Shown here one piece after another: positions 1 through 64,000 of a stretch of 64,000 nucleotides of DNA. Numbering within the stretch: the stretch's first letter is position 1; every line of letters starts with the position of its first letter. This stretch comes from Leptospiraceae bacterium (GTDB taxonomy: Bacteria; Spirochaetota; Leptospiria; Leptospirales; Leptonemataceae). Below the pieces are notes generated by a model. That model did no database searches. It was not told the origin of the DNA and was given only the letters and a program-made list of their open reading frames with translations. The position numbers and the translations under genes were made by a program. Where the stretch lies: positions 1-64,000 of the forward strand of contig JAVJNR010000001.1 of the NCBI GenBank assembly GCA_040217195.1, written 5' to 3'.

Positions 1-144
1 CTGTGACGAAGGCCGTCGGCGCCCGGAGCGTGCCCTCTAAGACCTGATATTCTGCACGCTCCGGGGAGAAGCCGACGGCCGGAGAGCGCGGAAACCCGAG
101 GAGCGAGCGAAAGCGAGCCCGCAGCGCTTAAAGTGCAGTTATGC
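1..144 (-). repeat. attC-like recombination site A (partial, truncated by window edge)
   Basis: Shares GAGAGCGCGGAAACCCGAGGA (82-102) and CGCAGCGCTTAAAGTGCAGTTA (120-141) with sites B and C; internal stems 11-20/71-80 and 23-33/54-64; core GTTATGC at 138-144. Confidence 0.85.
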
Positions 145-158
145 GCCGTTGCCAATTC

Positions 159-788
159 TTAAACGGTGGAGAGGATTAATTTGACTATGCCTTCGATCCG
201 GAAATCGTCAGCCACGGTAAAGGCTGGGTACTTTTCTGAATTGATTGATTGTAGAATCGGTGCTGATTCACTTTTAATCGATGGGACATACTTTTTGATC
301 AGTACTTGGCCTTGATTGACACATACAACGAGGTCTCCTGCATCCGCGGTTTGGGAAATCCGAGCTATGAGCAAGTCACCAGGATTGATACGAGGCATCA
401 TTGAATCTCCTTTGGCTCTAAGTGCAAAGGCCTCCTCGGGTGGAAATGGAATCATTTTGGAATATAGGGGGATGCGTTCGACCGGGTCTCCATCTAATAC
501 CGAACCGTTTGGACCACATTGTCCGCTTCCGTACCTGTTAATGTATACGATGGTACGTGCGGCCTTTTCTTCCGAAAGGATCTTATAGTCCCGGGTATTT
601 CCGGGGTTCCGCCAGAGGTGTCCTTTTTCCTCCAGTTGGAGAATATGGTGGCGTACTAAGTTGGGAGAGGTGAGATTCAGCTCCTCCATCAGCTCACGGT
701 AAGACAATGGCTCGTCTATATTCTGTTTCAGTAAATCGAGCAACTTCTGTTGCGTAGGGTGAAGTTGATTCTTCTTTGATCTTGCCAT
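159..788 (-). CDS. LexA-like repressor (N-terminal winged HTH + S24 autopeptidase), cassette-borne
   Basis: LexA-type HTH (PLSYRELMEELNLTSPNLVRHHILQLEEKG), Cys-Gly putative cleavage site (GQCG), catalytic Ser (KGDSM) and Lys (LIKK). Confidence 0.9.
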   Translation of the reverse strand: MARSKKNQLHPTQQKLLDLLKQNIDEPLSYRELMEELNLTSPNLVRHHILQLEEKGHLWRNPGNTRDYKILSEEKAARTIVYINRYGSGQCGPNGSVLDGDPVERIPLYSKMIPFPPEEAFALRAKGDSMMPRINPGDLLIARISQTADAGDLVVCVNQGQVLIKKYVPSIKSESAPILQSINSEKYPAFTVADDFRIEGIVKLILSTV

Positions 789-865
789 ATACTAAATGCA
801 TGTTGGGTAGTTCTGGCCACGAAAGAAAAAGGGCTATGAACAATTAAAAAGTCGCCGGACAATCT

Positions 866-884
866 GAACAACTATATTGTACAA
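866..884. promoter_or_regulatory. Candidate operator in the divergent lexA-like/DUF3892 intergenic region
   Basis: Imperfect inverted repeat TGAACAA-N5-TTGTACA; a further TGAACAA near 837; direct repeat TCGACCA x2 (888-905) just before the AGGAG RBS. Confidence 0.3.
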
Positions 885-915
885 GTATCGACCATATGTC
901 GACCAGGAGTGAGAA

Positions 916-1128
916 ATGCAGAAAAAAAAAGTCGAAGTTACCAAGGAAAGTGCCACTGGTTTGAATCAGAGATTTCGAGACAAGGAAACGAATAGGGAAA
1001 TGACTCGCGGTGAATTCGCGGATGCAATAGAGCGCGGAAAGTATCCGGGCTACCATGTAGAAAAGGCCAACAATAAGAGAGTCCCACGATCCAACCCCGA
1101 CAAATCTAAGGGAAATAATCTAGGATAA
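916..1128 (+). CDS. DUF3892-family small protein (70 aa)
   Basis: C-terminal RSNPD....NNL motif typical of DUF3892; AGGAG RBS upstream. Confidence 0.75.
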   Translation: MQKKKVEVTKESATGLNQRFRDKETNREMTRGEFADAIERGKYPGYHVEKANNKRVPRSNPDKSKGNNLG

Positions 1129-1138
1129 GGAAAATCAA

Positions 1139-1306
1139 ATGAAGCGAGTAAAAGGTCTAGCAGAGCTTCAGCGGGAACTTAAGCAATTAGAAAAGAAGGC
1201 CCGAGAGCTTAACGGAAAGAAATTGCATATTCAAACTGCAGGTAAATCGGAGCAGCAAATTCGGGCAGAGGTTCAGAAGTATGTTCGGAAAGAGCTAGGG
1301 TTTTAA
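1139..1306 (+). CDS. Small basic helical hypothetical protein, 55 aa (MKRVKGLAELQRELKQLEKKARELNGKK...KELGF); not in ORF track
   Basis: Manually translated; AAGGA RBS overlapping the DUF3892 stop; ends just before the cassette terminal repeat. Confidence 0.7.
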   Translation: MKRVKGLAELQRELKQLEKKARELNGKKLHIQTAGKSEQQIRAEVQKYVRKELGF

Positions 1307-1329
1307 TGGTGCCGTAGATTGGCAATGGC

Positions 1330-1562
1330 GCATAACGTACGTCTTTAAGCGAAGTTGCGCGCCTTCTGTGGCGCGCAATTTGGTTTGAGCGGCGGTTGCA
1401 GCCGCGCATTCTAAAATCCCCAAAATGCGCGGCTGCAACGAGGCCAGGCCGAAAGGGAGTTGGTCCGGGCTGGAGTTTCGGCTTCAGCGGCCGTAGTGCC
1501 GAGAGCGCGGAAACCCGAGGACCGAGCGAAGCGAGGCCGCAGCGCTTAAAGTGCAGTTATGC
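1330..1562 (-). repeat. attC-like recombination site B (233 bp)
   Basis: GCATAAC...GTTATGC cores, inner CTTTAAGCG/CGCTTAAAG inverted boxes, stems 1355-1378 and 1395-1439. Confidence 0.9.
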
Positions 1563-1573
1563 GCCGTTGCCCT

Positions 1574-2005
1574 TTATTTCTCAATCCTTAATAGTTCACA
1601 GTTAATCTTGAATATTTCCAGAGAGTCCTTATCGGTGAAGAACTGAAACCGATTCTTAGTGAGAAGCTTGAACCCCGGAGTCTTAGAGAATAGGGAAAGA
1701 AGAGTTTGCGCCGGAAGCTGCAAGAATTCAGCAGAGCATTGACTTGAACTACAGTTCCAATTTCCACGCTCTATCATTGGGGATTTGGGTGCATAGTTCG
1801 ACTGAAGGAAGAAAAGGAATCTCCCGCCTGCATAAAAGACCCACAGGATGGTAGCTTCGTCATTTCCGTAGGAAGAAATGATAAATTCGACATCTGACAG
1901 CGAGCCATCGGGTGCGGCAAATAGCTTCAAGGGAGTAAGAAAGATTACCACCGTTAGAGCTAATGCTATGGTACACTCTCTTTTGTTTAATGGGCAATGG
2001 CGCAT
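1574..2005 (-). CDS. Cassette-encoded hypothetical protein, probable signal peptide
   Basis: ORF fills the cassette between sites B and C; hydrophobic N-terminus (IALALTVVIFLTPLKLFA); stop adjacent to the terminal repeat; start codon uncertain. Confidence 0.6.
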   Translation of the reverse strand: MRHCPLNKRECTIALALTVVIFLTPLKLFAAPDGSLSDVEFIISSYGNDEATILWVFYAGGRFLFFLQSNYAPKSPMIERGNWNCSSSQCSAEFLQLPAQTLLSLFSKTPGFKLLTKNRFQFFTDKDSLEIFKINCELLRIEK

Positions 2006-2233
2006 AACGTATGTCTTTAAGCGAAGTCGCGCGCCTTTTGTGGCGCGCGATTTGGTTTCCAAGCGCGCCTGCAGCCGTGCGCTATAAATTCCCCCAAAGC
2101 ACGGCTGCAGCGAGGCCAGGCCGAGGAGGCATGTTGGGAACGGAATCTTCGGCTTTAGCGGCCGTTCGGCCGAGAGCGCGGAAACCCGAGGAGCGGCCGA
2201 AGGCCGCCCGCAGCGCTTAAAGTGCAGTTAGGC
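2002..2233 (-). repeat. attC-like recombination site C (232 bp)
   Basis: GCATAAC...GTTAGGC cores; homologous to site B with compensatory changes in stems 2027-2050 and 2069-2110. Confidence 0.9.
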
Positions 2234-2245
2234 GAAGTGTGCCCC

Positions 2246-2713
2246 TCAGTTGTTTTTCTGTTGCTGCAGATTTGCGGCTGCCTCAATACTATCGACCTTA
2301 TAGACTCGGCTGGCAGGTACCCATTCTGGGTTTCCCTGTAGCTGGTGCTGCACATCGTAGTAATCCTCAGCAAAGTTGACAATGCGGAGTCGGTAGGAGA
2401 ACCCTACCGACTGGCCCAAACCGGGGTCTTCGTCTTGAATGATGGTTAGTGTGTACTCGCAGCTTGAGTGCCATTCGATTCTGGCTCGTTTGAATTTGCT
2501 CGGAAACAGTCTGTAAGTGGTCTGAAACCGACCGTCTCGTTCAAATATGAGAAAGAGTCCCGATTCAAGAGTCACGTGAAAGGCCCCTTCATGTAAATAT
2601 GAGCAGTCCACTGGAATATCCTTTGACAAGCTGGGTTCATCATCCGCGTGCGCAAGGAGGATATTGGAAAGAAGGAGCATAGTTAAGGCTCCCGAGATCA
2701 ATACATTCTTCAT
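2246..2713 (-). CDS. Cassette-encoded secreted hypothetical protein (155 aa)
   Basis: AGGAG RBS before MKNVLISGALTMLLLSNILLAHA signal peptide; TGA stop abuts the terminal repeat. Confidence 0.75.
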   Translation of the reverse strand: MKNVLISGALTMLLLSNILLAHADDEPSLSKDIPVDCSYLHEGAFHVTLESGLFLIFERDGRFQTTYRLFPSKFKRARIEWHSSCEYTLTIIQDEDPGLGQSVGFSYRLRIVNFAEDYYDVQHQLQGNPEWVPASRVYKVDSIEAAANLQQQKNN

Positions 2714-2749
2714 TATTTCTCCTGAGATTATTGGTTTTGGGCACATTTC

Positions 2750-2982
2750 GCCTAACGTCTATTACCCGATCCATCGCAGACAGGTACAATTCTGGCCAGA
2801 GCTCGGGACAATGCCGAACTTTTGGTTCGCAGTTGCAGTTATGCTGAACATAAGTCGAACTCACCGCATCCCGGTGTTCGCTTAACCGTTTCAGGTTTGG
2901 CCGGAATAAGGACAATAGGCGAACCTTTTGTATTTTCGGGTTCGTCTTGAGAGTTCGGGATAAATCCGTCTTGCAGTTATTA
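2750..2982 (-). other. Putative attI-like primary site between the integrase stop and the first cassette
   Basis: Ends on the minus strand in AC-GTTAGGC like the attC junctions, but its body is unrelated to sites A-C; several CGAAC/GTTCG hairpins. Confidence 0.5.
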
Positions 2983-4023
2983 ACCGGCTCTTTGCATCAT
3001 TTCCAGTGGGCTTTTGATGCTTGTCAAGCGGCCTGTGGAAACGTGGGTATAGACCTGGGTGGTCCGGGCCGATGCATGCCCCAGTAGTTGTTGGATGTAC
3101 CGCAGATCGATCCCCTGTTCCAGTAGATGTGTGGCAAATGCATGCCGAAGCCCGTGTATAGAGACCTTCTTCTCGATGTTCGCTCTTTTCAGAGCAACCT
3201 GAAAGATCTTTTCCATAGATCGAATGTGCATCGGGCCGGATTCAATTCCTTCAAAAAGCCATCGCGATGGGCGATAGCGTTTCAGGTATTCCAGGGTAAG
3301 CTTCTGCGCTGAATCGGAGAAGATGCTGATTCGGTCCTTCTTTCCTTTTCCAGAGCGGACAGACAGAGTGCCTCTGTGAAAGTCCAGATCTACGGTTCTC
3401 AGATTTGCTGCTTCGCTGACTCTTAGCCCGGCCGAGTATACAATAGTGAGCAGTGTGCGATGCTTCAGGTTGATGGTCGACTCCAGCAAAATGAAGACCT
3501 CATTCAGGCTCAAGACGCTGGGAAGCTTTCTACCGCGTTTGCCGTGGCCGATCCGGAACATGGATCTCTTGCCAAGAATCTTTCCATGATAGAATCGGAT
3601 TGCAGAAATGCCCAGACCGAAGGTTGAATCCGATATCTCCCTGGATTCGCTCCAGTGGACCAGAAATCTTCGGGCATCCTGCTCATCGATTCTTCTGGCT
3701 GACTTACCTGCAAAAACAATAAGCATCCGGTTAATCCATTCGTAGGCATCTCTGGTTTGCTCACTGTATCTTCTTAACTTAAGTTCATCCCGCAGATCAC
3801 CAAGGTTCAGTATTCCTTCAAATTTGATACGAACGTAGCCCAGCCGAGTGATAGCCTTTAGCGGATCATCTTCTTGAGGTACCACCCAACAATTTAGTTT
3901 ATCATCGTACCTTGACTCTGGAATTTGAATTAGAAGATCCTTGATTTCTGAATAGTAACTGGAACGTAGCGAAAGTTCGCCGGGCCCATAGCAATCTACG
4001 CGAACCGTGATTCGGTCTGCCAT
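2980..4023 (-). CDS. Tyrosine recombinase (integron-like integrase, SAM-like N domain + catalytic domain)
   Basis: GLRVSE (R), GKGKKDR (K), HGLRH (HxxR), LLGH, TTQVY (Y); LKLRRYSEQTRDAY SAM_4-type start; adjacent cassette array. Confidence 0.92.
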   Translation of the reverse strand: MADRITVRVDCYGPGELSLRSSYYSEIKDLLIQIPESRYDDKLNCWVVPQEDDPLKAITRLGYVRIKFEGILNLGDLRDELKLRRYSEQTRDAYEWINRMLIVFAGKSARRIDEQDARRFLVHWSESREISDSTFGLGISAIRFYHGKILGKRSMFRIGHGKRGRKLPSVLSLNEVFILLESTINLKHRTLLTIVYSAGLRVSEAANLRTVDLDFHRGTLSVRSGKGKKDRISIFSDSAQKLTLEYLKRYRPSRWLFEGIESGPMHIRSMEKIFQVALKRANIEKKVSIHGLRHAFATHLLEQGIDLRYIQQLLGHASARTTQVYTHVSTGRLTSIKSPLEMMQRAG

Positions 4024-4749
4024 ACTTAGAGGATGTCTGCAAAAAGGTAATTGTCTCGCAATTCTCTGTCCGTACGGAGCTCCGCCCGGTAAGTCCCAGC
4101 AATTTGAATATATGCTTGGATTTTTGCAATTCTGTTTTTTTTAAGGATATGATGCAAGCTCTCTTACAATGGAAGTGTGCATATTTTTTCGACATGGGGT
4201 TGAAATAAAATCGGCTTGGCAGCTAAAGGGAGTCCTATCTGGAGACGACCGCCAATGGCAACCTGATTGGACGAGCAAGCGCAATGCAGAGTTCATCCGT
4301 TCGATAAAAAATTGAGGTCAGGGAACTTAGAGCGATTTACAGGGAAGCAACAGCCGTCCCGCGGGTTGTTTCGGAACCGCAGAACGGAAACTGGACCTAC
4401 CGATGCATAGACATTTTAGCACGCTTCGTGGAGATCGGTTTCGAGTCTTTCCGGGTGCCGGACTCAGGCGGCCGTTTTAGTTTCTGAGCCAGCCATGGAG
4501 TCCCGACTCAAGTGCTGCGAGAACTAAACCCATCAAGAATGATCTACTGAACCCGTGCCTTTTCCCCTCGGGCATCCATTTCGGTTCTCGGATTGGAGGC
4601 CGGGCATGCAAGCCATGTTACATAATTCCGGACTCGGGGATATTACTGGATTCTGCTTACGGTTGGTCCTGCTGGATCGTTCAGGTCAATAGCTCCCTTC
4701 CATCCTGCCGATTTCTTCGGGTTTGACCTCGGCGGAAAAATCACGTTTG

Positions 4750-5050
4750 GTTCGGTCGAATCGTTTGGAGTTGGACCAAACGTATAGCTTGCGGCAGATT
4801 CCGTCGAATCGTTTGGGATTGGAACAAACGTATAGCTTGCGGTTGATTCCGTCGAATCGTTTGGGATTGGAACAAACGTATAGCTTGCGGCTGATTCCGT
4901 CCAATCGTTCGGGGTTGGATCAGGCGTATTGCTTGCGGTTGTTTTGGCCGGGCCGTTCGAATTCCGATCCGGCGTATTGCTCGAAGTTAATTCTACTGGA
5001 ATGTTCTGGTCTGAGTCCGGCCGGTAACCTGCGATTGGTCCGGCTGGACG
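4750..5050. repeat. 48-bp tandem repeat, about 4 well-conserved plus 2-3 degenerate copies
   Basis: GTCGAATCGTTTGG recurs at 4755, 4803, 4851 and (degenerate) 4899. Confidence 0.85.
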
Positions 5051-5140
5051 GTTCAGATTTGAACTTGCCAGAAGGGGCGCACTCCGGATTGGCCGACGGA
5101 TAATCCAGAGCGCTGTGAATGGCTGGTCTGAGCCAGGAGT

Positions 5141-8100
5141 CTAATCATCACCCGGAGCGGCGGGCAAGCTGATGTTGAATCGCTCCAGAACAGTAGCCCC
5201 AAAGTTCTTTAGATCCTCTGCGATCAGGTAAAGACAGGGAACCAGAACCAGGGTAATAAAAGTAGCAAAGACCAGACCGTACCCGAAGGATAGAGCGAGG
5301 GGTGCGACGAAGGCATCTTCTCCACCAATTCCATATACCGTGGGGATCAGCCCCAGAACGGTAGTCAACGAGGTGAGCAATACCGGCCTGAATCGCATAG
5401 AACCGGCTCTTACCACTGCATTGTGAACATCCGGTTCCTCTTTCCTTCGATTAATGATAAATTGAACAAGAACCAGAGTATTCGAAACAACAACTCCGGC
5501 AAGGGAGACCACACCCAGTAATGACATAAAGGAAAGTGGCTCACCGTGGGCCAGCAGGGCCAGAATCACACCTACCAATCCGAATGGAATGGCACTCATC
5601 ACAACCACGGGAAGAATCAATGATCTGAAAAAACTGGCCAGGATCATATAGATGGTGAGCATCGCAAATCCAAACAGAACCGCCAGGTTGCCCAGGGATT
5701 CATTTCGGTCTTCTTCTTCACCACCATAGTTGATCGTGTAGCCCGGATAACGGCTCTCTATGTCCTGAAATTTCTCAATCAGCTTCTGATTCACTGCAGC
5801 GGAAGTAATTGTTCCTTTCTCCACGTTTGCCTGGACCTTGCCCACCCTGCGGAAGTTCAGACGATTGATCATGCTGTATCCAGGAGTGGGTTCGCCCCAG
5901 TCCGTAACCGCAGAAAGTGGAACCAGACCACCCTTGTTGTTGGACACATACACATCCCTGAGATTTTCTTCACCGCTTCTTGCCCTGTCCGGAAAGCGAA
6001 CTCGAACCTCAATTTCATCTTCCCCTTCATTGACGGTGGTTGCTATGGCTCCATCGAATGCGGAGCGAATTGTAGTGGCGATGGTGGCCACGCTCAGTTC
6101 TGACCTGGCTGCTTTGACTTCATTTACATCGAACCGGTATTCTAGTTTTCCCGGTTCCAGGTCTGTAGAAACATCGAATACTCCATTAATTCCTCTCAGA
6201 TAAGTCATGTACTCATCGGCGATGGTTCTCAGTGTTTCGATATCATCTCCACGAATTTCCACATTCACGGGCATACCCACCGGCGGGCCCCCTTCCTGGA
6301 TTCTGAAATCCAGAGAAAGATCCTGATGAATCATCCCTTCTTTGCGAGCCGCTTCCGTGGCCTTTCGAAGGGAAGTCAGCATATCGCCTGCATCTTTTTC
6401 CCTTTCTCCCACAGGAGTGAGGTTCAGGATTAATGTACCTCTATGCGTGGCCTCAGAGGGAGCTGGATCCGTAGGATTGGCCAGTTCTACTCCCACTCTG
6501 GTTTGCATGGACTCCAGGTCCTCGGGAGGCAGAGTTTTCAGTGCCAGGTCTTCCAGAGGCTTCAGTGCCTGCAGGTTGGTTTGCAGATTGGTTCCCTGAG
6601 GCATGCGAGTCCTCACCAGGATTCCTTCCCCTCCTCCGCCTGGAAAGAAAACGAATCCCAGGGCAAATGCAGCAAGAACCAGAGAAAGAAAAAATACACC
6701 GATCAGTGAGCCCACAGCCAGGTATCGTCTGTGCAGACAGAATGAAAGAAATTTCGCATAGCCATCCGTCAGAGTGCCGAAGAATCCACCGGAGTTTCCG
6801 TCGCTTCCATCGCTGGCCCCTTCCAGGCGATCCACGTCTTTGACTCGAGCGAATGTCTCTAGATGGCTGGGCAGGATGAACATGGCTGCCAGCCAGCTGG
6901 CGCAGAGACAAAGAATGATTACCATGGGGATGGACCAGACAAACTTTCCTACGATTCCAGTCATATAAAGGAGAGGAAAGAATGCTGCGGTGATACAGAG
7001 AAGGGTGGTCGTTACTGGCCAGAAGACCTCTGCGGTACCGGTCTCAACAGCCTCCACGCGGCTCATCCCTTCTTCCATGTACCTGAAACCGTTTTCGGCC
7101 ACCACAATGGAAAAGTCCACGATCATGCCCAGTACCATGACCAGTGCGAACATCGAAACAACATTGAGTGTGATTCCAACTGTGGACATTCCCATGAAGG
7201 CCACCATAAAAGCCACAGGAATGGACATACCCACAATAAAGCTCATGCGAAATCCCAGGATGAGAATCAATGTGATTGCAAGCAGTGCAAAGCCGATCCC
7301 TCCATTGACCAGAAGGCTGGATAAACGGGTCCGGACAAACCGGCTTTGATCATTGAAATACTGAAGTTCCACACCTTCGGGAAGCTGTGCTCCTTTATAC
7401 TGCTCCAGGCTATTTTTCAAGGTGTCTGCAAGAACCAGCATATCTGATTCTTTTTTCTTCCAGACTTTCATAATGATGGCTGGCTGGGCATCAAATCGCT
7501 CCAGCAAATCAGGCTCTTCATAGGTATCGATTACTGTGGCCAGATCTTTCACACGCAGGGCTCCACCGCCTATGTTGGCCTGAACCACTGTTTGTGCAAT
7601 TTCCTGGGCATTCCGGTATTGTTCTTTGGTGCGCAGAAGATATTCGTTGGGTCCTTTTCGAATAACTCCGCCAGGCAGGTTCAGGTTTCGATTGGCAATG
7701 GACTGGATTACATCATTAAATCCAACTCTGTCCCTGCGAAGTGCTTCTGGTTGAACCTCCACGAGATACTCTCTATCCCGGTAACCGTATAGCTCCACCT
7801 CGGCCACACCATCCACGTCATAGATATAATCCTCCAGATGCTGAGCCGTTTGACGAAGCTTCCTGTAGTCTTCCAGTCCACCATCGCCTCCAAATAATGC
7901 GACATCTACAACTGGTTGAGTATCAAAAGTGATTTCTTCTACTATAGGTAGCTCTGAATTGGCGGGCAAATCGTCCACCGTTGCATCTACCCCGTCTTTA
8001 ATGTCATCGATGATCTTCTTCTTATCCGAAGCATCGGGATCGATTTCCAGTACAAATACTGAGATGTTTTCCAGGTTATAGGAATTTACCTTATCCAATC

Positions 8101-8341
8101 CGCTAATGGAGCGGAGTTCCTTTTCTATGGGAATACTGACCAGTTGTTCGATTTCATCTGGCGAAGCGCCTGGATAGATGGTGGTGATGGATACCCGGTC
8201 AAAGTTAACATTGGGAAAAGCTTCCCGATTCATGTTAACAATGGTTCGAGTTCCTGCCAGAAGGATCATGACTACCAGAAGGTTGATAAATAGACGCTGA
8301 CGAACAAAGAAGTGAATGATTTTGATCATAAATATTCCCAA
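5141..8341 (-). CDS. Efflux RND transporter permease subunit (AcrB/AcrD/AcrF family)
   Basis: 1066 aa; YPGASPDEIEQLV, LGMIVDFSIVVAEN, RFRPVLLTSLTTVLGLIP motifs. Confidence 0.95.
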   Translation of the reverse strand: MGIFMIKIIHFFVRQRLFINLLVVMILLAGTRTIVNMNREAFPNVNFDRVSITTIYPGASPDEIEQLVSIPIEKELRSISGLDKVNSYNLENISVFVLEIDPDASDKKKIIDDIKDGVDATVDDLPANSELPIVEEITFDTQPVVDVALFGGDGGLEDYRKLRQTAQHLEDYIYDVDGVAEVELYGYRDREYLVEVQPEALRRDRVGFNDVIQSIANRNLNLPGGVIRKGPNEYLLRTKEQYRNAQEIAQTVVQANIGGGALRVKDLATVIDTYEEPDLLERFDAQPAIIMKVWKKKESDMLVLADTLKNSLEQYKGAQLPEGVELQYFNDQSRFVRTRLSSLLVNGGIGFALLAITLILILGFRMSFIVGMSIPVAFMVAFMGMSTVGITLNVVSMFALVMVLGMIVDFSIVVAENGFRYMEEGMSRVEAVETGTAEVFWPVTTTLLCITAAFFPLLYMTGIVGKFVWSIPMVIILCLCASWLAAMFILPSHLETFARVKDVDRLEGASDGSDGNSGGFFGTLTDGYAKFLSFCLHRRYLAVGSLIGVFFLSLVLAAFALGFVFFPGGGGEGILVRTRMPQGTNLQTNLQALKPLEDLALKTLPPEDLESMQTRVGVELANPTDPAPSEATHRGTLILNLTPVGEREKDAGDMLTSLRKATEAARKEGMIHQDLSLDFRIQEGGPPVGMPVNVEIRGDDIETLRTIADEYMTYLRGINGVFDVSTDLEPGKLEYRFDVNEVKAARSELSVATIATTIRSAFDGAIATTVNEGEDEIEVRVRFPDRARSGEENLRDVYVSNNKGGLVPLSAVTDWGEPTPGYSMINRLNFRRVGKVQANVEKGTITSAAVNQKLIEKFQDIESRYPGYTINYGGEEEDRNESLGNLAVLFGFAMLTIYMILASFFRSLILPVVVMSAIPFGLVGVILALLAHGEPLSFMSLLGVVSLAGVVVSNTLVLVQFIINRRKEEPDVHNAVVRAGSMRFRPVLLTSLTTVLGLIPTVYGIGGEDAFVAPLALSFGYGLVFATFITLVLVPCLYLIAEDLKNFGATVLERFNISLPAAPGDD

Positions 8342-8719
8342 ATTATACCCGCTGAATCCATCTCATCCCCGAATGAATCTGGGATTTGTATTGCATTCCG
8401 GCAGGCGAAAGGCTTTGAATTATTCCGGAAACTCCGTTCATGGAAGGTCTTCGGAGGAAGTCTCTGCCTAAAGCAACCAGGCGCTGGAGGATTGGTCAAC
8501 TGAGTAACTACTGTTACATCAGGTTTTTTTAGCGTCCCTCTGAGTGAAACAAAAAAGCTGAAAGAATACCTGAAGTTGATTTCAGGCAGTTTCTTGCTCG
8601 CGGGGATTCGGTCTAATGTAAGTGCTATTAAGCTTCGTCCATGAACGGGCCCTGGTTTTATTATTTCATTTCCGTTGCATCGGCAAGATTTTCAACGATT
8701 CGTGGATTGGCCTGGATCT

Positions 8720-8776
8720 GGACTAGCTACAGACAGGACTAGCCACAGACAGGATTAGCTACAGACAGGATTAGCC
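8720..8776. repeat. 16-bp tandem repeat x3.5 (GGAYTAGCYACAGACA)
   Basis: Direct inspection. Confidence 0.9.
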
Positions 8777-8847
8777 TGGGTTTGCGTTGGCTTCCGATCC
8801 ACAATTCTCCGTCAGACTATTAGCACAAGCCTTCGTAGTTCGAAACC

Positions 8848-9711
8848 CTATGGCTCCAGTTCATCTGGAAGAACCGATTTCTTGTTTCTACCCAGCCAGA
8901 AGAATATCGTTGTTAATGCCATCAGAGGAGCCAGAAACCAGAGAGGATAACCTGCATAGTTCAGGTTTTCAATGGTGTTTCCAAATGAATCGGAAGAGCC
9001 AGGCAGACTTAGATCCATGGCAAAATGGTTGGCCTTTCGCAGAACTACACTCTGACCGTCCGGGAGCCGCAAGACATTGGTATGCCCCGGGTTTTCGGAG
9101 CCGGCCAGGATAACTACATTCAATGGGCTGGATTCTGGTTTCCAGTTTCTCAGTTGAAACTCTATCATCGCAAAGTGCCTGTCTGTTGCGACTCGAATTG
9201 GATTGGGCTCTGCCGGCAGTCCTTCCCGGGAAACTATCTTCAGTCCTGATTCTATGTAATGAACAACTGCTTTCTTTAAGTCCTCATCGCTCAATGTCCG
9301 AACGTGGATTCCTGATTTTTCCATGGCGCGATACAGATCATCTCCAAAGTGCATTTCCAGCACCCATCCCTGGTTTGTATTTCGCAGGAAAAGCACTGAC
9401 GGCCGATCCTGCGCCAACAATGCAGAAGAAAGAAAGAGCAGAGCGGTAACCATTAATCTGGTGGCTGGCATCGTTGCAGCGATGAGCGCCTTGATAAAGG
9501 CCCTGAATCTATTCGCTGATTCAAATTTGTGTCCATTGAAGGATGTGGTCTTGTTGCCCGCCAGAAGAGAGCTGTTTTTATTCGCTGATTCAGAGTTGTG
9601 TCCGTTGAAGGATGCAATCTGGATGCCCGTCCGAAGGGGGCTGACTATCTGCGCAGATCCATAAATTGGTCCGTTGAGTTGGAGCCGGATTTCTTTATTT
9701 GCAACTTTCAT
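8848..9711 (-). CDS. Hypothetical exported/membrane-anchored protein
   Basis: GAGGAGG RBS before MKVANKE; internal signal-like segment (LMVTALLFLSSALLA) and C-terminal TM helix; true start may be later. Confidence 0.55.
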   Translation of the reverse strand: MKVANKEIRLQLNGPIYGSAQIVSPLRTGIQIASFNGHNSESANKNSSLLAGNKTTSFNGHKFESANRFRAFIKALIAATMPATRLMVTALLFLSSALLAQDRPSVLFLRNTNQGWVLEMHFGDDLYRAMEKSGIHVRTLSDEDLKKAVVHYIESGLKIVSREGLPAEPNPIRVATDRHFAMIEFQLRNWKPESSPLNVVILAGSENPGHTNVLRLPDGQSVVLRKANHFAMDLSLPGSSDSFGNTIENLNYAGYPLWFLAPLMALTTIFFWLGRNKKSVLPDELEP

Positions 9712-9930
9712 CGAATCCTCCTCTGGCCGCGCCCATGTGCGGTGCAAGACAGCACCACCATTTCTAGGACGGTTCCGACCTGAGTTCTGTTCTGAATTAC
9801 AATTAGGACGAAAATAAATCCCGGATTTTTGCACATCCATGGCTACAAACAGCCTCTTTTGTGGTCTCATTCGATCCAATGATACATTCGCTGCCTGTAA
9901 CCGTAGTTTACGGCCGGGAGAACTCCAATT

Positions 9931-10803
9931 ATGTACCACAGACCAAAGCAATTCTATGAAGCGTCCGGGGGATTAGCCCATTTGGGTAAATTCTACCGCC
10001 TTCGAAAAGTAAGCCTCCAATCGATTCCACTGCTAGTGGGATGCTTCTTCCTTTTAACGGGCTGTCAGGGACCGGACTCCGGGGCTGTGGATGCAAGAAC
10101 TCCAGATGATACTCCAGTGGTGCTGGAACTATTCACTTCTCAGGGTTGCTCCAGCTGTCCTCCAGCAGATGCATTACTGAGCCAATTCCGAGCCGAAAAA
10201 ACCATTCATGGCCGAGAGGTTATTGTTCTTTCGCATCATGTGGACTACTGGAATCGATTGGGCTGGACGGACCCTTATTCGAGACCAGAGGCCAGCGATA
10301 GACAGGAATACTATGCCAGGGCACTTCCCACAGGAGGGCTTTATACTCCTCAAATTGTGATTGATGGACGTTATGAAACGGTGGGGCATAATGAATCGGA
10401 GATCAGAAAAGCCATTGCAGAATCGAAAATCGTTCCAGATACAATTCCAGTTACTCTGCAGATTCAGGTTGATTGGAAGGAATCTAATACAATGCAAATA
10501 ACGGTGATTACTAGCAGGGAACTGAAAGAGGATGAGTTACTGTATTTGCTGCTTGCAGAAGATGAGCTAAATAACTCCGTTCCCCGGGGGGAAAATGCGA
10601 ATCGCACTCTGTCCCATGATGGAGTGGTTCACTGGATGAAACCTTTGAAGCGATCGGACCTAAAACCTACCGTTTACAAACATTTTGAGTCTGGCTCCAT
10701 GCAAGCCAATCAAAACCTCCGGTTCGTGGCCCTGGTTCAGTCTAAAGATGCCAGCATATCAGGAGCGGCTCAGAAAGAAATCCGGCCAGATGCGATTCGT
10801 TGA
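9931..10803 (+). CDS. DUF1223 thioredoxin-like protein (probable lipoprotein)
   Basis: VVLELFTSQGCSSCPPAD, HVDYWNRLGWTDPYS, YTPQIVIDG motifs. Confidence 0.9.
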   Translation: MYHRPKQFYEASGGLAHLGKFYRLRKVSLQSIPLLVGCFFLLTGCQGPDSGAVDARTPDDTPVVLELFTSQGCSSCPPADALLSQFRAEKTIHGREVIVLSHHVDYWNRLGWTDPYSRPEASDRQEYYARALPTGGLYTPQIVIDGRYETVGHNESEIRKAIAESKIVPDTIPVTLQIQVDWKESNTMQITVITSRELKEDELLYLLLAEDELNNSVPRGENANRTLSHDGVVHWMKPLKRSDLKPTVYKHFESGSMQANQNLRFVALVQSKDASISGAAQKEIRPDAIR

Positions 10804-10952
10804 ATTCTAATGTTCCAAAGGGTAGGACAGGCATTAGGACAGCCGATTTTCTCAAAGTGCCAGATCTATCATCTTGCCAGCCACTGTCAGTGGCAATGTC
10901 ACGACCGGTGTCAGGAAGTTGTGTCGATCTCCATTTCTGGATGGAACGGAGA

Positions 10953-12119
10953 TTACCAGGTTACCGTTTGATAATAGCAGGGCCGGATATAGTTAGGATT
11001 GTCTCGAATATTTCCAATCGTCACTGCCAGGTTGTTCAGTCTTGCACGAATGCGAAGGTAGAATGCCCGAAACGCAGGATGATTGTGTGATTTTGGATTA
11101 CTCATAAATATCCAGCCCAGATTATTTTCCGGGTACCATTGCATGGTCCCTCCCATACCGTACCAGAGTGCGGCATGATTCACCAGAAGAGGCCGTCCTC
11201 GAGCCGACCAGATTCTCCAGGCAACACCTCTATATTCCACAAATTCGCAGCTGGGTTTGGCAGCCGGAGTGCCGAACATTTGCAGATAGCTACTTTCTTT
11301 TAGAATGGTTTTTTCTCCGTATTTTCCATGCGAAAGCATCATCATCAAGAATTTGCGGAGATCTGTGGTGGAAGTCCACATTCCAGCCGCCCCGTCGGTT
11401 TTGTATCCGCTATCGGTATGGTTCATTTCCATTGGCTTGATAATAAATTCCTGAAAATAGCGATGAACAGGTAATCCGGACACAGCCAATACCACGCGGC
11501 CAAGCAATCGGTATCCATTGTTTGAATAGGCAAACATAGTTCCAGGTCTTGCAATGCGAGAACCTCCCTCGGTCAATCCGGAGGTATGGGTTAATAGATG
11601 GCGGATGGTTACCTGGTCCCAGTAAGCATGGTAATATACGGAGCCAGGCAGGTAAGTATTGACCGGAGCATCCAGATCCAGGCGTCCTCTTTCTGCAAGT
11701 TGAAGGATGGCTACTGCTGTAAATGGTTTGGTAAAGGAAACCACTGGATATTTTCGATGCAGGTTAGTTTCCACTCCGCGCTGGTAGATTACATTTTGAT
11801 CATTGACTATGGCTACCGTAACCGTGGAGATTCCATAGGCTCGAGCCGTTTGTTCCATCCATCGATCGAATGCCATTAACTCATTGTGGATCTCCTGAAT
11901 CTGATAGGAATCATGGGAGTGGGCCAGAACAGCATTGAGCTTTTCGCGGCTATAATAAAGTCCTGTTTTATCACCGATGGAATCTTCATCCGGGTACAGA
12001 CTCAAGCTGGCAGGTCGCATTCTCTGCCGGTCCTCTCTGGAGAGCTGACTGGAACATTTTAGAGCCAGAATAACCGTTACAGATAATACCAGAAAGGAAA
12101 AGTAAGTAACCGGTTTCAC
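10953..12119 (-). CDS. Serine hydrolase, beta-lactamase/PBP-like family
   Basis: SxxK (SFTK), TIRHLLTHTSGL, YSN motif. Confidence 0.9.
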   Translation of the reverse strand: MKPVTYFSFLVLSVTVILALKCSSQLSREDRQRMRPASLSLYPDEDSIGDKTGLYYSREKLNAVLAHSHDSYQIQEIHNELMAFDRWMEQTARAYGISTVTVAIVNDQNVIYQRGVETNLHRKYPVVSFTKPFTAVAILQLAERGRLDLDAPVNTYLPGSVYYHAYWDQVTIRHLLTHTSGLTEGGSRIARPGTMFAYSNNGYRLLGRVVLAVSGLPVHRYFQEFIIKPMEMNHTDSGYKTDGAAGMWTSTTDLRKFLMMMLSHGKYGEKTILKESSYLQMFGTPAAKPSCEFVEYRGVAWRIWSARGRPLLVNHAALWYGMGGTMQWYPENNLGWIFMSNPKSHNHPAFRAFYLRIRARLNNLAVTIGNIRDNPNYIRPCYYQTVTW

Positions 12120-12380
12120 AGGTGCGCAGGCTACAGTACGGTCCGAATGATAGTCTACCTAAAAATAGTCCCCGGACACTAACGCCGTTGAACTCCCTTC
12201 GGATCCAGATGATCAAGGATTCAGCGCCACAGGTAGTCTTTCATTTTCTGCAGAGTCAAAGGAATGCAGAAAACGGATCGCAACGGTTGGGTCATGCAGT
12301 CCGATTGAAGTGCTGGAAGTGCGAAGCGAAGCCCCTGCCGGGTTTCCATAAATTGCATTTTTGCTCTGCAAATCCCACAG

Positions 12381-12438
12381 CCTGGACCGGAGGGCGCCTC
12401 CATTGCCATCCTGGACCGGAGGGCGCCTCCATTGCCAT
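12381..12438. repeat. Perfect 29-bp tandem duplication
   Basis: CCTGGACCGGAGGGCGCCTCCATTGCCAT x2. Confidence 0.9.
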
Positions 12439-12581
12439 GGTAGGAAGAATCAATATGATTCGAGCAATGTATCTGCACGATCTTCAGATCTTTTGTGATG
12501 TAGTGTGCAGCCGGGTCGAGGAATGGATGAATGCTGGATATGTCCGAAAGTGGGCTCCATCGTCTATAGCCGATTTATTGA

Positions 12582-13229
12582 TTGAATACTCCTTCGATTA
12601 AACTGTGGCCTGTGGACCCTGGAATTTTCTATCTCGTAAATTACAGTCTGGCGCTCTGCCTTCCTGTGCTGGTTACGATCTGGTCTCGAAGGAAAAAAGA
12701 AAGTTATGGGCCGGAGCTTTCTTTTGTATTCTGGATCGGTGTCTTGCTGGGAGCGGGCTGGGAATTTCCGTTCAACGCCTGGGCCGCATATGATCCCGAC
12801 TCCATTGTTGCTTATCTGGTGCAGCCTCCGTTGCCCTGGCCAGTCTGCGCATTACTTCATTCATTCTGGGATGGGGGTATTTTTCTAATAGGATGGGGCC
12901 TCGTGGGCTTGCTTTCCGGTTCAAAGCGTGGCGATGGGTTTATCTCTGGTTTCACTGCGGGGAATGGATATCGTCCTTTTCAGCTCTGGATCTTAGTAGT
13001 CTGGGGCCAACTTCAGGAGCTACTTGTGGAACTGGGAAGTCTGGGCATAGGTGCCTGGGAATGGAGAAGTGCCTGGTGGAATCCAGCTTTGTTCGAATTC
13101 CAGGGCCATTCCATTACTTTGCTTCCTCAGTTGATCTGGCTAATGGCCAGCCTGGTTTTTTATGCAATCATGCAAGCTAGAGGTTCCGGGAAGGGTCCAG
13201 CTCCCCGTCATTCCTGGAATCCATTCTAG
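12582..13229 (+). CDS. Hypothetical multi-pass membrane protein
   Basis: Several hydrophobic Trp-rich helices; start uncertain. Confidence 0.65.
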   Translation: MNTPSIKLWPVDPGIFYLVNYSLALCLPVLVTIWSRRKKESYGPELSFVFWIGVLLGAGWEFPFNAWAAYDPDSIVAYLVQPPLPWPVCALLHSFWDGGIFLIGWGLVGLLSGSKRGDGFISGFTAGNGYRPFQLWILVVWGQLQELLVELGSLGIGAWEWRSAWWNPALFEFQGHSITLLPQLIWLMASLVFYAIMQARGSGKGPAPRHSWNPF

Positions 13230-13706
13230 AATTCTTGGATTTGACAGAATATTTAAATATTTATCATAAAGAGATATATTAGGGAAAGGTAGGCAGCGGG
13301 TCTGAAAAATCCCGGGATCCACTTTGCTATTGGCATCGGCATTAGTCTTGCCGGGCGCGAACTTTGATGTATGGGCCAATCCAATGGGCTGGGCTTTGAG
13401 ATAGTGATTCGTCAGAGACTGAGCCTGTAGAGACCAGAAAGCCAAATACTTCGGTTATTGCTGAGCCAAAACGAAGATGGATTTCAATCCGCTCCATTTC
13501 ATTTCCTTTTGGGAAGCGGCCAAAGAAAATTGGACTACCAGAAATGAGGCCTTCCATGGCAAAGCGTTTCATCCAATAGTCAGCTTATCCTTTCGCATCG
13601 GATGTCCGGAAGCCGGGAATTTTTCGCGGGCGTATTTCTTTCAGAGAATAGATCCTGCTTCGGCAGCATCCATTCCTAATTCGAATCAGCCAGTTGAGTC
13701 AGGTCC

Positions 13707-14648
13707 TTATCGGCTATGCTTTTCGAAGAAATCCAGAATTACTCTGGAAGCCGATAGATCCTTTGTTGGCACAGGGCCGTTTCTGCGTCCAGACACTCCT
13801 CCAGGCCAGGCATGGCCTTCTGCCTGCAGTGCAATGACTGTTACCGGTGCTTTTTCGGGACAGGGATAACTCCATTGCTGAAATCTCTGAATTCCGTTAA
13901 AGGGCCGGGAGCTGTAATTCATTTCGCATCCGTTGTTTCTGGCCCAGAAGCGAGATGCAAATTCCACAGAGGCGAAACTACCTTCCATATTGTTCTGCAC
14001 TACTTCCATCTCACTTCGTCCGCCCTCAAAAGGAACGGTGTCATCCGATTTCCCATGAATAATCAATACGGGTAGTGGAGCTGCAGGAGCCGATTCATCG
14101 CCAAACATGGCCCCGGAGACCACGGCAATACCGGCCAGCCTGGGCGCAAGGGTGAGCGCCGCTCGATAAGTCATCATCCCTCCGTTGGAGTATCCGCATA
14201 GATAGATTCGATTTACATCTACCGGATACTCAGCAATCAAATGATCCAGAAAAGCTCTTAGAAATTCTACATCGTTTACGTTATCTCGCATGGCTTTGCC
14301 GCAGCATCCGCCTGCATTCCAGGTCTTGAGTGCACGGGAGATTCTGGGGCCCGTGCCATCCGGATAAGCCATGATGAATCCCATTTTCTGAGCGGGTTCA
14401 GTCATCTGGCTGATGGACTCTGCAAATTCTGCATTTCCACCGCCACCATGGAGCTGAATAATCAATGGATATTTCCTGGATGAGCCGGGCGCAAATCCAT
14501 CCGGCAGTCGCACAAAGTAGCTTCGTTCCTGGCCGGAGTAGGATACCTGGGATCTGGGAATTCCGCTGCAGGAAAGCAGAACAAAGACAAACAGCAGTGT
14601 CACCGGTGCAATTCTGATGAGGGTTTTTCGTATTGTGGATACATTCAT
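13707..14648 (-). CDS. PHB depolymerase/LpqC-family alpha/beta-hydrolase esterase (lipoprotein)
   Basis: LHGGGG, WNAGGCCG, GYSNGG nucleophile, HGKSD, GHAWPG. Confidence 0.9.
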   Translation of the reverse strand: MNVSTIRKTLIRIAPVTLLFVFVLLSCSGIPRSQVSYSGQERSYFVRLPDGFAPGSSRKYPLIIQLHGGGGNAEFAESISQMTEPAQKMGFIMAYPDGTGPRISRALKTWNAGGCCGKAMRDNVNDVEFLRAFLDHLIAEYPVDVNRIYLCGYSNGGMMTYRAALTLAPRLAGIAVVSGAMFGDESAPAAPLPVLIIHGKSDDTVPFEGGRSEMEVVQNNMEGSFASVEFASRFWARNNGCEMNYSSRPFNGIQRFQQWSYPCPEKAPVTVIALQAEGHAWPGGVSGRRNGPVPTKDLSASRVILDFFEKHSR

Positions 14649-14866
14649 GGGATCTCTTTTGAAGGTCCTTCTGATCTGGCATTGTCTGCGGCGATGATAG
14701 AACTCTTTCTGGAGGGAATTACCACTCATCATCTGACTGGAAAAGCACTTTTCAATAATCGAATAAGCCGGGATTCCGCGAGAGGACTCGATCTATTATT
14801 TCTATTTCAACGTTCTAAAACTTTCTTGTAGGCGAAAGGAATCTAGACTGTATATGGCTTACTATT

Positions 14867-16246
14867 ATGGACATCCAAAAAGAACGTAAAGATAAGGGCC
14901 TCAGTGCGAACCTCTGGGTGAGTCTCAGCATTTTTGGACTGATCGGTCAAATGGCCTGGGCCCTGGAGAATATGTATTTAAACATATATCTCTATAAGAC
15001 TGTTACTTTTGATCCGGATGCCATTGCCATTATGGTAGCTGCAAGTGCAATTGTGGCCACTGTAACCACTCTGACCATTGGGGCTCTTTCAGATCGTCTT
15101 AGAAAGCGAAAAGTTTTCATTGTGGGCGGCTATATGATCTGGGGGATCTCCATCGGCGGGTTTGGTTTTATCACTCCAGCCACCGTTCAGGCCCTTCTTC
15201 CTGGATTTGAGGTAATTGCTACGACCGTGGGAATTATCATTCTTCTGGACTGCCTCATGACTTTTATTGGTTCCTCGGCCAACGATGCAGCCTTTCAGGC
15301 CTGGGTTAACGATGTCACTGTGCCTTCCAACCGTGGGAAAGCGGAAGGTCTGCTGGCCACAATGCCTCTTCTGGCCATGCTTGTTGTATTTGGAGCTCTG
15401 GATGGATTCACACAGCGAGGAGAATGGAAGCTTTTCTTTTTTATCGTAGGGGGGATTGTCATCCTTGCTGGTATCCTGGGTCTGTTTCTTATTCAGGATC
15501 AGGTTCCAGAAAGAAAGAATGCTCATTATTTACAGGACTTGATTTTCGGTTTTAAACCATCCACGGTTAGAAGCAACTGGCTACTCTATCTGATCTTTCT
15601 TTCCATTTGTATTCTGGGAGTAGCCCAGCAGGTATTCATTCCTTACTTCATCCTATATTTCGAATTCTTTCTGGGTATCAAAGACTATGCACTGATGCTT
15701 GCCTCTATTCTGATTGTTTCTTCCATCATCAGCGTTGTCGGGGGACGTTACGTAGATCGATTTGATAAAAAGGGATTCTTAACGATTTCGGTATTACTCT
15801 ACCTACTGGGAATGGTGCTTCTTTACGTTCTGGGTCGATTCTGGCCCAGGTTCGATCTTTCTGCTGCATTTCTTACCGCTGCTGCGGGTATTCTAATGAT
15901 GGGAACCTATTTGCTGGCCATGGTGGTTTTAAACTCCATGGGCCGGGATTTGATGCCAGTATCTCACGTGGGTGTCTTCGTGGGCATTCGCATGGTTTTT
16001 TTCGTCTTGATTCCCATGATTGCAGGGCCTTTTATTGGTTCTGCCATCATCAAGAATAGCTCTTCAACCTACACGGATGAATTTGGAATAATACAGAGCA
16101 CTCCCATTCCGGAGATCTACCTGGGAGGAACCATTGCCGGGCTGCTTACATTTATTCCTCTTTTCTTTATCCTGAAGGCTCTGAGGTCCCCTGAATACCA
16201 GCATATTTCCTTTCCAGCCCAGGAGGCCTCAAAGAATGAATCATGA
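14867..16246 (+). CDS. MFS transporter (sugar/glycoside type)
   Basis: About 12 TM helices, GALSDRLRKRK MFS motif A. Confidence 0.9.
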   Translation: MDIQKERKDKGLSANLWVSLSIFGLIGQMAWALENMYLNIYLYKTVTFDPDAIAIMVAASAIVATVTTLTIGALSDRLRKRKVFIVGGYMIWGISIGGFGFITPATVQALLPGFEVIATTVGIIILLDCLMTFIGSSANDAAFQAWVNDVTVPSNRGKAEGLLATMPLLAMLVVFGALDGFTQRGEWKLFFFIVGGIVILAGILGLFLIQDQVPERKNAHYLQDLIFGFKPSTVRSNWLLYLIFLSICILGVAQQVFIPYFILYFEFFLGIKDYALMLASILIVSSIISVVGGRYVDRFDKKGFLTISVLLYLLGMVLLYVLGRFWPRFDLSAAFLTAAAGILMMGTYLLAMVVLNSMGRDLMPVSHVGVFVGIRMVFFVLIPMIAGPFIGSAIIKNSSSTYTDEFGIIQSTPIPEIYLGGTIAGLLTFIPLFFILKALRSPEYQHISFPAQEASKNES

Positions 16247-17261
16247 GATTCAGGATCGCAAGCCTCTTCACAATGAACGTGGATTAATCTCCGAACCGGG
16301 GTACTCGAGAGAGCTTCTTCTGGATTATGACCGTAGCCGCATCCAATCTTCCCGTCTTCGGATCAAAGAATGGGATTTTTATCTAGTAGGTAATGAAAGA
16401 TATGCCCTGGCCTTTGTTGTGGCTGACAACGGATACATGGGTCTGGGAAGCGTAACATTTTTCGACTTTGAACAAAGCAGAAAGCATAGTTGCGATAAAT
16501 TTACTCTGTTTCCCCTGGGCAATCTTGGCCTGCCTTCGCAGAGCCGGGAGGGCAGGACCTGCTTTCGTAGCAAGAAACTGGAAATAGAAATCGTTGCAGA
16601 GCCGGAAAAGAAACTAGTGAGGATCAAAGCTCCGAACTTTATAAAAGGCGAACCCCTGGAAGCAGACATAGTTTTAGGTAGTCTGCCCCGGGACAGTATA
16701 GTCATCGCCACTCCTTATAAAAAGGGAAAGGCCTTCTACTACAATCAGAAGGTAAACTGTATGCAGGCCACCGGGAGATTCTGTATCGGATCCAGAGAAT
16801 TTGATCTGAATGGCGACCTGGGTGTGCTGGACTGGGGGCGAGGGGTATGGTCCTACAATAATACCTGGTACTGGAGTTCACTTTCAACCTGGCTACCGGA
16901 TGGCTCCACTTTCGGATTTAATTTGGGCTATGGATTTGGAGATACATCTGCGGCCAGTGAGAACATGCTCTTCTATAACGGTGTAGCCCATAAACTGGAT
17001 CAGGTGGACTTTGGACTCCCTGAGAGGGATGGCCAGGATGATTTCTTATCCACCTGGAGCTTCAGCTCAAACGAGGACCGGCTGAACCTGAAATTTCATC
17101 CGGTGTTTGATAGTCATACCAGGATTAATCTTATGCTCATAGGTCAGAATGCTCACCAGGTATTCGGTCACTTTTCCGGGGAGGCAATCCTGGACGACGG
17201 AAAGAGAATACAGCTGGAGAATGCATTCGGGTTCGCAGAGAAGGTGCATAACCGGTGGTAA
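16236..17261 (+). CDS. DUF2804 family protein
   Basis: RIKEWDFY, LDWGRGVW, HQVFGHFSG, GFAEKVHNRW motifs. Confidence 0.8.
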   Translation: MNHEIQDRKPLHNERGLISEPGYSRELLLDYDRSRIQSSRLRIKEWDFYLVGNERYALAFVVADNGYMGLGSVTFFDFEQSRKHSCDKFTLFPLGNLGLPSQSREGRTCFRSKKLEIEIVAEPEKKLVRIKAPNFIKGEPLEADIVLGSLPRDSIVIATPYKKGKAFYYNQKVNCMQATGRFCIGSREFDLNGDLGVLDWGRGVWSYNNTWYWSSLSTWLPDGSTFGFNLGYGFGDTSAASENMLFYNGVAHKLDQVDFGLPERDGQDDFLSTWSFSSNEDRLNLKFHPVFDSHTRINLMLIGQNAHQVFGHFSGEAILDDGKRIQLENAFGFAEKVHNRW

Positions 17262-19120
17262 ACCCGGATCAACTTATTACTCCATACGGCCAGTCTCTGG
17301 ATCCGGATGCGGTCTTGCAGGAATATCCCAGACCTCAGTTACAACGAGACAGCTACTTGAATTTAAACGGTTATTGGAAGTTTCGTATAACTGACATGAA
17401 TCAAGACCTGGCGGAGATTACACCGCCGGATGTAGACTATGAGGGGCAGATCCTGGTGCCCTTTTCGCCGGAAAGTGTGCTTTCCGGGGTCAGCCGATTT
17501 CTGGAGCCGGACCAATTGCTTCATTACCAGAGAACGGTAACTCTTCCGAAGGATTTTCACGAAGGACGATTGATCATACACTTCGGTGCAGTGGATCAAT
17601 GGGCCCGGATATTTATCGATGGGAAGATCGCTGGCGAACATGAAGGAGGATTTACTCCTTTCGCAATTGACATTACGGATCTGGTTCATAACCAGAGTTT
17701 CGATCTTCAGGTCCTGGTCAGGGATGAAAGCGATACAGCAATCCACCAGACAGGTAAGCAAAGAATAGAACGGGGAGGCATCTGGTACACCCCTCAGTCC
17801 GGAATCTGGCAAACGGTATGGCTGGAAAGTGTACCGGATCACTATATTTGCGATCTGACCCTGAAGCCGCTATTCGACGAAAAAGCTGTGCAAATCGATT
17901 TCGTTTGTACCGGCCGGGGAACCATCCAGGTGGAAGCCTTCTTTGAGGGCACCTCCGCAGGGACTGCTTCTCTGGAATTGGATGCAAGTGACTACCTGCA
18001 GAAGAGTAGAAATGGGAAGGAAACTCCATCAGATGTTCCGGTTACCTGCGGCCAGATAATTCTTCCTCTATCTGAATTCCATCCCTGGAGTCCGGAAAGT
18101 CCGCATCTCTATGATTTGCAGATTAACTATTGCGAGGATTCTGTAAAAAGCTATTTTGGGATGCGCCATTTTTCTATGCAGACCGATTTACACGGGCGCA
18201 AGCAATTCTTCCTGAATCATCGACCCTGTTTTCAAAACGGAGTTCTTGATCAGGGCTATTATCCAGATGGTCTACTTACTCCTCCCTCCGATGAGGCAAT
18301 GATCCACGATATTGATACAATGAAGAAGATGGGCTTCAATCTACTACGAAAGCACATAAAGATTGAGCCCTTAAGATGGTATTATCATTGCGATCGGCTG
18401 GGTATGTTGGTCTGGCAGGATATGGTGAATGGTAGCGAACGTAAGGATATTATTCTTCATGGAGCTCTGGCCATCGCGGGCATTCATTTGAAGGACAATA
18501 AATACAGGCTCTTTGGTAGAAAGGATGCAGCAGGTAGAAACCAGTACGAGAAAGAGCTGGATGAGATGCTAAATCATTTGAAAAATGTGGTAAGCATAAA
18601 CACCTGGGTGCCATTCAATGAGGCCTGGGGTCAATTTGAATCGTCGCGTATTTGCGAACATGTAGCGCAAAAGGATTCCACGCGATTGATTGATCATGCA
18701 AGCGGCTGGTCGGACCAGAAAACCGGACATTATCATAGCCGGCATATCTATTTCACAAAGATTCGCTTTCGCAGTAAAGCCGCTCAAAATAGAATTCTTG
18801 CACTCACTGAATTTGGGGGATATAGCCTACCCGTTAAGGATCATATGTTTAATCCGGATAGGATATTCGGATATAAGAAATTCGATGATGGCCAGAAATA
18901 TGAGGAGGCTGTGGAAAGACTTTATCAGCAAGAGGTGCTCCCATGTATTCGAAAGGGGCTGGCCGTTCTGGTATACACTCAACTATCTGATGTAGAAGAC
19001 GAAATAAATGGCTTCATAACCTACGATCGAAAGTTTACCAAAATGGATCCTGAACGGATGCGATTAATCAATGTCAGGCTCAAGAATGCTTTTGATACAA
19101 TGCAGAGTGAGAATCTTTGA
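17255..19120 (+). CDS. Glycoside hydrolase family 2 (beta-galactosidase/glucuronidase-like)
   Basis: LNLNGYW, HFGAVD, SGIWQTVWLE, RKHIKIEP, FNEAWG (acid/base), TEFGG (nucleophile). Confidence 0.92.
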   Translation: MVNPDQLITPYGQSLDPDAVLQEYPRPQLQRDSYLNLNGYWKFRITDMNQDLAEITPPDVDYEGQILVPFSPESVLSGVSRFLEPDQLLHYQRTVTLPKDFHEGRLIIHFGAVDQWARIFIDGKIAGEHEGGFTPFAIDITDLVHNQSFDLQVLVRDESDTAIHQTGKQRIERGGIWYTPQSGIWQTVWLESVPDHYICDLTLKPLFDEKAVQIDFVCTGRGTIQVEAFFEGTSAGTASLELDASDYLQKSRNGKETPSDVPVTCGQIILPLSEFHPWSPESPHLYDLQINYCEDSVKSYFGMRHFSMQTDLHGRKQFFLNHRPCFQNGVLDQGYYPDGLLTPPSDEAMIHDIDTMKKMGFNLLRKHIKIEPLRWYYHCDRLGMLVWQDMVNGSERKDIILHGALAIAGIHLKDNKYRLFGRKDAAGRNQYEKELDEMLNHLKNVVSINTWVPFNEAWGQFESSRICEHVAQKDSTRLIDHASGWSDQKTGHYHSRHIYFTKIRFRSKAAQNRILALTEFGGYSLPVKDHMFNPDRIFGYKKFDDGQKYEEAVERLYQQEVLPCIRKGLAVLVYTQLSDVEDEINGFITYDRKFTKMDPERMRLINVRLKNAFDTMQSENL

Positions 19121-19461
19121 AGAGAGTATCTGGTGGATCCAGAGCCAGGCAAAAATCCTCTGTTTCTGCATTGGCCGGAAAGAGAGCTTCTGTCAGCAGC
19201 TTTTGAACTGCAGAAGTAAGCGGTGAACCAAAGGTAGTTAGCATGGTAATGAATTTTAGCTCCTGACCGCCCAGTTGCATTCTTGTTTCAAGAATGGAAG
19301 ATGCAGAGCTAATCGTGCTGACCATCGGAGGTTCCATGGTGTATTCCGGCTCTGTTACACCGAGGATTCCTTTAATATCTGCGATCGTTTTGACAAATGT
19401 CGGCTGGATTGCCGGGCATCACTTGAGGCTGCGCTCCGGGGCGGATGCCTGCTTGAACAAT

Positions 19462-19528
19462 ATTCAATCAAATGGTTAAATGTTTGACAAGGAGTTTGCC
19501 CATGGTTAATTCAACTATATGGTTGAAT
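19462..19528 (+). promoter_or_regulatory. Promoter with two palindromic operators flanking a TTGACA -35
   Basis: ATTCAATCAAATGGTTAAAT (19462-19481), TTGACA (19484-19489), ATTCAACTATATGGTTGAAT (19509-19528). Confidence 0.6.
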
Positions 19529-19586
19529 GATCTGCTCGGGCTCCAGGAGCGCCGGATCATTCAAAATTTAGATAGGAGAAACGACT

Positions 19587-20054
19587 ATGAACGGTATATA
19601 CCATAAAATTGGAATTCGCGCAGATGAACAGAAGGTGGCAGAAGCGCTAACCACTAAACAGGGGCTTTCGTCCTGGTGGACCAGAGAGGTGGAAGGAGAC
19701 TTCCAGAATGGCCAGTCTATGGCCGGAGAGAGAATTCGATTCAAATTCGGTCCGGGTCAGTTCGAAATGAAAGTCCTGGATGCCGGACTGGATGGAGTAC
19801 ACTGGGAATGCGTGGACGGACCGGAAGACTGGGTCGGCTCGCATGTGGACTTCGATCTAAAAAATGGACAATCCCCGGATGGTGAATCCATGACTCTAAT
19901 ACATTTTAGACATAGGGACTGGAAGAATGAAAGCGATTTTACAGCTCATTGTAGCATGAAATGGGCCATTTTTCTTCTCAGTCTTCGTGATCTGGTAGAG
20001 AAAGGAAAGGGGCAACCCGCTCCTGACGATGTAAAGATCGATGATATGAATTGA
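19587..20054 (+). CDS. SRPBCC/AHSA1-like domain protein
   Basis: ALTTKQGLSSWW, VHWECVDGPEDWVG, W..FL.SL..LVE.G.G.P pattern; GGAG RBS. Confidence 0.85.
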   Translation: MNGIYHKIGIRADEQKVAEALTTKQGLSSWWTREVEGDFQNGQSMAGERIRFKFGPGQFEMKVLDAGLDGVHWECVDGPEDWVGSHVDFDLKNGQSPDGESMTLIHFRHRDWKNESDFTAHCSMKWAIFLLSLRDLVEKGKGQPAPDDVKIDDMN

Positions 20055-20102
20055 TCTGGCGGATAAGGGATGGGGCGCCGGTAGAAGCCGGCGTCCTTAC
20101 TG

Positions 20103-20186
20103 TGCCCAGGAGAGGACTTGAACCTCCACAGGATTACTCCCACTAGTACCTGAAACTAGCGCGTCTACCAGTTCCGCCACCTGGGC
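20103..20186 (-). tRNA. tRNA-Leu(CAG)
   Basis: GCCCAGG/CCTGGGC acceptor stem, TGGTAGAC D-loop, CTAGT-TTCAGGT-ACTAG anticodon arm, long variable arm, GGTTCAAGTCC T-arm; CCA not encoded. Confidence 0.97.
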
Positions 20187-20289
20187 AAGGTCGGTTCGGA
20201 CAGATTCGGATTGCGTTTCAGACTGGCAATCAAATAATAGAAGCAGGTTGCCAATCTCGCCAAAAAGGGATGGTTCAGGGAGAAGATAG

Positions 20290-21339
20290 TTGGAGCCGAT
20301 TAGAACTCTTGCAGCTAGCTGGCTTTTCGCTGGTGCCATTGTTTGCTTCGTATGGGCTGCATCGGGACTTTTGCGAAAAGGCAGAAAAGCGGCGCTCTCT
20401 GCATATTTTGTATCTGCCTGTGGAATCTGGCTACTGGGCGGCTACAGAATGGTTGCCATTCCCATTTCGCCGTACCATTTCTTTTCTCTACTTCCAGTGC
20501 CAGTGATCTATTCTATAGGCCCGGCCATTTATATCTGGGTTCGTCAGAATCTTTCAGAAACAACTAGGGGCTTCTGGATACACTGGAGCTGGCCTGCAGC
20601 AGGATCTATCCTTGCTCTGATTCTCTTTCTGCGAGGCCCATCGGCACCGGAGAGTCCGGAATTACTATGGATTATCTTTTTTGGCTCGAAGGCGATTACC
20701 ATGGGCTATCTGTTAGCCGTTATTTCCCGGCTTTCCTGGATTGCAGATAATGAAATGCGTACCAGATACTCTGGCCTGATCTGTCTTTGCGCCATTGCTT
20801 TTATTGCTCTCATGCTGGGTCTGGCTGGCAGCATTCCAGGATGGGAAATCCTGCGACTTCTAAGCGCTCTGAGTTTACCGGCCCTTGTTATTTCTGGTTT
20901 TCTGTTCGGACTCATACATCCAGGCCTGATTCATTCCTTAAAAGAAGACTTCCAGGTTCGGTATGCTAGAAGTCGACTTCTTCATCTGGATTTGGATGCT
21001 ATCGAGGATCGGTTGCTGCAATTCATGGAATCGGAACGTCCCTATCTGGATGAGGATTTTAATCTAAGTGCTCTGGCCAGAGAGCTGGATTTAAGCACAC
21101 ATCAGATTTCTGAAATCTTGAATTCCAGACTGCAATGCAACTTTTCCGATTTCATCAACGGTTACCGTATTCGGGCTGCACTGCAAATGCTGCGAGAGGA
21201 GCGGGATCGAAGCGTACTGAGTATAGGTCTGGCCGTAGGATTTAATTCTCGTAGCTCCTTCCATCGCTCCTTTAAAAAGCAGACTGGAAAAACTCCTCAG
21301 GCCTACAGGGAAAGCCTGGCCGAATCGCTTCAGGATTAA
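20290..21339 (+). CDS. AraC-family regulator with N-terminal membrane domain
   Basis: Multi-TM N-terminus; C-terminal AraC HTH (NFSDFINGYRI...VGFNSRSSFHRSFKKQTGKTP). Confidence 0.9.
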   Translation: MEPIRTLAASWLFAGAIVCFVWAASGLLRKGRKAALSAYFVSACGIWLLGGYRMVAIPISPYHFFSLLPVPVIYSIGPAIYIWVRQNLSETTRGFWIHWSWPAAGSILALILFLRGPSAPESPELLWIIFFGSKAITMGYLLAVISRLSWIADNEMRTRYSGLICLCAIAFIALMLGLAGSIPGWEILRLLSALSLPALVISGFLFGLIHPGLIHSLKEDFQVRYARSRLLHLDLDAIEDRLLQFMESERPYLDEDFNLSALARELDLSTHQISEILNSRLQCNFSDFINGYRIRAALQMLREERDRSVLSIGLAVGFNSRSSFHRSFKKQTGKTPQAYRESLAESLQD

Positions 21340-21496
21340 TTCTATTTTCTGGCACTGCTGTCCCGCAGGCGCTCTTTCAGAAGTAGCATATTATAACTCG
21401 CCAGTGTAATAGTATAAATCGCGGCGATAGTGTCTTTCTACTATGCTAATATTCCATCATGATTCTACAAAGGATTACTCTGGGAGGAGTGAAAAG

Positions 21497-23434
21497 ATGG
21501 AAGAAATGAAAAGCGTTGCTCAGATGATTGATCTGACCAGGCGAAAACATGGTAATCGGGGTGCCTTTGCTCTGCGGCAGGCGGGGGCATACAGAGTATT
21601 TACATATGATCAGCTATTCAAGGAAGCATCGGAGATTGCAGCCGGGCTTATATCTCTGGGAATTGAAAAAGGGGATCGAGTAGGGCTGTTTGCAGATAAT
21701 CGCTATGAATGGATCCAGGTTAGTCTTGGAATAACCATGGCCGGTGCGGCCGATGTTCCAAGAGGCACGGATGTCACTGTGGATGAACTTGACTATATAG
21801 TAGATCATTCACAGATGAAGATGGTCATAGTGGAGAACCGATCTACCCTGGAAAAGCTGAGGCAGTCTTCTTATAATCCCGAACAGCTTCTGGCCACTGC
21901 AAGCATTGAAGACGTGGATGTAAATTGTATGTCTCTGGATCGACTAAAATCCAGAGGCAGGGATCAAATGGCCAGACATCCCCAGTGCGTTAAATCCAGA
22001 ATAGCAACAATAGGACTGGAAGATCTGTATACATTGATCTACACCAGCGGAACCACCGGAAAGCCCAAAGGGGTGATGCTTACTCATGGAAATCTGATAT
22101 CGCAGGTTCAAAGACTACCATTTAAAATTTCCCCTGCAGAAAGGATTCTGTCTATTCTTCCTGTCTGGCATATATTTGAACGGACTTTTGAGGTGATCGC
22201 AATCTATAGTGGTGCCTGTACCTACTATTCAAACGTGCGAACTCTCAAAGAGGATCTTAAATTGGTTAGGCCTACGTTCATGGCATCGGCCCCGAGACTA
22301 TGGGAAAGTATATATGCAGGCATTCTAATGAATGTTGCTAAAGCTCCGGCAATGCGAAGAGGAATGTTCAATGCGGCAGTTAAGCTTGCATCCGCCTTTC
22401 GCGGAGCATCGCGGGCAATTCGTGGACGAAATCTGAGATTGCATCCGGCGCCCATTTCTTACCTTCTCAGTCTACCATATCAGATCTTGAAATGGTCCAT
22501 CACAGCCATTCCTGCTATATTGATGGATTGGATTGTTCTGAAAAAGATCCGAGCGGCCACCGGCGGAGCACTGAGAGGATCCGTTTCTGGAGGGGGAGCT
22601 TTGCCAATGCACGTGGATAAGTTCTTCAATGACATTGGAATACCGGTTCTGGAAGGTTATGGACTCACGGAAACATCGCCGGTTCTGGCGGTTCGCACCT
22701 TTGATCGTCTGGTTCCTGGGACAGTGGGCCCTATCTACAGGGATACACAGCTGCGAATCGTGGATCTAAATACAGGCGAAGTGCGGTGGAGTAATGAAAA
22801 GGGGCGAAAGTCTAAAGAAAACCATCCTGGTGTGAAAGGTGAAATCCATGTTCGAGGGCCTCAAGTCACCGTAGGTTACTTTCGCAACGAAGAGGCTACC
22901 AGGAAGGTAATAAGCTCCGATGGTTGGTTCAATACCGGAGACCTGGGAATGATGACTGCCAATGGCTGCTTGCGGATCGTGGGACGTTCCAAAGAAACCA
23001 TTGTACTTCTGGGTGGCGAAAATGTTGAGCCGGGACCCATCGAAAATCGGCTGTTGCAATCCAGATTGATTCAGCATTGCATGGTGGTGGGACAGGACCG
23101 AAAATATCTGGGAGCCCTGATTGTTCCCGAACCGGCTGCCTTCGATGCCGGACCGGCCGATCTGGAAATGCTGAGCAAGGATCCCCGGGTGCGGGCTGCC
23201 ATTCAAAAAGAAATCAAAGAGCTAATTAACGAAGGATCTGGATTCAAAGCCTTTGAACGAGTCATCGATTTCAGGCTGCTTCCCAAAGGGTTTGATCAAG
23301 GGGATGAACTTACTGCTAAACTGTCTGTAAAGAGACATGTGGTTACGGATCGATACGAGTCGCTTATTGATGAAATGTATGCAGACCGGAAATCGAAAAC
23401 GGGCAAACCTGCGAAGGCGGCCAGTGCTACATAA
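21497..23434 (+). CDS. fadD: Long-chain fatty acid-CoA ligase (AMP-binding)
   Basis: YTSGTTGKPKG, GYGLTET, GWFNTGDLG motifs; GGAGG RBS. Confidence 0.9.
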   Translation: MEEMKSVAQMIDLTRRKHGNRGAFALRQAGAYRVFTYDQLFKEASEIAAGLISLGIEKGDRVGLFADNRYEWIQVSLGITMAGAADVPRGTDVTVDELDYIVDHSQMKMVIVENRSTLEKLRQSSYNPEQLLATASIEDVDVNCMSLDRLKSRGRDQMARHPQCVKSRIATIGLEDLYTLIYTSGTTGKPKGVMLTHGNLISQVQRLPFKISPAERILSILPVWHIFERTFEVIAIYSGACTYYSNVRTLKEDLKLVRPTFMASAPRLWESIYAGILMNVAKAPAMRRGMFNAAVKLASAFRGASRAIRGRNLRLHPAPISYLLSLPYQILKWSITAIPAILMDWIVLKKIRAATGGALRGSVSGGGALPMHVDKFFNDIGIPVLEGYGLTETSPVLAVRTFDRLVPGTVGPIYRDTQLRIVDLNTGEVRWSNEKGRKSKENHPGVKGEIHVRGPQVTVGYFRNEEATRKVISSDGWFNTGDLGMMTANGCLRIVGRSKETIVLLGGENVEPGPIENRLLQSRLIQHCMVVGQDRKYLGALIVPEPAAFDAGPADLEMLSKDPRVRAAIQKEIKELINEGSGFKAFERVIDFRLLPKGFDQGDELTAKLSVKRHVVTDRYESLIDEMYADRKSKTGKPAKAASAT

Positions 23435-23645
23435 TATAACTCTTCAATTTCTCTAGAATAACTTTCTTGACTGCGTTGCGGGGTAGGGCCAAGATTTTCT
23501 AGCGATCCCGTATCGCAGGTTTTCTATGATTGTTTGAATTACGCACCGAACCGAAAACCACTGTGAATAGCAGCCGGGGAAGGTGCGTCCGCAGGCAGAA
23601 CCTTCTGCCGGGCCTGAAAAAAAGGTTTGAAAACGGAGTCAAACA

Positions 23646-24854
23646 ATGTCAAAATCAAAGCCCGGAGAAGAGACCATACCTGAGTCTCAAAACCGTGAAC
23701 CTGAAAAAAGCCCCACCGAGCTAAACGATTCCATTTTAGGTATAGTAATCGCTCATTACGGTGATCAATACGGAACTCTGCCGTTGGTCGATAAGAAGGT
23801 ATCTGCTGGAATGGACCCCCGAAGAGGCATTCTTCCCGGCCGATTCCTGATGCTGCCACCCATGGAATGGGAGGAGCTGATGCAGGGAGGCCAGGTAATG
23901 CCCGCTGTAGGCGACCTGGTGGAAGTGCGTCCTGTGGATGATATGGCTCTCATCGAAAGGGTGCTTCCTCGAAGGAGTTTACTCAGTCGAAAAGAATCAG
24001 GACAGAGTTACAGCAGTCAGATCATAGCATCCAATGTGGATCTGATCTGGATTGTCATGCCGGCTGATCGTCCTCTTTCGCAAAGCGGCATTTTGCGGTA
24101 CCTGTCGTTTGCAGGGAATACTCCGGTTCGGCTGGTGATTACAAAATGCGATCTGGACCCTGAAAGAGCCCATGAGCTTCAGAAGGAGGCCCGGCAATAT
24201 CTTTCCCCGGATTTCATCCATCTGGTAACCGTGGCCTCCGGGAAGCCGGACCTTCAGTCTCAGTCCATTTACCTGGCAAATGAAGCATTGCTACCTGTGT
24301 TGAAAGAACTAACTGCCACCGGTTCCGACGGGCCACCCATTGCTCTGGTTTGCTTTGTGGGTCCATCCGGCGCCGGAAAATCTACACTGGTAAATGCATT
24401 ACTGGGTCGTGAGGTTCAGGAAACGTCTCATACAAGTGAGGCCACAGGTAAAGGCCGGCATACCACCGTTCGCAGGGATTGGATTTTACATCCCGACGGG
24501 TTTGGAATCCTGGACACTCCGGGCATGCGGGAGCTGGGCCTGGATCATATAGATTCCGGGGGCCCTTTCGCGGAAATTGACCAAATTGCCGAGCAATGCA
24601 GGTTCCGGGATTGCAATCACTCCGGAGAAGATGGATGCGCTGTAGAACAGGCTGTTGTGGAAGGCAGAATTCCAGACACGCTTCTAGATCAGTACAGGAA
24701 TCTTCGCCAGGAAGTTGCAATCGTGGAAGAATTCCGTAAGAAACGAAAGAAGGCAGTGGCCGATGAATCCAAAGAAGCGCTGCGTCAGAGAAAAGACCAA
24801 TGGATGAAGGAGATTCAAAAGGAGTTCAGAAAGCGCCCAAAAAAGGGACGCTAA
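23646..24854 (+). CDS. rsgA: Ribosome small subunit-dependent GTPase A
   Basis: TKCD, GPSGAGKS, GRHTT, DTPG, CRFRDCNHSGEDGC zinc finger. Confidence 0.92.
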   Translation: MSKSKPGEETIPESQNREPEKSPTELNDSILGIVIAHYGDQYGTLPLVDKKVSAGMDPRRGILPGRFLMLPPMEWEELMQGGQVMPAVGDLVEVRPVDDMALIERVLPRRSLLSRKESGQSYSSQIIASNVDLIWIVMPADRPLSQSGILRYLSFAGNTPVRLVITKCDLDPERAHELQKEARQYLSPDFIHLVTVASGKPDLQSQSIYLANEALLPVLKELTATGSDGPPIALVCFVGPSGAGKSTLVNALLGREVQETSHTSEATGKGRHTTVRRDWILHPDGFGILDTPGMRELGLDHIDSGGPFAEIDQIAEQCRFRDCNHSGEDGCAVEQAVVEGRIPDTLLDQYRNLRQEVAIVEEFRKKRKKAVADESKEALRQRKDQWMKEIQKEFRKRPKKGR

Positions 24855-24949
24855 AAGTATAAACCTGAACTTCTTTAGAAAGGACATGGCTAAAGCCGAT
24901 GTATGTTGGGCAGGGGTGCAGGCATCCTTGTCCAGAACAGGAGTTAGAA

Positions 24950-25546
24950 TTGCGAGCCGCAGAGAAAAAGAGAGAAACATCAGAAACCAATATTAGCATG
25001 AGGATTGACCTGGATGGAACCGGAAAGGCCACTCTAAACACTGAGATACCGTTTTTTGATCATATGCTTTCGCATATTGCCAAGCAGAGTCTCATTGATA
25101 TAGATCTGCTTCTGCGAGGAGATATTGGTATTGATTGTCACCATTCCGTGGAGGATACAGCCATTGTATTTGGTGGTCTGCTTCATGAAGCCCTGGGCGA
25201 TAAGAAGGGAATTCATCGGTATGGTCATTTCACTCTGACCATGGATGAAGTGCTATGCACCGTGGCTCTGGATTTAAGCGGTCGATTTAACTTCACTTAT
25301 AAAGGTCCGGAAAGCATCAAAGATGGTAAATTCGGAATCTATGATGCAGAGCTCAGCCTGGAATTCTTGCAGAAGTTTGCAATGAATGCGCGAATGAATC
25401 TACATGTTCTGGTTCATTACGGAGACAATCGGCACCATATCCATGAAGCCGTCTTCAAGGCTCTCGGGCATGCACTGCGGATGGGAATTTCCATGGATGA
25501 TCGTCGTCAGGGACAGATCGCATCTACCAAAGGAGTGCTGGAATAA
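24950..25546 (+). CDS. hisB: Imidazoleglycerol-phosphate dehydratase
   Basis: [41 protein letters not shown] start after AGGAG. Confidence 0.95.
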
Positions 25547-25674
25547 TGTAGGGGTGGTACCCAGGTCCCGGATGGAAATCCAGCCCATTTTCTTTGTAAC
25601 TCTTTGGATCATTAGAATCATTCAAACCTCCATTGCTCGCCGAGGGACGCTATCCGCTGACGGTCAACTGTCCT

Positions 25675-25868
25675 CTCGGGCGGGAGTTCGGCTTAAAACG
25701 ACGGTGCGTTGTTTATGCGAACCTGCGCGGGTATTGGGCTCCCTCGGGCCGGAGTTCGGCTTAAAACGACGGTGCGTTGTTTATGCGAACCTGCGCGGGT
25801 ATTGGGCTCCCTCGGGCCGGAGTTCGGCTTAAAACGACGGCGCGCTGTTTATGCAAACCTGCGCGGGG
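25675..25868. repeat. 68-bp tandem repeat x~3
   Basis: GGAGTTCGGCTTAAAACGACGG at 25683, 25751, 25819. Confidence 0.92.
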
Positions 25869-26116
25869 CTGAAAGGATGATTCATCGTGGATCGAGCGGA
25901 GTAACGCTAAGATGCTGACACCTTGTAACAATACAGGCTCAGTCTGGATGAATTTATTTCCTGTTGTCCCTGGACAAAAAGTATCCTTCCACTGGATCAA
26001 ATGTAAGCTTTCTGGAATCAATCTGTCCAGGGTCTAACTTCATTTCTGTGATGTTAGCAGAAATGAAGTCGTCTGGAGCATTAGTCTTTCTTTTTTTGCA
26101 ACCTGACAATTCATGT

Positions 26117-26980
26117 ATGGTCCTAGAAAACGTGGAATCCTTACGTCAATATAAGTTTGGTTTTGTAATACCTTTTATACTTCTGCATTTGCTCTGTCTG
26201 GGAGTGCTATTTTTTCCCTTCAAGTGGCAGTATCTGGTATTGCTACTTGTGAATTACTCTGTAGGCATGTTCTTTGTTACCGCAGCCTACCACAGATATT
26301 TTTCGCATAGAAGCTACGAACTAAATCGTTTCTGGCAATTCATCTTTGCTTTTATGGCCCAGGCATCCATGCAGAAAGGTGTGCTCTGGTGGGCTGCGAG
26401 TCACAGGGATCATCATCGTTATTCAGATACGCAGGCCGATATTCATTCGCCGGTCCAGAAGGGCTTTTTCTATTCACACATTGGCTGGATTTTAACCAAT
26501 GAGCACGATGAATATGAGCCGGATCGAATTAAAGATTTTTATAAATTTCCTGAGCTTCGTTTCCTGGATCGTTTCCACTGGATCCCTACCACGATTCTGG
26601 CCATATCCATGTACTTGATAGGGGGCTGGGCCTGGTTTTTCTGGGGCTGGGTTCTTACTATCATCATATTGGCTCATTCTACCTTTACCATTAATTCCCT
26701 GGCACATGTATGGGGCTCCAGGCGCTTCGATACCGCAGACGATAGCAGGAATAATTTCTTTCTGGCATTACTGACATTGGGCGAAGGATGGCATAACAAC
26801 CACCATCATTGTATGTATAGCTGCAGACAGGGAATTCGCTGGTATGAAGTGGATGTTACTTATTACATATTGAAATCTCTGAGTCTTATAGGTATTGTAA
26901 AAGGGATCCGTCCCTTTCGGTACGGAAAAGAGTGGACCACCAGTTCGAGCCCTCGCAAACGGATAGAAGCGGCAGCCTGA
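26117..26980 (+). CDS. Acyl-CoA/fatty acid desaturase (delta-9 type)
   Basis: His boxes YHRYFSH, HRDHH, GEGWHNNHH. Confidence 0.92.
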   Translation: MVLENVESLRQYKFGFVIPFILLHLLCLGVLFFPFKWQYLVLLLVNYSVGMFFVTAAYHRYFSHRSYELNRFWQFIFAFMAQASMQKGVLWWAASHRDHHRYSDTQADIHSPVQKGFFYSHIGWILTNEHDEYEPDRIKDFYKFPELRFLDRFHWIPTTILAISMYLIGGWAWFFWGWVLTIIILAHSTFTINSLAHVWGSRRFDTADDSRNNFFLALLTLGEGWHNNHHHCMYSCRQGIRWYEVDVTYYILKSLSLIGIVKGIRPFRYGKEWTTSSSPRKRIEAAA

Positions 26981-27007
26981 TATCCCTCAGATCTGCCCAT
27001 CGGTGAT

Positions 27008-27640
27008 ATGGCAGATAAGCACATTGTAGTACTGGACTATGGAATGGGAAACATCCACTCCATAGTGAAAGCTCTTAGATTATACAGCGCCCGCGTGGAC
27101 TTCACCTCGGATGCCAGGGCCATTGATAATTGTGATGCACTGGTATTGCCCGGGGATGGTGCCTTTCAGGCTGCCATGGAGAACCTGAAAGGAGCCAAAG
27201 AGGAGCATCTCAGAAGTTATCTACAATCTGGACGGCCCATGCTTGGAATTTGCATAGGTTTTCAGGTATTGTTTCATGACTCCTCAGAGGTGCACAATGC
27301 GGACGGCACCATGGGTGAAGGCCTGGTCGCAGGGCTGGGACTTATTCCTGGAGTGATCCGTCGTTTTCCTTCGGGCAACCTGAGGGTTCCGCATATGGGC
27401 TGGAATCAACTTCAAAATTGTTCTGCAAATTCCGGTCTGAATGATGGAGACTGGATGTACTTCATCCACTCCTACCATGCAGAAGAGGTGCCGGCCGGAA
27501 GTGTTCTTGCCTGGACTGAATATGAAGGCATTCGCTTTCCGGCTGCGGTGGCGAAAGACAATATCGTTGCCACACAGTTCCACCCGGAAAAATCTGATCG
27601 CGCCGGTCTGGCTTTTCTGCAACGATGGGTGCAGTCCTGA
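27008..27640 (+). CDS. hisH: Imidazole glycerol phosphate synthase glutaminase subunit
   Basis: DYGMGN, LPGDG, GICIG, PHMGWN, QFHPEKS. Confidence 0.95.
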   Translation: MADKHIVVLDYGMGNIHSIVKALRLYSARVDFTSDARAIDNCDALVLPGDGAFQAAMENLKGAKEEHLRSYLQSGRPMLGICIGFQVLFHDSSEVHNADGTMGEGLVAGLGLIPGVIRRFPSGNLRVPHMGWNQLQNCSANSGLNDGDWMYFIHSYHAEEVPAGSVLAWTEYEGIRFPAAVAKDNIVATQFHPEKSDRAGLAFLQRWVQS

Positions 27641-27659
27641 CCGGACCCTCAGGAACTGT

Positions 27660-28403
27660 ATGAATCGAACTAAAATTATACCTGCCATAGATCTTCTCGG
27701 TGGACGCGTTGTGCGGCTTCATCAGGGGAATTACTCGGAATCAACCTTTTATGAGGAGCGCCCATCCGCCCCTGTGGAAAGGTTCCTGCAGAGCGGCGTG
27801 CGAAGGATTCATGTTGTGGATCTGGATGCGGCCAGGTCCGGAGATCGGTCCATCAATGAAAGTGCAAGAGAAGAGATTGTTTCTGCAGCAAGGGAATCTG
27901 CTGAGCTGCAACTGGGCGGCGGAATCAGGGACCTGGATACGGTTCGTCAGGTTCTGAGCTCAGGATTTGACCGAGCCATCCTGGGCACCGCTGCAGTGAA
28001 GGACCCTGAGTTTCTGAAGGATGCGCTGGAAGATTTTGCGGAAAGGATCATCGTAGGTGTGGATGCCAGGGATGGAATCGTTCGAGTCTCCGGCTGGGAA
28101 GAGGCCAGCTCCTTGAAGACCATGGACTACTTTGGAACCCTGGAGCAAATGAGAGTCAATGAAGTGATCTACACTAACATCGAAACAGATGGAACTCTAG
28201 CAGGTCCACCGGTTCAGGAAATTTCAGATATTCTGGAGCGATTTAGATTTCGGCTAATTGCTTCCGGCGGAATCTCTTCTCTGGAAGATGTGCAGAAGCT
28301 CTTGGATCTAAAGCAGGACCGTCTATCTGGAATTATAACCGGCAAAGCAGTTTACGAAGGTAGACTGGATCTAAAGTCTGCGGTGGATCTTACCAGTTCC
28401 TGA
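27660..28403 (+). CDS. hisA: ProFAR isomerase
   Basis: IIPAIDL, HVVDLDAA, GGGIR, DGTLAG, IASGG, GKAVYEG. Confidence 0.95.
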   Translation: MNRTKIIPAIDLLGGRVVRLHQGNYSESTFYEERPSAPVERFLQSGVRRIHVVDLDAARSGDRSINESAREEIVSAARESAELQLGGGIRDLDTVRQVLSSGFDRAILGTAAVKDPEFLKDALEDFAERIIVGVDARDGIVRVSGWEEASSLKTMDYFGTLEQMRVNEVIYTNIETDGTLAGPPVQEISDILERFRFRLIASGGISSLEDVQKLLDLKQDRLSGIITGKAVYEGRLDLKSAVDLTSS

Positions 28404-28476
28404 TATCCCTGGAAGCATACCATTTTCTTTCCCACCGGCCGGACCATTGCAAACCGGCTGCCTGTTACCACTCTCA

Positions 28477-28670
28477 GAGTTCGACTTAAAGCTGCCGCGC
28501 GTTGTTTATGCGAACTCGCGGGCGTATTGAGCTCCCCTGGGCCGGGTTCGACATAAAGCTGCCGTGCATTGTTTATTTGAACTCGCGCGTGTATGGAGCT
28601 CCTCTGGGCGGAGTTCGACCTAAAGCGGCGCAGCGCTGGTTATGCGCACCCGTGCCGGTATTGAGCTGCC
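28477..28670. repeat. 67-bp tandem repeat x~3, same family as 25675-25868
   Basis: GTTCGAC at 28479, 28546, 28613; shares GTTCG.CTTAAA, GCGTTGTTTATGCGAAC and GTATTG.GCTCC with the 68-bp unit. Confidence 0.85.
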
Positions 28671-28698
28671 GATAGGGATATAAGAAGTGAGAGTGGTC

Positions 28699-29571
28699 CT
28701 ATTTCCTGGTCGGAGGGTTGATGTTTCGTACATCTCTCGAATACAGGAACGGGGTGGTCTTTTCTGCCAACCAATCAGGCAGTACTTCCTTAATTTGCTG
28801 CACAATCACTTCCTGTTTGTATCTGGGAGAGAAGTGAATTAGAAATAGCCTTTCTATATCTCGGAACGCTTCTGCATGTTCTGCAATTTCAAATAGATGA
28901 ATGTGGCCCCATTGACGGGCTCGTTCCACCGGTCTTTTCTCATCTACATAGGTGCATTCCAGGAAAAGTATTTTAGAGCGCCTTACGATTTCATTTTGAA
29001 GAACGAATTCAATCTGAGTATCTCCAGAGAATGTAACTACAGGGTTTTCATGGTCATAAAAAAGATCGTCTCGTTTCTGCTTCAGAACTGCGATTTCATG
29101 TCCCGGAAGATCCTGAAATTCTTCTTTAAGCTTTCTGGTTTTTTCCAGGATGGTATAGCCGTTGGAAGGAACTCGATGAATACTGGGAATGGCCTTAAAA
29201 TATACATTTCCCTGAAGCTTGTAATACTGGTCATACTGAACCGGATGCAGGTTGTAGCCGGCTTCGAATCCTTCGATTTCTGCCCAGATATCAAAGATTC
29301 GCTTCAATGGATCCGCAAGCTCCGGCGGACAGTAAATGTCCGGTGGATCCAGTCTGCGAAGGGCTCTCTGAGATATATAATAGGCAATACCGCTACTATG
29401 ATCCAGGTGACCATGGGTTAGAAGCAGTCTTTGATATTCGGTGAGTTTTGTATGACCCACCCCTATATCGAAGACCAGTTTGTACTGTGGAAGTCCCATG
29501 GTAGTGTAAACACCACCTTCCGAGCATCCAAGAAATCGATAGTTCTTATATTTATATTCTGAAAGTCGCAT
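28699..29571 (-). CDS. MBL-fold hydrolase, RNase Z (tRNase Z)-like
   Basis: THGHLDH, FSGDT, LECTY, GHIH, IHFSPRY. Confidence 0.85.
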   Translation of the reverse strand: MRLSEYKYKNYRFLGCSEGGVYTTMGLPQYKLVFDIGVGHTKLTEYQRLLLTHGHLDHSSGIAYYISQRALRRLDPPDIYCPPELADPLKRIFDIWAEIEGFEAGYNLHPVQYDQYYKLQGNVYFKAIPSIHRVPSNGYTILEKTRKLKEEFQDLPGHEIAVLKQKRDDLFYDHENPVVTFSGDTQIEFVLQNEIVRRSKILFLECTYVDEKRPVERARQWGHIHLFEIAEHAEAFRDIERLFLIHFSPRYKQEVIVQQIKEVLPDWLAEKTTPFLYSRDVRNINPPTRK

Positions 29572-29673
29572 AGATCAAATCGACTGAAGTAATTCCGTGT
29601 AAGGCCGTTTTTTGACTGTTCAGTTCGGCACCGGAAGGATAAAAATCAAAGGTCCGGAATAAGCCGGCCCCGA

Positions 29674-31278
29674 TCAGGGGGCCGCTTCCATAGTGATTAC
29701 AGGTGCAATATTTCGCAGATCTTTAGCCAGGGATTCCGGTCCAACCACAACAATAAACAGGTCATCTCGATCCATGTATTTCTGGAAGGCATTCTTTATA
29801 TCTGTAGAATCCACAGCTTTGATACGTTCTGGAAATTGATTTAAATAATTTTCAGGCATTTGATCGATTCTGAAGCGAATATGGTCGCCCAGGATTTCGG
29901 AAGGATTGTCATATAGAAATACCAGAGAATTTAGTATGGCAGTTCTTGCCTCGGCAACGTCCCCGGAATCCACATTGCTTTTCATTCCTTCAATCATCTG
30001 AAGCATTAGACCCAGGGTTTCTCCAGCCCGTTGAGATCTGGTAGCGCTGACCGCTGCCAGATAACCCTCCGAGGCTTTGGAGCGATTAAAGCTATAGGCA
30101 TAGTAAGCAAGACCTCGCTTCACTCGAATTTCCTGCATCAATCTAGAAGTGAAAGAGCCTCCGCCCAGGATATGGTTTCCCAGCTGCAAAGTGTAAAAGT
30201 CTTTGGAGTTATGAGCAACTGTGGGGCTTGCTACAATTAGAAGAGACTGGGGATAATCTCCGGTGACATGAACGATCTTACCTCGATAGGGATTCTTATC
30301 TTCCGGTGCCTTGAATCCATTATCGGGCAGAACAGAAAGTGGCTTTTCCGGTACCGGAAGTTTACGGAGTAGATCCACCAGTTTCTTTTCTACATTCAGT
30401 CCCTGGAAATCACCATCCAGAGCAATGTGGTAGCGTGCTCTCTTGAGTCTGTTGTCATAAGTGCTGCGAGCGGATTCCAGACTGATTCTAGCCACATCCT
30501 TTTCCTGGATTGCATAGCCCCTTCGAGTATCTGGAAACATCACTGCACTTAGCTTGAGAAATCCAATGGTACTGGGATCATCCGTTCTGGAACGAATGGA
30601 GGTAATCATCTGATTTTTCACAGTGGACAGGCTGGATTCATCAAAGTCTGGCTCAGAAAGAAGTAGAACTAATAGATCCAGGGCCCGGGGAAAGTCATCT
30701 CGCATAGCGCTAAGGCTGATTTCCCAGGACTGATCGGATACAGAGGTTCCAATGCTGGCCCCCAGAAGTGCAAGCTGGTTGGCCATATCTTCAGCAGAAA
30801 GCTTTCCAGCTCCGGAGGTTTCCAGCAATGCGGCCATGGCATCCAGGTTCCCGGCTTCCTTGATAGACTCCAGGTCTTCGCCGCCCTCAATAATAATGCG
30901 CAGTCTGACTACGGGCAGTGTATCGTTGTGAAGACGATAAAGCGTTGCATACGGAGTTAGTTCTCGGCTATCCACAGGAGGTGGTGTGAAGTTCAAGGTG
31001 GGAATCTTGATTCCAGACAGTACCGAATCATCGGCTGTGCGGGCCATGGATGTCATCGGAATACTAAAGGCAATTGCAGCCAGAATAAGAAGGCTACGGC
31101 GGATTCCGAAACGTTGTTGAGGTTTTTTCTGAAAGCGCCGGATTTCCTTTTCCGAATTAGGATCGGTCTGCTTCCAGAACCTATTTTCAATAATAGCGCG
31201 AGTTCTTTGCATCTTTGATTTAAATTCTAACATAGTTGTATGGTTTCGTTTGCTCAATATATCGTCCTGGTCTGGCAC
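29674..31278 (-). CDS. M16 (pitrilysin/insulinase) family protein, non-catalytic subunit
   Basis: LGGGSFTSRLMQEIRVKRGLAY; no HxxEH; start uncertain. Confidence 0.85.
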   Translation of the reverse strand: MPDQDDILSKRNHTTMLEFKSKMQRTRAIIENRFWKQTDPNSEKEIRRFQKKPQQRFGIRRSLLILAAIAFSIPMTSMARTADDSVLSGIKIPTLNFTPPPVDSRELTPYATLYRLHNDTLPVVRLRIIIEGGEDLESIKEAGNLDAMAALLETSGAGKLSAEDMANQLALLGASIGTSVSDQSWEISLSAMRDDFPRALDLLVLLLSEPDFDESSLSTVKNQMITSIRSRTDDPSTIGFLKLSAVMFPDTRRGYAIQEKDVARISLESARSTYDNRLKRARYHIALDGDFQGLNVEKKLVDLLRKLPVPEKPLSVLPDNGFKAPEDKNPYRGKIVHVTGDYPQSLLIVASPTVAHNSKDFYTLQLGNHILGGGSFTSRLMQEIRVKRGLAYYAYSFNRSKASEGYLAAVSATRSQRAGETLGLMLQMIEGMKSNVDSGDVAEARTAILNSLVFLYDNPSEILGDHIRFRIDQMPENYLNQFPERIKAVDSTDIKNAFQKYMDRDDLFIVVVGPESLAKDLRNIAPVITMEAAP

Positions 31279-31284
31279 CGGTTT

Positions 31285-32973
31285 TTATTTTTCCGGCATA
31301 AGCCTGGCTTTCATGGTCCATTCAGGCTTCAAGTATTGTCTGGCAGCCTGTTGAATCTGAGATACCTGGATGGTTTCCAGTTGTTCATAGCTCCTAAACA
31401 ATGTGCGATAGTCGCCTGTCATGATCTGATAATAGGAAAGTAGATCTGCAAGCCGGGCCGGGCTGCGAAGACCAAATGCAAAGTCTGACAGAGCTTTCTT
31501 TTGAACTTTCTTTAGATGCTCCTGACTGATGCCTTCTGTCTTTACAACTTCAATTTCATCCAGAATAGCCTGTTCCAGTGTGGCATAGTCCACATCAGGA
31601 GCAGGTACAGCACTTATAAAGAATAGATTCGTAAATCGTTCTCCTGGAAAGCCTGTGTAGATTCGTATGGAAGTGGCCAGTTTTTTCTCTCGAATGAGCT
31701 TTTGAACCAGGATGGATTCCTGACCGTCTGCTAGAATACTTCCCAGAACTTCTAGTTTCAGGCTATCCGGATGGAGAAGTGCAGGCTTAAACCAGGCCAT
31801 ATAGAGTACCGGCGAACCCTTTTCCTTGAGCTCTACAGTAACGTTGCGCCTGGGTGGATCCACAGGGGCGGGTCTTTCAATAACTGGACCGGTATTCCAG
31901 GATCCGAAATGCTTACGAATTATCTGCATTGCAAAATCTGGATCAAAGTCTCCAGTGACTGCGATTACTGCATTGTTTGGGGTATAATATTTCTCATAGA
32001 ATTGAATGGCATCGGCTTTGTTGAAGTATTCGATAGAAGACATGGGGCCAATAAGAGGCTTTCCGTAAGGATGATCTCCGTACACTTCCATCAGAAAGTT
32101 TTCCATCAGTTTGCTTGAGGCTACGTTTTCTACACGCATCCTTCGCTCTTCTGCTACTACATCCCTTTCAGTGTAGAACTCACGGAAAACGGAGTTCTTC
32201 AAACGATCTGCTTCTATGGCAGCCCATACTTCGATTCTGTTGGATGGTAATTGAATCTGGTAGTTGGTCAGATCTCTAGATGTATAGGCATTGTATCCTC
32301 GCTGACCGTGCCGCGAATAGAGCATTGAGTCTTCTTCTGGAATGCGAAACCTGGATGCCTCTTTTATGGCCAGTTGTAGTCTAAACTTCCAGAGCTTGAC
32401 TTTGCTTTCAGCTTCCTTGATGGCATCATCATCGTTTCGTGCTCTGGCCTGCTCTAGTTTCTTTCGCCATTCATCCAGATCCCTGGACCAGGTCTGAATC
32501 AATTCCAGATACTTTTGTTCTGACTGATAGTTTCTGGTGCCGATTCTTTCTGTACCTTTGAAGAGCATATGCTCCAGCATATGAGCAATGCCTGCCGTTT
32601 CTAAGGTTTCATCTGCTCCACCGGCCAGAATCTTAATGTAGAGTGCAGACACCGGGGCCAGTTCCTGGTCCAGCATTATGATCTGCAGTCCATTGGGAAG
32701 TTTCTCCAGGCGAATGCGATTCTCTATCTGCTTGAACAGATCCTGAGGGGCTTCGGCGGTTTCCGATGTATCCAGAGATGCCTGAAGGTTCTCAATGGGA
32801 ATTGCTGCCAGACCAGAAAAAGAGGTCAAAAGGACAATTATAGTAAACAGGATGGATAGGTTTTTAGAATGCGATGGGGGATTCCCTGTCAAAGACATAG
32901 GTCCAGGCTGCCGGCCGGCAGGTACTGATACAAGTAGAAAGAAGGGCGAAAATGGAAAAACGCAGAGTCGCAA
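31285..32973 (-). CDS. M16 family zinc peptidase, catalytic subunit
   Basis: GIAHMLEHMLFKGT, NAYTS, ERDVVAEERRMR; start uncertain. Confidence 0.92.
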   Translation of the reverse strand: MRLCVFPFSPFFLLVSVPAGRQPGPMSLTGNPPSHSKNLSILFTIIVLLTSFSGLAAIPIENLQASLDTSETAEAPQDLFKQIENRIRLEKLPNGLQIIMLDQELAPVSALYIKILAGGADETLETAGIAHMLEHMLFKGTERIGTRNYQSEQKYLELIQTWSRDLDEWRKKLEQARARNDDDAIKEAESKVKLWKFRLQLAIKEASRFRIPEEDSMLYSRHGQRGYNAYTSRDLTNYQIQLPSNRIEVWAAIEADRLKNSVFREFYTERDVVAEERRMRVENVASSKLMENFLMEVYGDHPYGKPLIGPMSSIEYFNKADAIQFYEKYYTPNNAVIAVTGDFDPDFAMQIIRKHFGSWNTGPVIERPAPVDPPRRNVTVELKEKGSPVLYMAWFKPALLHPDSLKLEVLGSILADGQESILVQKLIREKKLATSIRIYTGFPGERFTNLFFISAVPAPDVDYATLEQAILDEIEVVKTEGISQEHLKKVQKKALSDFAFGLRSPARLADLLSYYQIMTGDYRTLFRSYEQLETIQVSQIQQAARQYLKPEWTMKARLMPEK

Positions 32974-33105
32974 GCAAGGTCCATTGTTCCTGATCTGAAT
33001 CTATTTTATGTGTATCTCCGATTTCAGGTCCCGGTACGGGCTGTGTTTATCCGGTTTTTTCAGGGTGCATCGGCCAGGTATTCTGTCTGCAAGGCAGGGC
33101 GAGGA

Positions 33106-33870
33106 TTAATTGGTTACCTGAACACAGAGCAGACGGGCAACCTTGGATGCTCCGGCCCCAAAATTGTTATCACAGGGGCGGTTACTGTTATGAGCCAGAA
33201 AGGCGCTATTTAAACTTGTGGATCTTCCGGTTAGTCCGCTTCCAGAACCGCCGTTGGTCCAGTCCGAGCAGTTATCCGGCGATCCAGTCCAGTCCGCATC
33301 CACTCCAGTCCAGAACTCCGCCGATGCCATGCCGTACCGGATAGAGTTCTGTAATTCCAGGCTATTGTCTGGATCGAAGATTGGATTGGCCCCTGTTATG
33401 AAGATGGTGGTTCCACCCTCATCCAGGTAATTCGTATTCGGTTCGAGTACCCAGTCAGATTGATTCGTGCAACCTGCGCCGCAATCTGCAGTATCTGTGG
33501 CATTGCGACCTCCACCGGAAATAAAGGCTTTGAACGTAGATGTGATGGGACTGGGATTATTGGAATCGAGCATACAATAGCAATCAGCTCTTTCAATTGG
33601 ATCGGAGTAGCTGGCATCGCAGGTTGATTCGCCACCAAATCGAATGTCTCCATCCGGCTTGGAAGTAGTTAAATAAGCCAGATAGTCCTTTTGTATTAGA
33701 GGTGTAGTGGGCCCGCCACCGGGATCTAAGGCAGATGGGGAAAGTAGGCCCAACAGCAGTGCATTTTCTTCGCTGCTTTCTGAGCCTCCACCGAATACCG
33801 CTGCATAGAACGGAGTACATTGCAACAATGTGGCGAAGGAGAGAATCTGTATCAGGTTGAACCAGCGCAC
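33106..33870 (-). CDS. DUF1554 (Len/endostatin-like) domain lipoprotein
   Basis: ADCYC...FKAFI...DWVLEPNTNY...FWTG...NCSDWT...LLCVQ; lipobox-like LLQC. Confidence 0.75.
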   Translation of the reverse strand: MRWFNLIQILSFATLLQCTPFYAAVFGGGSESSEENALLLGLLSPSALDPGGGPTTPLIQKDYLAYLTTSKPDGDIRFGGESTCDASYSDPIERADCYCMLDSNNPSPITSTFKAFISGGGRNATDTADCGAGCTNQSDWVLEPNTNYLDEGGTTIFITGANPIFDPDNSLELQNSIRYGMASAEFWTGVDADWTGSPDNCSDWTNGGSGSGLTGRSTSLNSAFLAHNSNRPCDNNFGAGASKVARLLCVQVTN

Positions 33871-34030
33871 AATCGTTCCTGTAACGATAACAGCTTAAAA
33901 TCCACAGCATTGCACGCAATTTTTGTTTTTTGCTTCAAATAAACAGAGAAAAAATTGTGCGAGTCGTCCCTGTGTGGAATTCTGTGGTTATCGGTCATAG
34001 GATGCATCGGTGGAGGAGTTTGGCAATTAA

Positions 34031-34489
34031 GTGAGGCATATTTTACGGGCGATTTCTTTGTCCATGTTGTGTGTAACGTTCAACTTTACAGTGAATTGCA
34101 GTTCCACACAGCCAGCAGTGCTGGTTAACCTTGATATGCTTGCAAGAAGCCACGTTTGCGAGCAGCCAAGAGATTATCGCGCCTACTGGTGGCTATACGG
34201 AAGTCTGCCGCTTTCATTACCGGATGAGTATGCTGCCTCGAAAGAGCCGGGCACATTACATGTATTTCAGCAAAAGCGTACCTGGACGGACTACTCCTTG
34301 ACCGTGTTGTTGGGTACGCTTTTTTCGATTACTACTGCCAGAATTGAGGTCCGTAAATGCACCGCTGCCGGAGATGGCAGTCTGCTGAATATTCAAAAGG
34401 AAAGGGATGCTGCCCTGGAAGAACGAAGAAGAGTGGAAGAAGCGGAAACCAGGGCCCGCGAGCAGGAAAGTAAAAAAGCGCAGAAATGA
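34031..34489 (+). CDS. Putative lipoprotein (Bor/TRL-like fold, tentative)
   Basis: Signal with Cys; YWWLYG and D..L..LLG pattern. Confidence 0.55.
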   Translation: MRHILRAISLSMLCVTFNFTVNCSSTQPAVLVNLDMLARSHVCEQPRDYRAYWWLYGSLPLSLPDEYAASKEPGTLHVFQQKRTWTDYSLTVLLGTLFSITTARIEVRKCTAAGDGSLLNIQKERDAALEERRRVEEAETRAREQESKKAQK

Positions 34490-35079
34490 AACGAATCCCG
34501 GTTTTGATACTCTTTTTCTGTACAGGCTGCGCAGGCCTGTGGTCTGAAGACCCGTCCTTTCGCTGCATCTCCGGAAACTGTATGAACGGGGCCGGTAAGA
34601 TTAAGCTTGGAGAGTCAGTGTATTCCGGCCAGTTTTCGCAGGGGTTACCCCATGGGAATGGATCGCTTCTGCAAAGAGGATTAGAGATTTATTCTGGTGG
34701 CTTCCGGGCTGGTCTTTTTGAAGGGCAGGGAGTCTTTCAATTCCAGGATGGAAGCGTTTATCGCGGAGAGTTTCAGAACGGGCAGTTTCATGGTTCCGGG
34801 GAGCTGGATCTTTCCTCGGGAAACAGTTATCGTGGAATGTTTCGCAACGGGAAGTACCATGGCTCAGGTAGATTCGTATTCCTGGATGGCTCTCTTTATG
34901 TAGGAGAGTTTCGCAACGGCCGTCCAGAAGGACAGGGCAAGTATGAATCCTATCAGGGTGGTCTGATGCAGGGGCAATACCGAAATGGTAGATTGAATGG
35001 TAAAGCCAGGGTGGATCTTCCCGGCGAACCAGAATTTCAGGGCAGGTTCCAGGATAGTCAACTCAAGGAGTTACTCTAA
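34486..35079 (+). CDS. MORN-repeat lipoprotein
   Basis: Repeated YxGxFxxGxxHGxG; CISGNCMNG. Confidence 0.9.
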   Translation: MKRIPVLILFFCTGCAGLWSEDPSFRCISGNCMNGAGKIKLGESVYSGQFSQGLPHGNGSLLQRGLEIYSGGFRAGLFEGQGVFQFQDGSVYRGEFQNGQFHGSGELDLSSGNSYRGMFRNGKYHGSGRFVFLDGSLYVGEFRNGRPEGQGKYESYQGGLMQGQYRNGRLNGKARVDLPGEPEFQGRFQDSQLKELL

Positions 35080-36579
35080 ATGCAGTGGCGCCCCAGACTT
35101 TCTCTACTCATCGGGCTGCTCTATACGGCTCTAGCAGCAATTAACATTGCATTTTTTGTATTTATGATTCTGGAGAATCAGACAGATCTGCTTCAGAATA
35201 CATTTCGCTACCATTCCAGATCCCTGGTTCAGGAAGTGATGACGGGTAACACTTCCAGAGCTCCGGCCCAATCCGATTCGGATTATTTTGAATCGATAAA
35301 GGATTCTCTGAAAGGATACGACCCTCGTTACGGAATCATCTTTGATTCAGATGGTCAGGTCCTGTATCGCTGGGACGGTTCTCAAGATGCTCCGGAAGCG
35401 CCCAATCCCTATATCCTGGAACGAACCAGCGAGATGGCCGGCCGAGATCTGATATTCAAGGAACCGTTTTCTCTGGAACTGAACGAAGAGGACTGGACTG
35501 CAGATATCATACTTCCCCTGGACCGACCGGGCAAATCTGCCTTCTTGAATATAAGACTGCAGATCGCCGCCATTCATGAGCGAATGGATGAGATTCGATG
35601 GCAGATCCTGCTGGCTATACTCTGGGGAATCATCTTCCATGTACTGTTTGGACTATTCGTTTACAAAATCATTTTTCGTCGTCTGACTCTGTTGAAGGAT
35701 GCAAGCGCCGAGATGCAATCCGGTAATCTGTCTGGCCGCGTGACCTGGAACTTCAGTCGAGGGGATGAGCTGGATGATCTGGGGCAGAGCTTTAATCAGA
35801 TGGCCGGCACAATTGAGGAGAAGGTTTCAACCATTGAATCTCAGCTGCAAACCATCTCCAGACTAAATCGAACCATGCAAAATGAGCTGGAAATCGGAAA
35901 AGATGTACAGCGAGCCTTTCTGCCCGATTTTCGCAATTTCCAGTACCTGAACCCTGCTTTCGTTTATCTGCCATTGCGAGAAGTAAGCGGAGATATGTGC
36001 CATCTGTATCCATTTGGCTCAGAGGAACTGGGAATCTTTCTGGGAGATGCGGCCGGTCATGGAGTATCGGCAGCCCTGGTAACGGCCATGGTAACGTCGG
36101 CCATGGATGCAGCGGTGCAGACCAACAGGCAGCCAGGAGCACTCTTCGAAAACATCAATGCTGAGCTCTGTGGCCGTCTTACATCTCTATTCTATTCCAC
36201 AGGGATTTTTGTTCTGAAAAAGCCCGGGACCCTGGTTCATACCGGAGCCGGCCATGTGGACTGCTTGCTATATCGGCGAAAGGAAGAACAATTCATCTCT
36301 CTGGAATCCCAGGGCACTCCTATTGGACTTTTTCCGGACATGAAATATCCTGAAGTGGAGACCCGGTATTCTTCAGGGGACCGTCTGGTACTTTTTTCGG
36401 ATGGAATTACGGAAGCCTGGTCCGGCTCCAGGGATTTTGGCTCCGAAGGTGTGCGTTCATTGATCCAGTCCACGATCCATCTGCAAGGGGAGGAGCTGGC
36501 TGATCGGATTCAATCTTCGATTCAAGAATTCAGGGAATCAGCAACCGATGACGTAACCGTACTCGTTCTGGATCTATAA
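35080..36579 (+). CDS. HAMP + SpoIIE/PP2C protein phosphatase, membrane-bound
   Basis: DELDDLGQSFNQM HAMP; VSGD, GDAAGHG, FSDGITE, DDVT. Confidence 0.92.
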   Translation: MQWRPRLSLLIGLLYTALAAINIAFFVFMILENQTDLLQNTFRYHSRSLVQEVMTGNTSRAPAQSDSDYFESIKDSLKGYDPRYGIIFDSDGQVLYRWDGSQDAPEAPNPYILERTSEMAGRDLIFKEPFSLELNEEDWTADIILPLDRPGKSAFLNIRLQIAAIHERMDEIRWQILLAILWGIIFHVLFGLFVYKIIFRRLTLLKDASAEMQSGNLSGRVTWNFSRGDELDDLGQSFNQMAGTIEEKVSTIESQLQTISRLNRTMQNELEIGKDVQRAFLPDFRNFQYLNPAFVYLPLREVSGDMCHLYPFGSEELGIFLGDAAGHGVSAALVTAMVTSAMDAAVQTNRQPGALFENINAELCGRLTSLFYSTGIFVLKKPGTLVHTGAGHVDCLLYRRKEEQFISLESQGTPIGLFPDMKYPEVETRYSSGDRLVLFSDGITEAWSGSRDFGSEGVRSLIQSTIHLQGEELADRIQSSIQEFRESATDDVTVLVLDL

Positions 36580-38210
36580 TGGGCTCTTTTCGATCCTACA
36601 TTTCTTTGAGTAGCCTTGCATTGCTGGTATTTGCCGGAGTCACTCTATTTCTATTCCACGGAATGGCCGGCATTCTGGATCTAAAATTTTTACAGATCAA
36701 GCAGGCAGTGGAAAGAGAAAGAATCATGAATCTGGAGCTTTCCTCCAGAGCTCTGCGTTCCAGAATGGATAGAATCCGTCAGGAGAATGCAGGACTGAAA
36801 AGAGAGCTCAGGCAAAACCTCCTGGAATCCAGGGTATTGAATACCAGCTCGGAAGAACTGGATCAATCGGACGACTTGCCCATTGCGGCGCTGGTAGTAA
36901 CCAATGCAGTGCGACTGCTCACCCTCAAGGAACCGTTAAAGCTGGAAGCCGATCATGAAAAACTGATGGCATTGAAATTGGCTTTCTATTTTGAACGCAG
37001 CCGTAAGTACGATGAGGCGCTTCGCATCTACTCCAGACTGAACCCCCAGGACTTTCCTGATCCCTTTCCTGCATTCCTGGGATTGCATATGGGGTTTTGT
37101 AACCTGGCCCTGGGAAAATGGGAAAAGGCACAGCTGCATCTGGAATCTGTAATTCAAAACTATCCGGCCACCCATTTCGGTCGAGCCGCTCGATTTCTGC
37201 TGGAACTCTTGGAAAATCAGAAAAGGGCTGAATTAGAAACCGGAGCCGATCTAATTGAGCAGGCGGATATGCTCTTCGAAGCAGGAAACTGTCCGGCCAC
37301 CGTGCAGACCCTGAATCGACTGCGAAAGCAAGGGCCACTATCCACTTTTCATCTTTATCGACTGGGTCTCTGCCTGGAAGAGACCGGCGAGGTGGACCAG
37401 GCCACGGTAATCTTTCAGAAACTAGCAGCCAGCCCGGGCCCCTATGCAACGGAAGCTAATCGTAGATTGCTCATGATCGGCTACTTTTATGGAGGAGGCA
37501 AACAGGTTCGAAAGGATGCAGAGACCAGAGCTATTCGCCAGGGGGATTCCCAAACGTTAAAGGAAGTGATCCAGACATCTTCTGAGACCAGAAAGCCCCG
37601 GGTGGTGGAGGAAATCAAGGAATGGAACAAGCAATCCAGCCAGGACCAGGGCATTCTCAGAGATGTGCTTAATGACCCGGACCCTTCCATGCAAAGAGAA
37701 CTGGAGGCGCTGGACCTGAATCAGTCTGCTGGTGTGGATGGTAGTGAAACTCTTGATCAATCTGAAATTGAGGAGTCCTCCCGGGATTCGGCGGAGCCTG
37801 AAGTAGTTGCGGATCCAGATGACAGGCCGGAACCGGACCAGCGGAAAGAAGAGATTCGCATGGGTAGACTGGAAGCTTTGATGGCGGCCGGGGATTCCAG
37901 AAATTCCGACCAGTATGAAATTAGCAGACCAGGCGTTCAGCGCTGGCCAGCCACCCTAAAAAGCGATGGGAAGTTAGTTCGTATTCTATTGCTCACTCAA
38001 CGGACTCGAGGAGTATTTGAATCTGCGGACGGAACTCAATTCAGTCTATCCGAATGGAATCTTGCGGCTCATCCATCCGGACATCTATTGGTTCGATTGC
38101 GCGATAATCGCAGTTTCCTGGTAAAAGAAGCCCGGATAAGAGATGGGATGCTACTGTCCGGAAGCTTTAACATTTCCCTGGATCTAGTGTACCAGATTGC
38201 AGCCTACTGA
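36579..38210 (+). CDS. Tetratricopeptide-repeat membrane-anchored protein
   Basis: N-terminal TM, coiled coil, TPR-like helices. Confidence 0.7.
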   Translation: MGSFRSYISLSSLALLVFAGVTLFLFHGMAGILDLKFLQIKQAVERERIMNLELSSRALRSRMDRIRQENAGLKRELRQNLLESRVLNTSSEELDQSDDLPIAALVVTNAVRLLTLKEPLKLEADHEKLMALKLAFYFERSRKYDEALRIYSRLNPQDFPDPFPAFLGLHMGFCNLALGKWEKAQLHLESVIQNYPATHFGRAARFLLELLENQKRAELETGADLIEQADMLFEAGNCPATVQTLNRLRKQGPLSTFHLYRLGLCLEETGEVDQATVIFQKLAASPGPYATEANRRLLMIGYFYGGGKQVRKDAETRAIRQGDSQTLKEVIQTSSETRKPRVVEEIKEWNKQSSQDQGILRDVLNDPDPSMQRELEALDLNQSAGVDGSETLDQSEIEESSRDSAEPEVVADPDDRPEPDQRKEEIRMGRLEALMAAGDSRNSDQYEISRPGVQRWPATLKSDGKLVRILLLTQRTRGVFESADGTQFSLSEWNLAAHPSGHLLVRLRDNRSFLVKEARIRDGMLLSGSFNISLDLVYQIAAY

Positions 38211-38352
38211 TCTGGAGGCCAGGATCTGCAGCCCCTGCCCATAACCGATGGACAGACTATTGAATCCCTGCATTGCCACTGCGCCAATCCGAAATGCAGG
38301 CAACCGCTGCTTCCGGCTAAAACGGCATAGAGCTTCCAAGTCCAGGGTTTGC

Positions 38353-38862
38353 TCAGTCTTCTTCGTCCCTTTGTGATTCGGCCGGGTTGGAATTTTCCGG
38401 TGCAGTGGGTAGCTTTTCATAGTGGGCTCTGGCAGCCCCTTCCTTGTAGACCAGCAGTCCTCCTTTATGGGCTGCATCCAGCATAAAGAAAACCAGACCT
38501 ATCTGAGCAAGCACCGTTAACCATCGGGATGGACTTCTTCCTTTCCACGGTTTGAGGCCGGCCAGACTGATCAGGAAGGGCACCCAGCTAAAATAGAAGA
38601 AATACTCCGCTGCATGTTCATGGGCTTCCAGTGCTTCATGAGATACTACCTGTTCCACCAGTTCTTCATCCTGTTCGCCGGTGAAAAGGGCGCCGTAAGA
38701 AATAACGATCAATAGCAGGGAAAGTGCAGGTACCAGCACCCAGGCTTTCTGTCGCTGGTCTTTTGCACCCATCCAGAGAAGTAGTGCTGGAAAGAGAATC
38801 AAAAATAGTATGGTGAGTGCCACCGGGAAATGGACAATTACAGGGTGCAGAGGTAGATCCAT
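38353..38862 (-). CDS. DUF2231-like membrane protein
   Basis: LHPVIVHFPVAL, HE..A, GG.LVY..G motifs. Confidence 0.7.
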   Translation of the reverse strand: MDLPLHPVIVHFPVALTILFLILFPALLLWMGAKDQRQKAWVLVPALSLLLIVISYGALFTGEQDEELVEQVVSHEALEAHEHAAEYFFYFSWVPFLISLAGLKPWKGRSPSRWLTVLAQIGLVFFMLDAAHKGGLLVYKEGAARAHYEKLPTAPENSNPAESQRDEED

Positions 38863-38936
38863 AGAGCACAGGTATTTCTTGTTTCTGAGTTGTAAATCAA
38901 ATTGACTTGAAATGCCAGGTATGCATACTGTGGGGT

Positions 38937-39410
38937 ATGTCAGCTCGAATTCTAACTGCAATTACAATGATTCTGTTTACCGGTAGCCTCTGGGCCGCGG
39001 AAGGGGACCGTCCCTGCGCCAGTGGATTGAATGCATCCACTGTTTCTGACCAGATTGCCGGAGCTCAGTGCGCCGCCGAAAAAGGGGCGGAGGATTATAG
39101 CTCCGAACTGCTCAACCTGCTTACTTCGGAGAATCCCGATGAAGTGAAACTGGAAGCAGCTTATGCTCTGGCTACCATCGACGATTCCGATAAAAAAGAT
39201 GCTGTGGCTTCTGCTCTGATTGAGGTAGCGGGTAGCTCTTCTGAGTCCCCGGTGATTCGCTACGCATCTGCACTTACCCTGCATGTGATGGTAGGAGCCG
39301 GTGACGATCGTGGCCAGGAAGTAACGGAACTATTATCCGAACTTTCTGGAGAGCGCGATGATCTGCTACAGGATCTAAGCTCCAAACTTGCTGCAGCTCG
39401 CAGCAAGTAA
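38937..39410 (+). CDS. Secreted HEAT-repeat-like protein
   Basis: Signal peptide; EVKLEAAYAL and VIRYASALTL HEAT-like helices. Confidence 0.6.
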   Translation: MSARILTAITMILFTGSLWAAEGDRPCASGLNASTVSDQIAGAQCAAEKGAEDYSSELLNLLTSENPDEVKLEAAYALATIDDSDKKDAVASALIEVAGSSSESPVIRYASALTLHVMVGAGDDRGQEVTELLSELSGERDDLLQDLSSKLAAARSK

Positions 39411-39422
39411 TTCCGGCATTCT

Positions 39423-40277
39423 ATGCTGGATTCCGGTGAACTCAGCCGCTATTCCCGAAACATTTTGCTTTCTGGAGTTGGGCGAGCCGGACAGGAAGCT
39501 CTCAAATCCTCCAGTGTTCTGGTGATTGGTGCCGGCGGGCTTGGCTCGCCGGTTTTGCTTTATCTGGCTGCGGCCGGAGTAGGAAGGATTCGCTTTCTCG
39601 AATTCGATGACCTGGACCTCACCAATCTTCAGCGCCAGGTCCTTTATTCCAGTGCAGATGTTGGCTCCTCTAAAGGTGAAGCCGCTCGAATCCGACTTCA
39701 GGAATTAAATCCATCCATCACTGTGGAGCACTGGGCCAGGCGATTCACTGCCTCCAATGCAATGGAGGCTTTGCAGGGTATGGATCTGGTTCTGGAAACT
39801 ACAGATTCTATTCCTGCCAAATTTCTTACCAACGATGCCTGCTATTTTGCAGGTATTCCCTGTCTGATTGGCGGTATTTTGCGCTATCATGGCACTATCA
39901 TTGCCCCGGGACAACATTTGCAGGACCGGGCCATGCCCATGGGTCGTCCATGCTATCGCTGTCTTTTTCCCGGGCCTCCCTCAGAAGATGCAGTGCCCAC
40001 CTGCGCCGAGGCAGGCGTTCTGGGCGCCATGGCCGGGGTAGTAGGTTCAACCATGGCCGCCGAGGCACTGAAAATGCTTTTGAAAGCCGGAACATCCCTT
40101 GCCGGAAGATTGATTCAGTTCGAAATGCTTGAATCCAGATTTAGAACCATTTCCTTTGCGGCCGATCCACATTGCCCATTATGTGGCCAATCCCCCTCCA
40201 TTCAGGAACTCAGGGATGAGATTCAGTCCATAGAGGGAAGCTTTCTGGACCGTTTACCTTCCCGGTCGGACCTTTAA
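39423..40277 (+). CDS. moeB: MoeB/ThiF family adenylyltransferase
   Basis: RYSRNILL, GAGGLG, NLQRQ, CYRC, CAEAGVLG, CPLC. Confidence 0.88.
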   Translation: MLDSGELSRYSRNILLSGVGRAGQEALKSSSVLVIGAGGLGSPVLLYLAAAGVGRIRFLEFDDLDLTNLQRQVLYSSADVGSSKGEAARIRLQELNPSITVEHWARRFTASNAMEALQGMDLVLETTDSIPAKFLTNDACYFAGIPCLIGGILRYHGTIIAPGQHLQDRAMPMGRPCYRCLFPGPPSEDAVPTCAEAGVLGAMAGVVGSTMAAEALKMLLKAGTSLAGRLIQFEMLESRFRTISFAADPHCPLCGQSPSIQELRDEIQSIEGSFLDRLPSRSDL

Positions 40278-40394
40278 AAGCGCAGCCCGAAAGGAAAGGC
40301 CCGGGAATATTAAGCTGGACCGGGAAAACTCGGTGCAGCAGTGTCAGGTTTTTTCGTTGTGGCCATAGGGTCTGTTTCAAATTTGGACGCCGAT

Positions 40395-40580
40395 ATGATG
40401 GATGAAGAATTCGACCAGGAATTAGACGAATGGGAAGAGGATGAGCGGACCGATCTGGATATCGTTAGTTTCGTTTGCGAAGATTGCGATTACCGATGGG
40501 AGGAGCCGGCAGCAGAAGAAGTGGACACCGATGTCATGGTCTGCCCAATGTGTGGTAGCGTGAACGTCACTCAGCTCTGA
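40395..40580 (+). CDS. Small acidic zinc-ribbon protein
   Basis: CEDC...CPMC. Confidence 0.7.
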   Translation: MMDEEFDQELDEWEEDERTDLDIVSFVCEDCDYRWEEPAAEEVDTDVMVCPMCGSVNVTQL

Positions 40581-40585
40581 TCCAA

Positions 40586-40807
40586 ATGCCTGTTCGATTT
40601 ACACTGATTCTGGCAGCCTTTCTTGTACTATTCTTGATTGTACTTGGAAACCCTGCACCAGTTACATTGCAGCTTCTATTCTGGAGAGCCCAGCTTAGAC
40701 TGTACGAAGTGATAATCGGAGCGGTGGTATTTGGTATTATTTTTACCTATATATATCTGGGACACTGGAAGTATCTGCGTAAAGTTCGAGATAAGAGGTG
40801 GGATTGA
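40586..40807 (+). CDS. LapA/DUF1049-like small membrane protein
   Basis: TM - N..PVTLQLLFW - TM pattern. Confidence 0.65.
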   Translation: MPVRFTLILAAFLVLFLIVLGNPAPVTLQLLFWRAQLRLYEVIIGAVVFGIIFTYIYLGHWKYLRKVRDKRWD

Positions 40808-41442
40808 AGGTTGCCCGAATTTCCATAGGGCAGGGCCAATTCAAGGGCCGATCCATACCTCTGCCCCCGGCCGTTTCCGGACACAGGCATTTTACACCTT
40901 CCCTTCTAAAGGAAGCTGCCTTCCAGCTTCTTGAAAATACAATTACACCCGGTGCATTCTGGGATCTTTGCTCTGGCTCCGGCCAGATGGGTCTGGAGGC
41001 TCTGAGCCGTGGTTATGATCCAGTCCACCTTGTGGAACTGGATCGATCCAGATTTCAGTGGCTGAAAAATCGGGTATGTCCGGATTTCTCAGTAACATTG
41101 CATAATAAAGATTTTCTGAGGCTGGCTCCAATCCTGGCCGGCCAGCAGCAGAATACGGTCTGTTTCATCGATTTGCCCTACAGTTTCTGGAAAAAGGACA
41201 GAACTTGCGAGAAACTGGAAAGCTTCATGGGAAATCTCAGGCGAAGTCAGGAAGACAGAGTCTTACCATATATATTGGTACAGGCACCGTGCCTCTGGAA
41301 GATTGGAAGCGAAGAGATTTCGCAGTGGATTCAAAAGGCCTTTGATTTACAGCAGAGGGATTACAGAGGCCAGCATTTAATACTGCTATCTCCGGTGCGG
41401 ACAGAGAGTAACTCCACCGGCGCCGATTCTGCAGATCCATAG
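40798..41442 (+). CDS. rsmD: RsmD-like 16S rRNA methyltransferase
   Basis: GQFKGR, KEAAF, DLCSGSGQMGLEALSRG, DLPY. Confidence 0.75.
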   Translation: MGLKVARISIGQGQFKGRSIPLPPAVSGHRHFTPSLLKEAAFQLLENTITPGAFWDLCSGSGQMGLEALSRGYDPVHLVELDRSRFQWLKNRVCPDFSVTLHNKDFLRLAPILAGQQQNTVCFIDLPYSFWKKDRTCEKLESFMGNLRRSQEDRVLPYILVQAPCLWKIGSEEISQWIQKAFDLQQRDYRGQHLILLSPVRTESNSTGADSADP

Positions 41443-41592
41443 GCCCGGGATTGATCCGAATAGAATGACCTGAGTACTCTTTTCTAAAGATCTACATACT
41501 TTACCGGATATCTCCTTCGCACATTCCAGCCCTCTTGAAGGAGTTGACCGTACAGGGCCCTCCTGCGAAGTGGTCACAACTGCAGGACCCCT

Positions 41593-43173
41593 ATGGATAC
41601 GATCGCTGTCTTAATAATTATTATATATTCCTTCGATATTGTGGCGCTATTTGTTTTTGGCGTTCATGCATATCTTATGGTCTTTCTTTATAGAAAGAAC
41701 CATGAATACTGCCTTTCCGATGTAGATCATGAACCCATCGATCTAAAGAAGACGCCTGCAAAGGATCTACCGAAAGTGGTGATCCAGCTACCCATCTACA
41801 ATGAATTCTATGTAGTGGATCGATTGATTGAATCTACCACAAGACTTCAGTGGCCCAAAAGCAAACTTGAGATTCAGGTCCTGGATGATTCCACAGATGA
41901 AACCCGGGAAAAGGCAGAAAGTCTGGTTCAGTCTTATAAAAGAGAAGGCTTTAATATTCAGCATATTCATCGTGTAGATCGACAGGGTCATAAAGCAGGA
42001 GCTCTTCGAGAAGGCCTGGAAAAGACCAATGCAGATTACATTGCAATCTTTGATGCAGACTTCCTGCCCGCGCCGGACTTCTTGATCAAAACCATGCCTT
42101 ACTTTGTAGACCCTGAAATCGGAATGATTCAGACTCGGTGGGGCCACATTAACGACAATTATTCTCTACTTACCATGGCCCAGTCCTTTGGCATTGATGG
42201 TCACTTCGTGATCGAGCAGGTTGCTCGAAACGCCACCAAGCTCTGGATGAACTTCAATGGCACTGGTGGTATCTGGAGAAGGCAGTGTATCATGGATGCC
42301 GGTAACTGGCAGGCAGATACATTGACAGAAGATTTTGATCTTTCTTATAGAGCAGAGCTGGCCGGATGGCAATTTCGGTATTTTCGCGATGTGGTAAATC
42401 CTGCAGAGCTACCTGCTACTATCTCAGCTTTCAAGTCTCAGCAATTTCGCTGGTGTAAGGGAAGTATTCAAACCGCTCTTAAGCTAATACCCAGAATCTG
42501 GCGATCCGACTTCAGCTGGAAAATCAAGGCTGAAGCGATAATCCATCTACTCAGCTATTCCGTGCATCCTTTGATGATTCTGAATATCTTTTTGGCTATG
42601 CCATTATTGCTTATGGATCAGTGGACTGGCTTTAGCATTTATGATGTTTCCATGTCTGTGCTATTTGGTGCAGCCACCTTTCTCAGTATCTCCACTTTCG
42701 GGCCTACATTCTTCTACGTTTACTCTCAAAGAGAGCTGTATCTGAACTGGAAGACCAGAATTATCTGGATACCTTTTCTGATCATGATTGGAACCGGTAT
42801 TGCAATCAACAATACCAGGGCTTTCTTTGAAGCTCTTATAGGAATTAAGTCTGGCTTCAAGCGGACTCCCAAGTATCGCATTGAATCATCAGCTGATCGA
42901 TTGCTGCAACGTATGAAATATCGGATTCCTCTGGACCCGGCCGTATTTCTGGAGCTGGGTATGGGCATCTATTGCATCGTCTGTATCTACTTCTCTGTTC
43001 TGGTGGAAAAACCATTTCTGATTCCATTTATGGCAATCTATGCAGCAGGATTTCTGTACATCTCCTTCAATGCAATTCTGGAGCATTTCGATATGCCCAT
43101 TCGACTGCCTGTTAACTACGAAAAGCGACTGCAGGCATTGACACATCAGCAGGCCCAGGCTCAGGAAACCTGA
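41593..43173 (+). CDS. Family 2 processive glycosyltransferase (cellulose synthase-like)
   Basis: QLPIYNE, DDS, KAGAL, DAD, TED, QQFRW; C-terminal TMs. Confidence 0.92.
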   Translation: MDTIAVLIIIIYSFDIVALFVFGVHAYLMVFLYRKNHEYCLSDVDHEPIDLKKTPAKDLPKVVIQLPIYNEFYVVDRLIESTTRLQWPKSKLEIQVLDDSTDETREKAESLVQSYKREGFNIQHIHRVDRQGHKAGALREGLEKTNADYIAIFDADFLPAPDFLIKTMPYFVDPEIGMIQTRWGHINDNYSLLTMAQSFGIDGHFVIEQVARNATKLWMNFNGTGGIWRRQCIMDAGNWQADTLTEDFDLSYRAELAGWQFRYFRDVVNPAELPATISAFKSQQFRWCKGSIQTALKLIPRIWRSDFSWKIKAEAIIHLLSYSVHPLMILNIFLAMPLLLMDQWTGFSIYDVSMSVLFGAATFLSISTFGPTFFYVYSQRELYLNWKTRIIWIPFLIMIGTGIAINNTRAFFEALIGIKSGFKRTPKYRIESSADRLLQRMKYRIPLDPAVFLELGMGIYCIVCIYFSVLVEKPFLIPFMAIYAAGFLYISFNAILEHFDMPIRLPVNYEKRLQALTHQQAQAQET

Positions 43174-43357
43174 GCCTCTGGGACCTACCAATCGGACCTA
43201 TCAATCCTACCAGGATCTATCGGGGCTAAACGCCCCGGGTCTCTCCAGACTACTTTCTGATGACCTCTGACATGGAAGCCCTCCTTCTGCTGCAGCCAAT
43301 TTGTACCCGGGAACAGATTGCTTTTGACATTCCTGAACCCGGGCTATGTGTGGTTGC

Positions 43358-43735
43358 ATGAGCGGAGGATCATTCTTCAACGAATCGTTGCATTTCCGTG
43401 ACCCGGCGCAGCAAAAAAGAAAGAAAGCAAGAGCACAAATCCAGGCGGAAGCTGAGTTTGCACTGAATAACTCCGGCGGTTTTCAAACCTGCCAGCTGGT
43501 TGACATCGGAATTGGTGGTCTTTCCTTCACAAGTCGCTCCACTCTATATCAGGGTGATAGACTTTCCATTCGGTTCCGACTTCTGGAACGTCAGGTGGAA
43601 TTCGGCGGGGAAGTGAGCCGCGTATCCGGAAAATACGTAGGAATGGCCTTCATTGAACCGGCCGAAGAAGACCTGGAGCTCATTCAGAAATATATTCATT
43701 CAAACTTTTTTGATAAGGAAAGGAAGAAGCCTTGA
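43358..43735 (+). CDS. PilZ domain protein
   Basis: RKKAR and DIGIGG motifs. Confidence 0.85.
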   Translation: MSGGSFFNESLHFRDPAQQKRKKARAQIQAEAEFALNNSGGFQTCQLVDIGIGGLSFTSRSTLYQGDRLSIRFRLLERQVEFGGEVSRVSGKYVGMAFIEPAEEDLELIQKYIHSNFFDKERKKP

Positions 43736-43798
43736 CCGTGAAGAGCTTTTCTGGATGATGGCGTTTCAACCTCCAGAATCGGAAATCAGGGAGTCATT

Positions 43799-44095
43799 AT
43801 GTCCACTGGCGAAAAAGTATACTGCGCCAACTGTGCCCACTGCATTGTAGTAAGGCAGTATGAGGCCGAACAAGATAAATACATTCTTCGCGTTCGCTGC
43901 AACAAGAAGAAGTGGTCCAAGCGGTCCGGTGAAGAGAAACTTTATAAGTACTTCACTGTAGCTCGACGTATGATGCCCAATTGCGAGCATTACAAAGAAA
44001 TGGGAGATCTGCTCCCTTATATCAAGAATCTCAAGAAAGAACTTCCCATTAAAGACGAGATCTACACGGTTAAGAAACCCGCCCACAGAAGCTAG
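43799..44095 (+). CDS. Hypothetical Cys-rich protein
   Basis: CANCAHC...C...C; GGAG RBS. Confidence 0.7.
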   Translation: MSTGEKVYCANCAHCIVVRQYEAEQDKYILRVRCNKKKWSKRSGEEKLYKYFTVARRMMPNCEHYKEMGDLLPYIKNLKKELPIKDEIYTVKKPAHRS

Positions 44096-44137
44096 GTCAG
44101 CCGGAGGCTTTTGGCCTCCCGGGTGAACGCTGCAACC

Positions 44138-44614
44138 ATGGAACTGCAGGAATTATTAACCTCACAGAGTGTATTTCGCTACGAAGATGTTAGCGTTGAT
44201 AAGCTCGAATTCATGAAAGATATGCTGGGTCGTACCGTGTCCGGTACGCCCATGGAGAGCAATCTGGAAAGAATCTGGGAAGGTCTGCGAGAAAGGGAAG
44301 TGTCCATGTCCACCGGTATTGGTCTGGGTGTGGCTATTCCCCATTGCTCATCAGAATGGGTGGAAGATGTAGTGGTATCTCTGGCTGTGCTGGGAAAGCC
44401 ACTGGAATTCCAGGCCGTAGACGATGAGCCGGTTCAGATCGTGGTGCTGCTTCTCATGCCGCGAAATCGATTCGATCGTCATATTAAGACTCTGGCCTCC
44501 ATTGCTCGCATGTTCAACGATGAAGCCTTTCGAAAGAAGGTCATCGATGCGAAAGATGAAACGGAAATATTCGAACTCATTCAGGCTTTCCAGGATCCAG
44601 CCCGCGATCAGTAA
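44138..44614 (+). CDS. PTS EIIA (fructose/nitrogen-regulatory type) domain protein
   Basis: REREVSMSTGIGLGVAIPH. Confidence 0.9.
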   Translation: MELQELLTSQSVFRYEDVSVDKLEFMKDMLGRTVSGTPMESNLERIWEGLREREVSMSTGIGLGVAIPHCSSEWVEDVVVSLAVLGKPLEFQAVDDEPVQIVVLLLMPRNRFDRHIKTLASIARMFNDEAFRKKVIDAKDETEIFELIQAFQDPARDQ

Positions 44615-44858
44615 TTCCCGGCTTCATGCTTCAGGGCCTGCCAATCATTAAATATTTTATCGCTATTTGCTGATTACCATGTAGATGCCAAACGGTTTCC
44701 AATCCGCCAGGTACAGCGCCATGCGATTGTTAGTGTAGTTCTGTAGCTACCGAATCAGTCCATTCGACAATAAACGCGCCAGGGAACCCCGGTAATTCTG
44801 AAAGGGCAGGCCGCGCCCGCAGGCACGGCTCGATGCTGATTAAAAAAGAAATCTGAAA

Positions 44859-45446
44859 TCAGGCTGGAAAGGATTCCATTACAGAATCGATAATTCCGTA
44901 ATCCACCGCTTCTTTGGCAGTCAGATAGAAGTCCCGGTCTGTATCCCGTTCTACCTGCTCCAGAGGTTTTCCTGTGGTGTCTGCGATCATGCGGTTGATT
45001 TCTTCTCTGGTCTTGCGAATCTCCTCTGCATGGATCTTAATGTCAATGGCCGGAGCAACAATCTGTCCGCTAATTAATGGCTGGTGAATCATTATTCTGG
45101 CATGAGGCCAGGCCATTCGTTTTCCTTTGCTACCTACCGTGAGCAATACCGCACCCATACTGGCGGCCAGACCCATACATACAGTAGAAACATCCGAAGA
45201 AATCATATTCATTGTATCTACCACAGCCATACCAGAGGTAATTACGCCTCCAGGACTGTTAATGAACATGGTGATGTCCTTTCCTGGATCCAGGGCTTCC
45301 AGATACAGCAACCGATCGATGAGATATCTTGCTGAATCATCATCCACGCCTCCCCAGAGATAGATCTGTCGCTTCTCCAGGAATTTCCGTTCAATCTCAG
45401 AATGAACGGGATTAAATTGATCCAGCAGGTCGTTTTGTTTGCTCAT
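44859..45446 (-). CDS. clpP: ATP-dependent Clp protease proteolytic subunit
   Basis: INSPGG, GLAASMG, IMIHQP, DTDRD. Confidence 0.95.
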   Translation of the reverse strand: MSKQNDLLDQFNPVHSEIERKFLEKRQIYLWGGVDDDSARYLIDRLLYLEALDPGKDITMFINSPGGVITSGMAVVDTMNMISSDVSTVCMGLAASMGAVLLTVGSKGKRMAWPHARIMIHQPLISGQIVAPAIDIKIHAEEIRKTREEINRMIADTTGKPLEQVERDTDRDFYLTAKEAVDYGIIDSVMESFPA

Positions 45447-45499
45447 TTCTTCCTCTCGTATAAATTTCGGGCAGCTTCTAGCGCTGCCAGGGGGAAAGA

Positions 45500-45973
45500 T
45501 CAGGACTCGTTCTCTGTTTGCGGTCCAGTCTCTTCCTGTAAATGAATTTCCGTTTCTGGATTCTTCATGTTCATAGCACTCTGTCGTTTTTGATACGCCA
45601 GAGTCAGTGCCAGAGCCACCAGAGCTCCAAAAAGAGTGCCAAAGCCGTACAGGGCTCGAATCTGATTCAATCCGGTAATATGCAATTCCGTTTCCGGCTG
45701 GTTCACCGGTTCTTCCTTATCGAACTTCAGGATAATAGCTCTCTGATTTCCTTTCTGCTCTTTTTTCTCATCCCCTTGCTTCATCAGATAGTAATTCTCT
45801 CGCAAAAGCCGATTTTCGGTTTCCAGCTCTTCGATTTCCTGACGCAGCATGGCCAGACGATTTTGTAGATCCTTTCTGTGAAAATAGCCCGCTTCACCCA
45901 GCAACAATACATAGATCAGGCCAGACAGTCCCAGCCATAGCATGAGGATTTTAAAAGGCAGGCTCTTTAGCAT
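45500..45973 (-). CDS. Septum formation initiator (FtsB/DivIC-like) protein
   Basis: TM + G..G + coiled coil; position directly downstream of eno. Confidence 0.6.
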   Translation of the reverse strand: MLKSLPFKILMLWLGLSGLIYVLLLGEAGYFHRKDLQNRLAMLRQEIEELETENRLLRENYYLMKQGDEKKEQKGNQRAIILKFDKEEPVNQPETELHITGLNQIRALYGFGTLFGALVALALTLAYQKRQSAMNMKNPETEIHLQEETGPQTENES

Positions 45974-45982
45974 TGGATACTC

Positions 45983-46024
45983 CCCGGACTTATCGAATTC
46001 AGACTTTAGTTCGATAAGTCCGGG
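45983..46024. terminator. Perfect 15-bp stem-loop after eno (terminator or mRNA-stabilising hairpin)
   Basis: CCCGGACTTATCGAA / TTCGATAAGTCCGGG; no clear U-tract on the eno strand. Confidence 0.55.
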
Positions 46025-46036
46025 TGGTTTTGGAAT

Positions 46037-47455
<1,419 letters not shown>

Positions 47456-47467
47456 CTATAGGCGCCT

Positions 47468-47968
47468 ATGACCGTCCACGATATAACGCGATTCCAGACC
47501 GTAGAGGCCAGCATCGATTCCTGGATGGAATTCGTGGAGTATGCCCTTGCCTCAGAGTTTTACAAAGAGGCCAGGGAGAAGCTGGGCGATGATAATCGAG
47601 CCAGCCGCATTACGCTGCTGTGGACCTATTTGAATACCTTTTCAGAGAAAGATCGAGAAAGAGCGGAAAATGATCCAGAGTTCTTTTTCTTCTACGCCCG
47701 TGGATTCATTGATGAGCTGGCCACCTGTCGGTATCGCAAAGAAGGCTATTACGATCGGGATACCAGGTCTCTATTTCTGGGTAAGATCAAAGCAGTGCTT
47801 CGTGCGCAGACCGAGGATGGATCGGTAATTCGTCCGGTTCGATATATGTTTCTTACTCATGTGGTCCGTTTCTGCAGCAATCTATCTTTCATTATCGAAA
47901 GCTACGATATGTACAAGGATTACATGTTCCGTCTCCGATCCCGCGTGGAAAGACCACGGGGACTCTAG
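47468..47968 (+). CDS. Hypothetical protein
   Basis: Clean 166-aa ORF divergent from eno. Confidence 0.7.
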   Translation: MTVHDITRFQTVEASIDSWMEFVEYALASEFYKEAREKLGDDNRASRITLLWTYLNTFSEKDRERAENDPEFFFFYARGFIDELATCRYRKEGYYDRDTRSLFLGKIKAVLRAQTEDGSVIRPVRYMFLTHVVRFCSNLSFIIESYDMYKDYMFRLRSRVERPRGL

Positions 47969-48187
47969 CGGCTTCGGTCCAGTTTCACATTCGATCCAGA
48001 GGTTTTACCGGGCCTATTCCATATCGAGAACCTGGATGGATCTGCTTTTTGGAGCCGGCTGCAAGCCAGGTCACCGCGAGGGAAGGCGCCTCTGTCTATA
48101 AATCAAGAACCGATGTGCTCCCAACGGGATTGCAAGCCTCGTGCGGGGGGCGAATCCCCTGCTGCGAAGAGTTTCTGTCAATTACGT

Positions 48188-49801
48188 CTAGCGCATGGCA
48201 GCCAGTACAAGATGCATTCCCTGCACAAGTGCGATGATAAGTATTAGACTAACCGGATAAACGGCAGAATACGCAACAACTGGCTTTTCTGTACTGTCCA
48301 CCTGTCGAATTACATCCAGTCCCGGGGTAAATGTCATTCCTCCGCATATTACGCCAAAGCATTCGCTAATGGAGATTTTCATTACTAAATGTCCAAAGGC
48401 CAGGCTGGCGGCCATGGGAACAACGGCCAGTAACACGGCAAACGCTGCATACAGGATGACTTCCGGGCCCAGATTATTTATAAAGCTCTGTCCGGTGTCG
48501 AATCCTACCTGAACAAAGAATAATGCCAGGCCCAGGTCTTTTAGAACGGCGGTAGCGTTGGGGGGGAATCTACCGATCAAATTTCCGATCCTACCAAAAT
48601 GTCCGAAGAGTAATCCACTAACCAGGGCGCCTCCTGCAAGCCCCAAAGAAAAAGGTCCCATGCCAGGTATAGGAATTATGATTCCTCCAATAAAGAAAGC
48701 CAGAAACAGGGTGGCTGCCATGGAAGCAATATCCACCCGCGGAACTACGGAATGAGCCTCATTGCCCAGAAACATTCTTAGCTGCTCAAGCTGATACGGA
48801 CTGCCTACTGCATGAACTACATCACCATATTCAAGCCTCAAATCCTGGGACGGAAACATCTCTATCTCTGATCGAACAATCCTTGCAATAGAGGCATTGA
48901 ATCGAAGTCGAATTCCCAGTTCTTTCAAAGAGCGATTGATTACGCTCATGTTTTCCACAACAATGCTGCTGGTACTTAAATCCCCATCCAGAGCAATTTC
49001 CTGGTCAACGGATACTCCAACCTGGTCTCCTACGGTAGCTACATCTTCTTCGCTTCCTTCCAGGCGAAGAAGATCTCCCAGTACAAGATTCGTTTTGCCG
49101 CTGGCAGCCAGCAATGTCCCATCTCTGAGAATGCCTGTGACTACAACTCGATTGTCATGGAATAGATCCAGGTTCTTCAACAGTTTGCCTTCCATTTTCT
49201 CATTTTCCATGCGATGCACAGCGGTGAAAATCTTACTCTGTCCTGCCAGTTCCCGGTCCATTCGAGGCCTGAGAAATTTCATGGCAATGTTGATAAAAAC
49301 GATTACACCTAGCAGGCCAAAGGGATAGGCAACTCCATAGCCAAAAATCACTTCACGTTCAGGATTGAATTGCATGGCGCTAATGAGAGCAGGCGAGGAA
49401 GTAAAGGAACCTGCAAAAAGACCCAGACCAATGCCACTATTAATTCCAGAAATCCAGAGAAGTAACACCGTGAAAATTCCTGCGAATAGTAAAAGTGCCA
49501 GAACGTTAGAAACAAAGGAACGGCCATGCTTTTTGAAGGCTCGAAAGAATCCCGGACCGGCTTCCAGACCTACACAGAGCAAGAACAATACAATGCCCAG
49601 ATCCTGCAGAATGGGGATTGGTTCAAACTGAAAGAAATAGCCTCCCACCATGGCAACAACAAGGGTTCCGGAGCTTGCAAATCCAACTCCTTTGATCTGC
49701 AACTTACCAAAGAGCAAACCAAGCAATGTGATTCCAAAAGTTACCAGCAGTTCTGTGGATTGAAAAAAGATCTGAAATTCAACCAGGTTCTCTTCGGCCA
49801 T
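48188..49801 (-). CDS. YidE/YbjL (aspartate:alanine exchanger) transporter with TrkA-C domains
   Basis: GLEAGPGFF, GSFTSSPAL, GYGVAYPFG, GGMTFTPGL, YSAVYP. Confidence 0.88.
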   Translation of the reverse strand: MAEENLVEFQIFFQSTELLVTFGITLLGLLFGKLQIKGVGFASSGTLVVAMVGGYFFQFEPIPILQDLGIVLFLLCVGLEAGPGFFRAFKKHGRSFVSNVLALLLFAGIFTVLLLWISGINSGIGLGLFAGSFTSSPALISAMQFNPEREVIFGYGVAYPFGLLGVIVFINIAMKFLRPRMDRELAGQSKIFTAVHRMENEKMEGKLLKNLDLFHDNRVVVTGILRDGTLLAASGKTNLVLGDLLRLEGSEEDVATVGDQVGVSVDQEIALDGDLSTSSIVVENMSVINRSLKELGIRLRFNASIARIVRSEIEMFPSQDLRLEYGDVVHAVGSPYQLEQLRMFLGNEAHSVVPRVDIASMAATLFLAFFIGGIIIPIPGMGPFSLGLAGGALVSGLLFGHFGRIGNLIGRFPPNATAVLKDLGLALFFVQVGFDTGQSFINNLGPEVILYAAFAVLLAVVPMAASLAFGHLVMKISISECFGVICGGMTFTPGLDVIRQVDSTEKPVVAYSAVYPVSLILIIALVQGMHLVLAAMR

Positions 49802-50038
49802 GAAATCAATCTGTGGAATGTAGTTCAGAGATCAAGGAATCCCCAAATTGAAAATCAGCAAATCAGTCGATTCTGCCCTGGCAGCCGGAAAATGTCCGGC
49901 CCAGACGTATGGTGCTTGAACCGGGGAGATGGATTGGCAATAACCGGGTCTGCTAAAAGAAGCAAAGAGCCGGACTAAACTCTAGAAATTCAAACCGGAA
50001 ACCACAGCCGGATTCTGGCAAGCTGGAAGTCTCGCTCA

Positions 50039-50887
50039 TTACTCAGAATACCCGAATCGTGAAAAGTAGTCCGGCAGATCGGGCAGTTTTGCATCTGTCC
50101 AGGTCCAGGGACCAACCACTGAAACAATGGGGCCATCGCCATTTAGTAATTGAATTAATCCCCTGGTTAAGTCCGCACGCTCGGTCCTTCGATAGGCCTC
50201 GGAGAACTGCTGTCCCAGGGCTTCCTTTTCTCGTCTCGAAGCATACTCCAGGAAAAAATCCAGAAAGCGTAGTCCTGAACCTGCGAATTCTTCTTTCATC
50301 TTGAGTAACTCCGGATTGGATGTACTCTTCATCAATCTTTGAAGCAAAAGCGAAATACCTCTCACGCTTTTGGAGTAGAAGGTTCCACCCCGGACAAGAG
50401 CTCGCCGTTCAGGATTTGACAGGCACCAGTCTTCCATTGCTTTCTTTACATAGCCCAGGGCGCCGTAAAATGCAAGTGTATGCGAAAGCCAGTATAGAGC
50501 GCTGTAACCCACGGTAAGGCCGGGCTTTAGATCCTTTTCCAGTTCCAGCATAGGATAGAAAGAAAACTGGGCTGCCTGTTCATATTGTTCGGCGGTGGTG
50601 TCCTGAATCGGAAATCCTGGTTCTCCCATGGCCGGTGTGAAAATAAGTAAATCGATGGCATCTGACTTTTCTTTCAAGGCATCGCGCAGGTTTGCGGACA
50701 GGCTGGCATCGATTTCAATCCCATGGATCGTCTCATCCGTACCTGGAACGGTTTGATCGGATCGAGTGCTGGCAATTACATGGGCGTTCGGGGAATGATT
50801 TCTTACCGCATCGATGGCGCTTAGCCCGGCCTCGCCGGTGGCTCCAACGATCAATATATTCTTTAATTCTGGTCGCTCAAAGGGCAT
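50039..50887 (-). CDS. Rossmann-fold (SDR-like) hypothetical protein
   Basis: ILIVGATGEAG N-terminal dinucleotide-binding motif. Confidence 0.6.
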   Translation of the reverse strand: MPFERPELKNILIVGATGEAGLSAIDAVRNHSPNAHVIASTRSDQTVPGTDETIHGIEIDASLSANLRDALKEKSDAIDLLIFTPAMGEPGFPIQDTTAEQYEQAAQFSFYPMLELEKDLKPGLTVGYSALYWLSHTLAFYGALGYVKKAMEDWCLSNPERRALVRGGTFYSKSVRGISLLLQRLMKSTSNPELLKMKEEFAGSGLRFLDFFLEYASRREKEALGQQFSEAYRRTERADLTRGLIQLLNGDGPIVSVVGPWTWTDAKLPDLPDYFSRFGYSE

Positions 50888-50976
50888 ACCGAAAGATGGA
50901 ATCTACGGCGAAACTGTAAAGCCTTTCATGAGTTCAGGCCCGATGAGCAGGCCTGAACGGTTCGGGCTGATTGGTT

Positions 50977-51771
50977 TTATGCAGTGGCAGGAGAAGCGCT
51001 GGAGATCAATGACTGAAAGATCTGGATCGCTTTTGAGTAATCACCATTGAATAGATGGGCCATGCCCAGGTCCATGCGAAGTGAAGTATCCATTTTTCCA
51101 GATTTTTCCATCTTCTTCAGTTCTGGCAGTTTTTCATTGTACCGCTTTCTATACTCATTCAGGTTTTGACTGTACGGTTTTCCGGAAATGGATTCATACA
51201 GTCGCAGTAGCATATTCTCTGCATCCTGGTTTCTATTTAGATGAATATAGGATAGGGCCACTCGATGTAGCACCGAAGTTTTCTTGATTTCTTTTCCAAA
51301 AGATTCAAAACCCTTGATCACCTGGTCATGACGTCCGGATTCATGGGCACCCAGCAGGAATCCACCAAGAATGGTAGATTGTCTGTGCCCGGTTTTCATC
51401 AATTTAGAACAAACTGTATAGATTAGATCGTATCGTTTGCTGTGTGAACAGGCAAAGGTGAATCGGTCCAGAGCAAGTTCACTGTAATAGCCTTTATGCA
51501 GTAGCCATCGCGAAAAGTCCATGGCAGCTTTTTCATAGTAGCGCTCATGGTAATGCTTCATCGCCGAAAGTAGATCGTTGAACAACCCGGTTTCTGGAAG
51601 ATTTTGAAGTGGCTTCCCCAGCTCAAGTCGGGCCAGGTTCACGAGCTCCAGACAATCTATGTCCATTGATTCGGCATCTGATACCATTTCTTCGAAATTC
51701 TGGTCACTGTAGAGCTCCCAGAGTTGTTCGATCACATCGGATTCGGTCTTATGTTTTACTGCAGGATTCAT
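50977..51771 (-). CDS. Hypothetical TPR-like protein
   Basis: C-terminal LGMAHLFNGDYSKAIQIFQ TPR-like helix pair. Confidence 0.65.
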   Translation of the reverse strand: MNPAVKHKTESDVIEQLWELYSDQNFEEMVSDAESMDIDCLELVNLARLELGKPLQNLPETGLFNDLLSAMKHYHERYYEKAAMDFSRWLLHKGYYSELALDRFTFACSHSKRYDLIYTVCSKLMKTGHRQSTILGGFLLGAHESGRHDQVIKGFESFGKEIKKTSVLHRVALSYIHLNRNQDAENMLLRLYESISGKPYSQNLNEYRKRYNEKLPELKKMEKSGKMDTSLRMDLGMAHLFNGDYSKAIQIFQSLISSASPATA

Positions 51772-51813
51772 AGGATCTCCTGCCTATTTTTTCGACCTGT
51801 TTGAGGGATTCTT

Positions 51814-53082
51814 TCATCCATTTTCCAGCGATTTACGGTCTATTCCGTACTGCTGAATCTTATTTCGAATGGTATTTCGATGCACATCCAGAAGCTCCGC
51901 AGACTTGCTTACACTTCCAGCGGTGCTTTCCAGAGCCCTGCGAATCAGAAATTCCTCTGCCTGGGCAATGGTAGGAAGGCCCCGGCGGGCTTCAAAGGCT
52001 CCCTGGAGGCTCTTACGTACAAAATCCCGGGAAAAACCCGGTCCATCGGTATTTCCGAAATTCCCTGCAGCTGGATCCATATCACGGTCTTTCGAAGTTT
52101 CTGGCCTGGTATCGGGCTTACCTGAATCGACTAAAGGAAGGGATTTTTGAAGGGAGGGGGGTAGATCTTTCAGTTTCAAGTTGCCGTCTTCGGACAGAAC
52201 GCACAATCTTTCCAGGCAGTTCTCCAGCTCTCGAATGTTTCCAGGCCAGGGATAATCCGCCATTTTTTGAGGCAACATGGGATCTTCCGGGATGAAGATT
52301 CGACCATACTTCTTTTCGAACTCTTTCAGGAAAAAGTCAAAAAGAAGCGGGATATCCTCCTTTCTCTCTCGCAGCGGAGGCAGTAGCAATGGCACCACAT
52401 TTAAACGAAAGTACAGATCCTCCCTGAATCGCTTTTCTCGAACGTCTTCTTCCAGATCTCGATTCGTGGCTGCGATCAGGCGAACATTCACATATACTTC
52501 CCGACCGCTACCCAGAGGTTCTACCTTCTTTTCCTGGATGGCACGAAGTAACTTCACCTGCAGGTTCAGGGGCAGTTCACCAATTTCGTCCAGAAAAAGG
52601 GTTCCTCCTCCGGCCTTTTGAAATCTACCTTCCCTGGTTCTGGAAGCGCCGGTATAGGCTCCTTTTTCCACACCAAATAGTTCCGACTCCAGGAGTGCTT
52701 CCGGTATGCTTCCGCAGGAAACTACAACAAAAGGGCCTTTGTTTCGCAGACTATGAGTATGAATCCATCGAGCGAGTCTGGACTTACCCACACCGCTTTC
52801 GCCCAGGATCAATACATTGGAATCGCTTCTTGCCACCCTGGCTGCCGTAGCATGAATGTCCTGCATTCTTGGATCTCTGGATTCCGGCGGACCCTCACTT
52901 ATGGCTTCCAGACTGGCAAGCAGTGGCTCCAGTTCTTGAATGTCCCGTGGAGAAACCCATTGCCTTTCACGGAGTGTGTCCATTAGCTGTTGATGGGTTT
53001 CAATGGGCTCGTCCAGAAGCGATCGGAACTGCTTTCTGGAAATGAAACCGAACCTTAGAATCAGGTTGAGTATTGCTTCCAT
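51814..53082 (-). CDS. Sigma54-dependent Fis-family activator (bEBP)
   Basis: GESGVGKS, GAYTGA, LFLDEIGEL, WPGNIRELEN, C-terminal HTH. Confidence 0.92.
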   Translation of the reverse strand: MEAILNLILRFGFISRKQFRSLLDEPIETHQQLMDTLRERQWVSPRDIQELEPLLASLEAISEGPPESRDPRMQDIHATAARVARSDSNVLILGESGVGKSRLARWIHTHSLRNKGPFVVVSCGSIPEALLESELFGVEKGAYTGASRTREGRFQKAGGGTLFLDEIGELPLNLQVKLLRAIQEKKVEPLGSGREVYVNVRLIAATNRDLEEDVREKRFREDLYFRLNVVPLLLPPLRERKEDIPLLFDFFLKEFEKKYGRIFIPEDPMLPQKMADYPWPGNIRELENCLERLCVLSEDGNLKLKDLPPSLQKSLPLVDSGKPDTRPETSKDRDMDPAAGNFGNTDGPGFSRDFVRKSLQGAFEARRGLPTIAQAEEFLIRRALESTAGSVSKSAELLDVHRNTIRNKIQQYGIDRKSLENG

Positions 53083-54068
53083 AGCTCCGGAAATTTCTTT
53101 AGCTGATGTTGTAGACTGCCTCTGGATATTCCCAGCAGTCTGGCAGTCTGGCGTTGATTTCCGCCAGTTACATTGAGTGCTGCTTGCAGCAGTTCCTTTT
53201 CTTCTTTTTGTAGTTCATCCCTCAGTTCCTCCACTTTTCGGCGTCGGTATTCCAGGTCATTGGTCCTTACCTGCTCGGGCAGCTGATCTACTGCTATGGT
53301 TTTGGTCGGACTGAGCAGGGCGCAGCGAAAGATTAGATTCTCAAGTTCTCGAACATTTCCTGGCCAGCTATACTGCATGAGTAGTTGCCTGGCATCTTCG
53401 GCGAATGTAAGTCCCGGTCGATCGAACTGTTCAGTGGCCAGCCAGAGATAGTGCTGGATTAACAATGGGATATCCGCCTTTCGCTCACGAAGGGGAGGCA
53501 ATCTCAGCGAAAAGGTCTGAATCCTGTAGAACAGATCGCTTCGAAAGGATCCTCTATCTACTTCTGTGGCCAATTGCTGGTTTGTTGCGAAGATAAATCT
53601 TACATCGGCTTTCACTGTATCAGAAGAGCCCACCTTTTCGAACTCTCCTTCCTGTACCAGCCGCAAGAGCTTCACCTGCTGCATCAAAGGCAGATCACCG
53701 ATTTCATCCAGAAAAAGAGTGCCTCCGGAGGCGCGTTGCACGTAACCTTCCGTGTCGGCATCGGCACCTGTGTAGGCTCCCTGCACATGTCCGAACAATT
53801 CATTCTCTACCAGTTCGGCGGGTATGGCCGAGCAGTTCAAGGCCACAATCGGTCCGGCCCGGCTGCTCAATCCATGAATAATTCTTGCAACTCTTTCCTT
53901 ACCTGTGCCCGTTTCTCCTTCAATCAGTACAGGATGGTTATGTTCTGCAAATCGCTCGGCCAGCTCCAGGATCTCTGCCATGGCTCCGCCGGCCTCAAAG
54001 ACAAAAGTGACGCTCGGATCTACCTTATGGGAAGAATGGGATGGGATGGCTCTGGGATAAAGAGACAT
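53061..54068 (-). CDS. Sigma54-dependent Fis-family activator (bEBP), no N-terminal sensor domain
   Basis: GETGTGKE, GAYTGA, LFLDEIGDL, WPGNVRELEN, GNQRQTARLLGISR HTH. Confidence 0.92.
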   Translation of the reverse strand: MSLYPRAIPSHSSHKVDPSVTFVFEAGGAMAEILELAERFAEHNHPVLIEGETGTGKERVARIIHGLSSRAGPIVALNCSAIPAELVENELFGHVQGAYTGADADTEGYVQRASGGTLFLDEIGDLPLMQQVKLLRLVQEGEFEKVGSSDTVKADVRFIFATNQQLATEVDRGSFRSDLFYRIQTFSLRLPPLRERKADIPLLIQHYLWLATEQFDRPGLTFAEDARQLLMQYSWPGNVRELENLIFRCALLSPTKTIAVDQLPEQVRTNDLEYRRRKVEELRDELQKEEKELLQAALNVTGGNQRQTARLLGISRGSLQHQLKKFPELWKQYST

Positions 54069-54225
54069 GACTTATCCTAAAGAGGAGGCACCGTCGAATA
54101 AGTCAAGTGGTGCATGCAAGCATTAGACTCCAGCCAGAGGGAGGATCGTAAATGCGACTCAGGCTACAGTGGCTGAATGAAAATGCGCAGACCAAAATGC
54201 AGGATGAATACATCGCAGGAGCGCC

Positions 54226-54501
54226 TCACCGGGAATAGGTTATATCAAAACCACTATATTGCTGGGGAGTTACTTCCTGCTGGTCCAGACGGTCCACCCT
54301 TGCCAGAGCCGGTCCTTTATGTAGTTCAGCGAGAAATCTCTGGAGAGCAGATGGATCTCCCTGAACCCTGCATTCCACAGAACCATCCGACCGATTTTTC
54401 ACCCAGCCCCGCAGGGCCAGTCTGCGAGCTCTGGAGGCAGTGAATTGCCTGAATCCCACTCCCTGAACTCTTCCGATTACCTGGATATGCAATTCCTTCA
54501 T
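54226..54501 (-). CDS. acyP: Acylphosphatase
   Basis: GRVQGVGFR, GWVKNRSDGSVE. Confidence 0.92.
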   Translation of the reverse strand: MKELHIQVIGRVQGVGFRQFTASRARRLALRGWVKNRSDGSVECRVQGDPSALQRFLAELHKGPALARVDRLDQQEVTPQQYSGFDITYSR

Positions 54502-54628
54502 TCTAACCCAGGGTACAGGGGCCCCCGGAACTGATGCAAGTAGGATCTGGGGTCGCTGAACGGGAGCAGGTGCTGTGCCGATACCTGCAAATGGATTGCC
54601 CCTGGCAAAGCAGCCTCCAAAAAGGCCT

Positions 54629-55384
54629 ATGGCCGTCATACTGGATAAATCCACTCTATCACGCAGCCTTTCGGTGAATCTGGACCATATGGCCACCCTT
54701 CGACAGGTGCGCAAAACCAGTTATCCTTCGCTTACCACCGCTGCCGGAATCTGTGAAGTTGCCGGTGCCGATGGGGTGACCCTTCATTTAAGAGAGGATC
54801 GACGGCATATTCAGGATCGAGATCTTGAAATCCTAAGAGAAACCTCATTGCTTCCTATAACCCTGGAGATGGGTTCTACAGATGAAATGGTATCTATCGC
54901 ACTGCGAACTCATCCACATGCAGTTACCCTGGTGCCCGAGCGACGGCAGGAATTAACCACTGAGGGCGGTCTGGATGCCATTGGTCTGGAAAAGCAATTA
55001 TCCGCTGTGGTAGGCAAACTAAAGGAAAAGGGAATTGTAGTGTGCCTTTTTCTGGAGCCAGATGTGGACCAGATTCAAAAAGCGTATGACCTGGGCTGCG
55101 ATTCTGTGGAATTACATACAGGGGCCTATGCTCTGGATTGGGAGCAGTCCCGTACTCAGGCCATCGAGAAGCATCTGAGTAGAATTCAATCTTCCGTGGA
55201 GCGTGGATGTGAACTGGGGCTTCAGATGAATGCAGGCCATGGATTGCATTATCAAAATATACGACCTCTGTCCGCTCTGCCAGGTCTTACGGAATTTTCC
55301 ATAGGTCATTCGATCATATGTAGATCTCTATTTGTGGGTCTGGAAAAAGCCGTACGGGAAATGGCAGATCTGATTCGTTCCTGA
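54629..55384 (+). CDS. pdxJ: Pyridoxine 5'-phosphate synthase
   Basis: VNLDHMATLRQ, HLREDRRHI, ELTTEGGLD, NAGHGL, SIGH. Confidence 0.95.
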   Translation: MAVILDKSTLSRSLSVNLDHMATLRQVRKTSYPSLTTAAGICEVAGADGVTLHLREDRRHIQDRDLEILRETSLLPITLEMGSTDEMVSIALRTHPHAVTLVPERRQELTTEGGLDAIGLEKQLSAVVGKLKEKGIVVCLFLEPDVDQIQKAYDLGCDSVELHTGAYALDWEQSRTQAIEKHLSRIQSSVERGCELGLQMNAGHGLHYQNIRPLSALPGLTEFSIGHSIICRSLFVGLEKAVREMADLIRS

Positions 55385-55437
55385 TGCCAGATACAATCTG
55401 AATCCGGTTCTAACATTATTTCTGGAATGCGAAACAA

Positions 55438-57261
55438 TTGGATATTCTGAATATACTGATAGATCGAGTTGAGAACGTAAATGTTTTCAATTTAATCCAG
55501 GGCCGAACCCCTGGCCGTGATACGCATTTGCATACAAGCGTGGATCAAGATTTGATTCAGGAATTTCTGGAAGAACTGGAAAGAATTGCTCATCTTTCGA
55601 ATCAGCTGGAAGGTGGATTAACCTTTGAATTGAATCTATCCCGGCGTCTGCGAAATGCAGGCCAGACATTCTTCGATCAGTTCTTTCCGGATCCCATTCA
55701 GGAAAAGTTGCGAAACAGCGAAGGCGGATTCCTCTTTTTTCATGTAGACCAGACCCTTGCCAGTCTGCCCTGGGAACTTCTATACGAAGGCACCTGCTTT
55801 CTTGCAGATAAGTTCTCCATAGGAAAAAATATTGCAGGGTTCTGGGCTGAATCGCAACGGGCGGAAAGAGATCGTCTGCGCGTTTTGATCATCGCAGATC
55901 CTACCGATGATCTGGACTGGGCCCGCCAGGAAGGGGAGGGATTACTGGAATCGTTGAATGCAGATGTTAGCTCGGATCGCATTGATGTTGAATTGTTAAC
56001 CGGTCCCAGACTGGGAAAGATGGAGCTTCTAGAGGCCATTCGAGACAGAGATATAATTCATTATGCCGGGCATCTGCACTATGATCCCCGTCAAAAAGAA
56101 AGTGGATGGCTGCTACCCGAAGGAAAGATCCTGAGAGCCCGGGAAATTGAAAAGATGGGCTCTCTTCCGGGGCTGGTATTCTCCAATAGCTGTATGAGTA
56201 TGCCAGATCATTTACGCAGACAGGAGGTGTCTGGCGACGATGATTCTGGAAATGAGGGCAGGCGATTCAATCATCTGGCTGGAGCATTCTTGCGAGCCGG
56301 AATTGCCAGCTATATTGGCACCTCCTGGGAGATTCGGGATTCGGATCATACCTTTCAATTTGCTCTGCAATTCTATCGCTCATTATTTGAAGAAAGATCC
56401 GTGGGCGAAGCGATATTCGATGCCAGAAAACATGCAAGACAGCAGTTCCCGGAAAATGATTTAACCTGGGCTGCATACAATCTACATGGAAATCCATTAA
56501 CCAGAATCTTTCGCTCCGGGAATCGACGGACCTTCGACGCCTCCCGTAACATACTTACATCAAGAAGAATTATTCAGCAATATCCATATCCAATCAGCAG
56601 GCTCTATAAGAGTTTTCTGGATGCCCAGGATCGAGGTGAGACGGACAGCGCCTTGATGCTGGAGAAGCTTTCCAGATGCTTTTTTCACACTCTTGGAATT
56701 TGTGGCTCCATCTTATTTTGCAATCTGGAAAGTTTGAAGATTCGCTTACCAGGTTTGAATAATGCTCTGGATTTCCAGGCCTGGACCCATGAAATATTTG
56801 AGGGCCTAAATAAGGTTCATTCCCTGGGAGTGGAGTTAACGGCGCCGGGGCTTGTGGAATCTTTCTTTCTTCACCGGGACAATATTGAAAAGCTTCTGAA
56901 ATGGAGTTCTTCTCTATCCGAAGAGGGAGAACATCCGGATGCTTACATGGTTACCTTTCAATACCTTTTTGACAACCTGCTTACAGATTTATCCTTTCTG
57001 GGAAGGCATAGAATGGTTTATCTGAAAGATGGAGCCGGCGATGCTCTGGAACTGAGAGGTCAGAATCTCACTGAAATGAGAATCCTTCCCAGTCAGATGG
57101 AAAATGTTCAATTATCAAGGTCCATCATGAAGTCTGCCGGGCAGCTCTGCTTTTTCAATACTTCCAGAAGATCGCTACTTTCGCTTTCACCTTACATGCG
57201 ATTCGAACCTTCGGAAAAGGAGCTGCAGTATCCTTTGCTGGGCTGGAGCGATGAAACCTGA
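55438..57261 (+). CDS. CHAT-domain (caspase-like) protein
   Basis: LPWELL, IIHYAGH, FSNSC, LAGAFLRAG, W.I.D, FY..L, WAAY..HG. Confidence 0.88.
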   Translation: MDILNILIDRVENVNVFNLIQGRTPGRDTHLHTSVDQDLIQEFLEELERIAHLSNQLEGGLTFELNLSRRLRNAGQTFFDQFFPDPIQEKLRNSEGGFLFFHVDQTLASLPWELLYEGTCFLADKFSIGKNIAGFWAESQRAERDRLRVLIIADPTDDLDWARQEGEGLLESLNADVSSDRIDVELLTGPRLGKMELLEAIRDRDIIHYAGHLHYDPRQKESGWLLPEGKILRAREIEKMGSLPGLVFSNSCMSMPDHLRRQEVSGDDDSGNEGRRFNHLAGAFLRAGIASYIGTSWEIRDSDHTFQFALQFYRSLFEERSVGEAIFDARKHARQQFPENDLTWAAYNLHGNPLTRIFRSGNRRTFDASRNILTSRRIIQQYPYPISRLYKSFLDAQDRGETDSALMLEKLSRCFFHTLGICGSILFCNLESLKIRLPGLNNALDFQAWTHEIFEGLNKVHSLGVELTAPGLVESFFLHRDNIEKLLKWSSSLSEEGEHPDAYMVTFQYLFDNLLTDLSFLGRHRMVYLKDGAGDALELRGQNLTEMRILPSQMENVQLSRSIMKSAGQLCFFNTSRRSLLSLSPYMRFEPSEKELQYPLLGWSDET

Positions 57262-57427
57262 GACTCCGGGATTGATGGGCGGTGCAGAATACTTCAGACC
57301 AGAGTGGCGAAGTCTATTGCAGTTGAGCCAACCCGGTCTAAGAAGTATACCTGAGAGTAATTCAGAATCTATTAAGGGCTGATCTCTTCTGGATGGTAGA
57401 GCAACCCATATGAAAGTTCCGTAAAGA

Positions 57428-58147
57428 ATGAATGCCTGTCAGAAAAAGAATGTGTCCTGCTTTGCCTGCTGTGGTGTGGCTAATCTGAATTTATCCGAAG
57501 GGCAAAGGCAAAGAATTCTGGAAGAGAGAACCCGGGAATTCCATACTCTGGAAATGGATTTTCAGCGATTTCCAGAATATAGAGCCCAACGAGAAAAGAA
57601 AGAAAGCTCCATTCAGAGGCATAATCCGGAAACCTATGTTTGTCCCTTCCTGGGCTATATTGAGCCCAATAGACCTGGGTGCATGATTCATCCGGCTCGC
57701 ACCGGGCATCCAACCTCGCAAAACTATTCCTTCTACGGGGCCTCGATTTGTCTGTCCTATGATTGCTCTGCCAAGGATGCAGAAGAAAAATCCGGCAACA
57801 CCGCTTACTCGGATTTTCTGGAGAGGGTGCAACCAGAGAATTACCATCGCTTGATATGTGACAGTGCTCTTTTTAGTTTGCTTGAAACCATACCGGATTT
57901 CCCGGATTCGGTATGCAGAGCCCCGGAAAGGAACTCTGCTCTGGAAAGACTCATTGAATTGCGATTGAATCATCCTGACTCAGAAAGGATTACATCCTTT
58001 GAAAGGCTGATGGTCAGAGCCAGCGACTCCCAGGCTACCATGGAAGAGCTGTTTTTGCCTGAGAATCACCGGGAGGCCCGCCAATGTTTGAATAGTCTGA
58101 AAGTGCTATTTACAGATCGGGTGGATGGAAGTAGTCTGGATCGTTAG
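57428..58147 (+). CDS. Hypothetical Cys-rich protein
   Basis: SCFACCG, CPFLG, GCMIHP, YG..IC..YDC. Confidence 0.65.
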   Translation: MNACQKKNVSCFACCGVANLNLSEGQRQRILEERTREFHTLEMDFQRFPEYRAQREKKESSIQRHNPETYVCPFLGYIEPNRPGCMIHPARTGHPTSQNYSFYGASICLSYDCSAKDAEEKSGNTAYSDFLERVQPENYHRLICDSALFSLLETIPDFPDSVCRAPERNSALERLIELRLNHPDSERITSFERLMVRASDSQATMEELFLPENHREARQCLNSLKVLFTDRVDGSSLDR

Positions 58148-58233
58148 GACGGTTCGTTCTGATTGGTCGTCATCTTTGGAAAGAGTGAAAATTTGATAGA
58201 GTCAGAGCAATCACAAAGAAATTACAAGATACT

Positions 58234-58854
58234 ATGATATTACCCTGCCATCCAGACAATCCAGAAAAACGTACCATACAGCGAATTGTGGACGGACTTC
58301 AGCGAGAGGAGATATTCATTGTTCCTACAGATACAGTGTATGCATTTATTTGCAGCATGGATTCTCCGCGAAGCATCGCCGAGCTGTATCGGTTAAAGGA
58401 TATTCCGGAAACCCAGCCTCTGAGTTTGCTCTGCAAGGATGTGGCCATGGCATCCCATTACGCCAGAAGCATTCCAAACTATGCATTCAGATTCATTAAA
58501 GCTCATACCCCGGGTCCATACACATTTATTCTAAGCGCGAACCGGGAGATGGATCGCAGGGGAACTGGCAAGCGCAAGGAAGTGGGTATTCGGATTGTAG
58601 ACCATCCTCTTCATAGAGAGATCATGGAAAGAATTGATACACCTCTTGTAAGTACATCCATCATCCGACCGGAGGAATTCTCCACAGACGCAGAATACCT
58701 GGATGAGCAGTTCGGACATCGAATTTCTGCCGTGGTCGAGGGCGGAAGCAGGCATCATAATCTGTCTACCATACTGGACTGTACCGGCAAATCATTCGTT
58801 TTAATGCGGGAAGGGGTAGGAAGTATTGAAGAGCTGGATCTGAATGAGCAATAG
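58234..58854 (+). CDS. Sua5/YciO/YrdC family protein (threonylcarbamoyl-AMP synthase-like)
   Basis: PTDTVYA, PGPYTFIL, VGIR, STS, STILD. Confidence 0.9.
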   Translation: MILPCHPDNPEKRTIQRIVDGLQREEIFIVPTDTVYAFICSMDSPRSIAELYRLKDIPETQPLSLLCKDVAMASHYARSIPNYAFRFIKAHTPGPYTFILSANREMDRRGTGKRKEVGIRIVDHPLHREIMERIDTPLVSTSIIRPEEFSTDAEYLDEQFGHRISAVVEGGSRHHNLSTILDCTGKSFVLMREGVGSIEELDLNEQ

Positions 58855-58976
58855 TTAAGCCACAGAACTGGAACTTAGATTCCAGGAAAACCTAAGTATT
58901 GCAAAATCAAGGTCCAATCATAGATCAACGAAGAGATCAGAATTCATTCAAAGGAAAAAAGGAGAAATAAAGGGCA

Positions 58977-59753
58977 ATGGCAGGTCATTCCAAATGGGCA
59001 AATATTCGTCATAAAAAAGAAGGCGCGGATAAGCGAAGAGGGATCATGTTTACCAAGCTCTCTCGAGAGCTTATGGTATCGGCCAGATTGGGCGGTTCAG
59101 ATCCGGAAATGAATCCCAGGCTACGAATTGCTATATCCAAAGCCCGGTCCGCCAACATGCCCAATGACAACATTGATCGGGCTATTAAAAAAGGGGCAGG
59201 CGAACTGGAAGGTCAGACCTTCGAAGAGGTTGTATATGAAATCTATGCTCCTGGCGGCGTAGGTTTGATTGTAGAAGCGCTCACCGATAAAAAATCCAGA
59301 ACGACTCCAGAAGTAAAAAGTATGGTAAACAAGCATGGTGCAAACCTGGCGGAGGCCAATGCAGTGAGCCGTTTATTCGAAAGCAGAGGGCAGATCATAA
59401 TCGCAAAAGAGCAAGAAGATGGAGTTACTCTGGAAGAAGACCAGGTGATGGAAGTTGCTCTGGAAGCGGGTGCCGAAGATATGAAATCGGATGACGATAG
59501 CTTTGAGATTCTGACCACTCCCAATAATTATGCGCAGGTTGCAGAAGCCATTAGTAATGCAGGCTGGCAAACCAGTGAATCTGGAATACGTTATCTTCCC
59601 ATGGAAGGAACTGAAATTCAGGTGGATGCAGAGAAAGCTCGTAACATCTTCGACTTTCTGGAGAAGCTGGAAGAGCATGACGATGTTCAATCCGTGTATC
59701 ACAATATGCATCTTTCCGATGAGCTATACGCAGAAATGGAGCAGATGGCTTGA
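58977..59753 (+). CDS. yebC: YebC/PmpR family protein
   Basis: MAGHSKWANIRHKK, NPRLR, LEEHDDVQSVYHN. Confidence 0.95.
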   Translation: MAGHSKWANIRHKKEGADKRRGIMFTKLSRELMVSARLGGSDPEMNPRLRIAISKARSANMPNDNIDRAIKKGAGELEGQTFEEVVYEIYAPGGVGLIVEALTDKKSRTTPEVKSMVNKHGANLAEANAVSRLFESRGQIIIAKEQEDGVTLEEDQVMEVALEAGAEDMKSDDDSFEILTTPNNYAQVAEAISNAGWQTSESGIRYLPMEGTEIQVDAEKARNIFDFLEKLEEHDDVQSVYHNMHLSDELYAEMEQMA

Positions 59754-60565
59754 AAATTCTGGGGCTGGACCCCGGGTTTGGGATCACCGGCTGGGGCTTC
59801 GTATCCTTTCGCGGTTCTTCCCTGAATCAGCCCACGCTACATAGCTATGGAGCTCTTACCACTCCGACAGGGCAGCCTTTATCCCTTCGCCTGGCCCATC
59901 TTCAAAATCAGTTTGTTGAACTACTGGATCGATTGAATCCAGATCGAGTGGCCATGGAGCGCCTCTTCTTTGGTAGAAACATTACCACAGCCGAAGGAGT
60001 TTATCAGGCCAGAGGAGTCCTTCTGGCTGCCATGGGACAGAAAAGCATCGTGCCCATTGAACTTACTCCCAATCAGATCAAACAATCCATAACTGGATCT
60101 GGAAAGGCTCGAAAGCCTGAAATGATGCGAATGGTTCAAATGCTTCTAAACATCGATGAACCAATTCGTCCCGACGATGCGGCGGATGCTCTGGGATGCG
60201 CCATCGCTGCAAGTGCAATCTCCAATCTGGAGTATCAACAGCTTCAGCATCCTCCGCAAGAGGTGCCGTTGACCGGTGCCGAACTGGCGAAAGAGTCTAT
60301 GACCGATCCTGTGGCCTGGCCTGGACCATCGATTCCTATAGAGGATTCGGCCCGGCCCCGAAGGCGAACTTCTTCCATGGAAAACCTGATCTCCGACTCC
60401 GATCAATTTGCAGCTATGCTTCAGGCAGGCAGCGAAATTCGATTTGCCACCTCGGAAAAAAAAGGCAATAAAAAAGGCTCAACTTCGGCTTCTAAGAAGA
60501 AGCAAGCTATAAAATCCAATTTAAGTGCTCGATCTAAAAAGGGCCATGGCAAGGGACGTTCATGA
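59750..60565 (+). CDS. ruvC: Crossover junction endodeoxyribonuclease RuvC with C-terminal extension
   Basis: ILGLDPG, E.LFF, QARGV, TGSGKARK, DDAADAL. Confidence 0.92.
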   Translation: MKILGLDPGFGITGWGFVSFRGSSLNQPTLHSYGALTTPTGQPLSLRLAHLQNQFVELLDRLNPDRVAMERLFFGRNITTAEGVYQARGVLLAAMGQKSIVPIELTPNQIKQSITGSGKARKPEMMRMVQMLLNIDEPIRPDDAADALGCAIAASAISNLEYQQLQHPPQEVPLTGAELAKESMTDPVAWPGPSIPIEDSARPRRRTSSMENLISDSDQFAAMLQAGSEIRFATSEKKGNKKGSTSASKKKQAIKSNLSARSKKGHGKGRS

Positions 60566-61248
60566 TTTCAGGGATTCGCGGTGTTGTGAGTAGAAAGGCA
60601 GGCACTCGACTGTTTATAGATACTGGAGCCGTGGAATATGAAATGATCGTTCCTCTCAATGTTCTGGATGCAGTGGAACGCAGATTGTATCAGGAACCTG
60701 AGGCTCAGCTGTTTTTTCATGTTCATCAGCAAATCCTGCCTGAAGAGCACAGGCTTTATGGATTTCTGGATCCGCAGCAAAGGGAATTATTTCGCACGAT
60801 TCAGGACATTAAAGGCTTTGGCAGCTCACTTGCTTTAAGTATACTCAGCCATCTGGATACCCGGGGACTTCTGGGTATTTGCGAAAGCGGAGATACAAAG
60901 GGCCTGACTCATATCCCTCGAATCGGTAAATCTACAGCTGAAGCTTTAATTTTCGAAGTTAATCGTAAGAAGAAGCGATTTCTGAAGCTCCTGGAGCTGG
61001 AAGAGGGAGCTGCACGGGCCGGTCTCTCTGAAGCCGGAGAACTGGTGGCCGAGCCAGAGGATGAGACCTCTGAACTGGTAAAACAGGCTTTGCTGCAACT
61101 TGGATACAAAGAAGCCCAGGTACTGAAAGTGCTACAGAAGCTGGAAAAGGAACGCCTGGCCGCAGAAATATCAGGTAGCGATGATAATCAACTGGATGCT
61201 GAGTCATCCACCGCTGACTGGATTCGCAAAGCTTTGCAATTGATGTAG
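60562..61248 (+). CDS. ruvA: Holliday junction branch migration protein RuvA
   Basis: MISGIRG, LYGF, HhH motifs IKGFG and IPRIGK, ALLQLGY. Confidence 0.9.
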   Translation: MISGIRGVVSRKAGTRLFIDTGAVEYEMIVPLNVLDAVERRLYQEPEAQLFFHVHQQILPEEHRLYGFLDPQQRELFRTIQDIKGFGSSLALSILSHLDTRGLLGICESGDTKGLTHIPRIGKSTAEALIFEVNRKKKRFLKLLELEEGAARAGLSEAGELVAEPEDETSELVKQALLQLGYKEAQVLKVLQKLEKERLAAEISGSDDNQLDAESSTADWIRKALQLM

Positions 61249-61440
61249 TCCACGCAGCGTTAATTTTCCAGGCGCCGTGCGCCCCGTTACATCAGCAAAA
61301 CAAATCCGAATCTTAGAACGATGCGGCAATATTCTAGCAGATCCGGCCAGGGCGAGCTTTCTGGCGCGTACCTCTCTTCATTTTGTTCTCCGGAATGAGG
61401 CCGGCTGTACCGATTCCGCCAATCCATCGGTAACTAACTA

Positions 61441-62094
61441 TTAAAAACAAACCGTGTAATCCAGCGCCGGTGGATTGGTTCCACTATCGCCGGTGGATAT
61501 TCCTATGAAGTCGGCCGAGCCATCGGCATTGGATGTGGCCCGAATTCGGTACTGACTTCTGGTCCTGCCTGCAAGCAGATCAGCCTGCAGGAAAGGACTG
61601 ACATCGAAAGTCTTGAAGGATGCATTTGTCACATTGGTGATTTCATGAAACCCCTGGGTCAGAGCCGATGTTCCGAAGTCGGATGTGTCCAGGGTACCAA
61701 AATCTAGATGATCTACAAAGAATGGAGTGATGTTGGACGGAGTGCCATTGGAGCTACCCTGGTAAATGGATACAGTGGCCGAGCTCATTAGTCCGCCCTG
61801 AAGAGCACTTATATCAAAGCTCAAGAATAGCTGGATTACGGTTGCATCTGCCAGGTCACCGATATTTACGATTCCACCGGATGTGGAAGCGGTGAGTGGA
61901 GATTCTGTTACAGTTCCATCTTCAGCCGCCAGGCTTATCAGCTGCCCTGAACTCTGCGAACATCCTCCGATGAGAATTACTGGCAGGATGGCAGGAATGC
62001 AATTTGGATCTTCACTTCTGCATTCCAATTCTGCGACTGTGCATTGAATACAGATGAATATCAGAAAGATTGATGATAGTCCAGTAGTCTTCAT
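61441..62094 (-). CDS. Exported Ser/Thr-rich beta protein (DNRLRE/CBM96-like, tentative)
   Basis: Signal/lipobox; LFLSFDIS.L, SATVSIY, FDVS, PPALDY pattern. Confidence 0.55.
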   Translation of the reverse strand: MKTTGLSSIFLIFICIQCTVAELECRSEDPNCIPAILPVILIGGCSQSSGQLISLAAEDGTVTESPLTASTSGGIVNIGDLADATVIQLFLSFDISALQGGLMSSATVSIYQGSSNGTPSNITPFFVDHLDFGTLDTSDFGTSALTQGFHEITNVTNASFKTFDVSPFLQADLLAGRTRSQYRIRATSNADGSADFIGISTGDSGTNPPALDYTVCF

Positions 62095-62316
62095 AATCCG
62101 TGAATCAAGAAGAAATCAGGACCAGTTATAGATTCCCGCTCCAGGATGCCACCGGGATTTAGCAGAAGAACGGATATTTATAAGAAACAGTGCGTAAAGC
62201 GGTCTGTTTCCATTTCCATATAGTAATTTGGTCTGACCGATAGTATGATGTGTCGGGCTTTTTGCCCTTTAGGATTCGCGCAACTGCATGTAGACCGGGA
62301 CCTGAAGCGCTGGATT

Positions 62317-64000
62317 CTAAATATATCTGCTACTGAATCGCAAAAATTGATTCAGGCTCTTGCTCAGATTCTTTCGGTAAACACCGTCTGCCCGTTCTTC
62401 GCTGAGCTTTTCTGCATTTCTACTGATATAGACTTCCGTTTTTCGAATGAGTGCCCTTAGCTCAGGAAATTTCTTCCAGACATCTTCCGACTCCGTGGCG
62501 CCGGATTGATTATTGTATAGATTAAGAAGTAAATTCTGTATTGTCCGGAGCTGCCCGGTGTCAGTCTCAGTGAAAGACTTTCCGGGGGTCTGTGCATTCC
62601 TGAAGGAATCCAGTAAATCATGTCTGATGGCTGCATTCAGTTTCTCACTGGAGTGGATTTCTGCCAGGGGATTTTGCATGCGAAGATTGTTCATTCCTTC
62701 TATCCTACTTCCGCTTCTGGACAGATTAATGCAATTTACCGGGTCCTCCTCTTTCAATGATTCAATGGATTGTTCGAACCAGCTACGATACAGGCTTAAT
62801 ATGAAATCACCGGGAATGCTTTTTTGGTCTACAGAAGGTACCGGCACCAGATCACGCTTTTGCATCACTCGCTCATTGATGCTTTCCAGACTGAGTTTGC
62901 GATGGATCATATAGTTCCAGCGCTCATAATGGTGTGTATTCAATGCATGAAGTTGGCGAAAGGTCCAGGCCAGGTCCTGACCGGCAAAGTAAATGGTGCG
63001 AAATCCAAGAAAACGCAACAGATCAAAGGCTGACGTTGCCACCGAACCTCCAGACTGGAGACGACCCTGTGGGCCGCAAATTTCTTCCAGCAGCTCTGTT
63101 CCAGGTGTGCGAAGCTCTTCGGTGCTTCCATCCGGTCTGTAAATGAGGCGGGCGGTGGAGGAGAAAATCCAGCCTGCAGGGCTTAAATGGCGAATCAGAG
63201 AAGGATGACAGACCAGATCTGCAAATAAAATTAGATCGGAAAGATCTTCATTCAGGAAGTGCAGCAGGGTTTGCTTCTGAGCATCCAGGATATGCGCTCC
63301 ATGAGGACGAATCCCGGCTCGAAGAAGAGGCTTCAGTGCAGTATCGCAGGCCAGAATAAAGAATTTTTCCTGGTGTTTCTGTATGAAGGGCAGGGTCTCT
63401 GTGAGACTGGGACCGGCTGAAACCAGTAATGCTGGTTTGTCTGTCCATCGATTCTGCCAGTAAATCAGGTTGGATGGATGATTCGAGCTGCGTGCATACT
63501 GACTGTTTATTAATGTATTTCGCAGCCACAATGGTTCGAATTCAAATCTGGTGAGTAGATCGGACATCCTGGATTGCAGGATGCCACGCATTCTGGCTTC
63601 CACATATTCATAGAAATCCGGCGCCTGGTCAACGGAAGACCGGTGCCGGAGGAATCGAATCCCCTGGAAATTCTCTGCCGGAAGACCTTCCAGATAATGC
63701 TCGAGAGAAATCAGGGTTTCTTCTCCAAAGAACAGATGGCATCCAGGGGTATTGAGATATTGCTTAAGTGTAGAAAACTCCGGACCGCTGGCTTGAGATA
63801 TCGGTTCTTCCTTTCCCTGCCTGGGAGGATCTCCATCCGTATTCCATTCATCTGCAGAGGTGCGCTGCTCTGGTTTATTCGGATTTTCTTCTATTATAGT
63901 GCTGCCTGGTGTCTCAATACTGGCATCCGTATCCTTCCATTTGCGTTCGGAATCCTGGAAGGGTGGCCATTGCTGGTCTGATCCCGGAGAGGCCTGGACC
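62317..64000 (-). CDS. DUF115/MptE-like (motility-associated factor, Maf) protein, 5' end beyond window
   Basis: LVSAGPSL, ACDTAL, GGSVATSAF, GQDLAW; frame stays open from 63603 to the window edge. Confidence 0.82.
   Translation of the reverse strand, partial: VQASPGSDQQWPPFQDSERKWKDTDASIETPGSTIIEENPNKPEQRTSADEWNTDGDPPRQGKEEPISQASGPEFSTLKQYLNTPGCHLFFGEETLISLEHYLEGLPAENFQGIRFLRHRSSVDQAPDFYEYVEARMRGILQSRMSDLLTRFEFEPLWLRNTLINSQYARSSNHPSNLIYWQNRWTDKPALLVSAGPSLTETLPFIQKHQEKFFILACDTALKPLLRAGIRPHGAHILDAQKQTLLHFLNEDLSDLILFADLVCHPSLIRHLSPAGWIFSSTARLIYRPDGSTEELRTPGTELLEEICGPQGRLQSGGSVATSAFDLLRFLGFRTIYFAGQDLAWTFRQLHALNTHHYERWNYMIHRKLSLESINERVMQKRDLVPVPSVDQKSIPGDFILSLYRSWFEQSIESLKEEDPVNCINLSRSGSRIEGMNNLRMQNPLAEIHSSEKLNAAIRHDLLDSFRNAQTPGKSFTETDTGQLRTIQNLLLNLYNNQSGATESEDVWKKFPELRALIRKTEVYISRNAEKLSEERADGVYRKNLSKSLNQFLRFSSRYI

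Follow-up and report, generated by a model that had tools for sequence, protein, structure and literature searches.

Organization of the locus

The window, a stretch of 64,000 nucleotides corresponding to contig positions 1–64000, opens with the head of a genuine integron-like gene-cassette array. The initial annotation had described a tyrosine recombinase followed by three cassettes, an order that was borne out: on the minus strand, an intact recombinase ORF (4023–2980) precedes an attI-like site and cassettes at 2227–2756, 1556–2008 and 138–1336. The array does run off the window, as had been noted, but this edge is also the end of the contig, the start of which interrupts the third site. 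The following features were delineated:

3814..4023, minus strand: HARP-like domain of the recombinase (residues 1–70), from a profile built from 23 relatives
2980..4023, minus strand: tyrosine recombinase, 347 aa, with HARP-like N-terminal, SAM-like and catalytic domains, in the same orientation as the array
2815..2923, minus strand: three arm-like TTCG motifs, candidate accessory integrase sites derived from an alignment
2745..2772, minus strand: putative attI-like insertion site with a TAA-N6-TTA core; no hairpin site ahead of cassette 1
2227..2756, minus strand: body of cassette 1; ORF 2246–2746, likely start at 2713, no family
2005..2230, minus strand: site A, 226 nt from TAAC to GTTA
1556..2008, minus strand: body of cassette 2; ORF 1574–2005 (143 aa), no family
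1333..1559, minus strand: site B, 227 nt from TAAC to GTTA
138..1336, minus strand: body of cassette 3; LexA-like S24 repressor and a divergent small ORF
159..788, minus strand: LexA-like S24 repressor of cassette 3
916..1128, plus strand: 70-aa ORF of cassette 3, weak DUF3892 match
1..141, minus strand: site C, left part only, where the contig terminates

Read on the minus strand, all 3 cassettes begin with GTTA and end with TAAC, and the gene stops (2246, 1574 and 159) lie 1–2 nt off the terminal repeat, both in agreement with the earlier description. The cassettes' own ends form inverted repeats of 18, 21 and 19 nt, respectively, with the A/G pair of cassette 1 at position 11 falling on 2746/2237. 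The listed ORF of cassette 2 begins inside a site; within the cassette, it starts with the ATG at 2005. The protein of cassette 1 is 36–38% identical to 3 cassette proteins of a genome from the same genus, G005. The repeated structured element, put at about 233 bp, measures 226/227 nt from TAAC to GTTA and about 233 with the heptamer boxes, and it folds beyond shuffled sequences (z-scores of −5.5 for site A and −7.0 for site B, a stability reached by none of 200 shuffles). Sites A and B are 81% identical. No Rfam family was matched at the gathering score. No further copies of the ~230-nt site were found elsewhere in the assembled source genome, and the strict cassette-end signature was absent from 3 other contigs of that genome (1.24 Mb, counting both strands).

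The attI-like site is conserved in all 5 aligned same-genus loci (the source genome G000, G001, G002, G004 and G005), with the TTCG motifs located about 167, 103 and 62 nt upstream of its core. A sigma-70 scan for a Pc promoter near attI performed at chance level (3 found versus 2.5 expected), as did a terminator scan. The Leptospira SOS box, TTTG-N5-CAAA (PMC3789691), is absent upstream of the integrase in 4 genomes, with 1 loose match in the window; the available text of that lexA2 paper does not describe cassettes. In public runs from a near-identical strain, the points at which contigs diverge from the window are the attI junction and site borders, the overhangs of 12–15 letters being weak evidence. 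The interior of cassette 3 was uncovered in the 4 public runs examined, which proves nothing.

Cassette shuffling in a related genome

No DNA match to the 3 cassettes of the window was found in any relative locus retrieved, which precludes a direct comparison of cassette order with G005. The latter carries a syntenic locus, with a 78% identical integrase and a shared upstream gene, in which 277 sites occupy 248 kb in one orientation throughout. Its 263 cassettes represent 217 types, 32 of which are multi-copy. None of the 64 pairs of copies of multi-copy cassettes shares an upstream or downstream neighbour. Copies differ less in the downstream site (median of 5.5 differences) than in the upstream one (17), the downstream site being the closer in 23 of the 32 types when 1 pair per type is considered (Wilcoxon p 0.0003) and identical in 11/64 pairs versus 0/64 for the upstream site. 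On the evidence of these copies, the unit of movement is the gene with its downstream site, and the units stand in shuffled order. The suggestion that the locus is a gene-shuffling platform is thus upheld as far as shuffling in the relative is concerned, with the adjacent enzyme as the probable agent. The PADLOC library matched 4 of the 150 longest among 192 G005 cassette proteins and hence does not support a defence-dominated cargo.

The recombinase and its sites

All catalytic residues are present in the recombinase (R201, K226, H290, R293, H316 and Y325), which matches PF00589 with 136 bits. Its KG.K.R and H.LRH motifs are separated by 58 residues, versus 99–100 in those classical IntI loci in which both motifs could be located, and alignment to 2a3v (VchIntIA), its best PDB sequence match, leaves a gap at the IntI insertion, with a segment of about 42 residues missing. 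A stand-in profile of 17 IntI insertions, matched by IntI loci with 25–119 bits, did not match the window protein. The score against the integron integrase family TIGR02249 is 182.7, below the cut-off of 265, so that the integrase differs from classical IntI, as had been proposed. The best NCBIfam match, NF040815 ('site-specific tyrosine recombinase/integron integrase', 202.6 bits), is likewise under its cut-off of 220, as are the XerC (172.7 < 335) and XerD (171.3 < 330) profiles, and XerA structures top a fold search. In a quick tree, from which 10 short rows were left out, the protein belongs to neither the Xer clade nor the IntI clade of 17 rows (support 100), its place being within a wider sister group (99); by its sequence, it is a close sister of IntI. 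The source genome encodes 2 Xer genes of its own elsewhere, and no classical IntI was found in it or in 18 f2 genomes. The available text of PMC8138268 calls the IntI insertion essential for integron function and delineates an 'integron-like' subgroup of tyrosine recombinases in which it is 'not fully conserved'. The window protein probably belongs to this subgroup; the same text mentions neither cassette arrays nor sites nor a HARP domain for its insertion-less members.

The window recombinase alone has no Pfam HARP match, whereas the profile of 23 relatives matches the HARP domain of SMARCAL1 (4o66) with an E value of 6e-7, and PF07443 (HARP) is matched in 33 of 75 homologues at E values up to 0.05. 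The fold of the N-terminus matches the N-terminus of T4 UvsW (Z 6.5, rmsd 2.2, 60 aligned) and 4o66 (Z 4.2), both middling scores. HARP domains are described in the available text of PMC4666394 as junction-specific DNA-binding domains; those of SMARCAL1 and UvsW are fused to a translocase, unlike the domain found here, which is joined to a recombinase. The open frame of the relative L122, at 300 aa, is too short for HARP, yet L122 has such cassettes, indicating that the domain is not needed everywhere.

Site lengths range from 125 to 231 nt across the group (226–227 in the window) and from 225 to 238 in G005, versus 57–142 nt given for attC. Whereas classical cassette ends pair over 9–11 nt, the 2 ends of a cassette pair here over about 17 nt and are complementary to each other rather than to their array neighbours. 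In G005, 12.7 of 16 positions match the cassette's own end versus 7.8 for the in-array neighbour, and the own end is superior in 258 of 263 cassettes, with letters that vary yet co-vary. Position 11 is an A/G combination in 263/263 cassettes of G005 and in all 106 chained cassettes of 6 other genomes, a seventh, G028, having no chain; this combination yields a G-T wobble on the bottom strand only. The circular-form sites fold about 9 kcal/mol better than the in-array ones, with the bottom strand folding better than the top in 253 of 263. All folds are minimum-energy predictions. Of the 235 obtained for the bottom strand in 11 genomes, 201 have a mirror G-T pair in the L arm, adjoining a multi-way junction, with 36–161 extra nt (medians per genome) opposite it on the other strand. 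In site A, this corresponds to a distal L-arm hairpin at 2024–2053 with a predicted G2026-T2051 wobble, the plus strand of the window being the predicted recombining (bottom) strand. The L stem is predicted to pair without a gap over 9 bp, with no extrahelical G in the L box of these folds. As the spacer loop, with 13/11 nt here and 13/10 or 12/12 elsewhere, is asymmetric, unpaired bases near the core are possible.

We consider it likely, at a probability of roughly 0.7, that the adjacent insertion-less HARP-domain recombinase moves the cassettes via the ~230-nt site, whose bottom strand it would use in folded form. The enzyme would excise cassettes as circles and re-insert them at the attI-like site, with wobble polarity and folding energy predicting that recombination acts on the bottom strand. 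On folding, this strand would form 2 inverted arms of about 11 nt surrounding AAC/GTT and an unpaired spacer. Both arms would bear a G-T wobble at a mirror position, where the top strand would have an A-C mismatch, and the L arm would be broken by the multi-way junction. In place of the extrahelical bases of classical attC, the wobbles and the junction may serve as the strand code. We infer that recombination is of the integron type and acts on a single strand, under a strand code of a different kind. The cut would lie inside ACGTTA and, if the analogy with IntI holds, separate A from C on the bottom strand (a spacer-dinucleotide test of the cut point gave a weak 7/23 versus 2/26), and resolution is assumed, again by analogy, to proceed through replication. 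The least certain step, which we suggest only tentatively and with some doubt, is that the HARP-like domain substitutes for the IntI insertion by reading the site junction.

The same enzyme and cassettes could instead engage in double-strand, Xer-like recombination at short inverted-arm cores, the hairpin serving another purpose, for instance RNA structure or regulation. The enzyme does lack the insertion held essential for single-strand recombination, the 6-bp spacer of the attI-like core is within the canonical 6–8 bp, and the left end of every site is itself an inverted-arm core. Yet the attI-like and site-end spacers are unlike in length and sequence, the downstream rather than the upstream site goes with the gene, the cassette-specific, co-varying end pairing exists only in the circle, with structure and not sequence being kept, and the invariant A/G pair is intelligible only as a wobble confined to one strand, so that we regard this alternative as unlikely.

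Distribution and relation to known integrons

Of 30 relative loci, 12 have a co-oriented first cassette at a distance of 60–234 nt behind the enzyme, and the enzyme directly precedes the first cassette in lineages with integrases about 40% identical and sites of different sequence. No array adjoins any of the 8 integrase loci of the genus g24; G045 and G056 carry their arrays more than 1.7 Mb away from the enzyme, with no tyrosine recombinase at the array head. A strict cassette was present at only 11 of 79 wider homologue loci, a set counting some 20 Xer proteins and 3 IntI among its members, along with many short contigs, and a repeat-based detector revealed clear site-like repeats in 3 of these distant loci (L094, L107 and L122). 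The unlinked g24 arrays, the small number of distant homologues with an array, the HARP-less L122 and the missing Pfam HARP match count against the reading proposed above.

It might accordingly be asked whether the cassettes were moved in trans by a past classical IntI, XerCD or a protein of another kind, the neighbouring recombinase being a passenger. The g24 arrays and the array-less majority of distant homologues would fit this scenario, and Cury et al. hold that recombinases lacking intI_Cterm near attC are not IntI. We rate it marginally below the double-strand alternative: the recombinase is intact, is a sister of IntI and adjoins the first cassette across divergent lineages with differing sites, the genomes searched for IntI have none, and all 9 g24 genomes searched encode a relative of the enzyme.

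The sites share with those of classical integrons an AAC/GTT core, an unpaired spacer, a predicted bottom-strand hairpin and homogeneity within an array, and a polar array of hundreds of gene-plus-site cassettes with 1 attI-like site is likewise found in sedentary chromosomal integrons such as the Vibrio superintegron. Classical integrons differ in having the IntI insertion, shorter attC and a single extrahelical G in the L stem, as opposed to the HARP-like domain, longer sites, wobbles in both arms and branched L arm described here, and their array is not co-oriented with the integrase. The view that the system is distinct from IntI/attC thus stands for the integrase and for site length; the sites keep the basic attC plan (core, unpaired spacer and second stem). 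Since this plan is combined with an enzyme sister to IntI, the locus is better read, in a refinement of the initial annotation, as a variant integron than as an unrelated platform. XerC, XerD and XerA acting at dif resemble the present enzyme in a catalytic domain without the insertion and in the 6-bp spacer of the attI-like core, but form a separate clade with neither cassette array nor HARP domain.

Treponema, the only spirochaete clade with integrons according to the abstract of PMC3607928, has a reverse integron that is similar in its host phylum, in an integrase transcribed toward the array and in strain-specific cassettes. The present locus could be an ordinary integron of this type whose IntI has diverged and whose attC are long: co-orientation, core and overall plan are in common, and the classical-IntI locus L190 likewise has ~200-nt repeats. 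This identification is largely refuted and very improbable, as Treponema-type loci encode a true IntI above the TIGR02249 cut-off and have attC of about 60 nt with an unpaired L-stem base and ends pairing only to position 8, whereas the present enzyme lacks the insertion, scores below that cut-off and lies outside the IntI clade. Homologous recombination in a repeat-rich hotspot of non-autonomous repeats, with no site-specific recombinase, is barely credible, for although the length of the sites and their likeness of about 90% would suffice for RecA, and the often unlike downstream sites of duplicate G005 cassettes suggest conversion, it leaves the polar start at the attI-like half site, the cassette-specific end pairing and the invariant wobble unexplained.

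We would place at slightly less than even odds the broader proposal of a second kind of integron, in which insertion-less sisters of IntI choose the bottom strand through a pair of G-T wobbles together with a HARP-read junction, with superintegron-size arrays across Leptospirales, plasmids of pathogenic Leptospira carrying related cassettes, and action in trans on unlinked arrays, and which may preserve the state ancestral to classical IntI. The definition of integron integrases, and the searches for them, rely on an insertion considered essential for single-strand recombination, a rule that an intact insertion-less sister enzyme heading a shuffled array of 277 sites would break. If so, an emergence of integron chemistry from Xer-type enzymes would become testable with existing E. 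coli assays, and the conserved wobble and junction code permits precise, cheap mutational tests. No published description of the system was found in the literature searched, which covered a minority of subscription journals and 11 of the 16 supplementary files of PMC4889954.

Within the family-level group of Leptospira, 42 of 93 genomes have at least 15 site-pattern matches, compared with at most 10 for a control pattern, and related sites occur on 77 Leptospira plasmid records. Leptospira is reported integron-free, yet these counts point to a large mobile gene pool, partly defence-like, outside current censuses. Judged by these patterns, such a set-up is common in Leptospira and its kin and absent from the standard integron census. 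The prediction that standard tools may miss the system agrees with the IntegronFinder 2.0 table, which gives 0/0/0 for all 30 Leptospira rows examined (of 32 in the table); plasmids of 3 Leptospira strains named in it carry related sites.

Cassette arrays in the window and its relatives

The window constitutes the initial 64 kb of contig C6 in an assembly totalling 4.6 Mb; judged by its relatives and the labels of its homologues, it belongs to Leptospirales. It carries a tyrosine recombinase gene followed, after a gap of 223 nt, by three cassettes on the minus strand:

4023-2980, minus strand, tyrosine recombinase (347 aa)
2756-2227, minus strand, cassette 1 (GTTA start, TAAC end), protein of no known family
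2008-1556, minus strand, cassette 2 (GTTA start, TAAC end), protein of no known family
1336-138, minus strand, cassette 3 (GTTA start, TAAC end), LexA-like repressor and small divergent ORF

The two ends of each cassette form an inverted repeat of 18-21 nt. The two complete intervening sites (226 and 227 nt) are 81% identical to each other and fold far better than shuffled sequences (z = -5.5 and -7.0). The recombinase, the three GTTA...TAAC cassettes and the repeated structured site described in the initial annotation are confirmed. The third site is interrupted by the contig start, and no further copies were found in the assembled genome. The array observed in the window is real. The S24 repressor of cassette 3 (159-788) shares 22% identity with the other LexA-like protein of the genome, and the divergent ORF (916-1128) is DUF3892-like; cassette 3 is possibly a mobile, damage-inducible switch within the array. 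Four same-genus genomes share a strongly conserved block upstream of the integrase start, at about 4055-4145 in the window, which, judged from sequence, is likely a promoter or operator; five tandem 48-nt repeats occupy an intergenic stretch further upstream (4696-4983).

Relatives of the recombinase are encoded in 40 of 61 related genomes (E ≤ 1e-40). At the syntenic position (same upstream gene) of G005, a genome of the same genus, 277 sites in a single orientation extend over 248 kb, 269 of them with both cores. The 263 measurable cassettes represent 217 types, 32 of which recur, and their order is shuffled: none of the 64 copy pairs of recurrent cassettes has a neighbour in common on either side. 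Between copies, the downstream site shows a median of 5.5 differences versus 17 for the upstream site (23/32 types, p = 0.0003); thus, the downstream site moves with the gene, as in the integron unit. The longest ORF is co-oriented in 228 of the 263 cassettes. Arrays directly behind the enzyme are also present in G014, G015, G037, G039, G042 and G048, with sites of 127-231 nt that differ in sequence. The cargo of L053:17321-18631 and other G005 cassettes includes a UG13b reverse transcriptase (PADLOC E = 8e-139), RelA/SpoT, putative AbiC, HNH and NERD domains, several signal peptidases, rhomboids, and Lgt-like and SH3 proteins. On its contig C4, the same insertion-sequence-like element of about 1.2 kb breaks two array sites in the same hairpin loop.

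Recombinase and sites compared with integrons

All six catalytic residues are in place in the window recombinase, which scores 182.7 against the integron-integrase model (cut-off, 265) and also falls under the cut-offs for XerC, XerD and NF040815. Its alignment with VchIntIA consists of two blocks flanking a gap. The KG.K.R to H.LRH spacing is 58 residues; classical IntI has 99-100, and most members of the Xer clade have 61-66. No match was found with a stand-in profile for the roughly 42-residue IntI insertion. A quick maximum-likelihood tree (117 proteins; 10 short ones dropped) puts Xer proteins in one clade and IntI (support 100) with its insertion-less relatives in the other (support 99), the window recombinase lying within a mostly Leptospirales branch (support 93). 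In the accessible part of PMC2727003, attC sites measure 57-142 nt, their ends pair over 9-11 nt, and strand choice operates mainly through the first extrahelical base. Hence, the proposal that both the integrase and the site length depart from classical IntI and attC holds.

The window system would work like its closest known counterpart, a sedentary chromosomal integron, but falls outside both IntI and attC when tested for membership. In the portions available, Cury et al. treat recombinases near attC without intI_Cterm as not IntI (PMC4889954), and Smyshlyaev et al. describe the insertion as incompletely conserved within an integron-like subgroup, yet term it essential (PMC8138268). Among spirochaetes, Wu et al. 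place integrons in Treponema only, as far as the available text goes (PMC3607928). Treponema-type classical loci have sites of about 60 nt with an unpaired L-stem base, and the pairing of their cassette ends stops at position 8 (21 cassettes), unlike in the window's group. Locus L190 (genome G111) has a classical IntI with upstream repeats of about 200 nt, and an array containing two kinds of site.

Predicted site folding and probable mode of cassette movement

In G005, the 5′ end of a cassette pairs with its own 3′ end at 12.7 of 16 positions, compared with 7.8 for the in-array neighbour, and the paired letters are variable and co-varying. Position 11 is the exception: the cassette start has A there and the complement of the cassette end has G, in 263/263 G005 cassettes and 106/106 cassettes of six other genomes. 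This gives the bottom strand a G-T wobble where the top strand has an A-C mismatch. A mirror feature is present in the opposite arm: its bottom strand reads CG then NNGT, this G pairs with T in 201 of the 235 folds predicted across 11 genomes, and the mirror helix carries A/G at that place in 265 of 268 G005 sites. The opposite strand has 36-161 extra nt (medians) separating this helix from the core stem, so that the arm is a multi-way junction in the predicted folds. When cassette ends are joined as circular sites, the bottom strand has the better predicted fold in 253 of 263 cases. Sequence comparison establishes the anatomy, the moving unit, the shuffled order, the pairing of the ends and the invariant A/G pairs; the fold is a prediction. 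We infer that the wobbles and junction would constitute a strand code, and that the adjacent recombinase probably uses the folded bottom strand to cut out and insert cassettes (probability about 0.72).

Some points against this enzyme as the mover come from one genus, g24, where none of eight enzyme loci has an adjacent array, and arrays sharing the code are found at a distance from the enzyme, with no recombinase at their head. Such unlinked arrays require action in trans or another enzyme. Large wobble-code arrays of this genus (L198-L202, genomes G045 and G056) begin at an attI-like junction; the integrase relative encoded away from them has a 71-residue motif spacing, and G056 has many tiny cassettes of about 210 nt. 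Of 79 loci with distant homologues, only 11 showed a strict cassette; the detector was tuned to the window's group, and many of the 79 loci are on short contigs. One of the 11, the Bacillota locus L122, is arranged like a classical integron: four cassettes sharing the signature lie upstream of the enzyme and are oriented opposite to it. The L122 enzyme is too short for HARP.

If the adjacent recombinase is the mover, the least certain step is the reading of the branch. Residues 1-70 constitute a distinct folded domain. When 23 domains of this kind are combined into a profile, it matches HARP of SMARCAL1 (E = 6e-7); Pfam HARP is matched by 33 of 75 homologues, and the best fold match, a middling one, is the T4 UvsW N-terminus (Z 6.5, rmsd 2.2, 60 aligned). 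HARP is described, in the part of PMC4666394 at hand, as a junction-binding type of domain. It might tentatively be supposed that the HARP-like domain reads the L-arm branch, substituting for the IntI insertion.

A TAA-N6-TTA-like core without hairpin, the attI-like site, precedes the first cassette; three arm-like motifs conserved within the genus lie ahead of this core. In public marine runs with a near-identical integrase, one contig has the cassette 1 start next to 15 letters that do not resemble the attI-like site, contigs of two studies diverge from the window at a point 16 nt inside the first cassette (12-letter overhang), and in many contigs the site is followed or preceded by different sequence; being short, these overhangs are only suggestive. 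In G004, the stretch from the integrase stop to the attI-like region contains a cassette-like unit (L034:5680-6425) whose site is short, at 140 nt; this unit is possibly an insertion at a secondary site.

Related sites in Leptospira

Standard tools may indeed miss the system, as anticipated: in the accessible rows of IntegronFinder 2.0 Table S1 (PMC9024848), 30/30 Leptospira entries, of 32, list no element. The table includes strain Linhai 56609 and both L. biflexa Patoc strains, yet their plasmids carry related sites, which occur in 77 Leptospira plasmid records. At least 15 site-pattern matches were present in 42 of 93 genomes of a family-level Leptospira-like group (control pattern, at most 10). 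No description of this cassette system was found in the literature searched, most subscription journals being outside its scope. Two named plasmid regions were confirmed to hold cassettes that share the A/G signature. In the named Leptospira interrogans plasmids L208 and L209, cassettes with the same end signature lie near toxin-antitoxin genes and insertion sequences.

Follow-up and report, generated by a model that had tools for sequence, protein, structure and literature searches.

The window, the whole stretch of 64,000 nt of Leptonemataceae DNA that was analysed, begins with three copies of one repeat of about 227 nt, which runs from TAAC to GTTA and lies, in forward-strand coordinates, to the left of a tyrosine recombinase gene. 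Two of the copies are complete (sites B and C) and the third (site A) is truncated; the window's own genome holds these 3 copies, all at the start of the window contig. Each complete site consists of outer arms (R and L boxes separated by a spacer), internal hairpins and a 21-nt conserved block, and alternates with a short open reading frame (ORF) on the opposite strand. The features discussed below are as follows.

1..144, + strand: site A, of which the contig start leaves only the 3′-terminal 144 nt
82..102, in site A: conserved block, followed by mini-hairpin GCGAGC-GAAA-GCGAGC at 103..118 (GCGAAAGC)
125..132, in site A: L″ box, followed by spacer (133..137) and R″ box GTTATGC (138..144)
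1330..1562, + strand: site B, complete, 233 nt with full R boxes; the + strand is the putative bottom (folding) strand
1330..1336, + strand: site B R′ box GCATAAC; probable crossover A1335/C1336, judging from cassette duplicates in a congener
1337..1343, + strand: site B 7-nt spacer GTACGTC, opposite the 5-nt spacer GTGCA at 1551..1555
1344..1351, + strand: site B L′ box TTTAAGCG, pairing perfectly with L″ CGCTTAAA (1543..1550), with no extrahelical base
1352..1381, + strand: site B hairpin H1, AAG-TTGCGCGCC-TTCTGT-GGCGCGCAA-TTT, covarying
1395..1439, + strand: site B hairpin H2, 16-bp stem and 13-nt loop, CTAAAATCCCCAA
1501..1521, + strand: site B 21-nt conserved block GAGAGCGCGGAAACCCGAGGA
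1522..1536, + strand: site B mini-hairpin CCGAGC-GAA-GCGAGG, with GC-GAA-GC between tandem G.A mismatches
1543..1562, + strand: site B L″ box, 5-nt spacer and R″ box GTTATGC (1556..1562)
2002..2233, + strand: site C, complete, 232 nt with full R boxes, same layout as B; putative attC of the attI-proximal cassette
2024..2053, 2069..2080 with 2099..2110, 2172..2192 and 2193..2207, in site C: H1, H2 stems, block and mini-hairpin
1336..2007, − strand: cassette 2, site B plus a 143-aa ORF (1574..2005, −) without family match, its N-terminus resembling a signal peptide
2008..2755, − strand: cassette 1, adjoining attI, site C plus an ORF (2246..2713, −) preceded by GGAG, no family match
2756..2979, − strand: presumed attI region, between cassette 1 and the recombinase gene
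2980..4023, − strand: tyrosine recombinase, 347 aa, upstream of the cassettes and in the same orientation

A large array in a congener and related sites in other genera

A genome of the same genus carries 272 complete sites of 225–238 nt (TAAC to GTTA), all on one strand, between positions 4,256,929 and 4,503,961 of one contig (about 248 kb), with a median site spacing of 880 nt. This array ends at a recombinase gene orthologous to that of the window (78% identical), which follows the last cassette as it does in the window. The window itself shows just the three attI-nearest cassettes, since its contig starts inside the array. When the congener genome was searched with the block pattern at up to 2 mismatches, 267 + 1 matches were found, 267 of them forward in one locus and 1 elsewhere in reverse, and the reversed control pattern gave 0. 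Of the 249 congener cassettes with an ORF of at least 60 aa, 235 have their longest ORF on the strand of the recombinase gene. DNA comparison of the window cassettes with the congener array gave no match; one window cassette ORF has paralogues there at 36–39% identity.

The organization recurs in the family. In G000 and G005, the two genomes in which the end of the array was examined, it lies at the recombinase gene; arrays also lie downstream of the recombinases of G014 and G015, and recombinase and site copies share a contig in G002 and G004. TAAC/GTTA ends are present in four further genera, where sites of 58–232 nt combine them with a perfect 7–9 bp L box of genus-specific sequence; all five L box pairs seen across genera are complementary (TTTAAGCG, GGCTTAGCG, GATTACCCG, GGATTCCTG and GGATAACC). 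Among 20 loci from other genera, a simple end rule located both ends in 11; the remaining 9 have the H1 motif but no ends by this rule, and 3 of the 20 are truncated by contig ends. A pattern match in a Verrucomicrobia MAG was taken as chance, as it had no profile match and reads like coding sequence. In assembled contigs from public runs, apparent joints mostly reflect the repeat itself, and none can be counted as an excision product.

Structure and covariation of the sites

The initial annotation described very long attC-like sites with outer arms, internal stems, mini-hairpins and an invariant block, and each of these elements was found at the position given. The compensated changes are as it had read them: TTGCGCGCC/GGCGCGCAA of H1 (1355–1378) in B becomes TCGCGCGCC/GGCGCGCGA in C, TTGCAGCCGCGC/GCGCGGCTGCAA of H2 becomes CTGCAGCCGTGC/GCACGGCTGCAG, and the terminal mini-hairpins are GCGAAGC in B, GCGGCC-GAA-GGCCGC in C and GCGAAAGC in A. 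A length far above that of classical attC sites is likewise borne out. The 21-nt block is present in A, B and C but is not strictly invariant, since its position 10 is G here and A in the congener; a few copies carry a 17–20 nt insertion within it. The initial annotation suggested that the block may bind a protein.

Both strands of B and C, folded as single-stranded DNA, beat their shuffled versions, with 0 of 200 shuffles as stable in each of the four folds. The + strand is predicted at −81.3 kcal/mol (z −7.1) in site B and −76.1 (z −5.3) in site C, the − strand at −72.6 (z −5.6) and −69.9 (z −4.6), respectively. The predicted site B fold pairs the two spacers as GTAC/GTGC, with a GTC bulge on the AAC arm and an A bulge on the other.

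Covariation was tested on a core structure in a 150-sequence alignment, with pairs taken from per-sequence folds mapped onto alignment columns, and 500 shuffles and slid structures as controls. The core structure has 94.8% of its cells paired (98.7% in the L box TTTAAGCG/CGCTTAAA) and 60 both-side-changed cells. Shuffles gave 14.4 ± 3.0 such cells and never reached 60 (0/500), and slid controls gave 15–26. Covariation within the genus derives mostly from a few site sub-lineages, so that independent events are far fewer than cells. Covariation of the kind first noticed between B and C persists in the larger alignment. The multibranch structure proposed alongside it holds in part: conservation and covariation back the R box, L box, H1, H2 and mini-hairpin, one mini-hairpin pair varying between G:C, A:T and C:G, but covariation lends no support to the branches of the 3′ half. 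Four candidate 3′ helices were dropped as their covariation did not go beyond controls: GGTTT/AAACC, GCGG/CCGC and GGCC(G)/(C)GGCC gave 5 both-side-changed cells, not above slid controls, and GCCGAAA/TTTCGGC was only 62.6% paired. With gap placement breaking H1, RNAalifold reached no more than a poor consensus for the raw 272-site alignment, and a pair set pooled over the folds of both strands was set aside as it mixed in false pairs.

The TTG/CAA base of H1 is constant across the family and its inner stem variable, and the motif GAAGTTG-N7–25-CAATTTG has 384 matches in 25 of 42 family genomes (5 for the reversed control). The inner stems are diverse and self-complementary, examples being GGCC-GCA-GGCC, ACGC-GAA-GCGT and CGAGC-GAA-GCGAG; long hairpins analogous to H2 also occur in other genera.

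The cassette unit and the crossover

Duplicated cassettes in the congener define the mobile unit as an ORF plus a site. Fifty-six pairs of inter-site regions share at least 97% identity from end to end. In these pairs the body of the left site is co-duplicated, with a median of 5.5 differences, whereas the right body differs at 18 positions against a background of 15, and the left body has fewer differences than the right in 46 of 56. Identity stops immediately left of TAAC in all 16 duplicate pairs checked by eye. The crossover is at TAA|C of the left box, with A/C as the probable phosphodiester bond. Read on the window − strand, a cassette runs TTA-flank-ORF-flank-TAAC-site body-G, and the flanks of one cassette are mutually inverted repeats (2227–2244 versus 2740–2757).

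Between cassette 1 and the recombinase gene, the junction GCCTAA|C-GTCTATTACCCG (2750–2768) is conserved in the congener. The presumed attI region contains three GTTCG direct repeats on the − strand (at 2924, 2860 and 2819). Both species have about 220 nt from the last TAA|C to the recombinase stop codon, and share the junction word TAATA(G/A)ACG|TTA and the three GTTCG repeats. Read-through into the cassettes from the co-oriented recombinase gene is possible. GC skew over the 64-kb window is mostly positive with sign changes, and says nothing on replication direction.

The position of the crossover in the left box, given by the duplicated cassettes, makes the window + strand the likely bottom strand. 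Of the 272 congener sites, 226 fold with lower energy as the + strand, and the bottom strand is the more stable in 11/11 and a further 11/11 sites folded across genera (22/22). The consensus contains 2 G:T pairs and 0 A:C pairs, and tandem G.A pairs arise on the window + strand only. Minority G:T outnumber A:C cells by 82 to 43, although cells are not independent and the count by column (33 versus 24, p 0.29) is not significant. Taken together, these comparisons lean, modestly, towards a folded DNA strand, the window + strand, and not the cassette mRNA, as the structure under selection. The largest bulge, GTC, sits on the AAC-bearing arm. In canonical sites the bottom strand carries its extrahelical bases on the arm facing AAC (PMC5027507); a reader guided by bulges alone would take the − strand for the bottom one.

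The adjacent tyrosine recombinase

In the recombinase, a HARP-like N-terminal domain (residues 1–72) precedes a SAM-like core-binding domain, and the catalytic domain is missing the IntI-specific insertion. Its best match among solved structures is VchIntIA (2a3v), both by sequence (in two stretches, E 2e-34) and by fold (Foldseek E 2e-15). At the insertion it has 34 aa against 77 in IntI4/VchIntIA (2a3v), and about 42 residues are absent at the I2 segment. Against TIGR02249 it scores 182.7 bits, again in two stretches and below the cut-off of 265; model positions ~173–239 are skipped in 5/5 array-adjacent recombinases. Canonical IntI (TIGR02249 above cut-off) was not found in the five genomes tested, while 41 of 401 Spirochaetota genomes have a match above cut-off, in each case a full-length canonical IntI (305–508 bits).

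Of 42 family genomes, 22 carry a homologue of the recombinase, and relatives sharing its domain order exist in further phyla and among archaea. In a tree with housekeeping Xer as outgroup, the recombinase family and canonical IntI stand apart from Xer; IntI, the Leptonemataceae clade and the other-phyla relatives form a polytomy with long branches, in which loss of I2 is indistinguishable from its never having been gained.

The N-terminal 86 aa of the window protein have no Pfam match at E up to 1. Relatives aligning over the same residues match HARP (PF07443) at 27.4 (cut-off 25), 24.2 and 15.9 bits, and 20 of 65 family members have a HARP match in this domain (E up to 0.01). The folded N-terminal domain resembles UvsW-N (Z 6.4), XPB-N (Z 5.5, Foldseek probability 0.97) and HARP 4o66 (Z 4.2, 25–26% identity), matches that are all weak (Z < 8) and by the tool's own reading possibly reflect a common arrangement. 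Domains of the HARP, UvsW-N and XPB-N type bind branched DNA. A literature search found no fusion of a HARP domain to a tyrosine recombinase.

A probable integron-like cassette array and its alternatives

We consider it probable, from the sequence and its comparisons, that the repeats serve as attC-type recombination sites in an integron-like, sedentary cassette array on the chromosome. Known attC sites are recognized as a folded bottom strand with the crossover at AAC, and those of sedentary chromosomal integrons (SCIs) may have a branched variable terminal structure (VTS), as set out in PMC5027507, PMC5371416 and PMC4792948. In the proposed mechanism, the + (bottom) strand would fold on itself, TAAC with GTTA forming the R box and TTTAAGCG with CGCTTAAA the L box. 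The two boxes, with the 7/5-nt spacer between them, would make a double-stranded-like core site for two recombinase monomers. Cleavage and exchange of the strand would take place at TAA|C. The space between the L arms would be filled by an oversized, branched variable terminal structure made of H1, H2 and a purine-rich 3′ part with the block and the GAA mini-hairpin with its tandem G.A pairs. The local hairpins probably nucleate folding and so pull the distant L arms together. Folding as single-stranded DNA is the likely state of the sites, and the neighbouring recombinase the likely enzyme acting on them; its HARP-like domain would read the branched DNA, a role that the IntI I2 helix fills by reading extrahelical bases.

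The same cassette array might instead be recombined as double-stranded DNA, in a Xer-like reaction that makes both strand exchanges at the left box (TAAC-7 nt-TTTAAGCG); the inverted copy at the far end and the internal hairpins would then have another role, such as cassette expression, transcript stability or replication pausing. A recombinase of Xer length that lacks the insertion by which IntI blocks the second strand exchange (PMC4792948) fits this; so do an L box without an extrahelical base and a modest strand asymmetry. Yet L′ and L″ are perfectly complementary though their sequence changes between genera, a pairing that a one-box duplex reaction does not need, and AAC and GTT are retained at both ends. 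The folded R and L arms are moreover alike as inverted binding sites when read from the sequence (GCGCATAAC versus GCGCTTAAA), and the bottom strand is the more stable in every site folded across genera (22/22). We judge duplex recombination unlikely.

That the element acts mainly as RNA, as a terminator, processing site or stabilizer between cassette genes or as a small RNA, with the attC likeness secondary, is more doubtful still. It would suit the stable hairpins and the presence of an element after nearly every cassette ORF, and 7 small contigs of site pieces come from one metatranscriptome library, though these do not show transcription and may stem from DNA carry-over. Against it, the strand that G:T and tandem G.A pairs point to (+) runs antisense to the cassette genes, the coding strand has no T run after the hairpins, and an RNA function leaves the R-box crossover and the co-duplication of ORF and site unexplained. 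A cmscan of window positions 1–6000 against Rfam turned up 5 weak matches at E up to 10, none of them near its gathering score; the two touching the sites are sraL (17 bits against 39) and ssnA (15.6 against 37.3), and the best (22.7 bits against a threshold of 36) lies outside them. Selfish palindromes of the REP or MITE kind, spreading alone among ordinary chromosomal genes, would also yield many nearly identical palindromic copies, but hardly ones that occur in one orientation at one locus (272/272, with a single block match elsewhere in the congener genome), are each tied to one short ORF, duplicate with it as units with exact ends, and stop at a recombinase gene in G000 and G005; this we regard as scarcely credible.

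Comparison with known systems

An integron-like array invites comparison with SCI attC sites such as the Vibrio cholerae repeats (VCRs). Both are homogeneous imperfect palindromes after each cassette ORF, with AAC/GTT ends, R and L boxes and a spacer, a single R-box crossover, very large arrays with duplicated cassettes, and a variable terminal structure that is possibly branched. According to PMC5027507 and PMC5371416, attC sites measure 57–141 bp overall and most SCI sites 120–129 bp; the present sites (about 227–233 nt) lie ~90 nt beyond this range. They further lack an extrahelical base at or next to the L box, which is a perfect 8–9 bp helix in every site read, and have a 7/5-nt spacer in place of the usual 5–6 nt (PMC5027507). 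Their interior consists of separate hairpins with conserved words, not of one long imperfect stem. No described family of this architecture was found in the literature search; the Spirochaetes attC set of PMC8352920 might hold related sites. Within the same phylum, the ‘inverted integrase’ integrons of Treponema have an integrase upstream of and co-oriented with the cassettes (PMC4889954), the layout also seen at the present locus, a comparison that covers gene arrangement.

The enzyme shares with IntI (VchIntIA, 2a3v) aligned catalytic residues and a SAM-like core-binding domain. It differs in lacking the I2 segment, which accommodates extrahelical bases in IntI (PMC4792948), and in its extra N-terminal domain of ~72 aa, absent from IntI; set against canonical Spirochaetota IntI, it reaches ~183 bits on TIGR02249 without the central IntI-specific segment. 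Its catalytic domain is of Xer length and colinear with that of XerA (4a8e, 5hxy). XerCD acting on the folded single-stranded attachment site of CTX phage provides a precedent for a recombinase without I2 on a folded strand, and PMC5027507 singles out XerC/XerD as the sole further tyrosine recombinases able to work on single- as well as double-stranded substrates. Unlike housekeeping Xer, the array recombinase heads cassettes and is not at a dif site, and the genome has separate, very distant Xer genes. To the HARP domain of SMARCAL1, T4 UvsW-N and archaeal XPB-N, its N-terminal domain bears a weak resemblance, the window's own N-terminus having no Pfam match. No recombinase lacking an I2 domain is known to act on folded attC sites, a point against the main reading.

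A possible second integron design

In the established integron scheme, the folded attC bottom strand displays extrahelical bases, which are read by the IntI-specific I2. The joint origin of the two has been called a chicken-and-egg problem (PMC4792948). The present locus looks like a cassette system working without extrahelical bases and without I2. One possible account, which we hold as tentative, is a second, unrecognized integron design, in which a recombinase without I2 would read a branched, folded attC without extrahelical bases through its N-terminal HARP/UvsW/XPB-like domain, the hairpins, the words GAAGTTG..CAATTTG, the C-rich H2 loop and the CCCGAGGAG block serving as docking points. 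Since the tree leaves the branching order of the recombinase family and IntI open, the lineage could either be a surviving relative of the pre-I2 ancestor of integrons or have been invented a second time, independently.

Should the recombinase prove active on these sites, the system would offer a natural test of what folded single-strand recombination needs, widen the accepted range of attC size and shape, and point to a large unexplored pool of cassette genes in marine spirochetes. With 272 cassettes over 248 kb, the congener array exceeds the maximum of 203 cassettes cited in PMC5371416. Tools that need an IntI signature and limit attC length would miss such arrays, and the relatives that share the domain order, in other phyla and archaea, may head cassette arrays overlooked by current integron finders. 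The default attC length limit of IntegronFinder is 200 nt. One study has raised such a limit to 300 (PMC13616975).

The sites and their arrays

The contig begins inside the array, and the window covers its initial 64 kb, so that the array is cut at the contig start. The initial annotation had described one repeated element, and three copies (A, B and C) were confirmed by direct reading and with a repeat finder.

Features of the array end in the window
1-144: site A, truncated by the contig start
1330-1562: site B, complete
2002-2233: site C, complete
2246-2713, minus strand: cassette ORF, right of site C
ending at 2756: half-site GGGCACATTTCGCCTAAC, right of the ORF at 2246-2713
~220 nt between the half-site and the recombinase gene: unique DNA
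2980-4023, minus strand: tyrosine recombinase, 347 aa, with Pfam Phage_integrase and Phage_int_SAM_4 matches

Sites B and C share the order GCATAAC, a 7-nt spacer, TTTAAGCG, an interior of ~190 nt, CGCTTAAA, a 5-nt spacer and GTTA. Within the interior lie the stems H1 and H2, a 21-nt block and a mini-hairpin (1352-1381, 1395-1439, 1501-1521 and 1522-1536 in site B). The compensated pairs listed earlier for two internal stems are all present in the sequence, as are the three GAA versions of the mini-hairpin and the 21-nt block, which is among the best-conserved parts of the site, with a G/A difference between species.

The window's own genome holds only these three copies, and copies are present in five of the six other genomes of the genus. 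The array of G005, a congener, occupies 248 kb (C4:4256929-4503961, loci L030-L043) and contains 272 complete sites of 225-238 nt, all on one strand at a median spacing of 880 nt, and 271 cassettes. No two of the 272 sites are identical (mean identity 89%), and many cassettes are duplicated at non-adjacent places. The array ends, just as in the window, at a recombinase gene (78% identical) with its 3′ end toward the array. This layout is of the 'inverted integrase' type, the same as that of some Treponema integrons described in excerpts of PMC4889954. Public contigs with site matches are labelled as Leptonemataceae, Leptospiraceae and Spirochaetaceae MAGs, and metagenome contigs added 59 further site stretches. 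In assembled contigs of marine metagenomes the sites are joined to many different flanks; the assembled contigs of public runs contained neither an excision product nor proof that the sites are transcribed.

In G014, from another genus, H1-motif matches extend over ~129 kb downstream of the recombinase gene (G014:C1:2326525-2455357, part in L245), and in the 20 kb read two site families, ~229 and ~196 nt, alternate. Lone copies away from the main array occur at G005:C4:574270-574438 (minus strand) and G015:C1:3579203 (another genus), and are possibly solitary cassettes or small secondary arrays.

Cassette unit, inferred crossover and presumed attI

The unit of exchange can be read from duplicated cassettes. 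In G005, 56 pairs of non-adjacent inter-site regions have a full-length identity of at least 97%, and in these the left site body (plus-strand coordinates) is co-duplicated (median 5.5 differences, many pairs at 0-3) and the right body lies at background (median 18 differences versus 15 for random pairs). Differences are fewer in the left body than in the right in 46/56 pairs and more numerous in 10/56, and in 16/16 pairs inspected the identity ends immediately left of TAAC in the left box. The longest ORF lies on the minus (recombinase) strand in 235 of the 249 G005 cassettes with an ORF of at least 60 aa. Co-duplication of the left body, together with this strand bias, indicates that a cassette consists of an ORF followed by a site on the minus strand; its boundaries make the plus strand of the window the 'bottom' strand in integron usage. 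We infer that crossover occurs at the far R box, at G↓TTA on the minus strand and TAA↓C on the plus strand.

Predicted crossover junctions in the window
1335/1336
2007/2008
2755/2756

The two flanks of one cassette are mutual inverted repeats (2227-2244 and 2740-2757), so that an excised circle would restore a long R stem; the R stem found in situ at site C is a hybrid and mismatched. The DNA from the last TAA↓C to the recombinase stop codon, presumed to be attI, the cassette entry site, has in common with G005 a TAATA(G/A)ACG↓TTA word and three GTTCG direct repeats. In cassette 2 an ATG inside the R′ box (2003-2005, minus strand), 2 nt past the predicted crossover (G↓TTATGCG), is a possible ORF start, and 11 of the longest minus-strand ORFs in G005 begin within ~12 nt of the cassette 5′ boundary.

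Folding of the sites

Folding of both strands with DNA parameters, proposed earlier as a check, favoured a structured site: 0/200 shuffled sequences folded as well as B or C on either strand. Site B reaches -81.3 kcal/mol (z -7.1) on the plus strand and -72.6 (z -5.6) on the minus strand, and site C -76.1 and -69.9 kcal/mol. Covariation was counted over 52 core pairs (R box, spacer stem, L box, H1, H2 and mini-hairpin) in alignment A2, whose 150 members are 53 non-G005 sites and 97 representatives from among the 123 G005 clusters. Paired cells make up 94.8% of the core, compared with 94.0% in shuffles and 28-43% in slid controls. Cells changed on both sides number 60 (14.4 +/- 3.0 in shuffles, 0/500 as high; 15-26 in slid controls), and the 14 pairs with a double change exceed the shuffles (5.4 +/- 1.3) and overlap the slid controls (10-18). 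The initial annotation had proposed a multibranch fold; covariation upholds it for the L box, H1, H2 and the mini-hairpin, and the helices proposed for the 3′ half show none above controls.

Within the genus, double changes trace to few site sub-lineages, and independent events are therefore far fewer than cells. 'C-type' sites combine T:A to C:G in H1 with T:A to C:G and C:G to T:A in H2, a 38-member G005 subfamily has the whole H1 stem swapped (TTGCCAGGGC...GCCCTGGCAA), and the mini-hairpin pair occurs as G:C (122), A:T (20) and C:G (1). Stronger evidence than this within-genus covariation comes from comparison across genera. The words flanking H1, GAAGTTG...CAATTTG, give 384 matches in 25/42 genomes and 16/21 genera of the family, compared with 5 for the reversed control, and enclose many different self-complementary stems with GAA, GCA or GNNA loops. 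Some matches, mostly in genus g2, have no hairpin between the words and are probably due to chance.

Delimited sites of other genera measure 229 and 196 nt in G014, 174, 127, 125 and 58 nt in G015, and 167-203 nt in 11 further cases (G021, G026, G028, G009, G017 and one more G015 copy). All retain TAAC/GTTA, H1 and a long H2-like hairpin, and the L box is a perfect 7-9 bp helix whose sequence varies by genus.

Several other genera have H1 as TTG-CGAGC-GAA-GCGAG-CAA (L260, L262, L265 and others), the tandem-G.A/GAA-loop module of the window's 3′ mini-hairpin. In three genera with differing H2 stems, the loop still contains the C-rich word (T)CCCCAA(A) (window 1411-1423; L255, L258, L267-L270), and may make a sequence-specific contact. 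Six loci (L196, L199, L219, L020, L007, L023; A2 columns 204-240) have the 'invariant' block interrupted by a 17-20 nt insertion, CACCCTCCGGGCATAAA, whose CCTCCGGG could pair with the complementary CCCGAGG of the block.

The probable folding strand

Folding energy is lower on the plus strand in 226/272 G005 sites, and in two sets from other families and genera (11/11 and another 11/11 sites) the bottom strand likewise folds more stably. Consensus pairs include two G:T and zero A:C; among minority cells G:T outnumbers A:C by 82 to 43, a difference that by column (33 versus 24) is not significant. Tandem G.A mismatches occur in the mini-hairpin (GCGAGC-GAAA-GCGAGC) and in many H1 variants of other genera (CGAGC-GAA-GCGAG, GCGACC...GGGAGC), and their complements are C.T pairs; GAA loops, like tandem G.A pairs, show unusual stability in DNA. 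All these signs point, suggestively, to the strand that the cassette boundaries mark as bottom. The structure might instead act in cassette mRNA, but the favoured folding strand is the antisense one for the cassette genes; this is suggestive against an mRNA role and short of decisive.

The recombinase

The NCBIfam matches of the window recombinase each stay below the cut-off: XerA_Arch 202.6 bits (cut-off 220), TIGR02249 182.7 (265) in two stretches, XerC 172.7 and XerD 171.3. Its best sequence match among solved structures is VchIntIA (2a3v, E 2e-34), with residues 76-234 and 269-341 aligned to 8-168 and 246-318, which leaves 34 aa in the query opposite 77 in IntI4; XerA (4a8e, 5hxy) aligns without a break. 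A whole-protein model (mean pLDDT 87.9) has 2a3v and XerA as top structure matches. TIGR02249 positions ~173-239 are skipped in 5/5 array-adjacent enzymes (G000, G004, G005, G014, G015), and none of these five genomes contains a match above the TIGR02249 cut-off. Full-length canonical IntI is found in 41/401 genomes of the phylum (305-508 bits) and in none of 75 sister-family genomes; homologues of the window recombinase occur in 22/42 genomes and 14/21 genera of the family, many at contig ends.

Excerpts of PMC4792948 present the I2 domain, ~20 residues that accommodate the extrahelical bases of folded attC, as co-evolved with those bases. In the present system I2 and extrahelical bases are both absent: every site read has an L box that forms a perfect helix, and the sole predicted bulges lie in the spacer. 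In a tree of 38 sequences, where housekeeping Xer genes from the window's genome fall as a distant outgroup, Leptonemataceae enzymes and one metagenome relative form a clade (90/85 support), canonical spirochete IntIs a long-branched clade, and relatives from other phyla (source names 'tyrosine recombinase/integron integrase' or XerD) further groups. The tree settles no branching order among these groups, and I2 may have been either lost or never gained by the Leptonemataceae enzymes.

Residues 1-72 stand ahead of the SAM-like domain. A Pfam search of the window N-terminus alone gave no match; the segment aligns, with an invariant Trp46, to relatives matching HARP (PF07443) at 27.4 (cut-off 25), 24.2 and 15.9 bits, and HARP matches at E up to 0.01 were obtained for 20 of the 65 family members in the alignment. 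The model of this domain (mean pLDDT 81.7; strand-strand-helix-strand-strand-helix-strand) weakly matches the N-terminal domains of T4 UvsW (Z 6.4, rmsd 2.5 over 62 residues) and archaeal XPB (Z 5.4-5.5; Foldseek probability 0.97, E 0.03-0.07) and the SMARCAL1 'HARP substrate recognition domain' (4o66; Z 4.2, Foldseek TM 0.55, 25-26% identity). UvsW-N, XPB-N and HARP domains are one family that binds branched or forked DNA. We propose, as the least secure step of the model, that the N-terminal domain would substitute for I2 in reading the folded, branched site.

Comparison with known integrons

Excerpts of PMC5027507 and PMC5371416 give attC lengths of 57-141 bp, with most sites of sedentary chromosomal integrons (SCIs) at 120-129 bp, and describe SCI sites as able to form complex branched structures. 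The sites described here extend ~90 nt beyond that range and, unlike known attC, are without extrahelical bases; their conserved internal words are the H1 flanks, the C-rich H2 loop and the CCCGAGGAG block. The 271 cassettes of G005 exceed the 203 cited as the SCI maximum in excerpts of PMC5371416. The companion recombinase, unlike that of the integron platform, fails the defining IntI test. Judged from sequence, the system would work like an integron yet lack two defining features of the family. The literature searched, largely without subscription journals, held no description of Leptonemataceae integrons or of a HARP-recombinase fusion.

Other features of the arrays and their surroundings

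An IS3-family element of ~1.2 kb (OrfA and DDE OrfB) lies in the H2 loop of two G005 sites, and a third copy, in another cassette, has the reverse orientation. Identity between the two cassettes with interrupted sites is 97.7%, so that they may derive from one insertion, later duplicated.

IS3-interrupted sites
G005:C4, near 4297172-4298624
G005:C4, near 4337724-4339181

The oldest visible cassette of the window encodes a LexA-like repressor (159-788, minus strand) with LexA_DNA_bind and Peptidase_S24 domains, scoring 87 bits with TIGR00498, below the cut-off of 111. Two small plus-strand ORFs (916-1128, 1139-1306) lie in the same cassette, which at 1335 bp or more is unusually long. Overlapping 96-nt repeat copies at a 48-nt offset (48-nt period) occupy 4696-4983, ~670-960 nt upstream of the recombinase start codon. 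Past the recombinase gene and outside the array, a 1066-aa ORF (5141-8341, minus strand) looks, from its translation alone, like an RND-type efflux transporter.

Follow-up and report, generated by a model that had tools for sequence, protein, structure and literature searches.

A probable integron-like cassette platform served by an I2-less tyrosine recombinase with a HARP-like N-terminal domain in Leptospirales

The window analyzed here is a stretch of 64,000 nt from the genome of a Leptospiraceae bacterium, and its start is also the start of the contig. On its reverse strand lie an AcrB-family gene (5141..8341), a gene for an I2-less tyrosine recombinase of 347 amino acids (2980..4023), and, downstream of the latter and co-oriented with it, an array of cassettes. 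The AcrB-family gene is a conserved chromosomal neighbor upstream of the integrase gene and outside the element, an arrangement that the window has in common with its congener L002. In the recombinase, a Pfam scan recognized a SAM-like core-binding domain (PF13495, residues 76–152; 3568..3798, reverse strand) and a catalytic domain (PF00589, residues 182–330; 3034..3480, reverse strand), while the N-terminal residues 1–72 (3808..4023, reverse strand) were assigned to a HARP-like domain by a family profile and a predicted fold. Residues 235–268 (3220..3321, reverse strand) mark the spot in the alignment where IntI has ~43 extra residues, including I2, that are absent here.

Between the integrase stop codon and the first cassette lies an attI-like region (2757..2979, reverse strand) with several half-site-like pieces, which may be accessory sites. 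Its core (2739..2767, reverse strand) consists of TAA, a 6-nt spacer, and TTA, which is a dif-like spacing; the G of GTT is at 2756, and the crossover would fall within this GTT. L001, L002, and L004 resemble one another in the ~11 nt that lead up to the crossover. Three cassettes follow on the reverse strand, starting at 2756, 2008, and 1336. The first ~17 nt of each pair with the cassette's own end, with an A·C mismatch at position 11, and the sequence ahead of cassette 1, the attI-like core, differs from that ahead of the other cassettes. Cassette 1 (2009..2756) has an ORF running from 2746 to 2246 (166 aa), and pairing between its first 18 nt and its own end is interrupted only at position 11. 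Cassette 2 (1337..2008) has an ORF from 2005 to 1574 (143 aa from the first ATG), and its ends pair in cis, again with A·C at position 11. Cassette 3 (1..1336), whose site is cut by the contig end, carries a gene for a LexA-like repressor (159..788, reverse strand; PF01726 and PF00717) and two small divergent ORFs, one DUF3892-like but below the cut-off (916–1128) and one of 55 aa (1139–1306). The attC-like site 1 (1991..2244, ~254 nt) has an outer arm, a 4x6 bubble, a 9-bp unbroken inner arm, and a multibranched interior, with a fold z of −5.7; site 2 (1319..1573, ~255 nt) has a fold z of −7.4, and site 3 (1..155) is partial, cut by the contig start. The GTT/AAC cores are complementary in the circular form in all 3 cassettes of the window and in 80 of 80 in the congener. 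The anatomy of the array is clear: the recombinase, the attI-like site, and the oriented cassette array that together characterize an integron are all found here.

When the cassette ORFs were searched with PADLOC, Pfam, and PHROGs, no family was found for cassettes 1 and 2, and the LexA-like protein gave only HTH-level matches in PADLOC. A LexA-like homologue, 58% identical and with the same neighbor, occurs in a cassette of L140, a genome of another family; this cassette lies between that lineage's own repeats, and the position-11 mark is present there, as read by eye. A scan for cassette promoters (Pc) gave 3 promoter-like sites versus 2.6 expected by chance. Rfam, searched over positions 1–5200 of the window, gave one match under the gathering score, which was rejected. 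No further copies of the repeat were found in the source genome by blastn. Among contigs from four runs, X1 spans the integrase gene together with the first two cassettes. The repeats occur with many different flanks; such contigs cannot reveal circles or junction frequencies, and that they leave cassette 3 uncovered proves nothing.

The I2 insertion is regarded as indispensable to integron integrases and as the feature that defines them. The recombinase of the window has the RKHRH(Y) residues and the SAM-like core-binding domain of an IntI, and its catalytic RKHRHY set is intact (R201, K226, H290, R293, H316, and Y325). The original prediction that it lacks the IntI-specific insertion was confirmed. 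In a phmmer comparison with VchIntIA (2a3v), the alignment fell into two pieces with query residues 235–268 (34 aa) opposite residues 169–245 of the chain (77 aa), that is, 43 residues short exactly at I2, and the spacing from GLR to HxLRH is 92 in the recombinase versus 134 in classical IntI. With archaeal XerA (4a8e and 5hxy), one unbroken alignment was obtained. By sequence and by fold, 2a3v was the top match. The full protein remained below the cut-offs of the IntI profile (TIGR02249, 182.7 vs. 265, in two stretches), the XerC profile (TIGR02224, 172.7 vs. 335), and the XerD profile (TIGR02225, 171.3 vs. 330), and also below that of its top NCBIfam match, NF040815 (site-specific tyrosine recombinase/integron integrase; 202.6 vs. 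220). The name NF040815 is borne by some homologues of the recombinase. In a quick IQ-TREE phylogeny of 73 rows, in which L005 is an I2-less row and L076 and L077 are classical ones, the 27 classical IntIs formed a single clade (SH-aLRT 100, branch 1.2), and the recombinase fell outside it, among the 27 rows of another, separate clade (98). Because the base of the tree is without resolution and the Xer outgroup branches are long, the tree is silent on gain versus loss of I2. Judged from its sequence, the recombinase is not an IntI, since it fails the tests of I2, the TIGR02249 cut-off, and the IntI clade, though the array appears to work like a sedentary integron.

The N-terminal segment had also been predicted to resemble HARP, and this likeness was borne out by the family profile and the predicted fold, while the direct match was not obtained: the recombinase protein alone did not match PF07443 at E ≤ 1. 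Of 77 aligned homologues, picked from the 120 listed mainly for high query coverage, 40 matched PF07443 at E ≤ 0.1 (best 2.4e-6). In a second alignment of 26 N-terminal pieces, from which mis-anchored and duplicate rows were dropped and to which L002 and L004 were added, Pfam HARP matched 8; the scans showed no homologue above the gathering score of PF07443. The best PDB match of the profile from these 26 pieces was the HARP domain of SMARCAL1 (4o66, E 2.8e-5). A profile from 71 distant homologues picked the N-terminus of the recombinase (E 3.3e-6) among 30,414 six-frame genome ORFs, the next best having an E of 1.1. The domain is kept across the I2-less family.

The predicted fold of the N-domain (pLDDT 87) has strands at residues 5–13, 16–21, 38–40, 45–49, and 64–68 and helices at 24–33 and 54–59. 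The model resembles the UvsW N-terminus (Z 6.0, rmsd 3.0, 62 aligned), archaeal XPB (Z 5.3), whose small domain we take to belong to the same group as HARP, and 4o66 (Z 4.1, rmsd 2.3, 49 aligned). The unrelated CASTOR1/2 scored Z 5.4–5.6, above 4o66, and Foldseek returned nothing for the model at E ≤ 0.001, so a search of solved structures alone would not name this fold. Of the Atlas structure rows, 4 of 10 were eukaryotic SMARCAL1/HARP-type SNF2 clusters (TM 0.75–0.78 over 69–72 residues). Atlas feature matches for the domain were all <0.9 and serve as leads only. Taken on the profile and the model, the label HARP-like is justified for residues 1–72. The likeness to the HARP, UvsW N-terminal, and XPB damage-recognition domains (4o66, 1rif, and 5tnu) lies in the sequence profile and the predicted fold, with middling scores against solved structures (Z 4.1–6.0), but here the domain is joined to a recombinase and not to a helicase motor. 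According to the accessible part of one report, the UvsW N-terminus holds a HARP domain, and HARP is a domain that binds DNA in a junction-specific way (PMC4666394).

The closest relatives of the element are labelled Leptonemataceae, Leptospiraceae, or Spirochaetaceae. Of 156 genomes from the order Leptospirales, 120 contain a homologue at E ≤ 1e-40, a count that includes shorter homologues and for which arrays were checked in only some. The most extensive material came from the congener L002, which has the same AcrB-family neighbor as the window but different cassettes, and whose array, together with the adjoining L038–L040, holds 80 repeats over ~70 kb and extends past the stretch examined. 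The cassettes at this same chromosomal site gave no blastn match between window and congener, and cassette 1 of the window has protein-level homologues in the congener array at 45% and 36%. Six pairs of congener cassettes are at least 98.7% identical, one of them consisting of the first cassette and cassette 70. With different cassettes at one locus and six near-identical pairs among 80, cassette turnover and duplication are evident, as expected of an integron.

The structure of the sites is equally clear in the congener. Over its 80 cassettes, positions 13–16 pair with the cassette's own end at 0.94–0.99, versus 0.25–0.32 with the end of the neighbor, and all 80 have A·C at position 11. Folding favors the bottom strand in 79 of 80 circle-form sites and in 70 of 80 array-form sites, with a small gap in fold energy between the strands (mean −3.3 kcal/mol). 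A consensus fold built from 79 distinct rows contained 228 G·T cells versus 6 A·C cells. The 80 sites are kin rather than independent and amount to the evidence of one lineage. This G·T bias points to recombination via the folded bottom strand, which we hold to be fairly probable. One could suppose instead that a Xer- or Cre-like enzyme performs two ordinary strand exchanges on double-stranded sites and that the long fold is a by-product, in keeping with the right end of the repeat, an inverted repeat that would form a simple site with two ~9-bp arms, with the dif-like TAA-N6-TTA spacing of the attI-like core, and with a catalytic domain colinear with that of XerA. Such an enzyme would need matching spacers, however, and the attI-like spacer differs from that of the repeat in length and sequence, while three spacer variants occur together in the congener array (63, 11, and 6 of 80). 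The supposition also leaves unexplained why a cassette's own ends pair as far as position ~17, why the wobble is invariant, and why G·T is favored; array-form sites of Bacteroidota pair at only 0.22–0.44 at positions 5–10. We consider it quite improbable.

One detector was applied across I2-less Leptospirales, classical integrons with the HARP-like domain, and classical integrons without it. The I2-less set comprised 10 loci with 103 sites and 83 cassettes (L044 and L050 were excluded as too short), and two further I2-less homologues, L048 and L049, had no sites or cassettes in reach. The interior of the I2-less sites measures 129–226 nt, the inner duplex is unbroken for ≥8 bp in at least 85 of the 103 sites, and the bubble, 4x6 in the window and mostly 3x6 elsewhere, is lopsided in 84 of the 92 sites of the listed classes and symmetric in 8; at L046, the bubble is a symmetric 3x3 in 8 sites. 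Pairing of the ends reaches position 17–18, with A·C at position 11 in 76 of 83 cassettes. The extrahelical base in the inner (L) arm and the symmetric bubble of integron sites are absent from those of the window. The classical set with the HARP-like domain comprised 7 loci, 5 of them with sites (66 sites and 58 cassettes), three more loci having given none in an earlier site search. Here the interior is mostly 47–108 nt, 60 of 66 sites combine a symmetric bubble with an arm that a bulged base interrupts after 5–6 bp, and pairing of the ends drops to background past position 8. The classical loci without the HARP-like domain gave 21 sites, mostly symmetric, in 3 of 10 loci, with 12 cassettes. 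The type of site tracks I2, not HARP.

These comparisons bear on the possibility that the HARP-like domain functionally replaces I2 in recognizing folded single-stranded sites and choosing the strand. The conservation of the domain throughout the I2-less family, the large and branched sites of the window, and the description of HARP domains as junction-specific DNA-binding (PMC4666394, in its accessible part) would all fit such a role. In contrast, the HARP-like N-terminal profile also matched 16 of 30 classical, I2-bearing spirochete IntI loci above the TIGR02249 cut-off, 14 of them at E ≤ 3e-5, an assignment that rests on the profiles of this analysis, Pfam HARP itself having matched 1 of 7 N-termini scanned (E 0.059). 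In these HARP-bearing classical IntIs, I2 is retained (spacing 134), and the enzymes lie within the IntI clade; where sites were detected, at five such loci, these are short attC hairpins that carry a bulged base. Moreover, no replacement of I2 is required, because the I2-less sites are without the feature that I2 binds. By these profiles, then, HARP-like domain and I2 coexist in one enzyme, the former is not simply a substitute for the latter, and we regard the replacement as unlikely. The HARP-like domain may help in both I2-less and classical systems and does not track the loss of I2. The original suggestion that this enzyme may recombine hairpin substrates by a different structural route fits insofar as the sites of the array fold with a bottom-strand bias and without an inner-arm bulge, whereas the exchange of HARP for I2 that it implied is not supported, given the 16 enzymes that have both.

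Relatives of the system were also found outside the spirochetes. In the Bacteroidota family of G395, of which L007 is labelled Flavobacteriaceae, profile matches at E ≤ 1e-80 occur in 53 of 61 genomes. Chained sites were present in 13 of 20 loci examined; at the other 7, two of them with 17 kb downstream, there was no array in reach. Position 11 was A·C in 86 of 116 candidate cassettes, counted with a detector that fixed positions 1–9 only, at ≤14 per locus and with false positives included, and the candidates paired at 0.78, 0.79, and 0.61 at positions 12–14. In array-form sites, positions 5–10 pair at 0.22–0.44, yet A·C stands at position 11 in 84 of 96. The bubbles are 3x5 or 3x6. The unbroken inner duplex is often just 6–7 bp, and therefore the contrast with classical sites is weaker in this phylum.

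That the recombinase serves the adjoining cassette array is, in our judgment, highly probable. It might be objected that the array is moved by another enzyme, either XerCD of the host or an IntI that the assembly lacks, and that the recombinase gene is a neighbor or relic. XerCD can recombine folded sites without extrahelical bases, according to the part of one paper that was available (PMC4792948), some homologues have no array nearby (L048, L049, and the 7 of 20 Bacteroidota loci), and a second enzyme could be missing from an assembly that is 93.7% complete and in which the array runs off the contig end. On the other hand, the catalytic residues of the recombinase are intact, and the first cassette starts 33–237 nt past the integrase stop codon in 22 of 24 loci from both phyla (of the other two, one starts at +363 and one has none within 400 nt). 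No classical IntI was found in the source genome at the level of a TIGR02249 match at E ≤ 1e-60, and the other tblastn matches of the recombinase there were only two Xer-like genes (29–32% identity). TIGR02249 gave matches in 38 of the 301 genomes from the phylum; of the 61 genomes of the neighboring family (f2), where arrays are present, none had one at E ≤ 1e-60. We regard it as very improbable that another enzyme moves the array.

The array resembles several known systems without coinciding with any of them. With the sedentary integrons that use IntI (VchIntIA/VCR, 2a3v), it shares a recombinase beside an attI-like site, a long row of cassettes that mostly hold a single gene, GTT/AAC cores, own-end pairing, the bottom-strand fold bias, and duplicated cassettes. 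In contrast to theirs, the enzyme of the window is without I2, under the TIGR02249 cut-off, and outside the IntI clade, and has a HARP-like N-terminus; its sites are ~255 nt long and branched, with a lopsided bubble and no inner-arm bulge, and pairing of their ends extends for ~17 nt and includes a wobble fixed at position 11. Enzyme and site depart from the classical pair in matching ways. The 'atypical' integrons of Treponema belong to the same phylum, and their integrase is co-oriented with the cassettes, as far as the accessible text describes them (PMC3607928). The IntIs of family f18, taken as Treponema-like, bear the HARP-like domain too. However, the Treponema-like enzymes have I2 and fall inside the IntI clade, and their sites are mostly 47–108-nt hairpins in which a base bulges out and the ends pair no further than position 8. 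XerCD/dif, the CTXphi attP, and archaeal XerA, from what the consulted parts of the sources give, are similar in the catalytic domain colinear with XerA, in clean arms around an unpaired spacer, and in the dif-like 6-nt spacing; they differ in that the window has a dedicated single enzyme beside the array, below the XerC and XerD cut-offs, with two separate Xer-like genes elsewhere in the genome.

The enzyme group itself has been noticed before. In the portion available, Smyshlyaev et al. (PMC8138268, 10.1101/542381) describe an 'integron-like' subgroup of tyrosine recombinases that includes insertion-less members, these being tied to IS91 and IS3, and in the part of their Dataset EV1 consulted the subgroup counts 144 entries from Flavobacteriia, 71 from Bacteroidia, and 25 from Spirochaetia (PMC8138268). 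That same portion mentions no cassette arrays for the insertion-less members, and the word HARP has no match in the 7 supplement files (PMC8138268). IntegronFinder 2.0, which uses an IntI-specific profile, found few complete integrons in Bacteroidetes, as stated in the available sections (PMC9024848), and Treponema, with co-oriented integrons, was stated to be the only spirochete clade with integrons in the accessible part of PMC3607928. The accessible parts of PMC8618304, PMC3789691, PMC12946210, and 10.1101/2024.07.02.601686 hold nothing on an I2-less class of cassette arrays. No paper that joins 'HARP domain' with 'integrase' was found in the literature searched, nor any description of I2-less cassette arrays, although subscription journals, which were mostly outside its coverage, may hold one. 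The I2-less array is a real integron variant and, as far as searched, an undescribed one.

Based on these observations, the element is, we conclude with good confidence, a sedentary chromosomal cassette platform, integron-like in its working but with a different enzyme–site pair. The I2-less recombinase would capture circular cassettes at the attI-like site beside its own 3′ end and excise them between attC-like sites, with crossover within GTT. Its substrate would be the folded bottom strand, mimicking a double-stranded site of the Xer/dif type with two clean arms around a lopsided unpaired spacer. In the available part of the literature, I2 is said to accommodate extrahelical bases, which choose the strand and block the second exchange, while the CTXphi site, without extrahelical bases, mimics double-stranded DNA for XerCD (PMC4792948). 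Because the inner arm of the present sites is without a bulged base, there would be nothing for I2 to hold. The fixed T·G wobble (A·C on the top strand), 11 nt out on the outer arm with a T·A pair beside it, may mark the strand or be read by the enzyme. The lopsided unpaired spacer would block the second strand exchange, leaving the junction to be resolved by replication, as reported for CTXphi and XerCD. The long outer stem is complete only in the circular cassette, which would favor integration at the attI-like site. The HARP-like domain would be an accessory binder of junctions, at the fork of the hairpin base or at the multibranch loop, rather than a replacement of I2; such a junction-binding role is a tentative suggestion.

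These results also touch on the evolution of integrons, where the origin of I2 has been called a chicken-egg paradox, as seen in the accessible text of PMC4792948. We hypothesize, with some reserve, that most Leptospirales and many Bacteroidota hold a second widespread class of integrons that preserves the state before I2, namely a dedicated Xer-like integrase and folded sites with no extrahelical bases, a lopsided spacer, and a fixed wobble. If this is true, the class would supply the missing step in the paradox of I2 and the extrahelical bases, and a large reservoir of cassettes that searches with IntI profiles leave unreported. A natural I2-less enzyme makes the origin of single-strand recombination testable, with three site features that can be mutated (the bubble, the clean inner arm, and the position-11 wobble), and spirochete IntIs with both I2 and the HARP-like domain are a ready control for the role of that domain. 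The cassette pools are likewise opened to gene discovery. And if the recombinase moves the cassettes, it would represent a second structural solution for cassette shuffling, in a system that would occupy a fixed place in the chromosome throughout Leptospirales (with a homologue in 120 of 156 genomes, arrays having been checked in some) and occur in a Bacteroidota family (53 of 61).

The attI-like region between the integrase stop codon and the first cassette (2757-2979) was found to hold several half-site-like pieces, and a 10-nt motif occurs twice in it, with one copy immediately past the stop codon of the integrase. Its fold is weak (z -2.5). At the homologous locus L004, the first ~1 kb past the integrase stop contains a damaged site and a cassette-like ORF, both ahead of the attI-like core, an arrangement that looks like a cassette insertion upstream of the position normally used. 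Tandem repeats are also present in the window. Five copies of a 48-nt unit (4696-4983) separate the integrase from the AcrB-family gene, related repeats of 67-68 nt form two clusters of three in tandem (25675-25878 and 28468-28669), and there are short tandem repeats of 16 nt (8720-8776), 69 nt (9503-9640), and 29 nt (12378-12435).

Along the cassette array of the congener (L002 with L038-L040), short cassettes of two groups recur (e.g., cassettes 24, 25, 34, 52, 63, 78, and 80), with bodies of ~232-236 nt that are 74-92% alike within a group; they are possibly gene-less or small-ORF cassettes. Two Leptospirales families have in common a cassette that carries a LexA-like repressor and a divergent DUF3892-like ORF, at 159-1306 of the window and at 1066-2136 of L140. 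Cassette ends were also looked for at L139, where another LexA-like homologue is encoded, and none were seen. According to PMC3789691, L. interrogans has a second lexA, situated in a mosaic region that contains remnants of an integrase.

Small Bacteroidota protein clusters of 73-101 aa in the Atlas resemble the HARP-like domain alone and represent either stand-alone modules or fragments. In the homologous proteins P0011 and P0017 the domain is preceded by HTH_17. The genome G151 encodes 13 homologues of the window integrase, with several to a contig; among the matches listed, their alignments begin at query residue 79 or beyond, and they may be IS-associated insertion-less recombinases.

Among classical spirochaete IntIs, L075-L077 and L079-L083 carry an N-terminal extension of another kind (~90-100 aa), which gave no score with the HARP-like profile. 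The HARP-like domain itself is present at the N-terminus of I2-bearing IntIs from families f18 and f40 (L054-L063, L066, L069, L070, L073, L074, and L078). Those included in the tree were placed inside the IntI clade, and this nesting suggests that the domain was either acquired by fusion or kept from an ancestor.
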